This document shows positions 1-64,000 of a stretch of DNA of 64,000 nucleotides, one piece after another. Under the pieces are notes generated by a model. That model worked only from the letters and a program-made list of their open reading frames with translations, was not told the origin of the DNA and did not search any database. Every line of letters starts with the position of its first letter. Within the stretch, counting starts at the first letter, position 1. This stretch comes from a virus. The stretch lies in the IMG/VR virus record IMGVR_UViG_3300027714_000005. One strand, written 5' to 3'. The position numbers and the translations under genes are program-made.

Positions 1-41
1 TAATCAATTGGTCGTTGGTTCGACCCCAACCTTCGGAGCCA
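1..41 (+). tRNA. 3' part of a tRNA, probably tRNA-Asn (5' half outside window)
   Basis: T-arm GTTGG-TTCGACC-CCAAC, acceptor strand CTTCGGA, discriminator G and encoded CCA. The GGA-G-CCA end is typical of tRNA-Asn; the anticodon is cut by the window edge. Confidence 0.75.
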
Positions 42-61
42 TTACTATATGAGGAACGAGA

Positions 62-226
62 ATGAGTCATTACGATAAAGAAAGAGAAAGTTACCAAGAC
101 TTTATTGCAAAAAAAGCAAAAGAAGCAAAAAGGATATCCGCTTCAATGGTTGCACCCTCACCCATAGAGTTAAGGGTGAAGGCGTTAGAGGAAAGAATAA
201 AAGAGTTAGAGAAGAAACAGGGTTAA
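62..226 (+). CDS. small hypothetical protein (54 aa, coiled-coil C-terminus)
   Basis: Manually read ORF MSHYDKERES...LEERIKELEKKQG with GAGGA upstream; below the ORF-track cutoff. Confidence 0.6.
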   Translation: MSHYDKERESYQDFIAKKAKEAKRISASMVAPSPIELRVKALEERIKELEKKQG

Positions 227-903
227 GATCGTTTCTTCTTCTTACGTTCGTCAGCAATCCACTTCTTAGCTTTAGAGTTATCTACTGGTTTTTTGAGGAA
301 CTTACTGACATCTTTATATGCACGTAGAGTCTCTACCTTAAAGTCTTTACCGTTAGAGTTATCAACAATCAACATATTCTGTTTACCGAACATAGTCTGG
401 AATGCACCGATGTTACGTTGTACTTCTTTCCAGTAGTTGGTAACTTCTTTCGCACCAATAGTACGGTCACGTGCTTCATCACGTTCTATTGCGGTATCAA
501 GGTCGGTGTTCACAAATATCATTGCAACATCGTAACCAAGATTCTTCATTGCACTGACTTGTGATTTAACCTTACTGAAGTCTTTACCAGTACCATCAAT
601 AACCAAACCAAGACGACCAGTAAGGTATCGTGTTTGCATGATACCAGTTAATTTCTTTGCCTTACCACGCATCTCTTGACCTTGTACAGAGAAGATGTTA
701 TCGGTGTTCATCTCCATACCTGCTTTCTTCATTGCAGCTTCGTATGCGTCATCAGAGTTTACAACCTTCAGACCTAATGCGGGAAGACCCGTCTTACCAA
801 CGATGAAAGACTTACCACTGCCTGGCCCACCAGCAAGGAATATTGCTTTAAAGATTGCGGGGTCATCGACACCCTCAGTTATGAACTTCTTAAACTTAAT
901 CAT
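223..903 (-). CDS. Zeta-toxin-like P-loop kinase
   Basis: Walker A GGPGSGKS, NSDD, LVIDGTG. Start placed at 903 (MIKFKKFITEG), TAATG-coupled to the upstream ORF. Confidence 0.8.
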   Translation of the reverse strand: MIKFKKFITEGVDDPAIFKAIFLAGGPGSGKSFIVGKTGLPALGLKVVNSDDAYEAAMKKAGMEMNTDNIFSVQGQEMRGKAKKLTGIMQTRYLTGRLGLVIDGTGKDFSKVKSQVSAMKNLGYDVAMIFVNTDLDTAIERDEARDRTIGAKEVTNYWKEVQRNIGAFQTMFGKQNMLIVDNSNGKDFKVETLRAYKDVSKFLKKPVDNSKAKKWIADERKKKKRS

Positions 904-1055
904 TAGAATATCCACACTAGTAGTAACGTTACTACCACACCTTCGATGAATGCAACTGCACGTGTACCAAGGTCATACTTCATAAGTGCTATGTCGTATA
1001 GGTCATCGTGCTTCTCCACGATAATTGCTTGTATTTCTTTTAACTTGTCCATCAT
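903..1055 (-). CDS. small membrane protein (50 aa)
   Basis: Manually read MMDKLKEIQA...GVVVTLLLVWIF with a C-terminal hydrophobic helix; AAGGA upstream; stop overlaps the next ATG. Confidence 0.65.
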   Translation of the reverse strand: MMDKLKEIQAIIVEKHDDLYDIALMKYDLGTRAVAFIEGVVVTLLLVWIF

Positions 1056-1064
1056 TTTACTTCC

Positions 1065-1895
1065 TTAGTAAACTTGCATTACTCGTTCGAGAATACGACT
1101 GTAGTTCGACATGATAGCTGTGAAAGCGTCATTATCACTCGAACTTAATTTAATACTACTGTTATTTATATGTTCTGCAAACTCACGAATATCTTTATTT
1201 TCACCAGTCAACCTAGTGGGTCTTGGTGGTAACGGAGTGCCATTCCTGACAGCAAGTCTTGCACTAAAATCTTCTCTCTCATAGAGGTCGATCAAATCAA
1301 AGTCTTCGGTGCACATTGATGCGAAGTCATTCTTGATATCAGATGCAACGAACGTCTGACCCACATCAAGGGGTTGTCCTGCTAGGAACACTGCGTCAAA
1401 CAAAATATCTGAATTTACATAGTATGTATCATCTCCCATGACATAACGTTTGTTTGAAGATACTTCACCCGACACAAAGTGTCTACCAATGTCTTTACAG
1501 AACGATGCGTGATCGTCTGGGTATGCAGTGCATACGTAGGCAGATTGATGAAAGTGTGCGTTGACTATTGGCCATAGTTGTGAAACTAGGTTAGTCCTCA
1601 ATCCACCTTCTGAGTGGTCATACAGTGTGGAGAATGCAGAGTCTCTAAATGATGGTACTACCAGAACATTCTGATATCCCAATAGGTTAATCATATTAGA
1701 TATACCTATTGCTTGCCAGATAAATGATTCCGCAAACTTCTCTTCTCGCACAAAGTCATACGCAGGATGAGCAGCAATAAACTCGATTATCTTGCGTTCT
1801 AAATGACCAAAGCTATCTTCGTTCACCATAACACTATTAACAGTCTGACCCGTCTTACCGATGACTACGTTAAATAAATCCCTATTATGACTCAT
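1065..1895 (-). CDS. hypothetical protein, paralog of 1895..2698
   Basis: 276-aa ORF sharing GYQN[VI]LVV.SF, FDAV and CTEDFD[LM]ID motifs with its neighbour. Confidence 0.8.
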   Translation of the reverse strand: MSHNRDLFNVVIGKTGQTVNSVMVNEDSFGHLERKIIEFIAAHPAYDFVREEKFAESFIWQAIGISNMINLLGYQNVLVVPSFRDSAFSTLYDHSEGGLRTNLVSQLWPIVNAHFHQSAYVCTAYPDDHASFCKDIGRHFVSGEVSSNKRYVMGDDTYYVNSDILFDAVFLAGQPLDVGQTFVASDIKNDFASMCTEDFDLIDLYEREDFSARLAVRNGTPLPPRPTRLTGENKDIREFAEHINNSSIKLSSSDNDAFTAIMSNYSRILERVMQVY

Positions 1896-2698
1896 TAGTA
1901 TACCTTATACCATTCATTAATAGTTTCTAGGTTAATTGCGAGTCGAAAGTATACTAGTCGATCTCTATGATTTCGAATCTTTCCCAAGAAATTTGGAGTG
2001 ATACGTTGCTTCACTTCATATATTCTAGTGGGGGTGTTCACACACTCGATAAGACGATTGATGGATTGTTCTTTGTTCTTAGGCCCACCTTTTAGGTTTC
2101 TAGTCTTTGTGTCGCCACGGTAAACATCGATCATGTCGAAGTCTTCGGTGCAGTACTTCGCAAACTTTGCCTTAACATCAGTGGCACTAAACTTACCGTC
2201 TAACAGTGATTCACTGCCTAGTAGAACTACCGCATCAAACTTAACGTCAGTCTTCATCTTGAAGGTACTGTCAATTTTAAAACAAGAGTCAACCGGAATT
2301 ATGTTGATGTCGTACTTTTCATATAACGGGGTGAAGATACTTCCCATCTTGGGTTCTGCGACATAGATGTTGCCGTGTGTCTCGTTCACCGAGTGTACAA
2401 TAGGTAACAGATGGTCACCCGCACTTTTTATAGGACGGTAGTTCCTATCTCGTAATTGAGTATATTGGTTGTTTTCGAAAGAAGTCACAACCAGAATGTT
2501 CTGATATCCCGAAGTCGCAAGCATTCCGTCAACAAGCGATGCGTCTGTCAGTAGAGTTGTTATATCACTGAACTTGGTTACCCTACCATTAAACTTTGGA
2601 ATACCGTCACGAATTGTGGACATCATTGTTTCTTTAGTTTCTAAGTCAACTATGGTGTTTTGTTCTGACGTTCTCGGTTGGGTTCTATATAGAATCAT
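1895..2698 (-). CDS. hypothetical protein, paralog of 1065..1895
   Basis: 267-aa ORF, translationally coupled, same shared motifs. Confidence 0.8.
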   Translation of the reverse strand: MILYRTQPRTSEQNTIVDLETKETMMSTIRDGIPKFNGRVTKFSDITTLLTDASLVDGMLATSGYQNILVVTSFENNQYTQLRDRNYRPIKSAGDHLLPIVHSVNETHGNIYVAEPKMGSIFTPLYEKYDINIIPVDSCFKIDSTFKMKTDVKFDAVVLLGSESLLDGKFSATDVKAKFAKYCTEDFDMIDVYRGDTKTRNLKGGPKNKEQSINRLIECVNTPTRIYEVKQRITPNFLGKIRNHRDRLVYFRLAINLETINEWYKVY

Positions 2699-2967
2699 TT
2701 CTTTATTCCTGAGTAGATGGACTGAATGTGGTCTTCAAACAGTTCGATTTTCTCTAGTCGTTTAGGCCAGAGAATATACTCTTTCTCTGGGTTTGCCTTG
2801 AGATTGTTTAGTAATGGTTGAATCGCACCAAACAACGCATCGAGTTTTTCTTGTGTTTCGGACACAGATGTAGAGACGTTCGCTACCTGCGCCTGTGCAT
2901 TTTGCACCGCATCTAGTTCGTTCTCATCTACAAGTGTGAAACCAAAATCAAATAGTTCATTGGACAT
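2695..2967 (-). CDS. conserved phage hypothetical protein (coiled coil)
   Basis: 90 aa with FDFGFT and NPEKEYILWP motifs; AGGAG RBS and late promoter upstream. Confidence 0.75.
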   Translation of the reverse strand: MSNELFDFGFTLVDENELDAVQNAQAQVANVSTSVSETQEKLDALFGAIQPLLNNLKANPEKEYILWPKRLEKIELFEDHIQSIYSGIKK

Positions 2968-2985
2968 ATCATTCTCCTGTCATAC

Positions 2986-2993
2986 TATTTATA
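2986..2993 (-). promoter_or_regulatory. T4-type late promoter TATAAATA
   Basis: TATTTATA on + strand, heading the leftward 2967->223 operon. Confidence 0.8.
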
Positions 2994-3013
2994 AGTTTTT
3001 TTATCTAAAGTGC

Positions 3014-3042
3014 TTGACAAAAGGTGTTTAATTCTGTATAGT
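3014..3042 (+). promoter_or_regulatory. sigma70-type early promoter
   Basis: TTGACA-17 nt-TATAGT with extended -10 TG. Confidence 0.8.
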
Positions 3043-3071
3043 GTATGTATACTGTCATGAAAGAAAAAGAA

Positions 3072-3371
3072 ATGCAAACATTTAATGGTTCGATGAAGTA
3101 TGATATGCATGGTCGGAAGCGTAAGACTAATGCGTGGAAGACCACCCCTAAACGTGCCAAGACGGAGTTTAAACCTTTAGAGTCCTATCCTGTCCATCGT
3201 GACGATAACCGCGAGAAGTACCCTTCTAAGAGTGATATGGGACGTGATATTGTAAGGGTAGACAATTCATATAGAATTGAAGAGTCTAAGAAGTTCACGG
3301 TAGCACCAGCCTATAATAAGGGTGCATATCAAGTAATCTCACGTTCAGACGTGAAACACATAGGAAAATAG
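3072..3371 (+). CDS. conserved phage hypothetical protein
   Basis: Basic ORF ending TVAPAYNKGAYQVI; start uncertain (3045/3057/3072). Confidence 0.7.
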   Translation: MQTFNGSMKYDMHGRKRKTNAWKTTPKRAKTEFKPLESYPVHRDDNREKYPSKSDMGRDIVRVDNSYRIEESKKFTVAPAYNKGAYQVISRSDVKHIGK

Positions 3372-3372
3372 T

Positions 3373-3537
3373 ATGTTATTAAACCCAGATGATAGAACCC
3401 CATTCGAAGTATTAACAAAGGCGATGTACGAGGACAACCGTAGTGAACGTAGATTGTGGAAAGACGAAGAAATCTCTTATGAACAATATGTTGAAGAGAA
3501 TATGCAATTTCTGCTTGACAACTTCAGAGAAGTGTGA
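3373..3537 (+). CDS. small hypothetical protein (54 aa)
   Basis: Manually read MLLNPDDRTPFEVL...FLLDNFREV; fills the gap between neighbours. Confidence 0.6.
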   Translation: MLLNPDDRTPFEVLTKAMYEDNRSERRLWKDEEISYEQYVEENMQFLLDNFREV

Positions 3538-3543
3538 TATAAT
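3515..3543 (+). promoter_or_regulatory. sigma70-type early promoter
   Basis: Perfect TTGACA-17 nt-TATAAT. Confidence 0.85.
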
Positions 3544-3576
3544 ACTTGTATTGATAATGAGAACTGTGAGGATATT

Positions 3577-4062
3577 ATGAAGATTGTAATTCAAACCCAA
3601 GTACGAGAGAACTATGCTGCCCACAACGAGGACTATGTCCAAGGTGTAACGCAGGATTACTGGAAGTACAAAGGCGGTAGAACCTTTGTAGTAAACAATG
3701 TGACCATTGCACAGTCTCAGGATGACGCCTTCTGGCAGTCCTTAACGGACGCTGTAACAGAGATGAACGAATCCTTTGAGGAGTATATCCTCAGTAGCGA
3801 CCTCGTTGATGAGTGCGACTTCGACCTAAGAAACTTCGCCGTCACCCTAGAGAAAGACCTCTTCACCGAAGGGTTTGTTGCACTGAGGAAGACCATCAAT
3901 GGTGAGTACGGTTACATGAGAAAAGAAATACTCAGTAAGTACGAGAGATGGTTACAGATTGGTGGCGAACAGAAGGACTATTCCAGTTCGTTCGAATTCG
4001 TCAACGGTAAGATTCTTCCGTATAAAGAGTCGTGTGATTACCTGAAGGAGTTAGCGGCATGA
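3577..4062 (+). CDS. hypothetical early protein
   Basis: 161 aa with GAGGA RBS and TQVRENY...YWKYKGG motif. Confidence 0.75.
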   Translation: MKIVIQTQVRENYAAHNEDYVQGVTQDYWKYKGGRTFVVNNVTIAQSQDDAFWQSLTDAVTEMNESFEEYILSSDLVDECDFDLRNFAVTLEKDLFTEGFVALRKTINGEYGYMRKEILSKYERWLQIGGEQKDYSSSFEFVNGKILPYKESCDYLKELAA

Positions 4063-4349
4063 ATGTCCCGAACGGTCTTGCGAGACTTATAAAAGGTGGT
4101 TGTACCATTGAGAAAAACGACATGGACTATGTGAATGGATTCCAACTCGTTTACAAATTTGATAATGATTATGGTGCGTCCGTAGTTAAACATGATTTCT
4201 CGTATGGCGGAAAGAAAGGCCTATATGAGGTTGCGGTGCTTGACAATGAAGGCGACCTGTGTTATACTACACCCATAACGGACAATGTTCTTGGTTATCA
4301 AAACATTGGTCAGGTAGAACAAATACTTGCGGAGATATCACATCTATGA
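4059..4349 (+). CDS. conserved phage hypothetical protein
   Basis: 96 aa, YKFDNDYGASVV..SYGG..LYEVAVL; ATGA overlap with upstream gene. Confidence 0.75.
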   Translation: MNVPNGLARLIKGGCTIEKNDMDYVNGFQLVYKFDNDYGASVVKHDFSYGGKKGLYEVAVLDNEGDLCYTTPITDNVLGYQNIGQVEQILAEISHL

Positions 4350-4897
4350 ATATATTCCACTTAGATAACGACCCTATTGTTGCCGCACAGATGATGTGTG
4401 ACAAACACGTCTGTAAGATGGTCACTGAGTACGGCCAAATGTTGTCTACTGCACATCGTGTACTAGACGGTGAGTTGTACATAGACAAGACCAAGAATGG
4501 TCGTAACATCAAACGATGGAGAGTGCCAGGCGATTGTCGAGAACGAGACTTGTACAAGGCATCTCATGTCAATCACCCGTCCAACATATGGACACGTGAG
4601 AATGAAGCGAACTACCGATGGTTGTTCAAACACTTCCAAGCAACTGCGAAGGAGTATGAGAAACGATACGGACGTGTACACATGACCTATGATAAACTAG
4701 GTGGTTATGTATGGTTTGCACCACGTAATATAAATTTAGTCGGAAGACTTACAAAATTCGCACAAGCAATGCCTGAGTATTGCAAACGTGAAGACCCAGT
4801 AGAAGCATACCGTTTCTACTACATAAAAGAAAAGGTAGACTTTGCAAGATGGAAGAATACCGAAACCCCAATATGGTTTAAGGAAGGAGTAGCATAA
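4346..4897 (+). CDS. denV: pyrimidine-dimer DNA glycosylase / endonuclease V-like protein
   Basis: MNIFHLD..P..AAQ...DKHV.KM..EY.QMLSTAH, H.NHPS.IW and AMP...K..DPVEAYR.YY motifs; real start at 4346 after GGAG. Confidence 0.7.
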   Translation: MNIFHLDNDPIVAAQMMCDKHVCKMVTEYGQMLSTAHRVLDGELYIDKTKNGRNIKRWRVPGDCRERDLYKASHVNHPSNIWTRENEANYRWLFKHFQATAKEYEKRYGRVHMTYDKLGGYVWFAPRNINLVGRLTKFAQAMPEYCKREDPVEAYRFYYIKEKVDFARWKNTETPIWFKEGVA

Positions 4898-5103
4898 TGC
4901 ACGACATCAATGATTATGATCGCAAACGTGAACATCGTTTTTGTAATCAGTGGACATCGGAAAGAGAGTTCTGGTTGACCCCATCTATTAGTATTAGTTT
5001 ATATGATGGATTCTGCCTAGATATTTCGTTCTTGTGTTTCAAGTACTACACCTTTTTAAACTACAATAGGAAAAATGATAATGGAGAACAATATGACTTA
5101 TGA
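4897..5103 (+). CDS. hypothetical protein
   Basis: 68-aa ORF, TAATG-coupled to the upstream gene. Confidence 0.55.
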   Translation: MHDINDYDRKREHRFCNQWTSEREFWLTPSISISLYDGFCLDISFLCFKYYTFLNYNRKNDNGEQYDL

Positions 5104-5347
5104 AGAAATTGTTAACACCCTACGCCTAGGTGTAGTAAACTTGTCGTTCACTAAAGTGAAAGATAATGCAGTACGTGAAATGAGAGCAACTCTGGTGGAA
5201 GATATGATTCCGGTAGACAAGATGCCTAAGACAGATGCAAACGCAAACACTGAGAAGAACCAACTCGCAGTACGTGTGTTCGATCTGGATGTATCAGACT
5301 GGCGTTCATTTCGTGTTGATTCGCTCTTGACTTTTAACACTCTATAA
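5093..5347 (+). CDS. WYL_2/DUF2693-like SH3-fold protein
   Basis: FTKVKD..VREMRATL...VFDLD..DWRSFR motif; GGAG RBS. Confidence 0.7.
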   Translation: MTYEEIVNTLRLGVVNLSFTKVKDNAVREMRATLVEDMIPVDKMPKTDANANTEKNQLAVRVFDLDVSDWRSFRVDSLLTFNTL

Positions 5348-5365
5348 AGTATACTATATAATACT

Positions 5366-5989
5366 ATGGTCACTAAAAAACTTACATCAGCGCAGAAGGC
5401 AAAGGCAACCAGAGAGGCGAAGAAACTCGCCTCTTTGAAAGAACTTGGTTTCGAACGCAAGAAAGTTAAACGTAAACGCAAACCGATGTCTGATGCACAG
5501 AAGGCTGCAGCGACAGAACGTCTTGCGAAGGCACGTGAAGCGAGAGGGGCGGACGGTAGTAAGTCAGTACATGAAGACTTACGAAACCAACCTGAAGATC
5601 ATTTTCTACACTGGAAGAAAGTTAAGGAGTGGTTGAAAGCAAACCAACTTGAACTGAAAGGAATGTCGATGTTCAAGGACTCTAAGGTCTCTAAGGAAAG
5701 AGGACAATATATCGACCTAGAAGTTTACATATCCAACATGAAGAAGTATCTCAGTGGTGGTATATGGAGTGACTTTAGGTATGGTGAGAAACGAGAATCT
5801 CGTATCATGACCGTCTGTACTACTATGGCATACTATGATGATGGTAGACCTAAGAGAAGTTACGGGACTTGGTATCCAGATATAGCAACAACTTGGACTA
5901 GAGAGTTGGAAGCTGAGTTCGGAACTCAGATATATTCCCCTATTAATAATGAAGAAGTTGAAGAAGAGGATATTGTCGATGAGAGTTGA
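5366..5989 (+). CDS. conserved hypothetical protein with basic N-terminus
   Basis: 207 aa, KRKRKPMS.AQKAAA.ERLAKAREAR; sits directly before gp33. Confidence 0.8.
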   Translation: MVTKKLTSAQKAKATREAKKLASLKELGFERKKVKRKRKPMSDAQKAAATERLAKAREARGADGSKSVHEDLRNQPEDHFLHWKKVKEWLKANQLELKGMSMFKDSKVSKERGQYIDLEVYISNMKKYLSGGIWSDFRYGEKRESRIMTVCTTMAYYDDGRPKRSYGTWYPDIATTWTRELEAEFGTQIYSPINNEEVEEEDIVDES

Positions 5990-6251
5990 GTTTCAAATGG
6001 GTGGAGTAGATTCCTCGCAAGAAGAGTCTAGTTTCATGAACAGAAAGAAGTTTACCCGTATGGTAGAAGATACGGTACGATACAAGTCAATGAATTACAT
6101 TGATGCCGTTGTTTATCTCTGTGAAGATAACAACTTAGAGATTGAGGATATCAAGAAGTATATCGCGGTATCCATCAAGGAGAAGATTGAGTTGGAAGCT
6201 ATGAATCTTAATTTTCTTGAAAAAGGTGAAAGATTGCCAAGTGATAAATAA
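5979..6251 (+). CDS. gp33: late promoter transcription co-activator gp33
   Basis: YIDAVV.LCE.NNLE.E.IKK.I...IKEKIE.EA.NLNFL motif; upstream of gp32. Confidence 0.85.
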   Translation: MRVEFQMGGVDSSQEESSFMNRKKFTRMVEDTVRYKSMNYIDAVVYLCEDNNLEIEDIKKYIAVSIKEKIELEAMNLNFLEKGERLPSDK

Positions 6252-6255
6252 TAGC

Positions 6256-6322
6256 TTGACTTTCTTTCTTTATTATGATACAATGCATACACTTAATACA
6301 AATAATACAACCAATATAAATA
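6256..6322 (+). promoter_or_regulatory. tandem sigma70-type (TTGACT-17-TACAAT) and late (TATAAATA, 6315-6322) promoters of gp32
   Basis: Both motifs are read directly in the gp33-gp32 intergenic region. Confidence 0.7.
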
Positions 6323-6338
6323 ATACCGGAGTAATACA

Positions 6339-7265
6339 ATGTCTTTTGCAAACCTAAAATCTAATTCCCTTGACGTGTCGAAGTTGGCAGCAGCCGCTCA
6401 ACAAGTCGGTGGGGGAACACAAACTAAAAACAAGTACGAAGATTTACGATTCTGGAAACCAACTGTTGATGATAACGGTAACGGTTTCGCACAGATTCGT
6501 TTCCTTCCTGCCGCTGAAGGTCAAGAACTTCCGTGGGTTCGATACTTCGATCACTTCTTTAAAGGGCCTACTGGTCAATGGTACGTTGAGAAGTCTCTGA
6601 CTACTCTTAACGGACAGAACGACCCAGTGAGTGAGTATAACTCACGTCTTTGGAACAGTGGTATCGATGAAGACAAAGAAGTCGCACGTAAACAAAAACG
6701 TAGACTACACTATGTCGCAAATGTCATGGTAGTATCTGACCCATCCAATCCTGCCAATGAAGGTAAAGTATTCCTTTACGACTTCGGTAAGAAAATCTTT
6801 GATAAGATTATGGATGTGATGCAACCACAGTTTCCAGGCGAGACACCTGTAAACCCATTCGATTTCTGGAACGGTGCTGATTTCCAGTTAAAGATTCGCA
6901 ATGTCGCGGGATACCGCAACTATGACAAATCAGAGTTTAAAGGAGTAACTTCGTTCTTAGATGCGGATGAAACTAAACTTGAGTCAACTTATAATCAGTT
7001 GCATGATATGACAGAGTTTGTTGCAGAGTCTTCGTATAAGTCTTACGATGAACTGAAAGCACGTTTAGAAGTAGTACTTGGTCAAGCAACTGGTGCTGGT
7101 GCAACAGTTAAGAATGATATGTTATCTCAGACTGCTGAGAGTGTACCTTGGAAGTCTTCGGAACCAACCGTAGTGTCTAACACTGCCCCAGAACCTACGA
7201 TTGCTGCGACAGGAAATGAAGATGATACCTTGTCATACTTCGCGAAACTCGCTGCTGAAGACTAG
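6339..7265 (+). CDS. gp32: single-stranded DNA-binding protein gp32
   Basis: D.RFWKP..D..GNG.A.IRFLPA, RKQKR.L.Y.AN, GKKIFDKI, NYDKSEF and acidic tail DDTLSYFAKLA. Confidence 0.97.
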   Translation: MSFANLKSNSLDVSKLAAAAQQVGGGTQTKNKYEDLRFWKPTVDDNGNGFAQIRFLPAAEGQELPWVRYFDHFFKGPTGQWYVEKSLTTLNGQNDPVSEYNSRLWNSGIDEDKEVARKQKRRLHYVANVMVVSDPSNPANEGKVFLYDFGKKIFDKIMDVMQPQFPGETPVNPFDFWNGADFQLKIRNVAGYRNYDKSEFKGVTSFLDADETKLESTYNQLHDMTEFVAESSYKSYDELKARLEVVLGQATGAGATVKNDMLSQTAESVPWKSSEPTVVSNTAPEPTIAATGNEDDTLSYFAKLAAED

Positions 7266-7303
7266 GAAAGAATCCTTGCCTTAGGATAAACCGTTATGGT
7301 TAT

Positions 7304-7329
7304 AGGGTCTCTTCGGAGACCCTTTTTTT
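7304..7329 (+). terminator. Rho-independent terminator with C(UUCG)G loop
   Basis: AGGGTCTC-TTCG-GAGACCCT followed by a T-run, between convergent genes. Confidence 0.9.
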
Positions 7330-7531
7330 ATCTGTCGTAAACTGTTGTTGACTCGTTCACTTTCTTGGGGATACAATAGGCTGTTACCATTGTGTTATGA
7401 TGAATGTTCTTATGTTGTCCATGAACAAGGGCATGGGCATAGTCATTACACACATGAATACTACGGAAATACATATCTTGAGATATGATATCCCCCTGCA
7501 CCATTACCATAAGTAGGAATGCGTGTATCAA
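7328..7531 (-). CDS. small hypothetical protein
   Basis: 67 aa, hydrophobic N-terminus, FRSI..C and AYCIP motifs; ATGA overlap. Confidence 0.65.
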   Translation of the reverse strand: MIHAFLLMVMVQGDIISQDMYFRSIHVCNDYAHALVHGQHKNIHHNTMVTAYCIPKKVNESTTVYDR

Positions 7532-9123
7532 CCAAATGCCACTCGATCTAGGTCATCTGTAGCCGGAGACGCATCACCATACACTGCACTACTCTGAGAG
7601 TTGTTAGTAGTGGTTGGTGCACTTATGTTCTGTACTGCAAGATTACCACCACCTGATGCCGACATATTTTCAACGTCATTTCTACCAGTGGATAATGCTT
7701 CCAACTTACGACCACTCCTACCTGATCTTTCCATTGGTATAGTTGGGATGGTTGAAAGTTGAGACTCTTTCTCCTCGGTGTTAATTTTGCTGACTTTTAC
7801 AGTTAACTCTGGAATCTCACTTTGACTAACTTTCTGTGCAACAGGTAACTCTGGAATCTCACTGGTGCCGACTTCACCTTTACTCAGTCTTTCTGCCTTT
7901 ACCTTCTCTTGCTTCTCATACACAGATGCCTTGAACTTCTCTGCTCCATTAGTATCCATCAATTCTGCGTTTTCAAGGTTCTTGACAAAATCTGGTACTT
8001 TAATACCCAATTTCTCTAATAGTCCACCACCTAAACCTGCCAACTTCTGTGCTATTTTAATAAAGAAGTTGCCAACAACAGCAAGTCCATCTTTCATATG
8101 TTCGACACCTAACAACATAACATCGAACACACTATCAAAACCTAGTGCATTTTTGACTTTGTTTAGTAATAATGCGATACCCGCAATTGCGAGACCGACT
8201 CCAATAATAATAGGGAGGAAAGGTGCAAGTGCAAACGACATAGAGGCAACGGCAGTCATCAATGCGGGAACCAATGTGCCCATTGTAAACACAGTTATTG
8301 CTAAGTATCCGGCTCGCAGGAACTTAACTGCCGTACCAAGTTTCGATAATACACCAGTCACCATACTCATCAAACCTTTACCAGTAGCAATCATTCCTAA
8401 CTGTAGTGCAAGGAGACCTGCACGTACTATTTTAACCGCATTAATGATTTTGATGAAGACAAAACCGGCAAGGAAGGCACCACTGAGTAGTACAAAACCG
8501 TTCATTATCTCTTTAAAGTTATTACTGATGAATGGAAACACGGTCTCTTTGAAGAAAGTAAAAATGCCTTCAGTAGCAGGAAGTATCTTCTCTTTGACAA
8601 ATTTCTTGATACTATCAAAGTTCTTTATCATTACACTGAATACTTTAACACCAACAATACCAAGAGCAAGTTTAGCAAGTTTCATGAGAAAAGAAGGGGT
8701 CTTGATTGGGCCACCAATCTCTTTCTTTCCATCAGCAAATTTTTCACCAACAGACTTATTTGCCTCTGCCTCTTTAGCGACTTCCTTTGCGTCCATTTTG
8801 TCTTGTTTTGATTGCAGTCTATCAGCAACTCTTGCTGCATTGGTATCATCTAGTGTAGCTATTTGAACCATTGTCTGTGATTTAATCAGGTCACCAAAAG
8901 CAGCCACCTGTAATTCTTGAGCAGCACGTTCATCACCCTCTGCCTTTGCTAATGACACAAGTTCAAGATTTGTTTGATGTGATTCGGCAGCATTCTTTGC
9001 CAGTTCAGCATTCTTAGCAGTTAATAGTCGTAACGCAGCTAGACTCTCGGTATCAATCCTAATACCTTCTTCCAGTAGCGCTTCTTCTCTTTCTGCTTTT
9101 ACTTGGTCTTCTCTTTTTGCCAT
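7528..9123 (-). CDS. tape-measure / baseplate hub protein (gp29-like)
   Basis: 531 aa: coiled-coil N-terminus, central hydrophobic/amphipathic helices, low-complexity C-terminus; follows gp54-gp26-gp51. Confidence 0.6.
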   Translation of the reverse strand: MAKREDQVKAEREEALLEEGIRIDTESLAALRLLTAKNAELAKNAAESHQTNLELVSLAKAEGDERAAQELQVAAFGDLIKSQTMVQIATLDDTNAARVADRLQSKQDKMDAKEVAKEAEANKSVGEKFADGKKEIGGPIKTPSFLMKLAKLALGIVGVKVFSVMIKNFDSIKKFVKEKILPATEGIFTFFKETVFPFISNNFKEIMNGFVLLSGAFLAGFVFIKIINAVKIVRAGLLALQLGMIATGKGLMSMVTGVLSKLGTAVKFLRAGYLAITVFTMGTLVPALMTAVASMSFALAPFLPIIIGVGLAIAGIALLLNKVKNALGFDSVFDVMLLGVEHMKDGLAVVGNFFIKIAQKLAGLGGGLLEKLGIKVPDFVKNLENAELMDTNGAEKFKASVYEKQEKVKAERLSKGEVGTSEIPELPVAQKVSQSEIPELTVKVSKINTEEKESQLSTIPTIPMERSGRSGRKLEALSTGRNDVENMSASGGGNLAVQNISAPTTTNNSQSSAVYGDASPATDDLDRVAFG

Positions 9124-9135
9124 GTCTGTCCCATT

Positions 9136-9330
9136 TTACTTACGTTGTTGTTCTTCGTGTCTTTGTTTCTCCTCCTCTAACCATTGTTCTAGGAGGGTTA
9201 CATAAATCTGCCTCTCCCACGGCATCATGTTGTCAAGTTCAGTTAACGAATAACTGTAGTTGTGCATCATAAAGAAGTTAGTCTTATAGTGATTTACAAG
9301 ACTATCGTGCGAGAGGTTTAGGAAAAAAAA
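9136..9330 (-). CDS. gp51: gp51-like baseplate hub assembly protein, probably the -1 frameshift extension of gp26 (first Met at 9270)
   Basis: Manually read FFFLNLSHDSLVNHYKTNFFMMHNYSYSLTELDNMMPWERQIYVTLL...; the YSLTEL.NM.PWER.IY motif is characteristic. Confidence 0.8.
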   Translation of the reverse strand, partial: FFFLNLSHDSLVNHYKTNFFMMHNYSYSLTELDNMMPWERQIYVTLLEQWLEEEKQRHEEQQRK

Positions 9331-10034
9331 TCTTGTAGTCCTTTCAGTTCGTGTTCATTCTCTTTATCACATTTTCCACAAGTCCACTTGACATCCAATG
9401 CTAAAGATGGAATGTGACTCAAGAACTCTCCGAGTTTATCAAACTGTTGTCTGGTCATCGAGTCAATAAAATCTTTTACTTCTTTTACTGGTAAATCTTT
9501 GATGATAACTCGTTCATCTGGGGTCAACACTGCTTCAATGGACTTTGCCAACATAGTGAAACCAAATTCTACGGACTCATCATCACCTTGTTTATAGTTA
9601 TTAACCACTTCACCATATGCAGGGTATTTCATCTCAACCGAAATGTCTTCTGAGAGTTCAATGAGTGATTGGTTATCGGTCATCTCGACCTTTGCATTCA
9701 TGACATTAATAGTAACTTCAGTCTTGTGGCCACACTCCTCGTCATTACACGAGATGGAAATGTCTGAAGTCTCACCTACGGATCGTCCACGAATCTGTGT
9801 GAACATATACTCAACATCAAATGTTGTCAGTGATTTAACATTTGTGTTACTTTCAACACAAGCATCAATGGTCTTCGCCATCACTTCCATCATCTGTTGT
9901 TGATCACCAGTCTCGTTGGCAATCATCATTTGTTTTTCTTCTTTGACCAAATAGGGTCGGTATGTTACTTCTTCCCCAGTTGATGGTACTGTCAGTCTAT
10001 AGGTGTTGGTTACGTTTAACTTAGGTAATGCCAT
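9318..10034 (-). CDS. gp26: baseplate hub assembly chaperone gp26-like
   Basis: MALPKL..Y.L.VPSTG..V.YRPYLVKEEK, FD.EY.F..IR..SVGE, two Cys pairs, C-terminal GL.DFF. Confidence 0.9.
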   Translation of the reverse strand: MALPKLNVTNTYRLTVPSTGEEVTYRPYLVKEEKQMMIANETGDQQQMMEVMAKTIDACVESNTNVKSLTTFDVEYMFTQIRGRSVGETSDISISCNDEECGHKTEVTINVMNAKVEMTDNQSLIELSEDISVEMKYPAYGEVVNNYKQGDDESVEFGFTMLAKSIEAVLTPDERVIIKDLPVKEVKDFIDSMTRQQFDKLGEFLSHIPSLALDVKWTCGKCDKENEHELKGLQDFFS

Positions 10035-10058
10035 TATATTCTCTCTAATAATAATATG

Positions 10059-10760
10059 TTATAAAAACTTTCTAATCAGTTCGCCTGCGAGACCTTCAAT
10101 AAATCCAGTATCTTTTGCGTCACCGCCTTTGGACTTCCAGTTCTTGTATGATAGTTGTACCGTCACTTCAAGTAACTGTCCGTCATCACTCAGATCAATT
10201 GCAACTAATGAAGTTGGGTATGCTTTATCTAGGACTATTGTATATGTGATATCGTCACCGAATATCAAATTTAAATCTAACTCACCTTGTGCAAGGTCAA
10301 TCGGCCCTAGTCTGGGTAATCTTGAACGTAACGATGAAGGAATCTTACCAGCATCGTATAGTTGTGTTTTCTTAATGGGGAAAGATGTACCCCTCTTAAT
10401 GTGTTGAATGATTACTGGATGGGTGTACTCGTTAAAGTATCCCACTTCGTGAGTCTCTTGGTTGACCGCAAGGTTTTGCCAAATCTCAAAGTATCTCCGT
10501 ATCTTCATATCATTAAGACAATGGAATGTCAGGGTAACGTCTTCGATTGCGTGACCGTATGCTGTCTTACTTGTTTCTAAACCAATAGTTCGTTCGGTAG
10601 ATAGTATTTGTCGGCCGGGCAGTGATGTTGCCTTACACAACAGGTTCATCTCTCGTGCGTCACCTGTTAACGGTGGTAGGAAAATCTTAAACAGATTCCC
10701 CATTGCCATGCCACCACCTTTACCAATCTGTGACTTGAATTCATCGATACGTGCTACCAT
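10059..10760 (-). CDS. gp54: tail tube initiator / gp19-like paralog (gp54-like)
   Basis: Tube fold motifs F...I...GG.A..NLF, LLC...SLPG, FE.WQ, AYPT, VTV.LSY. Confidence 0.75.
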   Translation of the reverse strand: MVARIDEFKSQIGKGGGMAMGNLFKIFLPPLTGDAREMNLLCKATSLPGRQILSTERTIGLETSKTAYGHAIEDVTLTFHCLNDMKIRRYFEIWQNLAVNQETHEVGYFNEYTHPVIIQHIKRGTSFPIKKTQLYDAGKIPSSLRSRLPRLGPIDLAQGELDLNLIFGDDITYTIVLDKAYPTSLVAIDLSDDGQLLEVTVQLSYKNWKSKGGDAKDTGFIEGLAGELIRKFL

Positions 10761-11353
10761 TAACCTTTACCTATCTTTTGTCTTGAATCGTAGAACACCT
10801 TCTGAGAGTTTGCCTTACGGAACTGTGCGGTTGGTAAGAATGTTGCAATCTCCCACTCAGGTTGTGGTACTTCCGCAAACTTACTCTTGACGTGTGCATT
10901 CAAGTAATGTTTGAAACATGGTTCGTAGTATCGCAACTTCGCAATACTCTGTAATTTCTTATAGTTGATAGCAAACTTTGCATCTTCGTTTTTATTACTA
11001 GCAGAAGTCTCCATCAACGCATCCAACATCTTTGCACGAAGGATAGGTGGAAGGTAGTGAAGGTTCAATCCATAAAACCCACCCTTTGCAGGGCCAACAA
11101 CAATAACCAAGGGAAACAAATCGTAATACGGAAGTGTGTCCTTAGTCTTGGGGTCATAGAAGAACATCTGCATTGTTCCCACAACACCACTCTTTGTACG
11201 ACTCTTTAGTTGTTCCTCTTTCATCAATGCTTCACGATTGATGGAACGCATATTAGATGCTTTCTTTTGGAACCACTCACGACTTTCCTTAGTACGGGGA
11301 GTTACTCCCGCACGGAATGCTTGTAGTTCTAGTCTGTTGAATATATTACTCAT
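10760..11353 (-). CDS. gp2: DNA end protector protein gp2
   Basis: FFYDPKTKDTLPYYD.FPLV, GF.GLNLHYLPP..R, EW..A.FLPT..F. Confidence 0.92.
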   Translation of the reverse strand: MSNIFNRLELQAFRAGVTPRTKESREWFQKKASNMRSINREALMKEEQLKSRTKSGVVGTMQMFFYDPKTKDTLPYYDLFPLVIVVGPAKGGFYGLNLHYLPPILRAKMLDALMETSASNKNEDAKFAINYKKLQSIAKLRYYEPCFKHYLNAHVKSKFAEVPQPEWEIATFLPTAQFRKANSQKVFYDSRQKIGKG

Positions 11354-11367
11354 AGTTCTATTTATAC

Positions 11368-11877
11368 TTATTTTTTACGTTTCTTACGAAAAGGTTTTAA
11401 AGTTTTACCTAAAGGTTTCAACGGTTTGGTTGACTTAGGAATGATACTCTTCAGAGGTTCGTTCTTCTCCGTCCATATAACAAACTTCCATCCACGTTCC
11501 TCTGCGTACTCCCTTGCGGCATCCCACTTATTTATATTCTTAACATAGGTAAAACTTTCGGTTAGATATCGTCTGGTGTTCTTACTACCAGTCGGTATCC
11601 TAGTCTCCTTGTCTGGTTTGATCTCTACCAAGAAAGTCCTACCACTGGCCATCACCAACTTCATGTCCATAAAATATCTATGATAACGCTTGTCAACCTC
11701 ATATAAGTATGGTATAATGACTTCTTCGGATGACCACTTTACTACGTCAGGGTTACCATCTGCCCACTTGAATGCGTGTTTCTCCCACCCAGACCTATAG
11801 GTGACCTTTGTATGATCTCCCTCGTACTTCGATGGATTCTTTACGGTGTATATACCAGAATGTGTTTTAAATGCCAT
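11368..11877 (-). CDS. gp4: head completion nuclease gp4 (TnsA-like)
   Basis: NPSKY.GD...YRS.WE, W.SEE..IPY, HRYF.D, EIKP, KW.AA. Confidence 0.92.
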   Translation of the reverse strand: MAFKTHSGIYTVKNPSKYEGDHTKVTYRSGWEKHAFKWADGNPDVVKWSSEEVIIPYLYEVDKRYHRYFMDMKLVMASGRTFLVEIKPDKETRIPTGSKNTRRYLTESFTYVKNINKWDAAREYAEERGWKFVIWTEKNEPLKSIIPKSTKPLKPLGKTLKPFRKKRKK

Positions 11878-11885
11878 AAAAACCT

Positions 11886-11921
11886 TATAAATAAAGATAA
11901 ATGATTTACAACCTATTTATA
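11886..11921. promoter_or_regulatory. face-to-face late promoters for gp48 (+, 11886-11893) and gp4 (-, 11914-11921)
   Basis: TATAAATA and TATTTATA in a 55-bp divergent gap. Another minus-strand copy at 11359-11366 precedes gp2. Confidence 0.8.
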
Positions 11922-11932
11922 GAGAAAATAAA

Positions 11933-13024
11933 ATGCCTGATAACATATACGATGCCAAAGTCGGAGACAAGTTAACTCCAGCACAAATAATCCAAGCAAC
12001 GAAAGGTGAGACTCAGGGCACTGCAACAGAACCCGAAGGTGTGATAGCGAACAAGAACAAAAAGAACTTGGAATATCCGTTAAACAATCCAGATGATTAT
12101 AAAGGTAGAATCGTCTTTAATGTCATGAAAGACGCAGAGACTGACCTAGGTAATGTCGTGGGTGCTCTTACAGGTTTTATTAAAAAGACTTTAAACCCTG
12201 ATGATGAAGCTCCAGATGGTAGTGCTATTGAAGAGACAACTGGTGCAAATCCTGAAGACATGGTAAAGGGTGTTTCGGCTCATAAAGGTACTGAGACCAC
12301 TACGCAAACTATTATAGCACCCAAACCACTCACCCCACTTGACAGACAGGTATCACTGTACCTTCCTGTAGGTTTGCAGTACCGTGACAATGTCGCATAC
12401 GAAAATATGGACATCGGTGGTATGGGTGCTGGTGTTGAGTCGGGATTGAAAACTGGTTCTGGTGCTATAAATGCTTTAATTGACGGTGGACTGAAAACTC
12501 TTACTGCGGGACTTTCCGGTTCTGCTAATAAGAATGTCGCAAAGATTGCTACTGTCAAACTTGCGTCCGCATTACCAGATGAAATTGCGGGTGCATTTAA
12601 GTCTGCGGCCGGTGTGACATCAAATCCTAACACACGTGTATTGTTCAAGTCGGTTTCATTACGAGAGTTTGCATTTGCGTTTAAGTTCATTGCGACTTCT
12701 CCGAAGGAAGCAACGGAGATCAAGGAAATCATCAAACTCTTCCGAACAGAACTGTACCCCGAAAACATTAACCTACCCGTTGCGGGTAGTAATATATCTA
12801 TTGGTTATCGTTTCCCTAATAAGTTTCAAATCGAAATTGAATATAATGGAGAAGAGATTGCGACTAAAATCAAACCATGTTACCTCCGTGACGTTGGTGT
12901 GACTTATAACAACACTGCGATGGCAATGCATAGTGACGGTAACTTCTCTGAGGTAGAGATGACTCTATCATTCCAAGAGACAAGAACACTCAACAGGAAA
13001 GACGTTGAAGAGGACGGATTCTAA
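11933..13024 (+). CDS. gp48: baseplate tail tube cap gp48
   Basis: LYLP..LQY.D...YE, NPN...LF.SV.LR.F.F.FKF..S..EA..I..II..FR, YNN...HSDG...L.FQE. Confidence 0.9.
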   Translation: MPDNIYDAKVGDKLTPAQIIQATKGETQGTATEPEGVIANKNKKNLEYPLNNPDDYKGRIVFNVMKDAETDLGNVVGALTGFIKKTLNPDDEAPDGSAIEETTGANPEDMVKGVSAHKGTETTTQTIIAPKPLTPLDRQVSLYLPVGLQYRDNVAYENMDIGGMGAGVESGLKTGSGAINALIDGGLKTLTAGLSGSANKNVAKIATVKLASALPDEIAGAFKSAAGVTSNPNTRVLFKSVSLREFAFAFKFIATSPKEATEIKEIIKLFRTELYPENINLPVAGSNISIGYRFPNKFQIEIEYNGEEIATKIKPCYLRDVGVTYNNTAMAMHSDGNFSEVEMTLSFQETRTLNRKDVEEDGF

Positions 13025-13767
13025 TGACAACTAAATACTTCTCTAATTTTAATATCATCTCTTACAGATTTGGTGACAACGAGAAACCAGTACTGTTTGA
13101 CAATCTTAGTCAATATGTTGATGTCATAGATGGACTCAAGGATAACCTTAGTTTCTATAACCAACACACAATTATTTCTGGTGAACGTGCTGATACTTTA
13201 TCCTATAAGTTGTATGGGACTACGGATTACTACTGGACGTTCTTTTTGATGAACGACCATTTGCGTGTATCGGGTTGGCCTATAGATGTTCACACCATTC
13301 TGGATATTGCGAAAGAAAAGTATCCACACCGAACTGTTACCACAAATGATGTTGTCGCTGCAAACTTTCCGGTAGGAACGGTGGTAACCGGACTGAGTAG
13401 TGCTACGGTAGGAACTATTGTCAAACGAGACCTATGTATGGGTCAATTGGTTATCGATACAGTAGATGACAACAACTTTGATAAGAACGAGTCTATCGCA
13501 TACACTAGTGAGGAAGGTGTGTTCTATGTTGCACAGTTGATACGAGAATCCACACAGTATGATGCAGTTCATAACTATGAGTTGAATGGGGTACATCAGG
13601 ACTTACCACTCTACGACTTTGGTAATCCTGGCGCAACGTGGACTCCTATCACTTATAGAGATCGTATGGAACGTAGAAATGATGAGTTGAAAACTATTAA
13701 TGTATTGAAACCATCCGTCATAGATAGGGTAGTGAGTGAATTTAATAACTTCCACAAGGAAAGTTAA
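13024..13767 (+). CDS. gp53: baseplate wedge subunit gp53 (LysM-like)
   Basis: YF.NF, GERADTLSYKLYG..DYYW.F.L.N, N.E.K.I.VLKP. Confidence 0.9.
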   Translation: MTTKYFSNFNIISYRFGDNEKPVLFDNLSQYVDVIDGLKDNLSFYNQHTIISGERADTLSYKLYGTTDYYWTFFLMNDHLRVSGWPIDVHTILDIAKEKYPHRTVTTNDVVAANFPVGTVVTGLSSATVGTIVKRDLCMGQLVIDTVDDNNFDKNESIAYTSEEGVFYVAQLIRESTQYDAVHNYELNGVHQDLPLYDFGNPGATWTPITYRDRMERRNDELKTINVLKPSVIDRVVSEFNNFHKES

Positions 13768-15131
13768 TGAGTAGCAAAACGACACAGTCGCAACAATTTA
13801 AGATTATTAAGGCAGAGATATCAGCTGATCGTCTTGGTGGTGTTGACACTAATACGTTTGATGTCCGTACATCTATTGCGGAACTGAACATCTTCGAGAG
13901 TCTGGACAAACCTTATCTTACTGGTACGGTTGTTATTCTGGATGACAAGGCATTGTTCGATAAAATTAACTTCCAAGGTACGGAACGACTGTCTGTAGAG
14001 ATGGCCTCGGTTGACAATAACTTGAACATAGTATTCAAACGTACCTTCATTATGACAGGTATTGAACAACAAGTCAAGTCAAATGATAACGGAAAGTCTT
14101 CGATTGTGGTTTTCACGTTACTTGACGAACACGCATTTCTTTCATCATTAAAAAAGATTAGTAAGTCATTCAACGGACGTATCGATGATGTTCTAATCAA
14201 ACTACTCGCCACCGAGTTGAAACTGAATATTGATCTATCATACCTGTTCTTACCTAATGGACTGAAGGCACTTCCATTACAGACGAACATGAGGGGCATC
14301 ATCCCAAATATGTCACCTATAGATGCGATCAAGTGGTTGACTAGTAGAGCAACGACAGTGACGGGATCACCATTCTTTACCTATGCAACGATGCATGATG
14401 ATAATCTACGTCTAGGTAATCTAGACTCCATGTTATCACAAAAAGCGTTTAACTCAAGGATACCCTATACATTCAACCCAGCAAACGTTTCTAATGCGGA
14501 GACACAGACTGAGTTTGAAAAGACATTTACTATTAAGGCAATGAAGACATCCAAGTCTGCAAACACTCTCAGTCTTGTACAACGTGGTGCGGTGGGTGCT
14601 CTATTACAAAACACCAATCTTAACACGGGTATTATAACCAAGGGTCATCACAGTATAAGAAACGTCCTAGATAGACTAGAGAATACAAATATCATTGGCA
14701 ATAACCAGAATGTGTTTGACCCCAGCTTTAAAGTGGATAACAAGTTAGTAGACGAATATGACGCACAAGTCTACACAACAGTCACTTCTACGGGTACTTA
14801 CGGTAGACATAAAAGTTATCATGATGAGTATGATGGAACTAAGTTTAAAAAGAAATTAGAGAACCGAGCACTACTCAACCATATGTACAAGAATATGTTT
14901 AATGTTGTGGTAGAAGGTGCGGGTTTTATTATCGCAAAGGCTAGTGTTGGTGACATCGTTAATTTAAAGGTTGTGAACGACAACGTAGAAAGTTCTAGTG
15001 TTGCGACCGAGGACGATCTTATCGACAAATCGAAGTCTGGTGATTTTATAATCTATGATACAAGACATACGTTTCAAGGTACACAACACACCGTGTCAAT
15101 GAACCTGTGTAAACTGGAGAAACTTCCGTAA
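13767..15131 (+). CDS. baseplate hub protein (gp27-like)
   Basis: NIFESL..PYLTG...I.D, C-terminal SG..II...RH; lies between gp53 and gp5. Confidence 0.7.
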   Translation: MSSKTTQSQQFKIIKAEISADRLGGVDTNTFDVRTSIAELNIFESLDKPYLTGTVVILDDKALFDKINFQGTERLSVEMASVDNNLNIVFKRTFIMTGIEQQVKSNDNGKSSIVVFTLLDEHAFLSSLKKISKSFNGRIDDVLIKLLATELKLNIDLSYLFLPNGLKALPLQTNMRGIIPNMSPIDAIKWLTSRATTVTGSPFFTYATMHDDNLRLGNLDSMLSQKAFNSRIPYTFNPANVSNAETQTEFEKTFTIKAMKTSKSANTLSLVQRGAVGALLQNTNLNTGIITKGHHSIRNVLDRLENTNIIGNNQNVFDPSFKVDNKLVDEYDAQVYTTVTSTGTYGRHKSYHDEYDGTKFKKKLENRALLNHMYKNMFNVVVEGAGFIIAKASVGDIVNLKVVNDNVESSSVATEDDLIDKSKSGDFIIYDTRHTFQGTQHTVSMNLCKLEKLP

Positions 15132-15994
15132 TGAAACCGATTCTATCAGAGTTCTATGGTGACAACACACGATGGTTCATTGCAACTGTTGTTGATGCCT
15201 CACCCCCATATGGTTACGAAGGACGTGTGAAGATTCGTGTACACGGAATACATACGGAGTCTACCAGACTAATTCCCCAGAGTGACTTACCTTGGGCCCA
15301 ATGTGTTATCCCAACCACAGAAGGTGGTGCTTCTGGTATAGGACGGATGCCACAGTTGCAATCAAGTGCTTTAGTGTTTGGTATGTTTATGGACGGAGTT
15401 AATTCACAGACACCTATTATATTGGGTTCTCTTCCTCATATAGAAAATCCTTCTATAGTCCAACAAGGACAGAAGTTCGAAGATACCGGAACAGATAACA
15501 AACCAGAGACCATCTTCGAGAAACTCGGTGCAGCATTAAAACCAAAAACGACTGACATCCAAAATGAAGCGGCCGGTAACATCAACAACCTAGTTAAACT
15601 TGCACGAGAAAACACATCGGTGACTTTCTTCTTGAACCTAGGGTACTCTGTGAAACAGGCTATAGGTATAACTGCGGGACTTACCCACGCATCTGGTATG
15701 CGAACCGGAATCAATCCCCAGTCTAGTGGTATTGGTAATTTCCGTAATGGTCGATATCAAGACTTACTGAGATTCTCTAGTAAGAACAATGAGTTTCTTA
15801 CACAGTTGACCTTTGTTGCATATGAATTAAACGGGTCACAGTCTGCCACCAACATAAGATTATTGCAATTAGACAGACTCGATAACAACGGTATCTGTCA
15901 AGTATTCAGTAGATATTATTTGGAGAAACCTGATAACGCAACAAGCAAACAAATAGAATTGGCCGCACGAAGACTGATCGATAGGATAACATAA
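15131..15994 (+). CDS. gp5: gp5 N-terminal OB-fold fused to a degenerate phage-tail-lysozyme-like domain
   Basis: WF...V.D..P....GRVK.RVHG.H...LPWA....P, V.G.F.DG...Q.P.ILGS; C-terminal GYS..QA.GI.A.L..ASG...QL.FV.YEL. Confidence 0.8.
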   Translation: MKPILSEFYGDNTRWFIATVVDASPPYGYEGRVKIRVHGIHTESTRLIPQSDLPWAQCVIPTTEGGASGIGRMPQLQSSALVFGMFMDGVNSQTPIILGSLPHIENPSIVQQGQKFEDTGTDNKPETIFEKLGAALKPKTTDIQNEAAGNINNLVKLARENTSVTFFLNLGYSVKQAIGITAGLTHASGMRTGINPQSSGIGNFRNGRYQDLLRFSSKNNEFLTQLTFVAYELNGSQSATNIRLLQLDRLDNNGICQVFSRYYLEKPDNATSKQIELAARRLIDRIT

Positions 15995-18117
15995 TGGCAT
16001 TAAATAAAACAGACCTAAATCTCGTTCTGAATGCAGAAGGTAGAAAGAAAGAAGTTGGTAATGCTAGGTTTCAAGACCAGTCTATAAGTGCTATCGAGGA
16101 AACATTTGTCAAAACGACAACAACCCTTGGACAAGAAGACGGTAAGATTCTCGGTGGTATCAAGTCATTAGGACAGTCTACCAATTCTTCGGAAGAGGTT
16201 ATTACTAGTGCTGTTGGTCTGATAACCGATACTCTCCCCGCATTGTCTGGTGCGAAAGGAAATGTGTTAACAGTCACCAATGCCACGGTACTAGACTCTG
16301 ATGGAAAGTTCTTACGATACAAGTTACCAAGTGATTCTGATGGTAGTCTTGTACTTAATGCATTATCGATAGACTCTGCCGGTGGTGTTGTTTCGGTAGT
16401 AAGAAGTCTTCTTGGTCGTGACTCAGATGACAATGCTCGTTCTTTTGGTTCTACAACCACGAGTGTTACTGCACTGACAGGTCTTCCTGCACTCAAGGCA
16501 AATGTCCCTACATCTGCACTTGCAGTAGTAACGGACGGAACTGGACAAAGTATTGCGGAATGTGTTAGTATTGCAGAACAAAAGAAGAATGCAGACTTTG
16601 CGGAGATTACCGCATTTACCGATGTCATTGAAGCGATGAGACCACCTGCCTCTGCTGGTGGTGGACTGTTTGGTAAGATCAAGTCTGCGATGAGTGCTGT
16701 GAGTTTTGCGGGTGGACTTGGTGCTACACTGAACCAACTCGCTCCAGTCGCTGCTCTAAACGACACTCTTGCTCAAGTGACTAGCAAAGTCAATGAATTG
16801 GAAACACTTGCGTTAGGTGCTACGGAGAAGTTTGCGGCACTAGGTACTGAGGCAATGGCAATTGGTGACGGAATGATCCAATCAACGTTAGATCAAGTTA
16901 CCAATATTACTGGTGTTCAGGATTTAATCGCGAAGGGTAATAACCTAAAAGACCAATTGAATACTCTACCTACAATAAATGATGTTATCGGAACAGATTT
17001 GAGTAATGTGGTTGATGTTGTTAACAAAGTTACCGATGAGGTTAATCAATTTGAATCTGATTTCGATCTACGTATTGACGAGGGGTTACTGGGTACTCTA
17101 CAGAATGTTGCGGAGGGTTTGACTGGTGATGCCGCAAGTTATATCTCAAACCTTGTTTCCGGTGGTATCGTTTCGTCTGATCAAGAAAGACAACAGATTC
17201 TTGCACAGTTTTCTAGTGATGATCCGAGACAAAAAAAGGAAGCTGTTAAGACCTTGACTGGTAAGTCCATCAATGTATCAGAACGAATGAAATCCATTAT
17301 CGGAACGGATGAGAATACCTCTACTACGTTAGAGATGCAAGTTCAGATGATTAAGAAGGCGAGAGAACAGGGTGTGCCTGAACAAGAGATTGCCATTGCT
17401 CAACAAGAGATATCTACTATTGACGATAAGATGAGTAAACTAGATACCACAATCGGTGGTTCTGTTGTTGTCGAAGCAAGTCTATTTGAAGAGGCTGTCT
17501 CAATCGATCAGTCGAGTAAATGGTCTGGTCGCAACAGTCCAGATGATATCTTTACATATATTTCTTCGGTAGAAGAGTTGGATGCCGAGTTTACTAATGT
17601 CCACCGAGAAGTTACCGAAGTTATTGTTCATGCCTCAGAGACTCACACCAATAAAAACATAGGTGCGATAGAGATAAATAACATACATACCGAACTTGGA
17701 CATGACGGTATTGGATATCATTATGTTATAAGAAGAGACGGTAGATTGCAACGTGGTAGACCAGTCAACACAGAGGGTGAACACGCAATTGTCAATGGAC
17801 ATGACAAACGATCTATTGGATTGGTCATGGTTGGTGGGTTGAACGTTTCTACTGGTGAAGACAATCCTACGAATTATAGGTCTGCCCAGTCATTCACAAG
17901 AGAACAGTTTACAACACTAGAGAAGTTCTTTGCTAGTTACTATCGCAGATTTCCGGGCGGTCAGGTGTTTGGACACAACGATGTTGATGAGGCCGAACAT
18001 GACCCATACTTTGATGTGGTAGATTATGTTGATTCGGTATTCAGGAAAAAGAATAAATTGATTGACCCCAAGACAAACGGCCCAATGAGTCCATCGGAGA
18101 TTAATAGTGACAACTAA
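15994..18117 (+). CDS. large virion protein with C-terminal N-acetylmuramoyl-L-alanine amidase (T7-lysozyme/amidase_2 type)
   Basis: IVHAS, H...G..GIGYHYVIRRDG.L..GRP, G.HA, SIG..MVGG, FT..Q..TL, VFGHND, DPYFDV. Confidence 0.85.
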   Translation: MALNKTDLNLVLNAEGRKKEVGNARFQDQSISAIEETFVKTTTTLGQEDGKILGGIKSLGQSTNSSEEVITSAVGLITDTLPALSGAKGNVLTVTNATVLDSDGKFLRYKLPSDSDGSLVLNALSIDSAGGVVSVVRSLLGRDSDDNARSFGSTTTSVTALTGLPALKANVPTSALAVVTDGTGQSIAECVSIAEQKKNADFAEITAFTDVIEAMRPPASAGGGLFGKIKSAMSAVSFAGGLGATLNQLAPVAALNDTLAQVTSKVNELETLALGATEKFAALGTEAMAIGDGMIQSTLDQVTNITGVQDLIAKGNNLKDQLNTLPTINDVIGTDLSNVVDVVNKVTDEVNQFESDFDLRIDEGLLGTLQNVAEGLTGDAASYISNLVSGGIVSSDQERQQILAQFSSDDPRQKKEAVKTLTGKSINVSERMKSIIGTDENTSTTLEMQVQMIKKAREQGVPEQEIAIAQQEISTIDDKMSKLDTTIGGSVVVEASLFEEAVSIDQSSKWSGRNSPDDIFTYISSVEELDAEFTNVHREVTEVIVHASETHTNKNIGAIEINNIHTELGHDGIGYHYVIRRDGRLQRGRPVNTEGEHAIVNGHDKRSIGLVMVGGLNVSTGEDNPTNYRSAQSFTREQFTTLEKFFASYYRRFPGGQVFGHNDVDEAEHDPYFDVVDYVDSVFRKKNKLIDPKTNGPMSPSEINSDN

Positions 18118-19609
18118 GAGAGACAGTTTTGATTTAAGAGTTGATAAAATCGGTGAAGGTGCTGAGAATTCTCTTGGTGTTGCCCAAGATGGTATGCAAG
18201 ACCCTACGGGAGAATATCCCAAGAGAGAATATAACTACGGTTCTTCAATCAACAAAGCATCACGTGGCACAAAGATAAACAATCTTTATGTCGGGGGTGG
18301 TGACATTGGGGTATCTTTAAATATCGAACCACAACGTCCATCCGAGTATCCGTTCAACCAAGTACAAGAGACTGTCTCCGGTCACGTCATCGAACAGGAT
18401 GACACGCCAGGCGGTGAACGTGTATTAATCAAACATCGTACTGGTGCGGGTGTTGAAATGAGAGCAGATGGTTCTGTTATCATCTCTGCTGTCAATAATA
18501 AGATTGAAGTGACTGGTGGTGATCAGACTGTTATCATTGAAGGTAATGGTAATCTAGTGTATCAAGGTAACCTCAACCTTAAAGTGACTGGTGACTATAA
18601 TGTAGACGTGGGTGGAAACTATAACGTTAATGTTGCTGGTAGTCTACGTGAGGATATCCTAGAGAACCACAAGACAACCGTCACGGGTAATCGTGAACTG
18701 ACCACAAAGAAGACCAAGACAACAAGAACCCTCGGAACCTCTACCGATGTCATGTTAGCAGATTATAATTCGTTTGTCAAACTTGATCAGAAAAACTTTG
18801 TTGAAGGTAATATGGAGTTTGCGTCAGAAGACAATATCTTTATGTCTGGTAAGGAAGCATTTGTTGTGTCGAGTAAGAACGCAAACATCACTGGTGCAAA
18901 ATACATTTCCATCATGGGACAGAAGGGTGCAATCGGTGGTAGAATGGTTGACTTCACAGGTAACGTATTCCAAGGTGGAGAAGGCCCTGTCGAGTATAAC
19001 TCTGGTGCGGTATTCTATGGTACGTTCATGGGTAAAGCATCCGAAGCGTGGAAGGCAAACAACGCAGACAATGCTGACCTTGCACTGAGATCGTATTTCG
19101 CCTCAAACGCAAAGCACTCACTGACAGCAGTAACCGCAGGAACCGCTGCGACAGGTGCTGCAACATTTAGTATACCCAAAATATTGTCGGCAGGTATACA
19201 TCTACCCAAGAAGACAAAAGAGTTTCAGTATCCCAGTTCTGGGCCTGCGGAAGTTCAGATCACTGGTGAGTGGGTTGTTGGTCAAGCGGTCAATGGTGAC
19301 TATGCAATCAAGACTGTTGTTCTTGACGGTGGTGACGTATTATTGGCAAAGACACTTCTTACTGATGATTACAATGACGTGTTCAACAAGATTCCTACTA
19401 CCCAAGAGATTCGTTCTGCTTTCCGAAACGCATCGTCTAGAGACTCAATTGGAAGTGTACTTGTTTCGGAAGAAAGACTCAACCCAGAATATAAATCAAA
19501 GTCCCCACCGAAAGTCGGTAGGACTGCAAAGAAATCCGCATCATCTAGATTTGGATTTGAACCGATTGGTAATGCAATCGAAAATAGAGGAAAGAGGTTT
19601 ACACCGTGA
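18107..19609 (+). CDS. gp5: gp5 C-terminal part (beta-helix needle)
   Basis: YP.NQV.ET.SGH.IE.DDTPG.ER....HRTG followed by V.GD/GN.NL.V.G beta-helix repeats. Confidence 0.85.
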   Translation: MTTKRDSFDLRVDKIGEGAENSLGVAQDGMQDPTGEYPKREYNYGSSINKASRGTKINNLYVGGGDIGVSLNIEPQRPSEYPFNQVQETVSGHVIEQDDTPGGERVLIKHRTGAGVEMRADGSVIISAVNNKIEVTGGDQTVIIEGNGNLVYQGNLNLKVTGDYNVDVGGNYNVNVAGSLREDILENHKTTVTGNRELTTKKTKTTRTLGTSTDVMLADYNSFVKLDQKNFVEGNMEFASEDNIFMSGKEAFVVSSKNANITGAKYISIMGQKGAIGGRMVDFTGNVFQGGEGPVEYNSGAVFYGTFMGKASEAWKANNADNADLALRSYFASNAKHSLTAVTAGTAATGAATFSIPKILSAGIHLPKKTKEFQYPSSGPAEVQITGEWVVGQAVNGDYAIKTVVLDGGDVLLAKTLLTDDYNDVFNKIPTTQEIRSAFRNASSRDSIGSVLVSEERLNPEYKSKSPPKVGRTAKKSASSRFGFEPIGNAIENRGKRFTP

Positions 19610-20199
19610 TAGTATTAGTTGATCCAGTTTATAATCCAGAATCTCAAGGTAGTATTACCGCTGCGACCAAGTTGGGGCCGGGAATTACAATCGCAAGGTT
19701 CCTCGGTGCGTATGGTGATAGAACACCATTCAATCATGTGGTAACTAACACTGCACGTAAACAGATTGCACGACACCTATATTTACAATCCGAAGCAATA
19801 CGAATTATCAACGGTAACACAAAGAACTTCAATGATGTTCGTTTGATTGTTTCGGAAGGTCTCTACAAACTCAGAGAGACTGATGCCAATGATGATATTA
19901 TGAAGAAGAAGTCTGATGGTAGACTTGTATATTATCAAGTAATAGATCAGGAAGGTAAGATCAATCTAGAGAAGACATTCGATGTTGCGGAATACTGGAA
20001 AGACTATATTAAGTTTGGTACATTGTACCTAGACTATGATAATTACAATCCAGACGGTAGTTTGACCGCATCAATTGGATTAGAGTTCCCTACAACACCA
20101 GCGACCTTCGACATTAGTTTTGCGGGAGACGTAAAAACTTATTTCAATAACGAACTAATGAGTGCAAACGAATTAGTAGAAATCGAGGAAAGTGACTAA
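19606..20199 (+). CDS. baseplate-region protein, possibly a degenerate peptidase M15 fold
   Basis: GTG start overlapping the upstream stop; spacing of KLGPGITIARF / IVSEGLY / F.TL.LDY recalls M15A without its His/Asp ligands. Confidence 0.6.
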   Translation: MIVLVDPVYNPESQGSITAATKLGPGITIARFLGAYGDRTPFNHVVTNTARKQIARHLYLQSEAIRIINGNTKNFNDVRLIVSEGLYKLRETDANDDIMKKKSDGRLVYYQVIDQEGKINLEKTFDVAEYWKDYIKFGTLYLDYDNYNPDGSLTASIGLEFPTTPATFDISFAGDVKTYFNNELMSANELVEIEESD

Positions 20200-20206
20200 A
20201 AAGTCA

Positions 20207-20214
20207 TATAAATA
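20207..20214 (+). promoter_or_regulatory. late promoter TATAAATA
   Basis: Immediately upstream of gp25. Confidence 0.8.
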
Positions 20215-20219
20215 GAACT

Positions 20220-20669
20220 ATGGCAATACGAAGAGCGTTCGCACAAGAAGATAGAGACCTACAAACGGCATCGGTATCAACGAGTCGTGTTAGGGAGTAT
20301 TCTGATATTGATTTAACATTTACCGCCAAACCGACTAGTGGAGAAATCTACAAGAAAACGGATGCAGCGGCAGTGAAACAATCAATCAAGACACTAGTAC
20401 TTACAAACTTACTGGAGAAACCATTTCGTCCCGACTTTGGTGGTCACTTGCAGGGACAGTTGTTTGAATTGGCAGATAGAGGAAAGTCGGCTTCTCTAAA
20501 GAGAGGTATCATGCAAAACATCGATGTATACGAACCAAGGGCAAAAGTTCTGGATGTGGTTGTGAATCTACAACCAGATAGAAATAGTTTAGATGTAACA
20601 ATAAAATTCAAGGTAGTGAATACCGAAGAACGGGTCGAATTCACTACTACACTTGCAAGGTTAAGATAA
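20220..20669 (+). CDS. gp25: baseplate wedge subunit gp25
   Basis: YSDIDL.F...P, AVKQSIK.LVLTN..EKPF.P.FG...LFE, YEPR. Confidence 0.95.
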   Translation: MAIRRAFAQEDRDLQTASVSTSRVREYSDIDLTFTAKPTSGEIYKKTDAAAVKQSIKTLVLTNLLEKPFRPDFGGHLQGQLFELADRGKSASLKRGIMQNIDVYEPRAKVLDVVVNLQPDRNSLDVTIKFKVVNTEERVEFTTTLARLR

Positions 20670-20670
20670 A

Positions 20671-22497
20671 ATGGCGACAACAATAAAATCCACATCGTTA
20701 GACTTTGATGCGATTAAGAATAACCTCAAGGTATTTCTTGCTGATAAGAACGAGTTTGCAGATTACAACTTCGAAGCATCTGGTCTTTCCAATATTTTGG
20801 ATGTCCTTGCATATAATACACATTATAATGCGTTGACCGCCAATTTTGCTTTGAACGAATCTTTCCTAGGGACGGCACAGTTACGTAGTTCTATAATCTC
20901 TCTTGCCGAGGGTATAGGTTACATTCCAGATTCGAAGACATCGTCTCAAGCAATTATTAAACTGTCGTTGAATCTTTCGGGTGTTGTTGGTCGTGATACC
21001 CATATTCAAATTCCGAGTGGAGTTAAGTTTAACGCAACTGTTGATGAGACCGAATACGTATTCCAGACACTAGAGAACATCTCTGCGGAAGACAACGGTG
21101 CTGGACTATATGAGTTCGATAACGCATCTGGGAATAAGAACATTAAGATACATGAAGGAACCGAGAGGGTTAAGACCTTCATCGTTTCTAGAGCTGAAGA
21201 CAACGAAGTCTATATCATTCCTGACAAATCAATAGATATTGATACCGCAATTGTTCGTGTATATGAACAACCGTCTTCTTCAGTATTCCTTCCGTATACA
21301 AACATTGTTAATGCTAACACCATTAGTGAAAATTCGACACTGTACATCCTCAAAGAATCACCTAACGGTCTCTTTGAATTGTCCTTTGGTAACGGAACAA
21401 CCTTGGGTAAAGCACCCCCGACTGGTTCAAAGGTTACGGTAACTTATCTTGCCAGTAGTGGTTCACCATCAAACGCTGCTAAGACTTTCGAGCCACAGTC
21501 TGGTGTAAGTGTTGCGGGTCAGACCTACAATATGACAGTAACAACGGTTGCTGATGCGGTTGGTGGTTCTTCGAAAGAAACTATAGAGTCTATTAGACAA
21601 ACTGCACCATTCCAATATGCAACACAAAATAGAATGGTAACTGCGGTAGATTACTCTGCACTGGTATTAAGAAACTTCTCCACACTGATTAAAGATATTC
21701 AATCATTTGGTGGTGAGGATGCACTCGACCCAGAATTTGGTACAGTGTTCCTATCAATCCTATTCAACGCAGACGTTGATGTTGTTACCGAACAAGAAAC
21801 CAAGGATGCTATTACTGACCTTTCTAAACAGTTAGCTGTTGCATCATTCAAGGTTAAGTTTACCGACCCAATAAAAACTTTTATTGAGACTAAAACTTTC
21901 TTCCAGTTCAACCCCACTTTGACAACACTATCAAGAAACACTATTCAAGATTCTGTGAACAATGTTATCACTGCGTACTTTAGTGCAAACACTGGCAAGT
22001 TCAATCAGTCCTATAGACGTTCTAATCTATTGACACTTGTTGATGATGTCAGTCCTGCGATATTGTCCTCTCGTACAGAAACTTTGATGCAGAGAAGATT
22101 CACCCCAACGTTGACTAAAATTCAAGATCACACTCTTCGATTCGTTACTACTCTGAAATCAACTGACGATTTGTTATATACCGTGACATCCTCACAGTTT
22201 GGATTTCAGAACAAGACGTGTATCATAAGAAACAAATTAAACACAAACAAACTAGAAGTGTTTAATGGTGAAGACAATGAAGTTCTTGTTGATAACGTAG
22301 GTTCGTTTGCGGGTGATACCGTTTCTATTGTTGGTCTACAAATCGACAACCTTATTGGTACAAACACATACATTAAAATCTCAGCAAAACCTGCTAATGA
22401 AAGTGCGATAACACCATTTAGACAGGATATAATTGAGTTAGACCCAGCGAACACATTCTCTCGTATTGTTGATGTTGATACTGGGGTCACTAACTAA
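20671..22497 (+). CDS. gp6: baseplate wedge subunit gp6
   Basis: LDFD.IK.NLK.FL, F.DYNFE.SGLS..LDVLAYNTHY, GG...E.IESIR..AP..Y.TQNR.VT..DY. Confidence 0.95.
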   Translation: MATTIKSTSLDFDAIKNNLKVFLADKNEFADYNFEASGLSNILDVLAYNTHYNALTANFALNESFLGTAQLRSSIISLAEGIGYIPDSKTSSQAIIKLSLNLSGVVGRDTHIQIPSGVKFNATVDETEYVFQTLENISAEDNGAGLYEFDNASGNKNIKIHEGTERVKTFIVSRAEDNEVYIIPDKSIDIDTAIVRVYEQPSSSVFLPYTNIVNANTISENSTLYILKESPNGLFELSFGNGTTLGKAPPTGSKVTVTYLASSGSPSNAAKTFEPQSGVSVAGQTYNMTVTTVADAVGGSSKETIESIRQTAPFQYATQNRMVTAVDYSALVLRNFSTLIKDIQSFGGEDALDPEFGTVFLSILFNADVDVVTEQETKDAITDLSKQLAVASFKVKFTDPIKTFIETKTFFQFNPTLTTLSRNTIQDSVNNVITAYFSANTGKFNQSYRRSNLLTLVDDVSPAILSSRTETLMQRRFTPTLTKIQDHTLRFVTTLKSTDDLLYTVTSSQFGFQNKTCIIRNKLNTNKLEVFNGEDNEVLVDNVGSFAGDTVSIVGLQIDNLIGTNTYIKISAKPANESAITPFRQDIIELDPANTFSRIVDVDTGVTN

Positions 22498-23507
22498 TGT
22501 CAAAACGGAATGACACACTAGTTGACATTGGACGCAGAGAACTTGCGTTCGATGGCCATGCAGTACAAAGCATTTTACCAGCTTTCTTTGCTGACGATTA
22601 CCCGAAACTTATCACACTTCTAAATTACTATTATGAATTCGAAGACCGTGATGAGTCTGCCGGAAAGCTGGTTCATGAGTTATTCTTTAGTCGCGATATT
22701 ACACAGACAGACTTAAAGTTACTCAGTTTCATTGAAGACGAACTTCTACTAGGACAATCATACTTCGAAGGGTTCGCTGACAAAAGAGCTGCTGCAAAAT
22801 ATTCCAGTAGTCTATATCGTTCCAAGGGAACCAAATATTCTATAGAACAGTTCTTTAGAACCTTCTTTGGAGTTGACCCTGAAATAATCTACACCAAAGA
22901 AAACGTGTTTAAAGTTGGTGACGATCAGTCTACTATCGGTATCGAGAATCAAAGATACCTTACTGATAACAAATTATACCAGACATTTGCACTACTTGTC
23001 AAGACCGACATCGCCTTTAATGACTGGAAAGAACCATATAAACTATTCACTCACCCCGCTGGAATGTATGTGGGGTCAGAGGTTCAGATTGTATCGGTAG
23101 TAACTGACACGTTGACCGCACCTCTAGTTGTAGTGGAACCACCACCACCTCTTGCTGTTCATTCAACCGCATCTTTTGGAGACTTCGCGATAATGGATAT
23201 CACTGCTCTTGTTGATGACCTATATACAGATTCAGCAGGTGTTCTAAGTAGAATTAATGCAGAACTCACTTCGATAGAAGATTTCTCTCTCGAACAGATA
23301 CAGACAATTAACAATCAGTACTCTTCATTGCGTGAAGCACAGACTGCAACATCACCTACGTTTGATGATTCAGACGCATCTGCAACTAACGGTATGGACT
23401 TGAGTAACAACTTCTCCTTCGAGACGTTAGACCAAGATAGACATCAATCGTGGAGTTCAGACTCAGATCAATACGTAAAAAGTTTTGGTATACCGATTAA
23501 TTACTAA
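22497..23507 (+). CDS. gp7: baseplate wedge subunit gp7-like
   Basis: LP.FF..DYP.L...L..YY, LYRSKGT..SI..FFR.FFG, YQ.F, HPAG; between gp6 and gp8. Confidence 0.75.
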   Translation: MSKRNDTLVDIGRRELAFDGHAVQSILPAFFADDYPKLITLLNYYYEFEDRDESAGKLVHELFFSRDITQTDLKLLSFIEDELLLGQSYFEGFADKRAAAKYSSSLYRSKGTKYSIEQFFRTFFGVDPEIIYTKENVFKVGDDQSTIGIENQRYLTDNKLYQTFALLVKTDIAFNDWKEPYKLFTHPAGMYVGSEVQIVSVVTDTLTAPLVVVEPPPPLAVHSTASFGDFAIMDITALVDDLYTDSAGVLSRINAELTSIEDFSLEQIQTINNQYSSLREAQTATSPTFDDSDASATNGMDLSNNFSFETLDQDRHQSWSSDSDQYVKSFGIPINY

Positions 23508-23516
23508 TTAAACTCT

Positions 23517-23524
23517 TATAAATA
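23517..23524 (+). promoter_or_regulatory. late promoter TATAAATA
   Basis: Upstream of the 23547 ORF. Confidence 0.8.
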
Positions 23525-23546
23525 GTATGAACAACAGGACTATAAA

Positions 23547-24578
23547 ATGGCACGACAGACACTAAACAGAGGATCAGCGGCAAATGACGGAACGGGTGAC
23601 ACCCTTCGCATTGCAGCTCAGAAGATCAATGAGAACTTTTCGGAACTCTATACCAGTATTGGTGGTGATTCGGCAACAACTAGCGTAACACTTACCGCTA
23701 TTGGTGCTGTGTTCGAAGGTTCGATTGCCGATGGTCACGAGACAAACTTAATCGCGGTCAATCCGACTGGGGATAGGGATGTTTATATCCCGAATGCTAG
23801 TGGCACTATCGTGTTAGATTCTGATACGCAGACCTTGACTAACAAGACTATTCTTGTTCCGATAATGACAACCCCTAAGATTCGTGATGCGAACGCAAGT
23901 CATACCTACAATGTTACTGTAGGCGACATCAGTGCGAATCGTAACATCGCTCTTCCTGTATTGGGTGCGGGTGATACCTTTGTATTTGAGAATCACACAC
24001 AAACTTTAACCAACAAAACACTAACCTCACCAAGTTTGGTAAACATCAAGTTGGGTGGTTTATCCGGTGGTTCGTTACTACTAGACAGTTCTAGTAATGA
24101 GTACTTAAAGTTTGTTAAGACTGCAAGTGCGGTTAACTTTGTTACCGTCACAAACTCTGCGACAGGTAATGCAGCTGCAATCGATGTTGACGGTGGTGAT
24201 ACTAATATCAGTCTGAAGATTGGTGCAAAGGGTACTGGTGCAGTACAGATTATAAACAAACTTGTTCTTGAAAAGGGAACAGATGTTGCAACTACAACTG
24301 CTGTAGATTTGTCCGAACCATTAACAGTATTTAACTCTGGTAGTCTGATTCTTCCGACTATCGGAGACGGCACTATTCAAGCTGAAGTAAAACACTTCAG
24401 TAATGTAGGTGCTGGTGAAGTAAGATTACAAGCAGGAAGTACAACTAAAATATTTGGTTGTAATAACAATGGTTACGTTTCCTTCGGTGAAGGTGACGGA
24501 TGTATACTAGTATGGAACACAACAAAAAGCAAATGGTTTTTTGTGTCTAATAACGGCACAACAATAGTGAACCCCTAA
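23547..24578 (+). CDS. baseplate fibre connector with gp9/gp10-type N-terminus
   Basis: ARQ.LN.G..ANDGTGDTLR.A..KIN.NF.ELY; two TQTLTNKT repeats. Confidence 0.75.
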   Translation: MARQTLNRGSAANDGTGDTLRIAAQKINENFSELYTSIGGDSATTSVTLTAIGAVFEGSIADGHETNLIAVNPTGDRDVYIPNASGTIVLDSDTQTLTNKTILVPIMTTPKIRDANASHTYNVTVGDISANRNIALPVLGAGDTFVFENHTQTLTNKTLTSPSLVNIKLGGLSGGSLLLDSSSNEYLKFVKTASAVNFVTVTNSATGNAAAIDVDGGDTNISLKIGAKGTGAVQIINKLVLEKGTDVATTTAVDLSEPLTVFNSGSLILPTIGDGTIQAEVKHFSNVGAGEVRLQAGSTTKIFGCNNNGYVSFGEGDGCILVWNTTKSKWFFVSNNGTTIVNP

Positions 24579-24590
24579 AGGATAAAAGAA

Positions 24591-25949
24591 ATGGCGATTA
24601 TTACTAATCCAATTAAAAAGCAAGTGATCCAAGCTCTGAAGACTGATGTCGAGTTATCGAGCACACATTACTTTGCGGTAATTGGTCGTTCAGAAGATTG
24701 GAACGCAACTGACACTGCACCGTCCCCACTCAATTCTAGGAAAGAAGAGAGAGATTTCCGTCTGTCTGCACAGTCTGCGAAGAAAGTAATTGACCTTTCA
24801 TTTGTTGTTCCTCGTTACAACTGGTCTTCTGGTGCAATTTATTCACGATACGATGATGCTGTAGTTGGGTATCCAACACAGACATACTATGTCATGAACG
24901 ACAACAACCAAGTTTATATGTGTATACAACAGGGACAGAACGTTTCTGGTCAAGCACAGGTATCTACGGTTCAACCTAGTGGTAACACAACGGGTATTCC
25001 TTTTGACACTGCGGATGGATACATCTGGAAGTTCTTGTACTCTATTGGTGCGTTGGACGCGACTAAGTTTGTTTCTGCAAACTACCTTCCAGTAACATTG
25101 GTTGGTACTACCGACTCGGATTCTCCGGCTGCAATCATAGAACAAAAGACTATTCAGAACGCTGCGGTAGTGGGACAGGTTATTGGTTATGCAGTTGATT
25201 CGGGTGGTGCTGGTTATTCCTCTTCACCGACAATCACCGTTTCTGGTAACGGAACAAAGGCAAAAGCAAACTCCTTCATCTCTGGTGGTGCGGTAACTAA
25301 GGTTACATTGATCGATAGTTCTGGTTTATACACACTTGGTTCTGGATATAATTGGGCAGAAGTTACTATTACTGGTGGTGGTTCTCCAACCAAACCCGCC
25401 TCAATCCGTCCAATCTTATCTACTCCATTAGGATTAGGTGGAGACCCAAGAGACGATTTGCGATCAACAGCAATCATGTTTAACACAAAACCTTCTGGTA
25501 CAGAATCAACGGACTTTATTGTTGGTAATGATTTCCGTCAGGTTGGTCTGTTAAAGAATCCAATGGATTCAAGTGGTAGCACTTTGTTTACAGAAACTAC
25601 AGGCATAGCTCTGAAGAAAATAAACCTGTCCACAGTGACTGCTGATTTCACCGCAGATAATACCATCAAAGGTAGTACATCTGGAATCGAAGCAATCATT
25701 GACAAAGTTGACAGTTCTAATGTTTGGTATCACCAGACTTCAGTAACGGGATTTGGAAACTTCGCTCAAGGTGAGGCAGTTACAGAAACTAACGGAACTG
25801 GTGTTGGTGTATTGAATTCAAGTGTAACTCCATATTATGAACCTGAGATAGATACTATGTCTGGAGAACTACTATATATTGATAACCGTGCTTCTATTAC
25901 ACGTGCTTCAGACCAGACCGAAGATATTAAACTCGTAATCCAAATTTAA
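24591..25949 (+). CDS. gp8: baseplate wedge subunit gp8
   Basis: VVPRYNW.SG..Y..YD, YYVMN...VY.C, DGYIWKFLY, SGELLYIDNR..I.R..DQ.EDIKLV. Confidence 0.93.
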   Translation: MAIITNPIKKQVIQALKTDVELSSTHYFAVIGRSEDWNATDTAPSPLNSRKEERDFRLSAQSAKKVIDLSFVVPRYNWSSGAIYSRYDDAVVGYPTQTYYVMNDNNQVYMCIQQGQNVSGQAQVSTVQPSGNTTGIPFDTADGYIWKFLYSIGALDATKFVSANYLPVTLVGTTDSDSPAAIIEQKTIQNAAVVGQVIGYAVDSGGAGYSSSPTITVSGNGTKAKANSFISGGAVTKVTLIDSSGLYTLGSGYNWAEVTITGGGSPTKPASIRPILSTPLGLGGDPRDDLRSTAIMFNTKPSGTESTDFIVGNDFRQVGLLKNPMDSSGSTLFTETTGIALKKINLSTVTADFTADNTIKGSTSGIEAIIDKVDSSNVWYHQTSVTGFGNFAQGEAVTETNGTGVGVLNSSVTPYYEPEIDTMSGELLYIDNRASITRASDQTEDIKLVIQI

Positions 25950-25960
25950 GGTTATAACCG

Positions 25961-28900
25961 ATGCCAAAGACATTTACATCCAACGTATTCTCTTCCTCTT
26001 ATAAGGATGATTTTACCGCTTCCGATAACTACCATCGAGTATTATTTAATAGCGGACGTGCTTTGCAAGCAAGGGAACTTACCCAATTGCAAACCATCAT
26101 CCAAGAAGAAATAGGGCGATTTGGTCGAAACATATTTAAAGAAGGTGCTGCGGTAAATCCTGGCGGCCCTACTATTACGAACGATTACGAGTTTGTCAAA
26201 CTAAACACTGCAACCTATTCACTTCCCAGTGACATAAGTACTCTAGTTGGTGTAACCCTTACGGGTGCAACTTCTTCGGTGCAAGCAAAGGTAATTGAAG
26301 TAGTTGTTGCAACTGGCAGTGACCCTGCAACGTTGTACGTACAATACATTAACACTTCTTCGGGTTTAGCTGGTGAGAACACAATTCGTTTAACTGCTAA
26401 CGAAGTACTAATTAATGCTTCTGGTTCGAATCTACAGATTGCGACTGCTGTCGGTACTGACCTCCCTATCGGTAGAGGTTGTAAGATTGCAAACGCATCG
26501 GGTGACTTCTTTACTCGTGGCCACTTCGTGTTCGCGACTGGTCAATCAATCATTCTGTCCAAGTACTCCAGATATCCTACTAAGGTTGTTGGTTTTAAAG
26601 TAACAGAAGACATTATCACTGTTTCTGATACCACTGATCTATACGACAATCAGGGTGCCACACCCAACCTGTCTTCGCCTGGCGCAGATAGATATCGTAT
26701 CCGACTCACACTAACCACTGAAGACCTAGTGGCAACAGACGAAAACTTTGTCTACTACTGTGATGTCGTAGATGGAAATATCGTTGATCAGGTAACTGGT
26801 GCTGACGATTATAACAAAATTGCAGACACACTTGCACGTAGAACTAGTGAAGAATCTGGTAACTACATTGTCAATCCATTCACTGTTGACTTTACTGACT
26901 CTGGTACTAATACCATTGCTACTATATCAGATGGTGTTGCATATGTCAATGGTTATCGTGGTGCAACCGAAAAACCTACTCCATTAACTATTGCTAAACC
27001 TCGCGAAACCGCAGTTGTTCCAAACGAAGTTGCTGGTATCTCTTATGGACAGTATTTCATATGTGACGATCTCAAGGGTAGATTAGACATTCGTACTAAT
27101 GAGACACTGAATTTATCTACATCAACAACCAACCCTGCCGCAAGTATTATTGGTACTGCGAGAATTCGTGCTGTAGAAGAAGATGGTTCGAACTTCCGTG
27201 TATACCTGTTCGACATTAAAATGAACAGTGGTCAAAACTTACGTAACATTAAGACTATTGGCACATCTACAATTAAACGTGCAATACCAGTCTTCGAGGG
27301 TGGTAAAGCGTTCATCAAAGAGTCTCGACAAACAAACTTGGTGTTTGGTTTACCAAACCCTCGTCCTAGAATCGTTAGTGACGTTGATTTCGAAGTTCAA
27401 CGAGTATTTGTTGAAACTGCCAGTGGTGGTGCGTTTACACTTAACCTTACTACTACCGGAGAAACATTCGTCAACACTTCTCAGTGGATTGTTGTTAAAG
27501 ACACTGACGGTGTAGTGGTCACCAATGCCACATTCGGTTCCGTAGGTACACAAAGTCTTACTGTTAGTAACTTAACCAATGTAGCACACACAGTATATGC
27601 AAAGGTAAATAAAGCAGCTCCTGCTGTTCGTCAGAAGACTCTTGTTACAACTACAAAGACTGCCGCAGTCGAATCTGATGGTGCTGGTATTTTGTTTGTT
27701 GGTTTAGATGTAACAGATATTCAAAGTGTTCAATCAGTAAAACAAACAAATGTTAACGGTGCGGACATCTCGCATCTATTCACATTAGATAACGGTCAAC
27801 GTGCCGGTTACTATGACAATGGTCGTATGTTACTTGAGACTGGTGCAAGTGCACCGTCTGGTAATGTCTATGTTGGATTCAAACACTTCACCCACGGTGC
27901 GGGTGATTTCTTTGCCGTAAACTCCTATATTGGTCAGGTTAATTACGAAGACATCCCAACCTTCAATACTGGTATACGTAACGGTACTGTTAATCTACGT
28001 GATGTAATTGATTTCCGCAATGGTGTTAACGCTAGTGGTGTGTTCACAAATACTACTGCAACAGAGATTCCTACAAACGGAGACATCTTCCAAGCAGACG
28101 TAGAATACTACCTACCTCGTGCGGATAAGGTTGTTGTTACCAATCAAGGTGAAGTTAAGAACATTATGGGTGAAGCCGGTTTCGGTTCGATGGTTCCTGC
28201 TACACCAGAGAACACATTAGCACTATTCCAGTTGCAACACAATGCATATGGTCTAAATGATTCTGATGTTGTTGTTGTACCATTTAAAGCAAAACGATTC
28301 ACTATGGGTGACATCTCCAGACTGGAAGATAGAATCGATAAAATCGAAGAAGCAACTTCATTGAGTCTTCTTGAACTCGAAACCGCTTCACTACTAGTAT
28401 TAGATAGTGACGGTAACCCAAGAACTAAGTCGGGATTCTTTGTTGATAACTTCTCAAGTAGATCATTCTCTGATGCTGATAACGTTGAGTATCGTGCTGC
28501 CATCGACCCCTCAAGAGGATTCTTATCAGTACCCACTCTAGAAGATGATGTAATCCTTGCATATGATTCCTCTAAGTCAACTAACACTATCATGAAAGGT
28601 GATACTGTTTACTTGAACTATACGGACTCTGCAACTATTACACAGACCTTAGTAACTGGTACTGAGAACGTCAACCCATTTGCAGTTATTACTGGTGAGG
28701 GTAACATTACGTTATCTCCAGCAACTGATAACTGGTTCCAGACAAAGTACGCCCCAGCAAACATAATTAATGCTACCAAAACTGAGAATGTTAATGTTAA
28801 TCTAGGTAATATCCAAAGTAATATCATTACGCAAGAATTACCAGATGCAAATAAATGGAAGTGGGATATAGGTAACTCGTGGACACCCGTTGCCGGTTTT

Positions 28901-31162
28901 GGTCAGATTCCAAATGAACTTCGTTCGGGTTGGAGAGGAACTCCTGCTTGGAACTGGAGAGGTGTACCTGCCGAAAGTACCAGAGTTGTGGATGTTGGTA
29001 ACAACAACGGTGGTCGTGCTGGCCAAGACTTCAACGTTGTTAGGTCTTTCTCCAACCGTATTGTTGTTGGTGAGAAGACTATACGTAAAGTCGTTGGTGA
29101 GAAGACTGTATCGTTGACATTCCTTCCCTTCATTCGTGCACGTAAAGTGTTCTTTAAGGCAGAAGGTTTACGTCCTCAGACACGATTCTTCCCATTCTTC
29201 GATGGTACTCCTGTTGCAGACTTCTGTAGAGAAGAGACATTTAAACGTTATGGCGCACTTGCAACAGACGTATCATACTCTAACGCAAACCGTAGAGCAA
29301 CTGCACACCCCCAAGGTGCGTCTAACCTTGAGACTGATGCTAACGGTGTTATTGAAGGTTCGTTCTTTATTCCTTCATCCGAAACCAAACGTTTCCGTGC
29401 TGGTACACGAGAGTTCAAACTCTTGGACATTAGTAAGAATGATGACGCAGCTGCGTTATCTCGTGCATCTTTCAACTATACCGCACAAGGTACTTTGGAT
29501 ACACGACAAGAGACTATTACCTCAACTCGTATCACACAGACTAGAACTCGTAGATGGACTACAACAACACGAGTTAAAGTAACTGACCCATTAGCACAGT
29601 CATTCTTTGTGACCAACCCTAGTGGTATCTTTGTAACTAAGATTCAGACTTACTTTAAGAGTAAGGACGCTACTGGTATTCCGATTCAGTTACAAATTCG
29701 TCCAATGGTTAATGGTCATCCAAGTTCGACTGAGATTCATGCTCAGTCTATTAAGTTCTTGAATTCCTCTGCGGTTGCTATACCGTCTGCACAGACACAA
29801 ACAGCAGTTACCGCTGCACCAACAACATTCGAGTTTGATGAACCAATCTTCTTGAATCCCGACACAGAGTATGCTATTGTTCTACTTGCGGAATCTATTG
29901 AGTATGAAGCATATGTTGCTGAAACATACGCATACGAATTAGGTTCTACCGAGAAGAGAATCTCTCGTCAACCTTCTATGGGTTCATTGTTTAAGTCACA
30001 GAACGGTACGACTTGGGAACCAGATCAGACTAAAGACCTTGCATTCAAAATCTTTACTGCTCAGTTTGTTTCTTCAGGTACTGCGGTGTTTGAGAACCGT
30101 GATGTAGAACCATCTGCACTGGAAAACAACCCAGTGTACATGAACGCTGCACATGGTGCTGACAGTGACCAAGTAACACTACTATGTTCTAACCACGGTT
30201 TCAACTTAGGTGACACGGTTACTGTATCTGGTCTAGTCCCCGCAACAACCTACAACGGTGTCAAAGGTTCGTCTATCAATGGTGCGAGAACGATTACTCG
30301 TGCAGATGGATTTGGTGTCAGATTCAATGCCGACTCGGCCGCAACCTCTTCAGGTAGATTTGGTGCAGAGTTGATCACAATCGATAAACAGATTCAATAT
30401 GATGTTGCGTCACCTAACATGACCACACTATTACCGGATGACACTACACTTACTTACCAAACTAAGTTAACTTCTGGTAAGTCACTTGCAGCGGTATCTG
30501 GTAGTCAGGTTAAGTATGCTAGGGATACTGCGTACTCAAGTGAAGTTGTTATCGGAGATGAGAACTACTTCGCAACTCCACGATTGGTTGCTAACGCTGC
30601 AAACGAAACTGCTGAACTGGGTTCGGGTGAACGGTCTGTATCTGTCAAGGTTGCGATGGCAACGACACGTTCTGCGGTATCTCCGATCATCGATACACAG
30701 GGTGCGTCACTATCAACGGAATCGAATCAGATTGATAATCAGGTTGCCAGTGGTACTGAGAATGGTGTCAACATCCCATTGACTTACTCTGCGGAAACTA
30801 ATGCGTTCGGTGGTTCTTCACTTGCCAAACATATGAGTACTGTTGCAACACTAGACTCCCATGCTGTTGGTATGAAAGTACTACTTGCCGCAATAAGACC
30901 TTCCGGTAGTCACATCGATGTTTACTTCAGAACAGGTACTGAAGGTACTGATATCTATAGTACTTCATGGATACTAGCTTCACAAGAAACGACTGTTGCA
31001 CCCGATGATAGAAACTTCCGTGAGTATCGTTACATGATTGGTGGTGATACCGGAACAATAGATGCATTCACTGAGTATCAATTCAAGATTGTATTCCGTG
31101 GTAATAACTCATCCAAGGTTCCGTTCATACGAGACTTTAGAGCTATTGCGATGGCAACATAA
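25961..31162 (+). CDS. large virion structural protein (DUF4815/VrlC-like)
   Basis: Y.DDF....NY.RVLF..GR.LQARELTQLQ, PGADRY, ARRT.EESGNY, KSGFFVDNF, DPLAQSF, GSLFKSQN..TW. Confidence 0.88.
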   Translation: MPKTFTSNVFSSSYKDDFTASDNYHRVLFNSGRALQARELTQLQTIIQEEIGRFGRNIFKEGAAVNPGGPTITNDYEFVKLNTATYSLPSDISTLVGVTLTGATSSVQAKVIEVVVATGSDPATLYVQYINTSSGLAGENTIRLTANEVLINASGSNLQIATAVGTDLPIGRGCKIANASGDFFTRGHFVFATGQSIILSKYSRYPTKVVGFKVTEDIITVSDTTDLYDNQGATPNLSSPGADRYRIRLTLTTEDLVATDENFVYYCDVVDGNIVDQVTGADDYNKIADTLARRTSEESGNYIVNPFTVDFTDSGTNTIATISDGVAYVNGYRGATEKPTPLTIAKPRETAVVPNEVAGISYGQYFICDDLKGRLDIRTNETLNLSTSTTNPAASIIGTARIRAVEEDGSNFRVYLFDIKMNSGQNLRNIKTIGTSTIKRAIPVFEGGKAFIKESRQTNLVFGLPNPRPRIVSDVDFEVQRVFVETASGGAFTLNLTTTGETFVNTSQWIVVKDTDGVVVTNATFGSVGTQSLTVSNLTNVAHTVYAKVNKAAPAVRQKTLVTTTKTAAVESDGAGILFVGLDVTDIQSVQSVKQTNVNGADISHLFTLDNGQRAGYYDNGRMLLETGASAPSGNVYVGFKHFTHGAGDFFAVNSYIGQVNYEDIPTFNTGIRNGTVNLRDVIDFRNGVNASGVFTNTTATEIPTNGDIFQADVEYYLPRADKVVVTNQGEVKNIMGEAGFGSMVPATPENTLALFQLQHNAYGLNDSDVVVVPFKAKRFTMGDISRLEDRIDKIEEATSLSLLELETASLLVLDSDGNPRTKSGFFVDNFSSRSFSDADNVEYRAAIDPSRGFLSVPTLEDDVILAYDSSKSTNTIMKGDTVYLNYTDSATITQTLVTGTENVNPFAVITGEGNITLSPATDNWFQTKYAPANIINATKTENVNVNLGNIQSNIITQELPDANKWKWDIGNSWTPVAGFGQIPNELRSGWRGTPAWNWRGVPAESTRVVDVGNNNGGRAGQDFNVVRSFSNRIVVGEKTIRKVVGEKTVSLTFLPFIRARKVFFKAEGLRPQTRFFPFFDGTPVADFCREETFKRYGALATDVSYSNANRRATAHPQGASNLETDANGVIEGSFFIPSSETKRFRAGTREFKLLDISKNDDAAALSRASFNYTAQGTLDTRQETITSTRITQTRTRRWTTTTRVKVTDPLAQSFFVTNPSGIFVTKIQTYFKSKDATGIPIQLQIRPMVNGHPSSTEIHAQSIKFLNSSAVAIPSAQTQTAVTAAPTTFEFDEPIFLNPDTEYAIVLLAESIEYEAYVAETYAYELGSTEKRISRQPSMGSLFKSQNGTTWEPDQTKDLAFKIFTAQFVSSGTAVFENRDVEPSALENNPVYMNAAHGADSDQVTLLCSNHGFNLGDTVTVSGLVPATTYNGVKGSSINGARTITRADGFGVRFNADSAATSSGRFGAELITIDKQIQYDVASPNMTTLLPDDTTLTYQTKLTSGKSLAAVSGSQVKYARDTAYSSEVVIGDENYFATPRLVANAANETAELGSGERSVSVKVAMATTRSAVSPIIDTQGASLSTESNQIDNQVASGTENGVNIPLTYSAETNAFGGSSLAKHMSTVATLDSHAVGMKVLLAAIRPSGSHIDVYFRTGTEGTDIYSTSWILASQETTVAPDDRNFREYRYMIGGDTGTIDAFTEYQFKIVFRGNNSSKVPFIRDFRAIAMAT

Positions 31163-31371
31163 TGGCATCTAGACTAATTAATGTCGCAGGAAACCCGAAT
31201 TTGGCAAGATGTCCAAGTTCGGGTGCTATTATTAATATAAATAAAGATGAGATAGAAAAATCACGTGCATTGAAGAGTGCTAGACAAAACAAAGATAAAG
31301 AGTTCCGTGAGTTGAGACAAGATGTCAATGACCTGAAAGAACTCCTCAATAAACTGGTAGAGAAACTGTAA
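31162..31371 (+). CDS. small virion-module protein
   Basis: V.G...L.R...SGAIIN followed by a coiled coil; coupled to both neighbours. Confidence 0.75.
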   Translation: MASRLINVAGNPNLARCPSSGAIININKDEIEKSRALKSARQNKDKEFRELRQDVNDLKELLNKLVEKL

Positions 31372-32456
31372 TGGCAAATAAACCGACAATTACTGATATT
31401 CAGGATACGTTTACCACATTAGTATCCAACCTAAACATCATCTCGTTGGATTTGGGTGCTGCGGGTCGATTAAACACAAGCGAAGATTCCGACCACACTT
31501 CTGCTATCAATGAGTTAGAACTTGGTATTCGTGGTACATCAAATAACCTAGTCGCAGTAGACCTTGCAGACTTTACCGCAAACAACATCGTATCTGCACT
31601 ACATGAAATTGATAGTGACCTTCACGGTGCTGGTGGTGGTAACGCAAAGGCAGACTTGACAACCAATGCGAATGATATTGTATCAGGTGTTAATGAACTT
31701 GAATTGGGTATCAGGGGAACTAATAACGGACTGGTTGCATCTATCCTATCAACTACCGCAAATGACCTAGTATTGGCCATTGGTGAACTTGATAGTGACA
31801 TTGGTGCAAGACCACACACAACTCTTACAACTAGTTCGAAGAATCTTACTGCTGCGGTCAATGAACATGATGCAGAGTTGGGTACGATCACTGCGGTTGC
31901 GATGGGTACAACTGCCTCTACGGTATCAACCGCAATTAAAGAACTAGAAATAGAGATTGATACACTCAATACCTTTGTTGAACCTACACAGTCATTGACC
32001 ACTACTGCGGGTACTGTTGCGGATGCGATCAACGAACACGATGCAGAGATTGGTTCTGCATCTCTCAATACCTCTGCGACCACACTACGTGGTGCAATCA
32101 ACGAGTTACATACCGAGGTTGGTTCTGCAATTGGTAGTACACACAACACTACCACTGGTAATATTGGTGCATCTCTCAACTCCCTAGATAGTGCTGTAGG
32201 TAACCTTGCTGATTTAAGTACAGACATCACTGCGAGTGGACATGGTAACATTGTCGGTGCATTGAATGTTATGCAAGCAGATATTGAAGCACTTGATAGC
32301 AGTAATATCGCTTCAAACCAAGCATTGGGTTCACTAAACCTATTAGATTCTGATGGATTTGTTAATTCAGAAAGAACGAATTTTGTAAATGCCCTAAACG
32401 CGCTGAGAGCGGACATTCCACTCATCTACAACGCTAGCGGAACTCAACTCAATTAA
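31371..32456 (+). CDS. segmented coiled-coil fibre (whisker/fibritin-like)
   Basis: About a dozen L.T.A..LV.A(I/V)NE(L/H) repeats; TF..LV..LN at the N-terminus. Confidence 0.7.
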   Translation: MANKPTITDIQDTFTTLVSNLNIISLDLGAAGRLNTSEDSDHTSAINELELGIRGTSNNLVAVDLADFTANNIVSALHEIDSDLHGAGGGNAKADLTTNANDIVSGVNELELGIRGTNNGLVASILSTTANDLVLAIGELDSDIGARPHTTLTTSSKNLTAAVNEHDAELGTITAVAMGTTASTVSTAIKELEIEIDTLNTFVEPTQSLTTTAGTVADAINEHDAEIGSASLNTSATTLRGAINELHTEVGSAIGSTHNTTTGNIGASLNSLDSAVGNLADLSTDITASGHGNIVGALNVMQADIEALDSSNIASNQALGSLNLLDSDGFVNSERTNFVNALNALRADIPLIYNASGTQLN

Positions 32457-32474
32457 TCGGAGTATAGTGACACC

Positions 32475-34577
32475 ATGAGTAGTGTTCCATTAAAATTAAA
32501 AGACACCGCAGACTTCCAAGAAATAACTACCTCAGAAGAGAACTATCTTGCTTATCAGGTAGGTCTGGGTTTTGCGGCACTCGATAGTTCATCTGTAAAT
32601 CAGTTGGGTGTAAACCTGTCTGGTGACAATCGTACTGTAGGAACCTTTACTGATACTTCCTACGATTCGGCTATCGGAACTCATACTAATCTTCTTTCGA
32701 CAACAAGTATATCCACGGTAATTCGACAGAAGGCTGGTACTGCCACTATCTCTGGTAACGACTATCGTGTTCTAGTATCACAGAGAGATAGTGACGGTCA
32801 ACGAATTGTTCAGGAAATGGACGATACCAAACTGAATGTCCTTCTAGATAGAATCAATTCACGAATCTATACGTCAGATTATCCCGGCACTTACAAACTT
32901 GCAACGTCTGCCCCCAGTGGAGATTACTCAGTAAATCTTGCTAATGTAATGACAGATACAAGAACTGACGGACATTCTCTTCAGTACAACATCTATCAAA
33001 GAAATACCATGACCGCACCAACAACGGTTCGTCCGTTTGCGATTAAACGGTCTAGTGGTCAAACGGGTACGTATCAAGGTCTTCAGGAAATGACTGATGG
33101 CCAGATTAAATACTCACTTGGTATTAAAGCAAGGAATCGTACTTCCTCAACTGCGAACTCTGTTGGTACATACAAAATACTGAGTTCTTCTACAGGAACC
33201 CCAACTAATGCGGGATTCGCTGGTACGTGGCAAGCAAAGGGTACTGCAACAGATACACGTCAAACTGTTAGTAATGTTAACTATACCCGTACCCGTAACT
33301 CGACATATTCACGACTAAGAACTTCTACCTATAGTGCAAACTATACTAGAAACCGCAGTAGTACATTCCTAAGAAATTCTACTACTACTCGTTCGAGTAC
33401 ATTTTCTGCCACATATGTAACAACACGAACAAGTTCTTACTCTCCATCATTTGTTGGGGATTACATTGGTAATTTTACTACAACTACTGCGAACACTTAC
33501 ACTCGCACACGGGCATCAACACTTGATTTCCTAAGAACCAGTACGGCCGGTTATACTGGTAATTATGCCCGTTTATTAGAATTCACTGGTAATTTCATTG
33601 GTAACTACACTGGTAACTATCTGGGTCAAAACTTTGGTCGATCTTTTTATAGAACACTATATGTAAGTGTTGACCAAGAGACATTTTCCTACTCAAGTTT
33701 CTATGCCGCTGACTACTCAAGAAATCGTATTACAGACTCTACGGTTACCTCAACACGGACGAGCACATACACTAGAGCAACTGGTGGGTCTTTCACCGGC
33801 AACTACTCAAGTCAAGCTTATTATTTAGGTAACTATGTTGGTAATGTTAGTACAACTAGTACACGTACCAGTCAAAGGGTCACTGCTAACAATTTCGCAA
33901 GAAACTTTGCTGGTAACTACGCAAGAAACTTTGTGGCAGGGTATTCTCGAAGTTTTGCTAGAGACTTTATTGGTACATCAACAACCACCTTTACAGGTAA
34001 CTTTACTGGCGACTTTACTGGTGATTACACTGGCGACTTTGTTGGTAACTTTATTGGTAACTATACAGGTGTTCGAACATATACGGTAAGACGTGCCACA
34101 TACCATGCAAAAAGTGGTAGTGCATTTTACTATACTAGACAATCTACATCGGCACCGACCGACTTTCAACGAGATCGCACCGTAAATAGAACAGCAAATT
34201 CTACAAGAACATCTACGGCCGCTTTCGCACGGAATCGGACAGTTTATTTTACTGGCAACTATGCTCGAAACTTCACTTCCACATTTACAGGTAACTACTC
34301 AAGAAACTTTGCTCGTACTCGTTCAAGTAACTTTACGGGAGCATCTTCATTTACAAGAGACTTTGTTGGTAACTATCTAGGTAACTATTCCAGAGTATTT
34401 AGCGCAAACTATGCAGGTAATTATTCACGAAACTTTGCGGGTAACTACACTGGTAACTATAATAGAAACTTCATCGGGGATTATGCTAGAACCTTTACAG
34501 GTAACTATGCTAGTACAACCATTGGGTCAGGTAACGAAAACATAGAGACCTACACCATGTACGTAAGAATTGTATAA
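32475..34577 (+). CDS. repeat-rich late protein A (700 aa): globular N-domain plus GN[YF]/RTR tetrad repeats
   Basis: N-domain paralogous to 34588..37026; GGAG RBS; about 410 aa of 4-residue periodic repeats. Confidence 0.85.
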   Translation: MSSVPLKLKDTADFQEITTSEENYLAYQVGLGFAALDSSSVNQLGVNLSGDNRTVGTFTDTSYDSAIGTHTNLLSTTSISTVIRQKAGTATISGNDYRVLVSQRDSDGQRIVQEMDDTKLNVLLDRINSRIYTSDYPGTYKLATSAPSGDYSVNLANVMTDTRTDGHSLQYNIYQRNTMTAPTTVRPFAIKRSSGQTGTYQGLQEMTDGQIKYSLGIKARNRTSSTANSVGTYKILSSSTGTPTNAGFAGTWQAKGTATDTRQTVSNVNYTRTRNSTYSRLRTSTYSANYTRNRSSTFLRNSTTTRSSTFSATYVTTRTSSYSPSFVGDYIGNFTTTTANTYTRTRASTLDFLRTSTAGYTGNYARLLEFTGNFIGNYTGNYLGQNFGRSFYRTLYVSVDQETFSYSSFYAADYSRNRITDSTVTSTRTSTYTRATGGSFTGNYSSQAYYLGNYVGNVSTTSTRTSQRVTANNFARNFAGNYARNFVAGYSRSFARDFIGTSTTTFTGNFTGDFTGDYTGDFVGNFIGNYTGVRTYTVRRATYHAKSGSAFYYTRQSTSAPTDFQRDRTVNRTANSTRTSTAAFARNRTVYFTGNYARNFTSTFTGNYSRNFARTRSSNFTGASSFTRDFVGNYLGNYSRVFSANYAGNYSRNFAGNYTGNYNRNFIGDYARTFTGNYASTTIGSGNENIETYTMYVRIV

Positions 34578-34580
34578 ATA
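34573..34580 (+). promoter_or_regulatory. late promoter TATAAATA
   Basis: Overlaps the stop of protein A, upstream of protein B. Confidence 0.75.
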
Positions 34581-34587
34581 GGATGAT

Positions 34588-37026
34588 ATGGGAACTACCA
34601 CACTAAAACTCGAAGGCACCAATGGTGACCTTAAAGAGATAACTACCTCAGAAGAGAACTATCTTGCTTATCAAGCAGGCCTGCATCTCTCTGCGTTAGA
34701 TTCAAGTGACGTGGCATCGATTACTGCGGTCAGTACTAATAACACTATAATTGGTGCATTTACTGATACTAGGTATAATGATGCTTCTGGGACACACGGG
34801 TTCGACAATGGCAATGCTCCGGTGCAACAGACGATAACCTCATTATATCAAAGAGAGGGGGTGACTGATTTTGCGGGAGACTCTGCGGCATATAGATATC
34901 CTCTAGAGTTCACCGACAATAGCGGAACACCCGAACTACACGAATTAGATTCCGCAGAAGTTGATACAATAAGTGACCGTCTCCTATCTCGTATCGCAGT
35001 ATCAGAATATCCTGGCGTATATAAACTTGCGACATCTGCTCCCACTGGATATACCACATACAAGTCAAATGTATTTTCGGATAATTTGCAGACAGGTGTA
35101 TCTGGAACTACGTACAATATCTATGTAAAGAACACAATGTCGGCCCCGACTGCGGTGAGACCTGTTGCTATCAAGAGATCAAGTGGACTGACAGGCACCT
35201 TCCAAGGTGTCCAAGAGATGACCGATGCCGAGATACGATATAGTTTTGGTTCAAGGGTACAGTCACGCATCTCAAATAGCAGTGCCGGTATTGGTACATA
35301 CCAGATGCGGAGTTCCGCACAGGGTGCGCCATCTGACACGGGTACTTGGTCAAACCGAGGTACAGCATCAGACACTCGTTACAACACAGTGAATACTGAC
35401 TATGCGGCCGCATACACAAGAACTCGTTCTAGTAACTATGTTGGTAACTACAGTAGAAACTTCGCAAGAACCTTTGCGGGAACATTTACTGGTAACTTTG
35501 TACTATCTTTCATTGGCAACTATACAGGTAACTACTCAAGAAACTTTGGGGGAGACTATACGGGTAATTATGCTCGTACTTTTGTTGGTGACTATATAGG
35601 TAACTATGCTCGAAACTTTGCGGGTAACTATGTTGGTAACTACAGTAGAAACTTCTCTGCGGTGTATAGTAGAACTCGTGTAACTGATTACGTTGGTGAC
35701 TTCACTGGTAACTTTACTGGTAACTACTCACGCAACTTCCAAGCAGATTACCAAAGAACTCGTGTAACAACCTATACGGGTAATTTTGCGGGTAACTACT
35801 TAGGTAACTATGTAGGTAACTATGCTCGTGCATACTCTGCGGATTACCAAAGAACACGTACTGCTGTGTTTACTGGTAACTTCTTAGGAGATTATGTTGG
35901 TAACTTCTTAGGAGACTATGTTGGTAACTTCGTTGGCAACTATACTGGTAACTTCGTAGGTAACTATACTGGTAACTTCGTAGGTGACTATGCAAGAACA
36001 CGTACAGCAGTCAATGGTGCTTCATACGCAAGAACTCGTACCGCCACTGGCAACTATGCGAGAACTCGTACCGCCACTGGCAACTATGCAAGAACTCGTA
36101 CCGCAAGTGCCTCGTATGCGAGAACAAGAGTAGGTACATTTGTGCGAGTTCGGGTGAGCGGGTATTCGGGTGGTGGTAAAAGTGGTAACGCTTATAGCTA
36201 CCAAGGTAACTTCGTAGGTAACTATGTTGGTAACTATGTAGGTAACTATTCCAGAAATTTATCCTATGTAGGTAACTATTCCAGAAATTTATCCTATGTA
36301 GGTAACTATTCCAGAAATTTATCCTATGTAGGTAACTATTCCAGAAATTTATACTATGTTGGTAACTACGGAAGAACACGTGCTACCGCATACGCAAGAA
36401 CACGTGCTACCGCATACGCAAGAACTCGTGCTACCAACTACCAGAGAACACGTGCTACTAACTACCAGAGAACACGTGTAACGAATTACACTGCTTACTA
36501 CTTAGGTAACTATGTTGGTAACTATGCTCGTGCATTTTCTGCGGATTACCAGAGAACGTCTACACGTACTCGTGTAACGAATTACGTTGGTAACTTCGTA
36601 GGTAACTATGTTGGTAACTATGCTCGTGCATTCTCTGCGGATTATACCACCAACTTTACCCAGACATTTACTGGTAATTTCCTTGGAGAATATACCGGAA
36701 ACTATGCTCGTGCGTACTCTGCGGATTATCAGAGAACCAGAAGTTCCGCATACTCTGCGGCCTATAATAGAACAAGAAGTTCGACCTATTCTGCTGTCTA
36801 TCAAAGAACACGGACTTCGAGTTATGCGGCTGATTACCTTAGAACATCTACGACCGATTCGACTAGGGCGTCCACTGGGGTATCTACGGTGACTCGTTCG
36901 AGCGCATACACCTCAACTAGCACACAAGACTTTACTGGTAATTACACGGGAAACTATGTAGGAACCACAATTGATACTGGGTCGTCTACCATTGAGACAT
37001 ACACATTGTATCATAGAACGGCATAA
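34588..37026 (+). CDS. repeat-rich late protein B (812 aa): globular N-domain plus mirror-arranged GN[YF]/RTR repeats
   Basis: Shares EITTSEENYLAYQ, YPG.YKLATSAP, AIKRSSG.TGT.QG.QEMTD and IETYT.Y.R with protein A. Confidence 0.85.
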   Translation: MGTTTLKLEGTNGDLKEITTSEENYLAYQAGLHLSALDSSDVASITAVSTNNTIIGAFTDTRYNDASGTHGFDNGNAPVQQTITSLYQREGVTDFAGDSAAYRYPLEFTDNSGTPELHELDSAEVDTISDRLLSRIAVSEYPGVYKLATSAPTGYTTYKSNVFSDNLQTGVSGTTYNIYVKNTMSAPTAVRPVAIKRSSGLTGTFQGVQEMTDAEIRYSFGSRVQSRISNSSAGIGTYQMRSSAQGAPSDTGTWSNRGTASDTRYNTVNTDYAAAYTRTRSSNYVGNYSRNFARTFAGTFTGNFVLSFIGNYTGNYSRNFGGDYTGNYARTFVGDYIGNYARNFAGNYVGNYSRNFSAVYSRTRVTDYVGDFTGNFTGNYSRNFQADYQRTRVTTYTGNFAGNYLGNYVGNYARAYSADYQRTRTAVFTGNFLGDYVGNFLGDYVGNFVGNYTGNFVGNYTGNFVGDYARTRTAVNGASYARTRTATGNYARTRTATGNYARTRTASASYARTRVGTFVRVRVSGYSGGGKSGNAYSYQGNFVGNYVGNYVGNYSRNLSYVGNYSRNLSYVGNYSRNLSYVGNYSRNLYYVGNYGRTRATAYARTRATAYARTRATNYQRTRATNYQRTRVTNYTAYYLGNYVGNYARAFSADYQRTSTRTRVTNYVGNFVGNYVGNYARAFSADYTTNFTQTFTGNFLGEYTGNYARAYSADYQRTRSSAYSAAYNRTRSSTYSAVYQRTRTSSYAADYLRTSTTDSTRASTGVSTVTRSSAYTSTSTQDFTGNYTGNYVGTTIDTGSSTIETYTLYHRTA
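35872..36490 (+). repeat. in-frame 24-bp and 30-bp tandem repeats within protein B
   Basis: For example TATGTAGGTAACTATTCCAGAAATTTATCC x~4 (36235-36354), AGAACTCGTACCGCCACTGGCAACTATGC(A/G) x~3, and AGAAC(A/T)CGTGCTAC... 24-mers x~5. Confidence 0.9.
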
Positions 37027-37065
37027 ATTACTTATATATAAAACTGAATGAAACAGGAGACTATA

Positions 37066-37515
37066 ATGTCTAGAACATGGTTAGATAATGCGTTTTGGGA
37101 AACACCCAGAAAAGAGTTATTAAACGCAATAAGCGAAGAAGTTGACGGTAATAAAACTAAACGTCAGGTTCACAAAATAGAGAAATTGAATGCCGATGGC
37201 ACCCCCAATGAATTGTTCATAGAAGCGATTGAATTTCTCGGTGAAGAAAAGATTAATGCCTCTAGTCAAAAACGATTGTCGAAAAAACAAGACGAAGCGG
37301 ACATCGAAAAACAAAAGAAAATGGAACACGAACGTGCAAAGAAACTAGAACAACTCTTTGAGTATAAACTAGAAACCTTTGAAATTCCAGAGATTAAAGA
37401 ATCTAAAAATCGTTTGTTGAAATCAAAACTAAGACGGTCTAAATCTGTCCCTGAAGTGAATTTATATGCTATTTTATTGGTACAGGAATCATTAGAAGAT
37501 GTCGGAACTAAGTAA
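37066..37515 (+). CDS. hypothetical protein (possible chaperone of the fibre cassette)
   Basis: 149 aa from the ATG after CAGGAG; LF.YKLE.FEI.EIK.SKNR.LKS.LR.SK motif. Confidence 0.75.
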   Translation: MSRTWLDNAFWETPRKELLNAISEEVDGNKTKRQVHKIEKLNADGTPNELFIEAIEFLGEEKINASSQKRLSKKQDEADIEKQKKMEHERAKKLEQLFEYKLETFEIPEIKESKNRLLKSKLRRSKSVPEVNLYAILLVQESLEDVGTK

Positions 37516-38248
37516 AGGTTTTGTTATTGTTGCATCAAGAAATATTAATTTTTACACTTATGCAATAAATCTAATACAATCAATCAAAGACTATTACCCA
37601 GAAGCACTCATCACCTTGGTGACCGAGGAAAGGTTCTTTGACGGCCGTGAAACCGAAGACACTGATCAAATTATCATCTGTGATAACCACTACCGTGCAA
37701 AACTGTGGGGTATGGCAAACACACCCTACGACATTACGATGTATGTCGATGCCGATATGGAGTGTGAACACGAAGATATCATGACCATATGGGATGAGAT
37801 GAAAGACTATGATATGGTCTTTCACGAGTTAACCAAGGAACGTGAACAATTCTATGCTATTCGTGAGTTCAAGTACAACGGTGGATATGAGAAGTATAAA
37901 TTGTGTGGAGGAGTGTGTTTATATCGCAGTGGAAATCCATTAGTAAAGGAGTTTATGGACGATTGGTATGAACTGTATTGTAAACAATATGATAATAGAT
38001 GGATGCCCGATGGTTTCGATAAAGCACAGTGGGCTAAAGACCTCCGACATTTCGATCAGACAACCCTCTGGTGGTTAGTGAATAAGGTCGAGAAATACAA
38101 AGACCTCAAGATTGGAATCTTCGAAGATGATATCCGATGGAATTACTTTACACAATACGGATACGAAGGTTTGAAGTCTAAGACTGGTGCTCCACCTATC
38201 CTTAGACATTACTCAGGTTGTTTACAAAAGGACACACCTATAGTATGA
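37499..38248 (+). CDS. GT-A fold glycosyltransferase (nucleotide-diphospho-sugar transferase)
   Basis: KGFVIVA, A..L..SIK..YP, RAKL......PYD.T.Y.DAD (DxD), GGV.LY, DQ..LW, RWN, I.HY. Confidence 0.8.
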   Translation: MSELSKGFVIVASRNINFYTYAINLIQSIKDYYPEALITLVTEERFFDGRETEDTDQIIICDNHYRAKLWGMANTPYDITMYVDADMECEHEDIMTIWDEMKDYDMVFHELTKEREQFYAIREFKYNGGYEKYKLCGGVCLYRSGNPLVKEFMDDWYELYCKQYDNRWMPDGFDKAQWAKDLRHFDQTTLWWLVNKVEKYKDLKIGIFEDDIRWNYFTQYGYEGLKSKTGAPPILRHYSGCLQKDTPIV

Positions 38249-38931
38249 TTGATGTCCCTATCAACAACAAAGAAATACTAGCAACCCTGAAAAAGTTCGA
38301 GTGGTATTACGAAAATCGGGAACATATTAGTAAGTATTTACGGAAAAATGGTCGTAAGGAACACCGTGAACACTATGTATGTGATGAATATCGTGACAAG
38401 ATTATTGCGGAAGATACAAAACACGAAGGGTTCCCCGAAGATTCATATAGTTATAGTTTGAAAGAAGATCAACTGTATCAAAAGTTGGATGATCTAAGAC
38501 AACCCGATCACGGAAAGGAGATGGTTAAGATACTTGCGAAGTATGGTGAGTTGAATACAGAACTCTGTACACTATTATCTACAAGAAATAACGCATTACA
38601 AATTATGTATCCACCAGATGGGTTTATCGCGTGGCACAACAATGCCAATGCTTCGGCATATAACCTAATCTTCAGTTGGTCAGAAACCGGTGATGGTGAT
38701 TTTAGGTATGTTGATGGTCATACCGGTAAGATGGTCGTTATGAAAGACAAAAAGGGGTGGCAGTGTAAAGCTGGATACTTCGGTGCGTATGGTGAACCTT
38801 GGTACAATCGAGTATATCATGCTGCCCAAACAAACTGTTGGAGAGTTACGGTGTCCTATGTATTTGATAGAACCGATATTGCCCACGGACTACAAGATGA
38901 AATTATAGAAGAAATAATGTCCGATTACTAA
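38245..38931 (+). CDS. 2OG-Fe(II) oxygenase-like (DSBH) protein
   Basis: YPP.GF..WHNN, F.W...G.G.F, distal YHAA and R.T.SY; HxN replaces the canonical HxD. Confidence 0.65.
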   Translation: MIDVPINNKEILATLKKFEWYYENREHISKYLRKNGRKEHREHYVCDEYRDKIIAEDTKHEGFPEDSYSYSLKEDQLYQKLDDLRQPDHGKEMVKILAKYGELNTELCTLLSTRNNALQIMYPPDGFIAWHNNANASAYNLIFSWSETGDGDFRYVDGHTGKMVVMKDKKGWQCKAGYFGAYGEPWYNRVYHAAQTNCWRVTVSYVFDRTDIAHGLQDEIIEEIMSDY

Positions 38932-38951
38932 AAAGTACACGTTCCAAACCT

Positions 38952-38959
38952 TATAAATA
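38952..38959 (+). promoter_or_regulatory. late promoter TATAAATA
   Basis: Upstream of the 39000 ORF. Confidence 0.8.
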
Positions 38960-38999
38960 AAGACAAGTAAACAAATTGTTTTTATAACGGGTATCATAG

Positions 39000-39368
39000 A
39001 TGTCATCAGCAAATTACGAAGATATTACCATTAATCAAGGCACCGATGTTTCTGTAGAAATACATCTGGTGCATGATAGTGGTAGTACATATAACCTCTC
39101 CAACCACAGCGTAGCTGCCAGTCTAAAACGCAGATATGCTGATTCCGCAAATGATCCCTTTACAGTTCAATTTAATGCCGTGGTTGTATCTCCATCAACT
39201 GATGGAATCATAAACCTATCTCTAACTAACACACAAACAGATGCGATGAAACCTCGTGGTCGATATGTTTATGATGTGGAAGTTTCCTATACCGATAGTG
39301 ATAATAACGCAATCATTCAACGAGTCCTTGAAGGACAAGCCGAAGTTTCCCCATCGGCAACGAAATAA
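39000..39368 (+). CDS. fibre adaptor / virion structural protein (BppU-like beta-sandwich)
   Basis: I.QG.D, G.I.LSLT..QT..M...RYVYDVE, RVLEG...V.P. Confidence 0.75.
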   Translation: MSSANYEDITINQGTDVSVEIHLVHDSGSTYNLSNHSVAASLKRRYADSANDPFTVQFNAVVVSPSTDGIINLSLTNTQTDAMKPRGRYVYDVEVSYTDSDNNAIIQRVLEGQAEVSPSATK

Positions 39369-39387
39369 TAAGGAAGGAACGTCAATA

Positions 39388-42300
39388 ATGGCTGATAAAA
39401 TCATTGTAAAAAAGGTAGTTGTCGGAACTCCTATTAAACGAGTGACCGCTGGTGCTTTCAGTATAGCAAACCTCGCTGGTGTAGATGTTACTGCCACGGA
39501 ATCTGATGGTTCCATACTCGCATATAACAAACTTTCTGGTAAGTGGGAGATCACCAACTTACGAACCGATGCAAACATAAATCTCAATTTTGATAGTGCA
39601 CAGAATAAGTACACATTTGGTTTTGACAATACTGCATTTACGGGTTCCTTAATTCCAGACTCGAACGAAGCATATGACTTAGGTAGTGCAACCAAGAGGT
39701 TCCGTGACATATACCTGAGTGGTAACACTATTGGTCTAGGAACACTATCACTGAAAGACAGTGGTGGTGACTTAATCATTGTTGATTCACAGAATAATAA
39801 ACTCAACCTAGGCATATCTCTAAGTACAAACAACACAGCAATTATGTCCTTTGACAGTAATGCGGGTACGTTTGTATTCAATGATTCAGATATTGCACGA
39901 ACCAATATCAATGAGACGTTCCACCAAGGTGTAACTGTAGTTAACGGTGCGACTGTTGATAGTGCGACCATTACAAACATTGCAAACTCAGTCTTAACAG
40001 GTAAAGCTGCAACACTAGACAGTGCTGCAATTGGTAACCTTCTGGTAACTGGTAATACAATTCTTCAGGGTAACCTGACGATTACCGGAACAGAGACCGT
40101 AGTAAACACGGAAACGATTAACCTTGCTGACAACACAATCATCCTCAACTCAAACGCAACTGGTGCACCATCCCAGAATAGTGGTATTGAAGTTGAACGT
40201 GGTGACAGTGCTAACAAGAGTTTCTTATGGGACGAGACTAACGATTACTGGACATTAGGTAGTGAGAGTCTTGTAACTACTGGTAAAGTTCTATTCGGTA
40301 ACATGTACAGTGCGGAAGGTGACTTACCTAGTGCATCAACCTATCATGGTATGTTCGCACACGTACATGGAACTGGTAAGGGTTACTTTTCACATGCGGG
40401 TGCATGGCACAAACTATTAGACGAAACATCGTCAACCACCGCAAGTTTAACCGAAGGGTCTAACTTATATTATACTCGTGCAAGATTCGACTCTGCATTG
40501 GGTGATGCAACATCTACCGCAAGTGTTCGTGGATATGTATCTGGAGATAAAGGTCTAGTATACAATTCATCTACGGGTGTGTTTGATATAGACTCTGCAA
40601 ATATCAAAGGCATGTTCTCTGCTACTGGTGACTTAACATACAATAGTTCTACTGGTGCATTTTCGTTTGATGTAGAAGACGTATACACTAAAGTAAACTT
40701 TGATAGTGACCTTGGTGACGCATTGGTCGGTGGTACAGGTATCAGTTATGATAGTAGTAGTGATACAATCTCTATTACAAATACTGGTGTTGCTGCTGCG
40801 ACCTATGGTTCTGCAACACAGATTCCGGTATTCACGGTAAACGCACAGGGTCAGTTAGACAGTGCGGGTACTGTTGCGGTTGCGGGTGTAACATCATTTA
40901 CATTCGACTCTTCGGACGGTGATATCTCAATCGGTACTGCCGATGGTGCAACATTCACTACACGAATTAATCTTAGTCCTTTCACGACAAGCACCCTGAC
41001 AGAACAAGGTAACTTGTACTACACTGATGTGAGAGCAAGAAACTCCCAATCCGTTACTGATGCGGGTGGAGACGGTTCTCTTTCGTACAACACTTCTACT
41101 GGTGTATTAACCTATACTGGCCCAAGTGCTTCAGAAACAAGAGCACACTTCAGTGCTGGCGGAGACATGACCTATGATAGTTCAACTGGTCGTTTCTCGA
41201 TTGATGTTGAACAGATTTATACCAAAGCAAACTTTGATTCCGACTTCCTTTCACGTCTAGTGACACAGATTGATAGTGCGGGTATTACTACTGCGACTAT
41301 TGGCACACTCAATAACACAACCTTGGTAGGAAGTCAAGCAACCTTTGATTCCGCAACTATTACTACACTCACCAACACAAACATGGTGGGAAGTCAAGCA
41401 ACCTTTGATTCTGCAAACATTACTGCACTTGGTGGTATCACTGGGTTTGATGCGACATCAACTTCTACGTTACGTGGTCTATTCTCTGCGGGTGGAGACT
41501 TAACATATAACGCTTCTACTGGTCAATACTCCTTTGATGTTGAGACTGTATACACCAAAGCAAACTTTGATAGTGACCTAGGTGATGCGAATACAGCACA
41601 GTTACCCGAAGGAACCAACCTCTATTACACTACTGCTCGTTCTGATTCAGACTTTGATATTAGACTTGCTACCAAAACAACTGCTAATGTCACCGAAGGT
41701 TCAAACCTCTATTACACTACTGCTCGGTCGGACTCTGACTTTGATATTAGACTTGCAACTAAGTCCACAACCAACGTATCCGAAGGAAACAATCTTTATT
41801 ACACTACCGCACGTGCTGACAGTGATGCAAAGGCATCTCTACTTGTTAACGATGCGGGTGGAGACGGTTCTCTCGCATACGATAGTGCGACTGGTGTATT
41901 TACTTACACTGGCCCAAGTGCATCAGAAGTAAGAGCGCATCTAACCGCAAACAGAGGTTTGTCGGTAACGTCTGGTGGTCAGTTTAACATTGACTCCGCA
42001 AACGTTAAGGGAATGTTCTCGGTAACCGATGCTGGTGGTGATGGTTCTCTATCCTATTCAAATGGTGTCATTACATATACTGGCCCAAGTGCAACCGAAG
42101 TAAGAGCACATCTTAGTGCGGGAACTGGTGTCACCTATTCGGGTGGTGCAATCTCTATCGGACAGGATGTTGGTACATCTGCTGATGTAACCTTCGACAA
42201 ATTAACTGTTGATAGTGCGATTGCAGACCACCTTGACCTTATACCACAGTCACCAAATCCTAATAAGGTACGTGGTCGTATCTTCTATGATAGTGCAGAA

Positions 42301-44904
42301 GAAGCACTTTCCTATTACAATTCGACTGCTGATATAACTGTAAACGTGGGTCAAGAATTCTTGATTCGTGTTAAGAACGAGACTGGTGCAACGATTACTA
42401 ATGGTAGTCTTGTATATGTTACAGGTTCTACAGCTGGAGTTCCTACGGTTGCTCCCGCACGTTCCAACTCCTTTACAACCTATAAAGCAATTGGTATGGC
42501 GACTCAAGATATCGTCAACAATTCAGTCGGTTTTGTTACCGAGACAGGTTTTGTAAATGATGTTAATACAGGTGGATTTACTGAAGGTGCAACTCTTTAT
42601 CTATCTCCTGATTCTGCGGGTGTATTTACTACAACAGAACCTACTGGTGGAGATTTCCCATATACAGTTGGTTGGGTAATTACTGCTGATTCATCTGCGG
42701 GTCGAGTATTGGTTCGTAACTCTACCGAGACATTTGATAATGTCCGTGCAACACATGATATAGTTGCGGATAGAAAAATAACTGCGGATAGTGCTGAATT
42801 CAATCTAGTGCAGATGTCAAACTCTGAGTACACTGGTGCGGTTGTTCCAACGTTGCGTGAAGGTAACCTGTTCTACATGAATGGCCCTGACGCACTAGCG
42901 TATCAGAATGCTGACGTAACTATAAAACTTTCTCAAGATGATGTTACTCGTGTATATAACAACAGTGGTACTAGTATCGCAAAGGGTAAGGCAGTATACG
43001 TATCTGGCGCATCCAGTGACTTCCCTACCATTGCACTTGCAAGGTCGAATGCGTTCTCTACTGTTCAAAACACACTTGGTCTTACTGCACACGTAATTGC
43101 AAACGGTGCCTTTGGTTTCGTAACAACTCGTGGTTGTTTTGGTGGTATTAACACTGCGGCATTTTCTGCGGGTAATAGAGTACACGTATCCCCTGATTCT
43201 GCGGGTGAGTTGGTAACTGTCAACCCAGTATTCCCCAACTACGCATTTGAGATTGGTACAGTACTTGTTGCTGACTCCGCTAGTGCTGGTGGTGTAGGTG
43301 GTTGTATTCAGGTTGACCCGAAATCGGAAGTATTTGAAACAGTACGAGTTGATGGTGTATCAAGATTCGATGGTAATGTAACTATCGCAGGTAACTTGAA
43401 CATCCTTGGTTCCGAGTCTAAGACTACGGTTGCCACTCTTGCGGTTGGTGACCAGTTTATCTCTGTACAAGAAGGTGACACAATCACTACTGTACTACGT
43501 ACTGGTGACTCAGGTGTCAACAACGTACTCTTTAAGGATCATTATAAGGGTGACGATACACAAACATACTTTGTACAAATCTACGATGCGGATAGTGCTG
43601 CTGCGGGTGATGTCATTCGATGGGGTCTTGACTCTGCGAATGGTGGGCCGGGCATTGGTGCGTTCAAACACGTAGGATTCGATTCTGCGGGTGGAGACTC
43701 TGATTGGAACTTAAAGACTAATGGTCTAACAAACATTCCACTACGTTTCAATATTACTCTAGATGTTGGTACAGACAACGGTCACGATAGTGGTGACGTA
43801 TGGAAAGGTGCCGCTGCACCACTTAACGAAGACTTTGGTTTCTTTGGTAACTACAATACGGGTTCACAACCCTTTACTCATGCGGGTATGTTCTATGATG
43901 CATCCGCAACTAAGTTTAAGTTCTTTGATAGATACGACCTTGATATCGCAGGAAACGTAAATACTAGTGGTGGTAACTTCGCACTAGGTGATGTGGAAGC
44001 CGCATCCTTTACTGGTGCCTTGACTGGTGCGGTAACTGGTAATGCCTCTACCGCAACACTCCTACAGAATGCAAGAACCATTGCAATCAATGGTGATGTT
44101 ACTGGTACTGCAACCTCATTCAACGGTGGTTCATCTATCAGTATCGCAGCTGCGATTACTGCTGGTTCGATTATCAATGCTGATATTAAGTCCGATGCCG
44201 CAATTGTAGACACTAAACTTGCTACAATCGCTACTGCGGGTAAGGTAAATAACTCTGCAACAACTGCTACTGCCGCAAACACTGGGTCTGCAATCATTGC
44301 CCGTAATGCGAGTGGTAACTTTGCGGGTGGTACATTCACTGGTGAAGTCAACCGTGATGCACAAACTACAGTAACCGCAGGAACATATGGTTCTGCAACT
44401 GCAATCCCTGTCCTTACAATTGACGCAAATGGTTTTGTTGATAGTGCTGGAACGATTGGTGTATCAGGTATCACTGGTGTAACATACGACTCAAGTAATG
44501 GTAATCTTACTATCGCAACAAGCGGAGATGACTTTGTTGATAACATTAACCTAAGTCCATTCACTACTGCGAACTTGGCCGAGAACACCAATCTCTACTA
44601 CACCAACGCAAGAGCAAGAGCATCTATCGCAGGTCGTAACGGACTTGCATATAATGCTTCTACTGGTGTGATGGATATTGACTCTGCGAATGTTAGAGGA
44701 ATGTTTAGTGCAAGTGGTCAACTTGCTTACAACTCAGGTACTGGTGCGTACACATTTACTAACAGATCAAATGCCGACACATTGACCGCAATCAAAGCAG
44801 TGGATGGTGCCTCAAGTGGTTTGGATGCGGACTTGTTAGATGGACAACACGGTGCACACTACCGCATCAACGTATACAATAACGCAGGTTCGTTGTTAAA
44901 CTAA
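39388..44904 (+). CDS. long tail fibre / adhesin-like protein (about 1838 aa)
   Basis: Start after AGGAAGG; repeated EG.NLYYT..R, GD.SL.Y...TG.F and TYGSAT.IPV modules; C-terminal SGLDADLLDG. Confidence 0.85.
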   Translation: MADKIIVKKVVVGTPIKRVTAGAFSIANLAGVDVTATESDGSILAYNKLSGKWEITNLRTDANINLNFDSAQNKYTFGFDNTAFTGSLIPDSNEAYDLGSATKRFRDIYLSGNTIGLGTLSLKDSGGDLIIVDSQNNKLNLGISLSTNNTAIMSFDSNAGTFVFNDSDIARTNINETFHQGVTVVNGATVDSATITNIANSVLTGKAATLDSAAIGNLLVTGNTILQGNLTITGTETVVNTETINLADNTIILNSNATGAPSQNSGIEVERGDSANKSFLWDETNDYWTLGSESLVTTGKVLFGNMYSAEGDLPSASTYHGMFAHVHGTGKGYFSHAGAWHKLLDETSSTTASLTEGSNLYYTRARFDSALGDATSTASVRGYVSGDKGLVYNSSTGVFDIDSANIKGMFSATGDLTYNSSTGAFSFDVEDVYTKVNFDSDLGDALVGGTGISYDSSSDTISITNTGVAAATYGSATQIPVFTVNAQGQLDSAGTVAVAGVTSFTFDSSDGDISIGTADGATFTTRINLSPFTTSTLTEQGNLYYTDVRARNSQSVTDAGGDGSLSYNTSTGVLTYTGPSASETRAHFSAGGDMTYDSSTGRFSIDVEQIYTKANFDSDFLSRLVTQIDSAGITTATIGTLNNTTLVGSQATFDSATITTLTNTNMVGSQATFDSANITALGGITGFDATSTSTLRGLFSAGGDLTYNASTGQYSFDVETVYTKANFDSDLGDANTAQLPEGTNLYYTTARSDSDFDIRLATKTTANVTEGSNLYYTTARSDSDFDIRLATKSTTNVSEGNNLYYTTARADSDAKASLLVNDAGGDGSLAYDSATGVFTYTGPSASEVRAHLTANRGLSVTSGGQFNIDSANVKGMFSVTDAGGDGSLSYSNGVITYTGPSATEVRAHLSAGTGVTYSGGAISIGQDVGTSADVTFDKLTVDSAIADHLDLIPQSPNPNKVRGRIFYDSAEEALSYYNSTADITVNVGQEFLIRVKNETGATITNGSLVYVTGSTAGVPTVAPARSNSFTTYKAIGMATQDIVNNSVGFVTETGFVNDVNTGGFTEGATLYLSPDSAGVFTTTEPTGGDFPYTVGWVITADSSAGRVLVRNSTETFDNVRATHDIVADRKITADSAEFNLVQMSNSEYTGAVVPTLREGNLFYMNGPDALAYQNADVTIKLSQDDVTRVYNNSGTSIAKGKAVYVSGASSDFPTIALARSNAFSTVQNTLGLTAHVIANGAFGFVTTRGCFGGINTAAFSAGNRVHVSPDSAGELVTVNPVFPNYAFEIGTVLVADSASAGGVGGCIQVDPKSEVFETVRVDGVSRFDGNVTIAGNLNILGSESKTTVATLAVGDQFISVQEGDTITTVLRTGDSGVNNVLFKDHYKGDDTQTYFVQIYDADSAAAGDVIRWGLDSANGGPGIGAFKHVGFDSAGGDSDWNLKTNGLTNIPLRFNITLDVGTDNGHDSGDVWKGAAAPLNEDFGFFGNYNTGSQPFTHAGMFYDASATKFKFFDRYDLDIAGNVNTSGGNFALGDVEAASFTGALTGAVTGNASTATLLQNARTIAINGDVTGTATSFNGGSSISIAAAITAGSIINADIKSDAAIVDTKLATIATAGKVNNSATTATAANTGSAIIARNASGNFAGGTFTGEVNRDAQTTVTAGTYGSATAIPVLTIDANGFVDSAGTIGVSGITGVTYDSSNGNLTIATSGDDFVDNINLSPFTTANLAENTNLYYTNARARASIAGRNGLAYNASTGVMDIDSANVRGMFSASGQLAYNSGTGAYTFTNRSNADTLTAIKAVDGASSGLDADLLDGQHGAHYRINVYNNAGSLLN

Positions 44905-44918
44905 GGATAAATAGATAA

Positions 44919-45719
44919 ATGTCACAATACAATAGAATAACAAGCCGATCCCAGTTTGTCGATTACTGTCTCCGTAGATTGGGACACCCCGTGATCGAAA
45001 TCAACGTGGACGATGAACAAATTGAAGACCGTGTTAACGATGCGTTACAACTGTTTGGTGAATACAATGGTGAGGGTAGTTACCGAATTTACGTTACAAT
45101 CACCATAACAGCTGCAATGGTATCTAGAGGTAGTATTGATTTCGATTTGGACGAAGGGCTACTACCGTCAGGTATAAACCCAGATGACATATTGAGTATT
45201 TTGCGAGTACTTCCGTTTGACACTTCATCTAGTAGCACTAGTTTCATGGACGCTAAATATCAAATGCGTCTTAATGATATTCATGGTATGCAAAATGGTC
45301 TGGCTGACATTGCGGGTTACGAACAAATGCAACAGTACCTGAGTCTCATTGATATGAAACTGACGGGTACTCCACAGATTCAATGGACAAGACAGGGTAA
45401 CGCCTTACAGATATTTGGTGATCTTGGTGGAACTGGAGACCTCAAGGCTGGTAAATCAATCGTGGCTGAAATGTATGTTGCGACAAGTGCCAACGCTAAT
45501 GGTAAACTATATAATAATATATTCCTGAAAGAATACGCAACCGCACTCATAAAAGAACAGTGGGGTGCAAACCTTATTAAGTTTGAAGGAATGGTACTGC
45601 CTGGCGGTGTTCAACTTAATGGTAGACAAATTTACGAAGATGCCAAATCGGAAATCGAAGTTATTCGTCAACGCATATATAATGAGTATGACACTCCACC
45701 AGACTTCTTTGTAGGATAA
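44919..45719 (+). CDS. gp13: neck protein gp13
   Basis: YCLRRLG.PVIEINVD.EQ.EDR..DAL, LK.YATALIK.QWG.NL.KF.G..LPGGV.LNG. Confidence 0.95.
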   Translation: MSQYNRITSRSQFVDYCLRRLGHPVIEINVDDEQIEDRVNDALQLFGEYNGEGSYRIYVTITITAAMVSRGSIDFDLDEGLLPSGINPDDILSILRVLPFDTSSSSTSFMDAKYQMRLNDIHGMQNGLADIAGYEQMQQYLSLIDMKLTGTPQIQWTRQGNALQIFGDLGGTGDLKAGKSIVAEMYVATSANANGKLYNNIFLKEYATALIKEQWGANLIKFEGMVLPGGVQLNGRQIYEDAKSEIEVIRQRIYNEYDTPPDFFVG

Positions 45720-45723
45720 CATA

Positions 45724-46626
45724 ATGGCAACGAACCCGTATTTCAAACAAGGTGTTCGTTCTGAACAAAACGTCTACGAGGACATCATAATTGAAGCCCT
45801 CCAGATGTATGGACAGGACGTATATTACCTCCCACGAGAAATCGTTAACAAGGATTCAATCTTTCTTGATGACATCCCGTCACGTTTTGGTTCTGCATAC
45901 AAGATAGAAATGTATATCGAGAACACCGAAGCGTTTGATGGAGAGGGAGACTTATTCACCAAATTTGGAATCGAACTCCGAGACCAAGCAAACTTCATCG
46001 TCTCTAGAAAGAGATGGAAACAACTTGTCGGTGCACGTCTAGCGGAAACGGCAAACTTCCGTCCACGTGAAGGTGACCTAATCTTCTTGTCATTGTCCAA
46101 GTCTATCTTCGAGATCCGTAAGGTAGAGACTGAGAGTCCATTTTTCCAGTTACAAAATCTTCCCACGTTCCGTATGCAGTGTGAACTGTTTGAATACAGT
46201 GACGAAGACTTTGATACTGATGTTGTTGATATTGACATGGTGGAAGGTGAAGGTGCATTCCAATACTCCTTGACACTCGACTCCTCTGGTTTATACAACA
46301 ACCTTGCTGGTACAACTGGTACTAGTTTCACGATTGGTGAACAGGTATTGCAGACTTTCACTGGATATGACATGGTAGGTGAAATTACTCGTTGGAGTGA
46401 TTCTGACAACACCTTACATATCGGACACGCAGGTGCAACTGATGGTAAGTATCATGTTTTCGTAACAGGCAGATCGGTTACCGGACAATCTTCGGGTAGG
46501 GTCGCTAAACCTACTCTTGTTGCAGAATTACAAGAGATTCAGAAAGACGCACAGAACAAAACCTTTAATGACTTCGAAGCCGACTTCCTCGACTTCTCTG
46601 AGTCCAATCCGTTCGGAGACTTGTAA
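45724..46626 (+). CDS. gp14: neck protein gp14
   Basis: NPYF, EQ...E..I.E....YG.DVYYLPR, F.G.GD.F.KFG, P.EGDLI, DFSE.NPFG. Confidence 0.95.
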   Translation: MATNPYFKQGVRSEQNVYEDIIIEALQMYGQDVYYLPREIVNKDSIFLDDIPSRFGSAYKIEMYIENTEAFDGEGDLFTKFGIELRDQANFIVSRKRWKQLVGARLAETANFRPREGDLIFLSLSKSIFEIRKVETESPFFQLQNLPTFRMQCELFEYSDEDFDTDVVDIDMVEGEGAFQYSLTLDSSGLYNNLAGTTGTSFTIGEQVLQTFTGYDMVGEITRWSDSDNTLHIGHAGATDGKYHVFVTGRSVTGQSSGRVAKPTLVAELQEIQKDAQNKTFNDFEADFLDFSESNPFGDL

Positions 46627-47405
46627 TGTTTGGAACATGGTTTTATCATAAGAGAGTAAGAACTGCGGTATCTGTATTTGGGTCGATGTTCAACAACCTA
46701 CATGTCCTCCGTCACAATAGTGCGGGGGAGACAGTATCACAGGTTAAAGTACCTCTGTCATATGCACCAAAGAGAAACTTCATCTCACGTTTGGATGAGA
46801 TGAGTAAGGGTGAGGATGCAGAACGTAGGGTTGCTATTAAGTTACCTCGTATGTCGTTTGAGATTACAAACATGGCATATGACCCGTCACGACAGTTACC
46901 CAAGGTAAACAAAATCTCTAAAGCGAGTAATGAGATAACTAAACGACAGAAGATTTACACATCTACTCCGTATACAATCTCGTTTCAGTTAAACATCTAT
47001 GCAAAATCACAGGACGATGCGTTACAACTTGTTGAACAGATTCTACCATATTTTGCACCACAGTACACCGCAACGATTAAACCCTTTGCAGATATTCCCA
47101 CACTAACCGAAGATGTTCCTATCTCTATGTCGGGCATAACCTTCCAAGATGATTACGAGGGTTCGATAGAACAACGTAGGACTATTATATATACATTAGA
47201 CTTCGAAATGAAAATTGCGTTATACGGGCCCGAAGGGACTGGTGAGATTATTCGTGATGTCCGAAACAACTTCTTCTTACAAGAAACTGGATTACGGGAC
47301 AGTGACACATATCTCAAGACGCAGAAGATTACTCCGAATCCATCTAGTGTTGCTGCGGACAGTGACTATGGATTTACTACAGTAGACTTGGATAGCAGTG
47401 GATAA
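46626..47405 (+). CDS. gp15: tail sheath stabilizer / terminator gp15
   Basis: FYH..R.....FG..FN, KVPL.Y.PK..F, LPRMSFE, Q..EQILPYF.P. Confidence 0.95.
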   Translation: MFGTWFYHKRVRTAVSVFGSMFNNLHVLRHNSAGETVSQVKVPLSYAPKRNFISRLDEMSKGEDAERRVAIKLPRMSFEITNMAYDPSRQLPKVNKISKASNEITKRQKIYTSTPYTISFQLNIYAKSQDDALQLVEQILPYFAPQYTATIKPFADIPTLTEDVPISMSGITFQDDYEGSIEQRRTIIYTLDFEMKIALYGPEGTGEIIRDVRNNFFLQETGLRDSDTYLKTQKITPNPSSVAADSDYGFTTVDLDSSG

Positions 47406-47408
47406 TAT

Positions 47409-47774
47409 ATGAGTGATACAAGTAACGATAAGAATATCAAAGATGACTATACTACCTCCCGTGAAACCTATCACGATATAATCGAGAAGGGTAAGGAGAG
47501 TATGGAGTTGATGATTGAGGTGGCACGTGAGAGTGAACACCCCCGTGCTTTTGAAGTACTATCTGGTATGATGAAGAACATGGCAGATGTCACTGACAAA
47601 CTGATGGACTTGAATAAGAAACACAAGGAAATCAACCAGACCGATGAACCCAAACAAATTGGTGGTACAACTACCAATAACCTGTTCGTAGGAACTACTA
47701 CAGACCTACAACGTCTTATACAGAATGAAAAACAAGTGGATACCATAATAGATGTCGAACCCGAACAGGAATGA
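47409..47774 (+). CDS. gp16: terminase small subunit gp16
   Basis: DY...R......I..G, A.ESEHPRAFEV, NNLFVG.T.DLQ. Confidence 0.92.
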   Translation: MSDTSNDKNIKDDYTTSRETYHDIIEKGKESMELMIEVARESEHPRAFEVLSGMMKNMADVTDKLMDLNKKHKEINQTDEPKQIGGTTTNNLFVGTTTDLQRLIQNEKQVDTIIDVEPEQE

Positions 47775-49356
47775 ATCCTATCTAGGTAACATTAATGTTA
47801 AGCGTGATGGAGTTCAACATAGTTTTACCGAATGGGAAATCAAAGAATACTTAAAGTGTTCGAGTGACCCTGTATACTTCTGTAAGAATTATCTAAAAGT
47901 AATCTCTCTGGATGACGGGTTAGTGCCGTTTGACTTGTATCCATATCAAGAGACTATGTTTGACCACTTCAATAACAACCGATTCTCTATCGTACTTGCG
48001 TGTAGACAGTCAGGTAAATCAATCAGTTCGGTTGGTTACATACTCTGGTTTGCGGTCTTCCACAGTGAGAAGGTCATTGCTGTACTTGCGAATAAAGGTT
48101 CTACTGCAAGGGAGATGTTGGGTCGTGTCACACTCATGTTGGAGAACCTTCCGTTCTTCCTTCAGCCAGGAACTAAGGCACTCAACAAGGGTTCTATCGA
48201 ATTCAGTAACAACTCACGTATCATTGCCGCATCTACCTCTGGTAGTTCTATTCGTGGTATGTCGGTTAACCTATTGTTCCTAGATGAGTTTGCGTTTGTT
48301 GAACGTGCAAATGAGTTCTACACATCTACCTATCCGGTAATCTCTGCGGGTAAAGATACTAAGGTTATCATTACATCTACCGCAAATGGCATCGGTAATA
48401 CGTTCCATAAGATATGGGAAGGTGCGGTACAGAAGGTAAATGACTTCATTCCGTTTACAGTGAACTGGTATGATGTGCCGGGCCGAGACGAGGCATGGAA
48501 GAAACAGACGATAGGTAATACATCCCAATTACAGTTTGACCAAGAATTTGGCAATACTTTCTTTGGAACAGGTGACACCCTAATTAATGCCGAGACACTA
48601 TTGGGGTTTCGTGCATCAAACCCTTCGTCTCATCGTGAAGGGGGTGACTTTTTAATATATGACAATCCAGAACAAGAACACGAATATGTTATGTGTGTGG
48701 ACGTATCAAAAGGAAGAGGTCAAGATTATTCTACGTTTAACGTAATCGACATTAGCACAAGACCTTTCAAACAGGTTGCTGTCTATCGCAATAATACTAT
48801 TTCTCCATTACTCTTTCCTAATATTATATATAAGTATGCAAATTTCTACAATGAGGCATATGTTGTTGTTGAATCAAACGACCAAGGTACGGTTGTGTGT
48901 AATGGACTGTATCAAGACCTAGAGTATGAGAACCTTCATATGGAGTCCGCAGTCAAGGCAGACCGAATTGGCATAGAGATAAATAGGAAGACCAAGAGAC
49001 TTGGTTGTTCTTCTATCAAGGATATACTAGAAGAGAAGAAGTTGAGTATCGTTGATGAGAATACCATCATGGAGATATCAACCTTTACTTCAAGAGGTCA
49101 GTCATACGAAGCATCTGATGGTAACCACGATGACCTGATGATGAATCTTGTTATGTTCGGATACTTCGTAACGTCACAGTTCTTTGCTGACATGACAGAT
49201 ATCAATCTTAAAGAGATGATGTTTGCGAGGAAGATGAAAGAGATTGACGATGACGTACCACCAGTTGGTTTCATTGATAATGGATTAGATGATGTTATTG
49301 ATGACGAAGACACATCTAGAGGATGGCACACATTCGAAGCTGGAACTCAGTGGTAA
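47752..49356 (+). CDS. gp17: terminase large subunit gp17
   Basis: YLGN.N.K, RQSGKS, LFLDEFAF, ITSTANG, DVS.GRG.DYS, HDDL.M. Confidence 0.97.
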   Translation: MSNPNRNESYLGNINVKRDGVQHSFTEWEIKEYLKCSSDPVYFCKNYLKVISLDDGLVPFDLYPYQETMFDHFNNNRFSIVLACRQSGKSISSVGYILWFAVFHSEKVIAVLANKGSTAREMLGRVTLMLENLPFFLQPGTKALNKGSIEFSNNSRIIAASTSGSSIRGMSVNLLFLDEFAFVERANEFYTSTYPVISAGKDTKVIITSTANGIGNTFHKIWEGAVQKVNDFIPFTVNWYDVPGRDEAWKKQTIGNTSQLQFDQEFGNTFFGTGDTLINAETLLGFRASNPSSHREGGDFLIYDNPEQEHEYVMCVDVSKGRGQDYSTFNVIDISTRPFKQVAVYRNNTISPLLFPNIIYKYANFYNEAYVVVESNDQGTVVCNGLYQDLEYENLHMESAVKADRIGIEINRKTKRLGCSSIKDILEEKKLSIVDENTIMEISTFTSRGQSYEASDGNHDDLMMNLVMFGYFVTSQFFADMTDINLKEMMFARKMKEIDDDVPPVGFIDNGLDDVIDDEDTSRGWHTFEAGTQW

Positions 49357-49390
49357 CTAAGGGTATTCAGCTTTCCCCTGAACAGCTAGG

Positions 49391-49419
49391 ATTATACACT
49401 ATTTTACACAATTTGTCAA
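49391..49419 (-). promoter_or_regulatory. sigma70 consensus promoter antisense to gp17
   Basis: Minus strand reads TTGACA-17 nt-TATAAT. Confidence 0.75.
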
Positions 49420-49443
49420 GCACTTTCTTTAAATAACAATTCT

Positions 49444-49451
49444 TATAAATA
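49444..49451 (+). promoter_or_regulatory. late promoter TATAAATA
   Basis: Upstream of gp18. Confidence 0.8.
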
Positions 49452-49538
49452 AATGTATTGAAACTACCGTTAATAATGACGGTGTTCGCACCGTATTATG
49501 TTAACTTATAATTAGATAAAAAACGAAAGGATAAAGTT

Positions 49539-51392
49539 ATGGCTCTTTTTACACCCTCTGCTTCTCCTGCGGTAACCGTAAAGGAAATTGACCTGACGGG
49601 CGTAGTCCCCAATGTTCAAACCTCTACTGGTGCAATCGTAGGAAACTTCGGATGGGGCCCTGTAGGTGTTGCAACACTAATCTCGGATGAGACTGGTTTA
49701 GTAAGCACATTCAGCGCACCAACTGACGCAAACTCGGTAGATTTTCACTCTGCTGCATATTTTTTAAGATACTCCAATTCAATGTACGTAGTACGTGAAC
49801 AGGACAGTGACGGCGTTAACGCTGTTGCGAACAACGCTAGTCTTGGCTCGTTGACCGCACAGACGGTCAATAACCGAGACGCACTTGACGCACTATCTAT
49901 AGATAGTTCTGATGGTGCTTTTATTGCGAAATATCCTGGCGCACTAGGTAACTCTCTTAAAGTTTCTCTTATAGGAGTAGATACGGCAGGTAGTAGTAAC
50001 ACTGCCAGAGCTAAGACTATCTTCGATGGTTGGGCTTATAAAGGTTCGTTCGATGGCCCAACTGGTACATCTCCTTTCGCTACTAGTATTGGCGCACTGA
50101 ACGATGAAATCCACATTGCGGTTATTGACGAAACTGGTGACATCTCTGGAACTGCTGGAACTGTCCTTGAGACGTTCCCGTACCTATCTGTTGCTTCCAA
50201 CGCAAAATCTCCTGACGGAACATCAAACTACTATGTAGACGTTCTAAAGGATCGTTCCGCTTGGATTTATGCAGGTGCATTCCACGCAGACTCTAATGGT
50301 GCATCAAACGATTTCGTTGGTGCAGGTAATGCCGCTGCAGTAACAGCCCGTAATGGAGTTGGTAATTGGGGCACCTCTGCCGTATCTACCGCAGACTTCG
50401 CAACCCTTAGTACCCCAGCAATGAATGGTGCCGCATTTAATGGTCGTAGTTTCGACAGTGCTCAAAGCACATGGTCGTTCAACAGTGGTATCACTTCTGC
50501 TTCCCTTGGAACTGATGACGTTCTTCGTGGATACAACAAGTTCGAAGACGTTGACAACATCGAAGTTGACTTCTTAATTGCACCCGAATCAATCTCCGAT
50601 GCATCGGCTACTACTGTCGTAAATGACCTAATCGCTACTGCTGAACTACGTAAGGATTGTGTTGCTGTTGCATCACCTTCTCGTACTGCTGTAGTCACTA
50701 CTGGTACTAACGCTGCTATCCTTACTAACGGTAACCTATACACTAAGTCATCTTACGCTATACAAGATAACAACTACATCAAAGTATTTGATAAGTACAA
50801 TGATAAGTATATTAAGATTCCTGCTGCATCTTCCACTGCTGGTCTTATGGCTGCAACCGACTTAGTCGCTGCACCTTGGTTCAGTCCTGCTGGTTCTAGA
50901 CGTGGTCGTTACCTTGGTATTACCGACATCGTAGTATCTCCGACTAAAGCAGAAAGAGATGCATTGTACAAGGTTGGTATTAACCCAATCGCAAATATCC
51001 CAGGCGAAGGTGTTATGCTCTTCGGTGATAAGACAAATATGTCACGTCCAAGTGCGTTTGATCGCATTAACGTTCGTAGATTGTTCCTAGGTATAGAACG
51101 TGCAATTGCAATTGCTGGTCGCAACGTAATGTTTGAATTCAATGACGAGTTTACTCGTGCTGAGTTTGTTAACATCGTTGAACCGTTCCTTCGTGAGATT
51201 CAAGGTAGACGTGGTATCACGGACTTCCGAGTAATCTGTGACGAGACGAACAACACTCCAGCAGTTACCGCACGTAATGAATTCATAGCTTCTATCTTCA
51301 TCAAACCCGCTCGTTCTATTAACTACGTAACATTGAATTTTGTTGCAGTTAGAACTGGTGTCGAGTTTGAAGAAATAGTTGGCACAGTATAA
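49539..51392 (+). CDS. gp18: tail sheath protein gp18
   Basis: SP.V.VKEIDLT, F.WGP, PWFSPAG..RG, FGDKT....SAFDRINVRRLF, IKPARSIN. Confidence 0.97.
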   Translation: MALFTPSASPAVTVKEIDLTGVVPNVQTSTGAIVGNFGWGPVGVATLISDETGLVSTFSAPTDANSVDFHSAAYFLRYSNSMYVVREQDSDGVNAVANNASLGSLTAQTVNNRDALDALSIDSSDGAFIAKYPGALGNSLKVSLIGVDTAGSSNTARAKTIFDGWAYKGSFDGPTGTSPFATSIGALNDEIHIAVIDETGDISGTAGTVLETFPYLSVASNAKSPDGTSNYYVDVLKDRSAWIYAGAFHADSNGASNDFVGAGNAAAVTARNGVGNWGTSAVSTADFATLSTPAMNGAAFNGRSFDSAQSTWSFNSGITSASLGTDDVLRGYNKFEDVDNIEVDFLIAPESISDASATTVVNDLIATAELRKDCVAVASPSRTAVVTTGTNAAILTNGNLYTKSSYAIQDNNYIKVFDKYNDKYIKIPAASSTAGLMAATDLVAAPWFSPAGSRRGRYLGITDIVVSPTKAERDALYKVGINPIANIPGEGVMLFGDKTNMSRPSAFDRINVRRLFLGIERAIAIAGRNVMFEFNDEFTRAEFVNIVEPFLREIQGRRGITDFRVICDETNNTPAVTARNEFIASIFIKPARSINYVTLNFVAVRTGVEFEEIVGTV

Positions 51393-51405
51393 GGAGTATT
51401 GAGAA

Positions 51406-51933
51406 ATGGCAATTTTAGGCGTAGACGATTTTAAATCAAAACTAAGAGGCGGGGGCGCACGTCCCAACCTCTTCAAAGCAACCATCAACTTTCCTGGCTA
51501 TGCGGGGGGAGATGTAGAACTTACATCCTTCTTGTGTAAGACGGCAGCGTTACCTGCTTCAGAAATGGGAGTGTTCGAAGTTCCGTTCAGAGGTCGTCAA
51601 TTAAAAATGGCGGGTGACCGTATATTTGCACCTTGGACAGTAACAATTATCAATGATACCGATTTCGCAATCCGTAATGCTATGGAACGTTGGATGAATG
51701 GTATGAATGGTCACCAGATAAATACTGGTTTGAATAATCCTACCGATTATCAAGCAGACCTGATCATTGAACAACTTGACCGTGATGGTTCTACAATAAA
51801 AACTTATAACTTCCGTGGATGTTTCCCTACTACCGTCAGTGAGATTGCCGTTAGTTACGAAACCAACGATGCTATCGAAGAGTTTACTGTAGACTTCCAA
51901 ATTCAGTATTGGGAAAGTGACACCACTAGTTAA
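51406..51933 (+). CDS. gp19: tail tube protein gp19
   Basis: L.GGGARPNLF, FRGR.LK.AGDR.F..WT.T..ND.DF..R...E.W. Confidence 0.97.
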   Translation: MAILGVDDFKSKLRGGGARPNLFKATINFPGYAGGDVELTSFLCKTAALPASEMGVFEVPFRGRQLKMAGDRIFAPWTVTIINDTDFAIRNAMERWMNGMNGHQINTGLNNPTDYQADLIIEQLDRDGSTIKTYNFRGCFPTTVSEIAVSYETNDAIEEFTVDFQIQYWESDTTS

Positions 51934-51957
51934 TCCATAGTTAAACTAGTTATAAGT

Positions 51958-51990
51958 AAAGGGGTAGGGAATAAACTCTACCCCTTTATT
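51958..51990 (+). terminator. stem-loop after gp19 (probable terminator)
   Basis: AAAGGGGTAG...CTACCCCTTT inverted repeat followed by TTATT. Confidence 0.6.
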
Positions 51991-52018
51991 ATAAGAGCAT
52001 TGAGAGAGATAAGTACAT

Positions 52019-53530
52019 ATGGCAGAGTCAGACAATAACGGCATAAAACTCTTTGGGTTTGAACTGAAACGTCAGGAAAAACCAGAGAAAGAAAAAGACA
52101 AGTTAAAGTCTATTGTTGCTCCCACCGATGATGATGGTGCGGGGTACGTTACTGCGTCTGGTTCTCACTATGGTCAATACATTGACATGGAAGGTAATAA
52201 GGCAAAGGACAATCAACAGCTTATTATCAAGTATCGTGGAGTTGCAACACACCCAGAAGTAGATGCCGCAATCGAAGACATTGTTAATGAATCCATCGTT
52301 GGTTCAGAACAGGATATGTCTTGCGAACTCAATCTGGATAAGGTAGAAGCACCCAACAACATCAAAAAACAAATGACCGAAGAGTTCAAGAACATCTATA
52401 GTATGTTGAATTTTGGAGAACTGGGTCATGACATATTCCGTTCATTCTATGTAGATGGTCGTGTATACCACCACCTCGTAGTCAATGAATCCAATCTTAA
52501 AGCTGGCATTCAAGAGATCAGAACAATTGATGCTGCAAAGATTCGTAAAGTTAAAGAAGTAAAACACGACAAAGATCAACAGACTGGTGCAAAAATAGTC
52601 AAAGAAGTCAACGAGTTTTACATCTATCAAGAGAAAGCGGGAACCCAACAGGGCATAAGACTTTCTCCAGATAGTGTTTCCTATGTATCAAGTGGTCTAT
52701 TAGACCCTAGTAAGAAACAAGTTGTTTCATACCTACATAAAGCACTGAAACCAATTAATCAACTGCGTATGATGGAAGACAGTCTTGTTATCTATCGTCT
52801 CGCACGTGCACCCGAAAGACGTATCTTCTATATTGACGTAGGTAATATGCCTCGTAATAAATCAGAAGCATATATGAAAGACATCATGTCTCGTTATCGT
52901 AATAAGATTGTTTACGATTCGAACACTGGTCAGTTGAAAGATGACCGTAAACATATGTCTATGTTGGAAGACTTCTGGTTACCACGTAGAGAAGGTGGTC
53001 GTGGTACTGAGATTAGTACACTGCCTGGCGGTGAGAACCTCGGACAGATTGATGATATTATCTATTTCCAGAAGAGATTGTATCGTTCATTGAACGTACC
53101 TGTGTCTCGTTTGGAACAGGAAGCACAATTTACGTTAGGTCGTTCAACTGAAATCGGACGGGACGAAGTTAAGTTCCAGAAGTTTATTGACCGTCTACGT
53201 AGACGTTTCTCTACATTGTTTACTGCTATACTCAAGAAACAACTCATACTGAAAGGTGTTATCACTGAACAGGACTGGGCTGAGTGGAAGAGTTTTATCA
53301 CAGTAGACTTCCAGAGAGACAACCACTTTACTGAGTTGAAGGATGCGGAACTGTTACAGAACAGACTACAGACCCTTGACCAAGTATCTCAGTATGTGGG
53401 TGAGTATTTCTCACGTGAGTGGGCAATGAAGAACGTAATGATGATGTCTGACGAAGACATTGAAGAAATGAAAAAACAAGTCGAAGGTGAGAACGCAACC
53501 GTAGACGAAGACGATGAGGAAGTAGAATGA
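52019..53530 (+). CDS. gp20: portal protein gp20
   Basis: KA.KP.NQLRM.EDSLVIYRL.RAPERRIFYIDVGN, EDFWLPRREGGRGTEI.TLPGG. Confidence 0.98.
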   Translation: MAESDNNGIKLFGFELKRQEKPEKEKDKLKSIVAPTDDDGAGYVTASGSHYGQYIDMEGNKAKDNQQLIIKYRGVATHPEVDAAIEDIVNESIVGSEQDMSCELNLDKVEAPNNIKKQMTEEFKNIYSMLNFGELGHDIFRSFYVDGRVYHHLVVNESNLKAGIQEIRTIDAAKIRKVKEVKHDKDQQTGAKIVKEVNEFYIYQEKAGTQQGIRLSPDSVSYVSSGLLDPSKKQVVSYLHKALKPINQLRMMEDSLVIYRLARAPERRIFYIDVGNMPRNKSEAYMKDIMSRYRNKIVYDSNTGQLKDDRKHMSMLEDFWLPRREGGRGTEISTLPGGENLGQIDDIIYFQKRLYRSLNVPVSRLEQEAQFTLGRSTEIGRDEVKFQKFIDRLRRRFSTLFTAILKKQLILKGVITEQDWAEWKSFITVDFQRDNHFTELKDAELLQNRLQTLDQVSQYVGEYFSREWAMKNVMMMSDEDIEEMKKQVEGENATVDEDDEEVE

Positions 53531-53826
53531 GTGAAGTAGAAAATTCAGAAGGTGAAGTAGTAGAAGTATCTGCGGTACAGGAACTGATTAATAACATCAC
53601 CGATGGCGAACTAAACAACGCTGAGGGATCGTTCCAAAGTCTTATCCAAAGTAAGATGGCTGACGCACTGGAAGCACAACGTATTGCAGTTGCACAAGCT
53701 ATGTTTAATGACGATGAAGTCGAGGATGACTCTGATATCGAAGAGATAGATATCGAAGAGGAAGACGAAGAGGAAGACGAAGAAGAAGAAGTTATTGCTG
53801 AACTAGACGATGAAGACGAAGATTAA
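53527..53826 (+). CDS. acidic prohead core protein (gp67-like)
   Basis: 99 aa with a very acidic tail, immediately after the portal gene. Confidence 0.65.
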   Translation: MSEVENSEGEVVEVSAVQELINNITDGELNNAEGSFQSLIQSKMADALEAQRIAVAQAMFNDDEVEDDSDIEEIDIEEEDEEEDEEEEVIAELDDEDED

Positions 53827-53849
53827 TTCAGTTTATAAATTCTAATTCT

Positions 53850-53857
53850 TATAAATA
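53850..53857 (+). promoter_or_regulatory. late promoter TATAAATA
   Basis: Upstream of the 53863 ORF and gp21. Confidence 0.8.
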
Positions 53858-53862
53858 ATACT

Positions 53863-54081
53863 ATGAAATCTTATAAAACAATTCTATTAGAATTAAAGAC
53901 CAAACAACCGAAAGGTGACGTGGTCTTAAAAAAGAAAATAAATGGTATCCCTGTTCTTATAGTTAAGGACACGGGTAGTTTGCCCTTTGTGGTGTATATT
54001 GATGGTGATAAACTAGACGCTTTCAAATCCCAAAAAGACGCAGAAAAGTCTGCAACTAAAGTAATCAAGGAATTAACTTAA
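53863..54081 (+). CDS. small prohead-associated protein (gp68 position)
   Basis: 72 aa, N-terminus MKSYKTILLE; TAATG-coupled to gp21. Confidence 0.65.
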   Translation: MKSYKTILLELKTKQPKGDVVLKKKINGIPVLIVKDTGSLPFVVYIDGDKLDAFKSQKDAEKSATKVIKELT

Positions 54082-54743
54082 TGAAACTTATTACTGAGTT
54101 TACAGAAAACGACACTCTAAAATGTTTAATAGAGAAGAAAGAGAACGGTGAGAAATCATACGTGATCGAAGGCGTTTTCGCACAAGCAGACACAAAGAAT
54201 CGTAATGGACGTATCTACCCCAAAGCAATTATGGAACGGGCAGTAGGTAAGTATGTTACAGAACAGGTTAACAAGAAACGCGCAGTAGGTGAGTTAAATC
54301 ACCCTGAAGGCCCGACAGTTAACTTGGATAAAGTTTCACACCTCATCACCGAGTTGAAGTTTAACGGAAATGATGTGGTTGGAAAGGCACAAATATTGGA
54401 TACTCCAATGGGTAGGATTGTAAAAGGTCTTCTTGAAGGTGGTGTTCAACTAGGTGTGTCAACTCGTGGTATGGGTAGCCTTGAGAATAGAAATGGCGCA
54501 ATGGTCGTTAAAGACGACTTCATTCTTAGTACAGTTGACATCGTACAAGACCCCTCCGCACCTGAAGCCTTTGTTAATGGTATCATGGAAGGTGTAGATT
54601 GGGTTTGGAATAACGGCATTCTTTCCCCTCAAGTCATTGAAAAAATGGAGACTGAAATTAAAACTGCTCCGAAAACTGTCTTGTATGAGACAAGTGTTCG
54701 AGAGTTCAAAAATTTCCTCTCGTTAATTAAATCTAGTATTTAA
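54081..54743 (+). CDS. gp21: prohead protease gp21
   Basis: MKLITE, NRNGR.YP, GELNHP, GVSTRGMGSL, DIV.DPSAP.AFV.GIME. Confidence 0.97.
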   Translation: MKLITEFTENDTLKCLIEKKENGEKSYVIEGVFAQADTKNRNGRIYPKAIMERAVGKYVTEQVNKKRAVGELNHPEGPTVNLDKVSHLITELKFNGNDVVGKAQILDTPMGRIVKGLLEGGVQLGVSTRGMGSLENRNGAMVVKDDFILSTVDIVQDPSAPEAFVNGIMEGVDWVWNNGILSPQVIEKMETEIKTAPKTVLYETSVREFKNFLSLIKSSI

Positions 54744-54753
54744 GGAGTCAAAC

Positions 54754-55785
54754 ATGACTGAACTAAGTAACTCAGAGATTGAACTCCGCGATGATATTAA
54801 CGGTATCGTGGAAGAAACTCTCGAAGAAGCAGCAGTCGATGCTAATGCTACAGACGAAGAAGAATCAATTGCGTCTATAGACAAAGCAGCGAAAGCTACA
54901 AAGAAAGCTCCGGTTCCAAAGACCAAAGCGGGTATGATTAGTGCTATGACTAACAAAATGTTGGGGATGTCTAAATTAGACATGCAAAGCATGTATGCAA
55001 GTTATAACAAAAACGAATCAGTAGATATGGATAATGTGGATGCAATCGTGGAAACACGGATTGACACTGCTGCTGAATTAGACGCACTAGTCGAGTCTGA
55101 AGCAACACTCAGTGATGAGTTTAAAGCTAAAACCGCAATAATCTTTGAATCAGCTGTAAAATCTAAACTGTCTGAAGAAGTAGACCGTATAGAAGCGCAG
55201 TACAAGGAAGAGTTGGCAGAAGAAGTATCTTCTACTAAAGCAGACCTTGTAGAGAAAGTAGACAGCTACCTGAACTATGTAGTTGAATCTTGGATGGAAG
55301 AAAATCAAATTGCAATCCAGAACGGTCTCCGTACTGAAATTGCCGAGACTTTCATGGACAAGATGAAGGACTTATTTACTGAGTCTTACATTGACGTACC
55401 TCAATCCAAAGTTGACCTAGTTGACGAACTTGCTGAATCTGTTGAACAACTTGAGAAAACTCTCAATGAAACAACTCAGAAAGTTATTAATACAACTGAG
55501 GAACTGGAAGTATACAAGCGTGACACAGTAATCCGTGAAGCGTCTCGTGACCTTGCAGAGACTCAAGTAGTTAAATTGAAGTCACTCGTAGAGAGTATTG
55601 ATTTTGAAGACGAAGATTCTTTCGCTGCCAAAGTTAAGACTGTTGTAGAGTCGTACTTCACCAAAGAAATCGCTAATAGCGAAGAAGTAGAACAAATTGT
55701 AGAAGATGCTGATCAAGAAGTCGAAGTATCATCTGTAATGGAAGGTTACCTCTCTGCAATTCGCAAAACAACACCTAAATATTAA
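54754..55785 (+). CDS. gp22: prohead core scaffold gp22
   Basis: LS.EFK.K...IFE.AV, VDSYL.YVVE.W..EN..AI..GLR.EI.E.F, F.E.YI..P. Confidence 0.93.
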   Translation: MTELSNSEIELRDDINGIVEETLEEAAVDANATDEEESIASIDKAAKATKKAPVPKTKAGMISAMTNKMLGMSKLDMQSMYASYNKNESVDMDNVDAIVETRIDTAAELDALVESEATLSDEFKAKTAIIFESAVKSKLSEEVDRIEAQYKEELAEEVSSTKADLVEKVDSYLNYVVESWMEENQIAIQNGLRTEIAETFMDKMKDLFTESYIDVPQSKVDLVDELAESVEQLEKTLNETTQKVINTTEELEVYKRDTVIREASRDLAETQVVKLKSLVESIDFEDEDSFAAKVKTVVESYFTKEIANSEEVEQIVEDADQEVEVSSVMEGYLSAIRKTTPKY

Positions 55786-55796
55786 GGAAAAATACA

Positions 55797-57110
55797 ATGC
55801 AATCTTACGATAGTTTAATGGAAAAATGGGCTCCAGTCCTTAACGAAGCGTCTTGTGGTGCTATTACAGACAATCACAAGCGTTCAGTTACTGCTGCAAT
55901 CCTAGAGAACCAAGAAAAAGCAATGATGGAGCAGAGCGAATCTGCAATGGGATTCTTAAGCGAGAATGCTGCATCTGCTGCTAACAACACTGGTTCTGTA
56001 AACAACTTCAACCCAGTATTAATTTCACTGGTTCGCCGTGCAATGCCTAACCTAATCGCATACGATGTATGTGGTGTACAACCAATGAACGGCCCAACTG
56101 GTCTCATCTTCGCGATGAAGTCACGTTATAAGGGTGGAGCAACTGGTAACCGTGAAGCACTATTCAACGAAGCTGAGACTAGGTTCTCTGGTGATAGTTC
56201 TGGTACTCACGATTCTGATAACGCTTCTGGTTGGAACGGAATCGACTCAGAAGGCGCTCGTCTAACTGCACTTGCTGCTGGCGGAATGCCAACTGCTGAT
56301 GCAGAAGCACTTGGTGCTACTGGTGGTTCAGCGTTCAACGAGATGGGTTTCACCATCGAACGTCAAACTGTTACTGCTAAGTCACGTGCACTTAAAGCAG
56401 AATACACGCTTGAACTTGCTCAAGACCTTAAAGCAATCCACGGTCTAGACGCAGAAACTGAGTTGGCAAACATCTTGTCTACTGAGATTCTTGCTGAAAT
56501 CAACCGCGAAGTAATTCGTACTATCAACACCCAAGCAAAAACTGGTGCTCAACAGGCTAACGTTACCGCTAAAGGTGTCTTTAATATGTCTGCTGACACT
56601 GATGGTCGTTGGTCTGCTGAGAAGTTCAAAGGTCTTGGTGTTCAGATTGATCGTGAGTGTAACGTCATTGCTAAAGAAACTCGCCGTGGTAAAGGTAACG
56701 TAGTAATCTGTTCTTCAGATGTTGCTACTGCACTTGCTGCTGCCGGTACTTTGGACTATGCTCCTGCTATCAACAACCCACTTCAGGTTGATGATACTGG
56801 TAACACTTTTGCTGGTTTGTTGAATGGACGCATTCGTGTGTACATTGATCCATATGCCAACGTAGACTATGTAACTGTTGGTTATAAGGGTACTAACCCA
56901 TATGACAGCGGTGTATTCTACTGCCCATATGTACCATTACAAATGGTTAAAGCTGTTGGCGAAGATGACTTCCAACCACGTATCGGGTTCAAAACTCGTT
57001 ATGGTATGGCATCTAACCCATTCGTTGGTGCTACACCTTCGGACGGTCTTGCTACTGTTAAGACTAACCAGTACTACAGAATCTTCAAGGTTACTAACAT
57101 CTTGACATAA
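55797..57110 (+). CDS. gp23: major capsid protein gp23
   Basis: PVLISLVRRAMPNLIAYDVCGVQPM.GPTGLIFAM, TAKSRALKAEY..ELAQDLKAIHGLDAE, FQPRIGFKTRYG. Confidence 0.99.
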   Translation: MQSYDSLMEKWAPVLNEASCGAITDNHKRSVTAAILENQEKAMMEQSESAMGFLSENAASAANNTGSVNNFNPVLISLVRRAMPNLIAYDVCGVQPMNGPTGLIFAMKSRYKGGATGNREALFNEAETRFSGDSSGTHDSDNASGWNGIDSEGARLTALAAGGMPTADAEALGATGGSAFNEMGFTIERQTVTAKSRALKAEYTLELAQDLKAIHGLDAETELANILSTEILAEINREVIRTINTQAKTGAQQANVTAKGVFNMSADTDGRWSAEKFKGLGVQIDRECNVIAKETRRGKGNVVICSSDVATALAAAGTLDYAPAINNPLQVDDTGNTFAGLLNGRIRVYIDPYANVDYVTVGYKGTNPYDSGVFYCPYVPLQMVKAVGEDDFQPRIGFKTRYGMASNPFVGATPSDGLATVKTNQYYRIFKVTNILT

Positions 57111-57149
57111 GTCTGTAATAAGAAGAGTGAGGTAACTCACCGTTCTTTA

Positions 57150-57175
57150 AGGGTCTCTTCGGAGACCCTTTTTTT
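57150..57175 (+). terminator. Rho-independent terminator with C(UUCG)G loop, identical to the gp32 terminator
   Basis: AGGGTCTCTTCGGAGACCCTTTTTTT. Confidence 0.92.
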
Positions 57176-57180
57176 ATATG

Positions 57181-57188
57181 TATAAATA
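57181..57188 (+). promoter_or_regulatory. late promoter TATAAATA
   Basis: Directly after the gp23 terminator, about 90 nt before the lipoprotein ATG. Confidence 0.75.
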
Positions 57189-57279
57189 CATGCATGGAAG
57201 ACGCTCTGCGTATCAAGTGGTACGCACCGCACCAGTGGAAAGGAATCCACAATCGGAAAGACACCAACAGGAGATTGAT

Positions 57280-57483
57280 ATGAGACTTTTAATCATATCT
57301 GCCATGTTGTTCTTGACTGCTTGTAGTACAGTTGATGCGACAGTAGATGGCGCTGGTGGAATTATCAAGGGTGTTGGTTCAGACACTTTCGGTATTACCG
57401 CAGGTTTTCTTGACGTAACTTCTAATCTAATTAAAGATGTTGCAGTTAAGACCGGAACCGCTAAGACCGAACCAAAGGAATAA
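57280..57483 (+). CDS. small lipoprotein (67 aa)
   Basis: AGGAG RBS; signal peptide MRLLIISAMLF plus lipobox LTA-C. Confidence 0.8.
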   Translation: MRLLIISAMLFLTACSTVDATVDGAGGIIKGVGSDTFGITAGFLDVTSNLIKDVAVKTGTAKTEPKE

Positions 57484-57487
57484 GAAT

Positions 57488-57521
57488 AAAAAAGGGGGAC
57501 ATGGAGTCCCCCGATTTGTTT
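57488..57521. terminator. bidirectional terminator between convergent genes
   Basis: A-run, GGGGGAC-ATGGA-GTCCCCC, then a T-rich tail. Confidence 0.7.
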
Positions 57522-58200
57522 ACATAAGTTTTAGATGTTTAGATGGTATGTTACACCACACGGTATCTCTGACTAAGCTCTTCCACAGTTCTGGTGGTAG
57601 TTGTTTCTTGTCCTGTAGAACGTTTTCATAACACTTAATCTCTGCATCATAGTCATAATCCTCAACCTTCCACTCCTTAATAATATTCGCGTAGGGTTCT
57701 ATACCAAGTGCTTGATAGAAAGAACCCCTATCAGATTCCTTTGCGTACCGTTCTTCCTTAGAGGATCGTGGATTAATTGTCATGTTATCTGTATTAGACC
57801 ACTGAGTCTGACCTATGTACAACTCTAGGTCTTCGAACGGAATGATGTAGTCTATACCATCCCAATCAATCTCAGTTAATATTGGCGCACCGTGAAACAC
57901 AGGTTCGTAGTTCACACCAGAACCACTTCTTGCTCGGTCTATCGGATCACGTACTACCATTATGGTTGGTGGGTCTAAGACTAAAGCATTACAGTCATTG
58001 AAGTCATCAACGGTTATCCATGTGTAAGGGTGGTGTGACGGGTACTTTAGGTCAGTGTTCTCTACATCTAACTGAACGTTACGATATTGTTCCCACACAT
58101 AGTCAAAGTAATATCGGGAAATGTAGTTAGCAAAACTACGTGATGCTGAACGACCCAATATCCCTAACGAGTATGTGTTAGTCTCAATACAATCAATCAT
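57520..58200 (-). CDS. sulfotransferase-like protein
   Basis: ILGRSASRSF (5'-PSB-like), MVVRDP.DR..SG (3'-PB-like), DYII.FE.L. Confidence 0.5.
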   Translation of the reverse strand: MIDCIETNTYSLGILGRSASRSFANYISRYYFDYVWEQYRNVQLDVENTDLKYPSHHPYTWITVDDFNDCNALVLDPPTIMVVRDPIDRARSGSGVNYEPVFHGAPILTEIDWDGIDYIIPFEDLELYIGQTQWSNTDNMTINPRSSKEERYAKESDRGSFYQALGIEPYANIIKEWKVEDYDYDAEIKCYENVLQDKKQLPPELWKSLVRDTVWCNIPSKHLKLM

Positions 58201-58218
58201 GATGATACCCTTAATAAT

Positions 58219-58243
58219 AAAACCCCCGCCTAGTGCGGGGGGT
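58219..58243 (-). terminator. terminator downstream of tRNA-Gly
   Basis: CCCCGC-loop-GCGGGG stem with a T-run on the minus strand. Confidence 0.65.
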
Positions 58244-58250
58244 GTGTGTT

Positions 58251-58324
58251 TGGAGCGGAATGAGAGAATCGAACTCCCGTCATGAGGTTGGAAACCTCTT
58301 GTAATGCCATTATACTAATTCCGC
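58251..58324 (-). tRNA. tRNA-Gly (TCC)
   Basis: Reverse complement GCGGAAT...GAGG-TTTCCAA-CCTC...GTTCGATT...ATTCCGC-T-CCA forms a full cloverleaf. Confidence 0.93.
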
Positions 58325-58345
58325 ATGATTGTATATAGTACCACA

Positions 58346-59461
58346 CTATACAGTTAAAGGCAAGTCCCTTACAAGGCCAGGGTATCGGGTTCTTAAAATT
58401 GCAAGTGATTCTTTATAGTTAAAGGATGCCTTATTACCGTAAGGTGTACTAGTCAACGCCACGGGCGAAGTAATACCCGTACCCGTCATCAATTCTTTCA
58501 AATTTTCTGTTCCACGTTCTTGTGGTAGAAACCCAATCACGTTCAAAGGAAAGACTTTTAATCCACACATTTTCAATTCATGTTTGTGTTGTTCCAACTG
58601 TGTCATGAACTTCACTCTTTTAGTTTCTAGAGTCGCCTTTGCCGTTGGAGCACCTACGTGTCCAATCAAATCGGTATACTTACCTGTTTCGACATAACGT
58701 GTAACGGATTGCATGATAGCACGATACTGGTAACCTTCACCAATACACACACCATAGGTATCGGTTTCTGGGTTAAACTCACCACCGATTTTATGTTCTA
58801 CCGCTGAGTGGTTATCAATCCAGTCCTGTACTTTAGGAACAGATGTGTATAGAATGTATGGTTGAGGCGTCCCTGCCTCTTCCATAACCATCTTCACAAC
58901 ACGATTCCTACAAGTCTTATCACGGGTCTTACCGTAGATACGAACGAACTCACCGTTGATTGCCTTCTCAGAGTTTTTAATAAGTCCTCTAGAAACTTTA
59001 GAACTTAGGTATTTACGCATATCAACTTCTTTGTTGAGACGTTTTACGTATCCTTCGTTTTCTCTTGCTTGGACATCTTTCATCTGTTCTGGTGTACCAG
59101 TGAACAAAGTAAATATCCACGACTTCATTGCAAGTGCTCGAATCGCTTCGGAACGACCATACCCATATACCAAGACATATCTTTTGTCATATCCTTCACC
59201 ACGGTCATATACCGCTGGAGGAAACTCCATTGTGTCAACTCCACCAGCAAAAGACAAACGAAGTTGTTCAATCTCTTGTGAGGTGTGTGTTTCCACTTTG
59301 GTGTACTGACCATCGATATCATCAATATGAATATCTTTGAAGTCGAGTCTTATATTTTTTACAGATGTTACACTAAGGTCGGTGTAGTCGGGTAACGCAA
59401 TTGCGTCAGGGTTGGTGTGATGAAAATCACTGAATGTTACGTAACGTGTAGGCATAGCCAT
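58346..59461 (-). CDS. hypothetical protein with ParB/Srx-like N-terminal motif
   Basis: 371 aa; PP.V...Y.LV.GY.R.EA...L spacing; GAGG RBS and its own sigma70 promoter. Confidence 0.6.
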   Translation of the reverse strand: MAMPTRYVTFSDFHHTNPDAIALPDYTDLSVTSVKNIRLDFKDIHIDDIDGQYTKVETHTSQEIEQLRLSFAGGVDTMEFPPAVYDRGEGYDKRYVLVYGYGRSEAIRALAMKSWIFTLFTGTPEQMKDVQARENEGYVKRLNKEVDMRKYLSSKVSRGLIKNSEKAINGEFVRIYGKTRDKTCRNRVVKMVMEEAGTPQPYILYTSVPKVQDWIDNHSAVEHKIGGEFNPETDTYGVCIGEGYQYRAIMQSVTRYVETGKYTDLIGHVGAPTAKATLETKRVKFMTQLEQHKHELKMCGLKVFPLNVIGFLPQERGTENLKELMTGTGITSPVALTSTPYGNKASFNYKESLAILRTRYPGLVRDLPLTV

Positions 59462-59563
59462 AGTATTTCTCCTATTGGATTAAATTAAGTGAAGTAGAAG
59501 ACTCATAGAGAATTTCTAAAACACAATAGTATATATAAAACTTTTATCTTATCTTACCTGTTC

Positions 59564-59592
59564 ATTATACAACACTTTTACTATAATGGCAA
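59564..59592 (-). promoter_or_regulatory. sigma70-type promoter
   Basis: Minus strand TTGCCA-17-TATAAT. Confidence 0.75.
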
Positions 59593-59597
59593 GCGTT

Positions 59598-60737
59598 TTA
59601 TCTAATTATATCAATATCTTTTGCATTTGTATTCCAAGTCTCTTGCACAGTACGTAAACGACCGTCCTGTTTAAGATTCTCATATCGATTGGTTGCCTTC
59701 TTACGCCACCAATCTGTCACACCCTCAAGACTGAATCGGTCATAGTTATCTGCTTTGACGATTGTGTCGGTCTCAAGGTTGAGATACTTCTTCACACTCT
59801 CACGGTCATATCCCATAGTAGAGTAGTATGAATTCTTTTGTTGTGTCAGTCCCTTTGCATCAATGAAGGTTTGACAGAACTTAGTGTATGCGTCCATGTC
59901 GTATTGTTTCAGAGAGTTCTTGATGATTGATACCATCTTCTGTTGAGTCTTTAACTTACGAGATGATGCATCCTTTGGTACAAGAGGTTCACCCCCATTG
60001 CGTTTGATGAACCAGTCACTCAATGTACGATAGTTGTCATCATTGATGAGTGGCGCAAAGTTAGAGTCTGTCTGTCCATTACCAATCAATAGTGGTTTCA
60101 TACCTGAGTACATAGACACACCACCCTTGGCATTACCGTATAAGGAGGTTGTCTCGAACATACAGATGTTTGCATCATACTTTTCATTAAGTGTCTCACG
60201 TACCGTATGCGAGGTACATATAGCTGCAAGTAACTTACCACCAAGGTAGTTGAACCCGAACGGTTGTACTGGTACGATGTTGAATCCCATGATACAGGTC
60301 TTGTTGAATCGTTTCATAACCTCACCATTCATGGTGTCCAGAGGTTTGCCCAACCACTCATTACGTGGTCTGCTATTAATAGTAGGAGAACCGAAACGAA
60401 TCATACCCACAACCATACCACTGTTCTTCTCACGTACTACCCAGTTCATCATCTTGCCTGGAATTGACGCCTCTACAGGTGCGGACGTGGTGATATCCAT
60501 ATAGGACATGAACTGGTCACGATGTGCGGTTGCGATACTGAACTCCATATCCTTGGGGTGCATATCGAAGTTGTTGAACATATCCTCTTCAGGGCCCATG
60601 CCAGGCAAAGTGAAGGGCATAGAGTCCATGCGTTCCATCTTAATCTGTCTCATATAGTCATCAATACGTTCAAAGTTCGCAAAGAACTCGGTAAAGACAT
60701 TCGCAGCGTATTCTGCGTCAGGTTGTGTAAGTATCAT
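59598..60737 (-). CDS. DUF4338 / DruA-like protein (GNAT-related)
   Basis: PGK...W.V.E...G..VG.IR.GSP.IN..PRN..LG, IVP.QPFG.NYLGGKLLA, FETTSLYG. Confidence 0.7.
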   Translation of the reverse strand: MILTQPDAEYAANVFTEFFANFERIDDYMRQIKMERMDSMPFTLPGMGPEEDMFNNFDMHPKDMEFSIATAHRDQFMSYMDITTSAPVEASIPGKMMNWVVREKNSGMVVGMIRFGSPTINSRPRNEWLGKPLDTMNGEVMKRFNKTCIMGFNIVPVQPFGFNYLGGKLLAAICTSHTVRETLNEKYDANICMFETTSLYGNAKGGVSMYSGMKPLLIGNGQTDSNFAPLINDDNYRTLSDWFIKRNGGEPLVPKDASSRKLKTQQKMVSIIKNSLKQYDMDAYTKFCQTFIDAKGLTQQKNSYYSTMGYDRESVKKYLNLETDTIVKADNYDRFSLEGVTDWWRKKATNRYENLKQDGRLRTVQETWNTNAKDIDIIR

Positions 60738-60761
60738 GTAGATTCCTCAGTTATGTGTACC

Positions 60762-60790
60762 ATTCTACAGTATATAGCAATATAAGTCAA
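60762..60790 (-). promoter_or_regulatory. sigma70-type promoter
   Basis: Minus strand TTGACT-17-TAGAAT. Confidence 0.7.
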
Positions 60791-60815
60791 GCACTAAATT
60801 AAATGAAAATAAGTG

Positions 60816-60850
60816 TTGCCAAACGTTGCTGTTGTTGTTATAATAAGTAC
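60816..60850 (+). promoter_or_regulatory. early promoter, copy 1
   Basis: TTGCCA-17-TATAAT with extended TG; 31 bp identical to copy 2. Confidence 0.8.
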
Positions 60851-60881
60851 TTAGTTAATCGAGTTGAAGAGGGAAAACGTT

Positions 60882-61067
60882 ATGACTGATTTAGATACCT
60901 TTGTTGCAGAGTTAGACGATTCTTGGACATTAATGGACGAGATGGATGACCGTTATGATGGTGTCATGGCAGTCATGAAGAGTTCGGCCACTTGTTTGTC
61001 CAAGGTTGGAGTCTCAATGAAAGACCTTGACGATGCATTCGGTGAAAAATATAGCGATTATCGATAA
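60882..61067 (+). CDS. small acidic early protein
   Basis: 61 aa from the ATG after GAGG. Confidence 0.65.
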   Translation: MTDLDTFVAELDDSWTLMDEMDDRYDGVMAVMKSSATCLSKVGVSMKDLDDAFGEKYSDYR

Positions 61068-61094
61068 CGTTACTAATTAGAGAGAGAAAACCTT

Positions 61095-61250
61095 ATGACC
61101 AATAAAGACCTGCTCAGTTTCCACCTAAACAATAGTGACTTAAACCTCACTAATCTCGCTGCCATCCACAACTCAAGTGTTGCAATTGTGCGCTCCATCC
61201 TAGTGGAGTACTATAGTACTAAGGATTTTATTCATCCAATTCTAAAATAA
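61095..61250 (+). CDS. small early protein (51 aa)
   Basis: Manually read MTNKDLLSFHL...DFIHPILK; GAGAG upstream. Confidence 0.5.
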   Translation: MTNKDLLSFHLNNSDLNLTNLAAIHNSSVAIVRSILVEYYSTKDFIHPILK

Positions 61251-61253
61251 CGC

Positions 61254-61288
61254 TTGACAAACGTTGCTGTTGTTGTTATAATAAGTAC
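61254..61288 (+). promoter_or_regulatory. early promoter, copy 2
   Basis: TTGACA-17-TATAAT with extended TG. Confidence 0.85.
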
Positions 61289-61306
61289 ATAAACTAGAGA
61301 AAGGAA

Positions 61307-61606
61307 ATGATTATGACTAAATTTGATAAAGAACTATTCACGTGGGACGGTATGTACTTGATGTATCAAGGTGAACATACTCAGTCTAAGTATTATGAGT
61401 TACCTTGTCATCCTACTAGATTAGGAACTCCAAGGTCAGAGTTTATCGCAAGATTCAAGTATGGTAGTAAACCTTGGAAGAGCTGGGTTAACTTCCTAGT
61501 CAAGAACTTCACCATTGAAGAGTATAAAGCACTGAGTGAACAAACCAGTCCGATGCAAGCAATGGAAGTCAAAGGTTTCAAAGAACGTAAGAAGAGGGTT
61601 GCATAA
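61307..61606 (+). CDS. hypothetical early protein
   Basis: F.WDGMYL.Y...FIARFKY...NFT.EEY; AAGGA RBS. Confidence 0.75.
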   Translation: MIMTKFDKELFTWDGMYLMYQGEHTQSKYYELPCHPTRLGTPRSEFIARFKYGSKPWKSWVNFLVKNFTIEEYKALSEQTSPMQAMEVKGFKERKKRVA

Positions 61607-61797
61607 TGCAGTATTTAAAAGAAGTCACTGACTGGGGTTCATATACTTATGTCCCCAACCATACATACATTGTCAATGACGCAGGTCAGTTGATGGGTAT
61701 TATTCCGCAAGGTAAGACCGAAGCTGTTATGTACAAGAAACCAATGAAACAGTTCTCGAAGTCACGTAGAAAATTTATTAAAATAGAGGTTAAATAA
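61606..61797 (+). CDS. hypothetical early protein
   Basis: EVT.W...PNHTY...F.KSRRKF; TAATG coupling. Confidence 0.7.
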   Translation: MQYLKEVTDWGSYTYVPNHTYIVNDAGQLMGIIPQGKTEAVMYKKPMKQFSKSRRKFIKIEVK

Positions 61798-61798
61798 T

Positions 61799-62008
61799 AT
61801 GAGTAATAAAGGAATGTATGAAGTGAGAGTCGCGCTAACTGGTGCTGAGTGTCTGAAGTGGTACGCATTTGATACCGCAAAGGAAGCAGTGAAGTTCGCA
61901 CTAAAAGCGATGCACGAAGAAGGGTTAACGGTTTCTGGTAAGTCCTTCGAAGAGAAGTTCGAAGAACTGGAATGGATTGGTAAAGGAAGGGTGCATTGTA
62001 ATGTATGA
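61799..62008 (+). CDS. hypothetical early protein
   Basis: 69 aa, GAGG RBS. Confidence 0.65.
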   Translation: MSNKGMYEVRVALTGAECLKWYAFDTAKEAVKFALKAMHEEGLTVSGKSFEEKFEELEWIGKGRVHCNV

Positions 62009-62138
62009 TTATCATCGATTGATTGCCAATGCCAATGACGCATTGGCACGTTCCAACTCGGAATGGGGTCAGAAGTACTGGACTAGTGTGATTGACCAAC
62101 TCTTGATAAACATGAGTAAACAGGAAACTGTCCACTAA
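62001..62138 (+). CDS. small hypothetical protein (45 aa)
   Basis: Manually read MYDYHRLIANA...SEWGQKYWTSV...TVH. Confidence 0.55.
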   Translation: MYDYHRLIANANDALARSNSEWGQKYWTSVIDQLLINMSKQETVH

Positions 62139-62143
62139 ACTCT

Positions 62144-62151
62144 TATAAATA
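62144..62151 (+). promoter_or_regulatory. late promoter TATAAATA
   Basis: Upstream of gp3. Confidence 0.8.
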
Positions 62152-62175
62152 GAAGTATATTATAAGAGGTGTCCT

Positions 62176-62703
62176 ATGCCAGTAAATGTAACCACTCAGT
62201 TGACCGATGCGGAACTGACCACAAATTTAAACTACCTACAACCTACGGGGTTTAAGGTAGTAATCGACCGAACGAAGTATCCCAACATGGAGTACTTTGT
62301 TCAGTCTGTCTCACATCCGGGCGCAACACTAGCACCTGTCGAATTACCTGTCCGCAGAATAACATCTGTACCTTTGGCTGGTGATAAGATGACCTTCTCT
62401 GAAGTCAACTTCACTATCATCTTAGATGAGAACATGACCTCATATACAGAGATGTTTGATTGGATGTCACGCATCGTGAATGATGGTCAGGTATCATCAC
62501 TGGATCGCGGCAGTAAAGTGCCAACCTATGCAGATATCACACTACACGTACTATCGAGTCATAACAATACAGTAAAGAAGATTAAGTACAACGACTGTGT
62601 GCCAACTGCACTTGGTAATATCGAGTTTACTTCAACCTCTGGAGACGTAACCTATTTGACATTTGATTGTTCATTTAGATTCTCACAATTCGCTATAATA
62701 TAA
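62176..62703 (+). CDS. gp3: tail tube terminator / completion protein gp3
   Basis: N.L.PTGFK......P..EYF.Q....PG, GDK..F......I.DE.M..Y.E...W, P..L..I.F. Confidence 0.92.
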   Translation: MPVNVTTQLTDAELTTNLNYLQPTGFKVVIDRTKYPNMEYFVQSVSHPGATLAPVELPVRRITSVPLAGDKMTFSEVNFTIILDENMTSYTEMFDWMSRIVNDGQVSSLDRGSKVPTYADITLHVLSSHNNTVKKIKYNDCVPTALGNIEFTSTSGDVTYLTFDCSFRFSQFAII

Positions 62704-62737
62704 CCCTATATAATAATCTACACTATGGAGAAACACT

Positions 62738-63187
62738 ATGATTGATTTGGAAAGCATCCTTGCAGAATGGAAAGTGGACTGTCAAATTGAGAAACATCAA
62801 CTGGATGAAACGTCTAGAGTTACACCGATGCTTCATGCCAAATACCTAGAGTACCTATCACTAACCAAACTCCGTCACAAGAAGGCAGAGTTCGATCAGA
62901 AAACCTTACTGAAAGACAAGTACCTTTATTACGAAGGTAAGATGTCGCAAGAAGATATCCAGTCTCGTGGATGGGCATATGACCCATACGAGGGACTCAG
63001 TGCGACCACCAAGAACTTCAAAGAATATTATTACGACTCCGACAAAGAGATTCAAGACTCTGAGATGAAAATTCAGTATCTTAAAAATATTGTGGATACC
63101 TTGGACGAGATCGTGCGTAACTTGAATTGGAGACATTCCACTATAAAAAATATTTTGGATTGGCGCAGATTTGAGGCTGGTAGTTAA
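62738..63187 (+). CDS. uvsY: recombination mediator UvsY
   Basis: LE.I...W..D..I....LD..S...P.LHAKYL, YY.G, R...IKN..DWR.F.AG. Confidence 0.93.
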   Translation: MIDLESILAEWKVDCQIEKHQLDETSRVTPMLHAKYLEYLSLTKLRHKKAEFDQKTLLKDKYLYYEGKMSQEDIQSRGWAYDPYEGLSATTKNFKEYYYDSDKEIQDSEMKIQYLKNIVDTLDEIVRNLNWRHSTIKNILDWRRFEAGS

Positions 63188-63199
63188 AAACCTGATACT

Positions 63200-63243
63200 T
63201 ATAAATAGTAGTACAAGCAGTGAGGGTGTTGAAGCACCCCCAC
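63200..63243 (+). promoter_or_regulatory. late promoter plus leader hairpin of the homing endonuclease
   Basis: TATAAATA at 63200-63207; GTG-A-GGGTG...CACCC-C-CAC stem at about 63220-63243. Confidence 0.6.
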
Positions 63244-63276
63244 TACTCTAACCATTAAAGTTCGAGGAGAACTAAA

Positions 63277-63897
63277 ATGTCTACTACTATATATCACTCT
63301 CACCACATCGTTCCTCGCCATATGGATGGAACTAATGACAAGTCCAATCTTGTCAAACTCACCATAACAGAACACGCAGAAGCACACCGCAAGTTGTATG
63401 AAGAACATAACAAACTTGAGGATAAACTCGCATGGAAGATGCTAGAAGGTCAGGCAATGATGGGTGAGAACCTACGCATCAAATCAAAACTTGGATGGGC
63501 AGAGGCAAACAAAAATGGCCCTATATGCCTTGGAACTAAGTGGTACTATAACCCAGAGATACCAACCGAACGAAAGATGTTGAAAGATGGTGCCACTATA
63601 CCTGAAGGATGGGTACATGGCAGAGGTCTAAATACATGGAGTGCCAAGAGAGATTATAAAAGTCCCTCTGACGAACACAGAAAGAAAACTTCCGAAGCAT
63701 GTAAAAAGATGTGGAAGGAAGGTAAGATGGATGACCGGAAACCCCATACTATCACCCAAGCAGTGTTGGATGGGTACGAGAAGAATCGTGGATTAAAACG
63801 AGAGAAGAAAGAGTGCCCACATTGCGGTAAGTTAGTTGCGGTGAATGTGTTCCCAAGATGGCACGGTGACAATTGTAAGAGTGCATATTATGTCTAA
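63277..63897 (+). mobile_element. free-standing HNH homing endonuclease with C-terminal DNA-binding modules
   Basis: HHIVPRHM.GTN..SNLV.LT..EH..AH..L; NUMOD3-like S.EHRKK.SE; CPHCGK...WH..NC zinc ribbon. Confidence 0.85.
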
Positions 63898-64000
63898 AGA
63901 TGAAGCAAGAGAGATTGCCGAAGAAAGAGTTAATGTACTTATAGATAAAGGATATATAGACCCTTTATCCTTCGAAGAGAAGGTACAACAACTGGTTGAT
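63890..64000 (+). CDS. hypothetical protein, truncated by window end
   Basis: MSKDEAREIAEERV... is open to position 64000. Confidence 0.5.
   Translation, partial: MSKDEAREIAEERVNVLIDKGYIDPLSFEEKVQQLVD

Follow-up and report, generated by a model that had tools for sequence, protein, structure and literature searches.

In phage lambda, the chaperone gpG and its rare −1 frameshift product gpGT have a common N terminus and are encoded just 5′ of the tape measure gene, and the slippery sequence there is G GGA AAG, unlike the T run described here. The pair is reported to have been studied by Levin et al. in 1993 and by Xu et al. in 2004, 2013, and 2014. Phage P2 is said to possess a contractile-tail chaperone pair, gpE and gpE+E′, that results from −1 shifting at a T-rich run (work attributed to Christie et al., 2002); by sequence, gpE belongs to a protein family different from PF12322, the family considered here. 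The lambda gpG/gpGT system has been reviewed (PMC5009743).

T4 gp26 and gp51 are known as hub assembly chaperones, and gp51 was reported to be absent from particles (PMC3004832). Genes 26 and 51 of T4 are adjacent and divergently transcribed. Vladimirov, Gautam and Davidson (Virology 2022;566:9) reportedly identified the gp26/gp51 genes as those of T4-like tail chaperones. A passage of PMC10885494 that cites the 2022 paper states that frameshifting is replaced in some T4-like phages by two genes, a short one and a fused long one, and a passage of PMC12846349 that cites Vladimirov et al. 2022 describes poly-T tracts as known −1 signals in T4-like TAC-N genes. Going by these two passages, the principle of a frameshifted T4-like tail chaperone appears to have been published in 2022, and an earlier note on the DNA analyzed here, which had held the arrangement to be undescribed for T4-like phages, is out of date in this respect; as biology, the identification would date from that year and is no longer new. 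In the open literature on a gp26/gp51 frameshift or chaperone, we found no paper describing the slip itself.

Here, we analyzed a stretch of viral DNA of 64,000 nucleotides (the window), the chaperone gene of which is an unannotated member of this group from an uncultured marine T4-like phage. The gene belongs to the same family as those of the 2022 paper and has its poly-T signal at the end of TAC-N, as in the passage of PMC12846349. The explanation that we prefer, with a probability of roughly two in three, is that this one gene gives rise to a short chaperone of 238 aa and, through a ribosomal −1 slip, to a long form of 299 aa that is the counterpart of T4 gp51.

Layout of the locus and family membership

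The features of the locus are as follows.

11368-11877, minus strand: gp4-like head closure protein
10760-11353, minus strand: gp2-like DNA end protector
10059..10760, minus strand: T4 gp54-family protein with a tube fold (baseplate tail tube initiator, 233 aa), directly 5′ of the chaperone gene, phrog_45 match
9318..10034, minus strand: short form (TAC-N), gp26-like, 238 aa, zero-frame product, PF12322 and phrog_150
9136..10034, minus strand: predicted long form (TAC-NC), gp51-like, 299 aa, via a −1 shift at 9330-9324
9339..9344, minus strand: SD-like AAAGGA, 9 nt 5′ of the heptamer, a candidate stimulator
9324..9330, minus strand: slippery heptamer U UUU UUU in the X XXY YYZ register, the T run continuing to 9323
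9318..9320, minus strand: zero-frame stop TAA, one codon past the heptamer
9136..9324, minus strand: −1 extension, gp51-like C-domain, 62 codons and a TAA at 9138-9136, phrog_634
9279..9304, minus strand: hairpin with a 10-bp stem and a 6-nt loop, doubtful as a stimulator
9268..9270, minus strand: first ATG in the −1 frame, taken as the start of "gp51" in some GenBank relatives
7528..9123, minus strand: tape measure candidate, 531 aa, with a hydrophobic Gly/Ala-rich center (Atlas lead)

The gp26-like ORF ends with CAA GAT TTT TTT TCC TAA, in which the T run is 8 nt long (9330-9323) and the first seven residues form the in-frame heptamer T TTT TTT. The stop-to-stop frame 9354..9136 on the minus strand is the −1 frame of this ORF, such that a tandem slip on the heptamer would join 237 + 62 residues into a protein of 299 aa with the predicted junction ..GLQDFFFLNLSHD.. 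The first Met of the −1 frame is found at 9270; ATG, GTG, and TTG are all absent between the slip site and this position, and an SD-like motif was sought upstream of ATG 9270 in the window with a negative result. The earlier note had described a slippery heptamer at the end of gp26 with an open −1 frame down to 9136, which proved exact on re-reading; its statement that the gp51-like sequence begins before Met 9270 with no evident RBS agrees with the lack of both a start codon and an SD-like motif, and the 299-aa fusion that it placed beside the 238-aa protein is the product given by the predicted slip.

Both frames matched known families. The 238-aa protein was assigned to PF12322 (T4_baseplate) at 3.1e-56, with 190.9 bits against a gathering cut-off of 24.5 in the Pfam HMM search, and to phrog_150 ("baseplate hub") at 1.1e-59 in the PHROG search. 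The −1 frame had two matches, to phrog_634 ("baseplate hub assembly catalyst," gp51) at 9e-26 and to the tail of phrog_150, at positions 228-278 of 282, the latter indicating that some phrog_150 members carry this segment fused in frame.

The neighboring genes yielded a more mixed picture. The upstream 233-aa protein matched phrog_45 at 7e-31, a family to which T4 gp54 also belongs (1.2e-65), and it showed a weak Pfam match to Phage_TTP_2. The gene that the earlier note called "tube-like" thus encodes an initiator of the gp54 family, with a tube fold, and not the main tube protein. For the downstream 531-aa protein, Pfam and PHROG searches returned no family match, and BLASTP detected no similarity to T4 gp29; an Atlas feature search placed it at 0.94 to a cluster carrying PF25671 (T4_Tape_measure), which serves as a lead only. 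Two further observations concern the surroundings of the locus. For the gp4-like head closure protein, there is a further Pfam match, at 3.5e-18, to the nuclease-like fold Tn7_TnsA-like_N. In Melnitz and phiM7, an extra ORF of 110-140 aa lies between the chaperone extension and the tape-measure-like gene (L004 1716-2045; L005 1690-2109), which the window and the cyanophages do not have.

When this layout is set against that of lambda G/GT, the likeness consists in a short form and a predicted rare −1 long form with a common N terminus, encoded just 5′ of the (candidate) tape measure gene, although sequence similarity between the two systems is not detectable. The window phage differs from lambda in having a contractile tail, where the tape measure doubles as a component of the hub, and in that the upstream gene encodes a gp54-type initiator rather than the major tube protein.

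Conservation of the proposed slip site and alternative routes to the predicted second product

To place the site in a wider context, a set of 93 loci was assembled from the window, five GenBank relatives, and 87 IMG/VR loci, the gp26 proteins of which are 34-98% identical to that of the window. All 93 loci contain an in-frame T TTT TTN located 0-3 codons ahead of the stop, followed by a homologous −1 ORF; the slippery run and the −1 overlap, which the earlier note had singled out for comparison across relatives, are therefore both kept throughout. The heptamer reads TTTTTTT in 59 loci, TTTTTTC in 28, TTTTTTA in 5, and TTTTTTG in 1, and the T run is six residues long in 34 loci, seven in 21, and eight in 38. 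The codon before the heptamer is GAT (41), AGT (34), TCT (10), AAT (6), GCT (1), or GGT (1), that is, six forms encoding five amino acids with T at the third position in every case, while the TTA and TTG variants replace Phe with Leu and retain the six T's. An invariably T-ending preceding codon, together with Leu variants that keep six T's, indicated that selection acts on the nucleotides and not on the protein. Of the 49 other FF dipeptides in these genes, only 4 are spelled T TTT TTY. A naive codon-usage calculation gives a probability of ~1e-28 for the heptamer pattern, a figure that is overstated, for the loci are related and not independent.

A homopolymer of this kind could also be read in another way, namely, that RNA polymerase adds one U on the T run in some transcripts, giving the same 299-aa protein. 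The slip site consists of T's alone, eight in the window and six to eight in the relatives, and one added U would place the 3′ sequence in the −1 frame with an identical junction. However, appreciable slippage by bacterial RNA polymerase needs a run of roughly 8-9 or more, and 34 of the 93 loci have only six T's, with none above eight. In addition, the X XXY YYZ register is invariant and the preceding wobble position is T even when the run extends 3′, an argument that is partly confounded by the conserved FF. The zero-frame stop follows the heptamer immediately in 35 loci and after one codon in 55, thus lying 0-1 codons off in 90 of the 93. Since the register and the adjacent stop matter to ribosomes and not to the polymerase, transcriptional slippage fits these loci poorly, and we regard it as unlikely.

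The ribosomal slip that we prefer requires the −1 frame to be translated from the heptamer onward, and the alignment columns that separate the heptamer from the first common Met bear directly on this. In these columns, the encoded protein is conserved (L 0.87, H 0.95, L 0.94, N 0.95, F 0.99), and the third codon positions have high entropy. Judged by this pattern, protein-level selection on the −1 frame begins at the slip site, before any Met is reached. Furthermore, a P[WFY]E motif is located exactly 34 residues past the heptamer in 89 of 89 complete loci.

These data also bear on the possibility that there are two separate genes, with the gp51-like frame translated alone from ATG 9270 into a 44-aa protein and no fusion being made. 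A Met occupies the position of ATG 9270 in 84% of the loci, and GenBank relatives are annotated with short CDSs (41-53 aa) named "baseplate hub assembly catalyst," as such a scheme would have it. Nevertheless, the 17-18 codons between the slip site and this Met are those conserved as protein with third-position variation; ATG, GTG, and TTG are all missing from the first 19 codons of the −1 extension, the pre-Met stretch, in 16 of the 93 loci, and in five loci no Met appears before residue 31-32 of the extension, in the middle of the conserved core. Likewise, SD-like 4-mers are found ahead of 78 of 88 gp26 starts but, for the −1 frame, ahead of the first ATG in only 5 of 84 loci, and T4 gp51 itself is a full N-domain fused to the extension segment. 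Taken together, the pre-Met conservation, the missing start codons, and the rarity of SD-like motifs indicated that independent initiation is not the general route, and we consider two separate genes very improbable.

That the locus is a pseudogene, or one fused gene in which sequencing misread the length of the homopolymer, can practically be discounted: some sequencing chemistries are error prone at homopolymer runs, but independent assemblies with T6, T7, and T8 among the 93 loci all require the same −1 shift with the zero-frame stop kept right after it, which excludes an assembly error, and an IMG/VR contig 98% identical to the window (L007) carries the identical site.

Correspondence with T4 gp26 and gp51 and predicted folds

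To relate the two predicted products to the T4 proteins, the family composition of the latter was compared with that of the window type. T4 gp26 (208 aa) consists of PF12322 alone and corresponds to the short form. T4 gp51 (249 aa) comprises a complete PF12322 domain (residues 1-201) and a C-terminal tail matching phrog_634 at 1.2e-23, and a profile of the window-type extension aligned with gp51 residues 204-244 at an hhalign E value of 8e-5. When the proteins were multiply aligned, colinearity between T4 gp51 and the predicted fusion extended through the junction, and T4 gp26 ended at the same point as the short form. The end of T4 gp26 keeps the FF dipeptide, which is encoded there as G TTC TTT, a nonslippery sequence, and so provides a natural control in a protein that requires no slip. 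It looks as if the slip site was disabled in T4 once gene 51 had become separate. We noticed as well that the end of T4 gene 26 (L006 3803-3850) retains the GL.EFF motif.

Gene counts followed the same division. Four complete relatives, namely, a Synechococcus phage of Acionnavirus, S-CAM4, Methylophilales phage Melnitz, and Sinorhizobium phiM7, carry one PF12322 gene apiece, and T4 carries two. Within the 64-kb window there is a single copy, and the second full-length gene of the T4 type is absent from it. Thus, T4 has two genes and no slippery site, whereas the window has a single PF12322 gene with T TTT TTT. On this comparison of genes and sites, T4 gets its short and long forms from two paralogous genes, and the window type would get them from one.

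One evolutionary scenario would be that ribosomal −1 frameshifting is ancestral in T4-like phages and that genes 26 and 51 of T4 are a later hard-wiring of the two products into two genes. The invariant register, the run of at least six T's, the stop 0-1 codons on, the SD-like element 8-11 nt 5′ of the heptamer, and the TTC TTT of T4 are the grounds for this idea, which we put forward tentatively and as rather improbable; it is conditional on the 2022 paper either having argued for a nonribosomal route in single-gene phages or having omitted the marine clade.

Structure prediction was carried out on the two parts of the long form separately, first on the 238-aa protein and then on the 62-residue extension (AF2). 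The short-form model, built from a 71-sequence alignment, had a pLDDT of 85 and a pTM of 0.80. When it was compared with 48,161 chains by VIA-align, the top three matches over residues 1-95, all of them tail assembly chaperone structures, were 3fgx (Z 7.9), 2ob9 (Z 7.2), and 3klu (Z 7.0), followed by the next match at Z 4.9, and a Z of 7-8 is, by the tool's own warning, in the range that common arrangements can reach. Of these, 2ob9 is the tail assembly chaperone of HK97 (85 aligned residues, rmsd 5.4), and 3klu is YqbN of a Bacillus subtilis prophage. A Foldseek search of the short-form model against the PDB returned nothing at an E value of ≤0.001, 2ob9 being found there with a probability of 0.63 and an E value of 0.9, and an HMM search against PDB sequences gave no match. 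With moderate confidence, these models suggest that the N-domain of the short form has a tail assembly chaperone fold, resembling in its predicted form the HK97 homologue of the lambda-type chaperone. The −1 extension was modeled as three helices with a pLDDT of 82.

A side observation concerns cysteines. The C-terminal half of PF12322 contains nearly invariant cysteines (C-x4-C ... C-x2-C in the window; residues 96, 219, and 222 of the 238-aa protein, window 9218-9328), and VIA-align weakly matched small proteins of the zinc-ribbon type. A zinc-binding module is thereby suggested, one lost from cyanophage members such as L001.

The earlier note had proposed that these genes encode tail assembly chaperones like G/GT, and that proposal is supported by the colinearity with gp51, the slippery heptamer, and the structural match to a chaperone. 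In the mechanism that we propose, the gp26-like gene would yield the short tail assembly chaperone of 238 aa as the major form. A minority of ribosomes would slip back by one base on U UUU UUU, where both Phe-tRNAs could re-pair, and these ribosomes would bypass the TAA two codons on and append 62 residues to produce the 299-aa protein as the minor form. From the analogy to lambda G/GT and T4 genetics, the N-domain shared by both forms may coat the tape-measure/hub protein encoded just downstream, and the three-helix C-domain of the rare long form may recruit tube-fold proteins, so that the assembly of hub and tube would start correctly. By the same kind of analogy, both the short and the long form would be expected to be absent from the virion. 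The ribosomal nature of the slip, its efficiency, and the binding partners are what we infer for the window phage.

Annotation of the locus and candidate stimulators

GenBank records up to 2025 contain either a separate "hub assembly catalyst" of 41-53 aa or nothing at the position of the extension, and the slip is not annotated in them. Several RefSeq cyanophage records leave ~180 nt unannotated after gp26 (L001 3714-3895; L002 1504-1683; L003 1504-1685), and others call a "baseplate hub assembly catalyst" of 41-53 aa from an internal Met. A ribosomal slip at this locus would account for the appearance of "gp51" as a start-less mini-ORF or an unannotated gap in hundreds of genomes of cyanophages and marine T4-like phages. 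It would also close the one apparent gap, that of the T4-like phages, in the near-universal occurrence of a frameshifted tail chaperone among long-tailed phages. Its practical value lies in annotation, in which the separate CDS would be replaced by a ribosomal-slippage join.

Both sides of the heptamer were then inspected for elements that could stimulate the slip. An SD-like AAGG, GAGG, or GGAG is located 8-11 nt 5′ of the heptamer in 80 of the 93 loci. Such an element may act as a stimulator, as in Escherichia coli dnaX, although it is confounded by conserved (K/E)-G residues encoded at the same place. The production of dnaX gamma/tau, with its −1 slip on a homopolymer-like heptamer and an SD-like element ~10 nt 5′, is similar to the arrangement in the window. 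In contrast, dnaX has a strong downstream hairpin at canonical spacing, and the window loci have no conserved one: RNAalifold over 88 loci gave no consensus structure downstream of the heptamer. The hairpin in the window (9304-9279) begins 19 nt past the heptamer and has a folding energy of −10 kcal/mol (z −2.2), and its stem is 63% paired across the loci versus 30-45% in slid controls. It is only partly conserved and is doubtful as a stimulator. Finally, in the MFE fold of window positions 9311-9345, the purine-rich AAAGGA 5′ of the heptamer pairs with CCTCTC 3′ of it, and cyanophage loci show similar GAGGG...CTCC(T)TC pairs; the 5′ and the 3′ element alike also encode conserved residues, which makes a role for the pairing doubtful.
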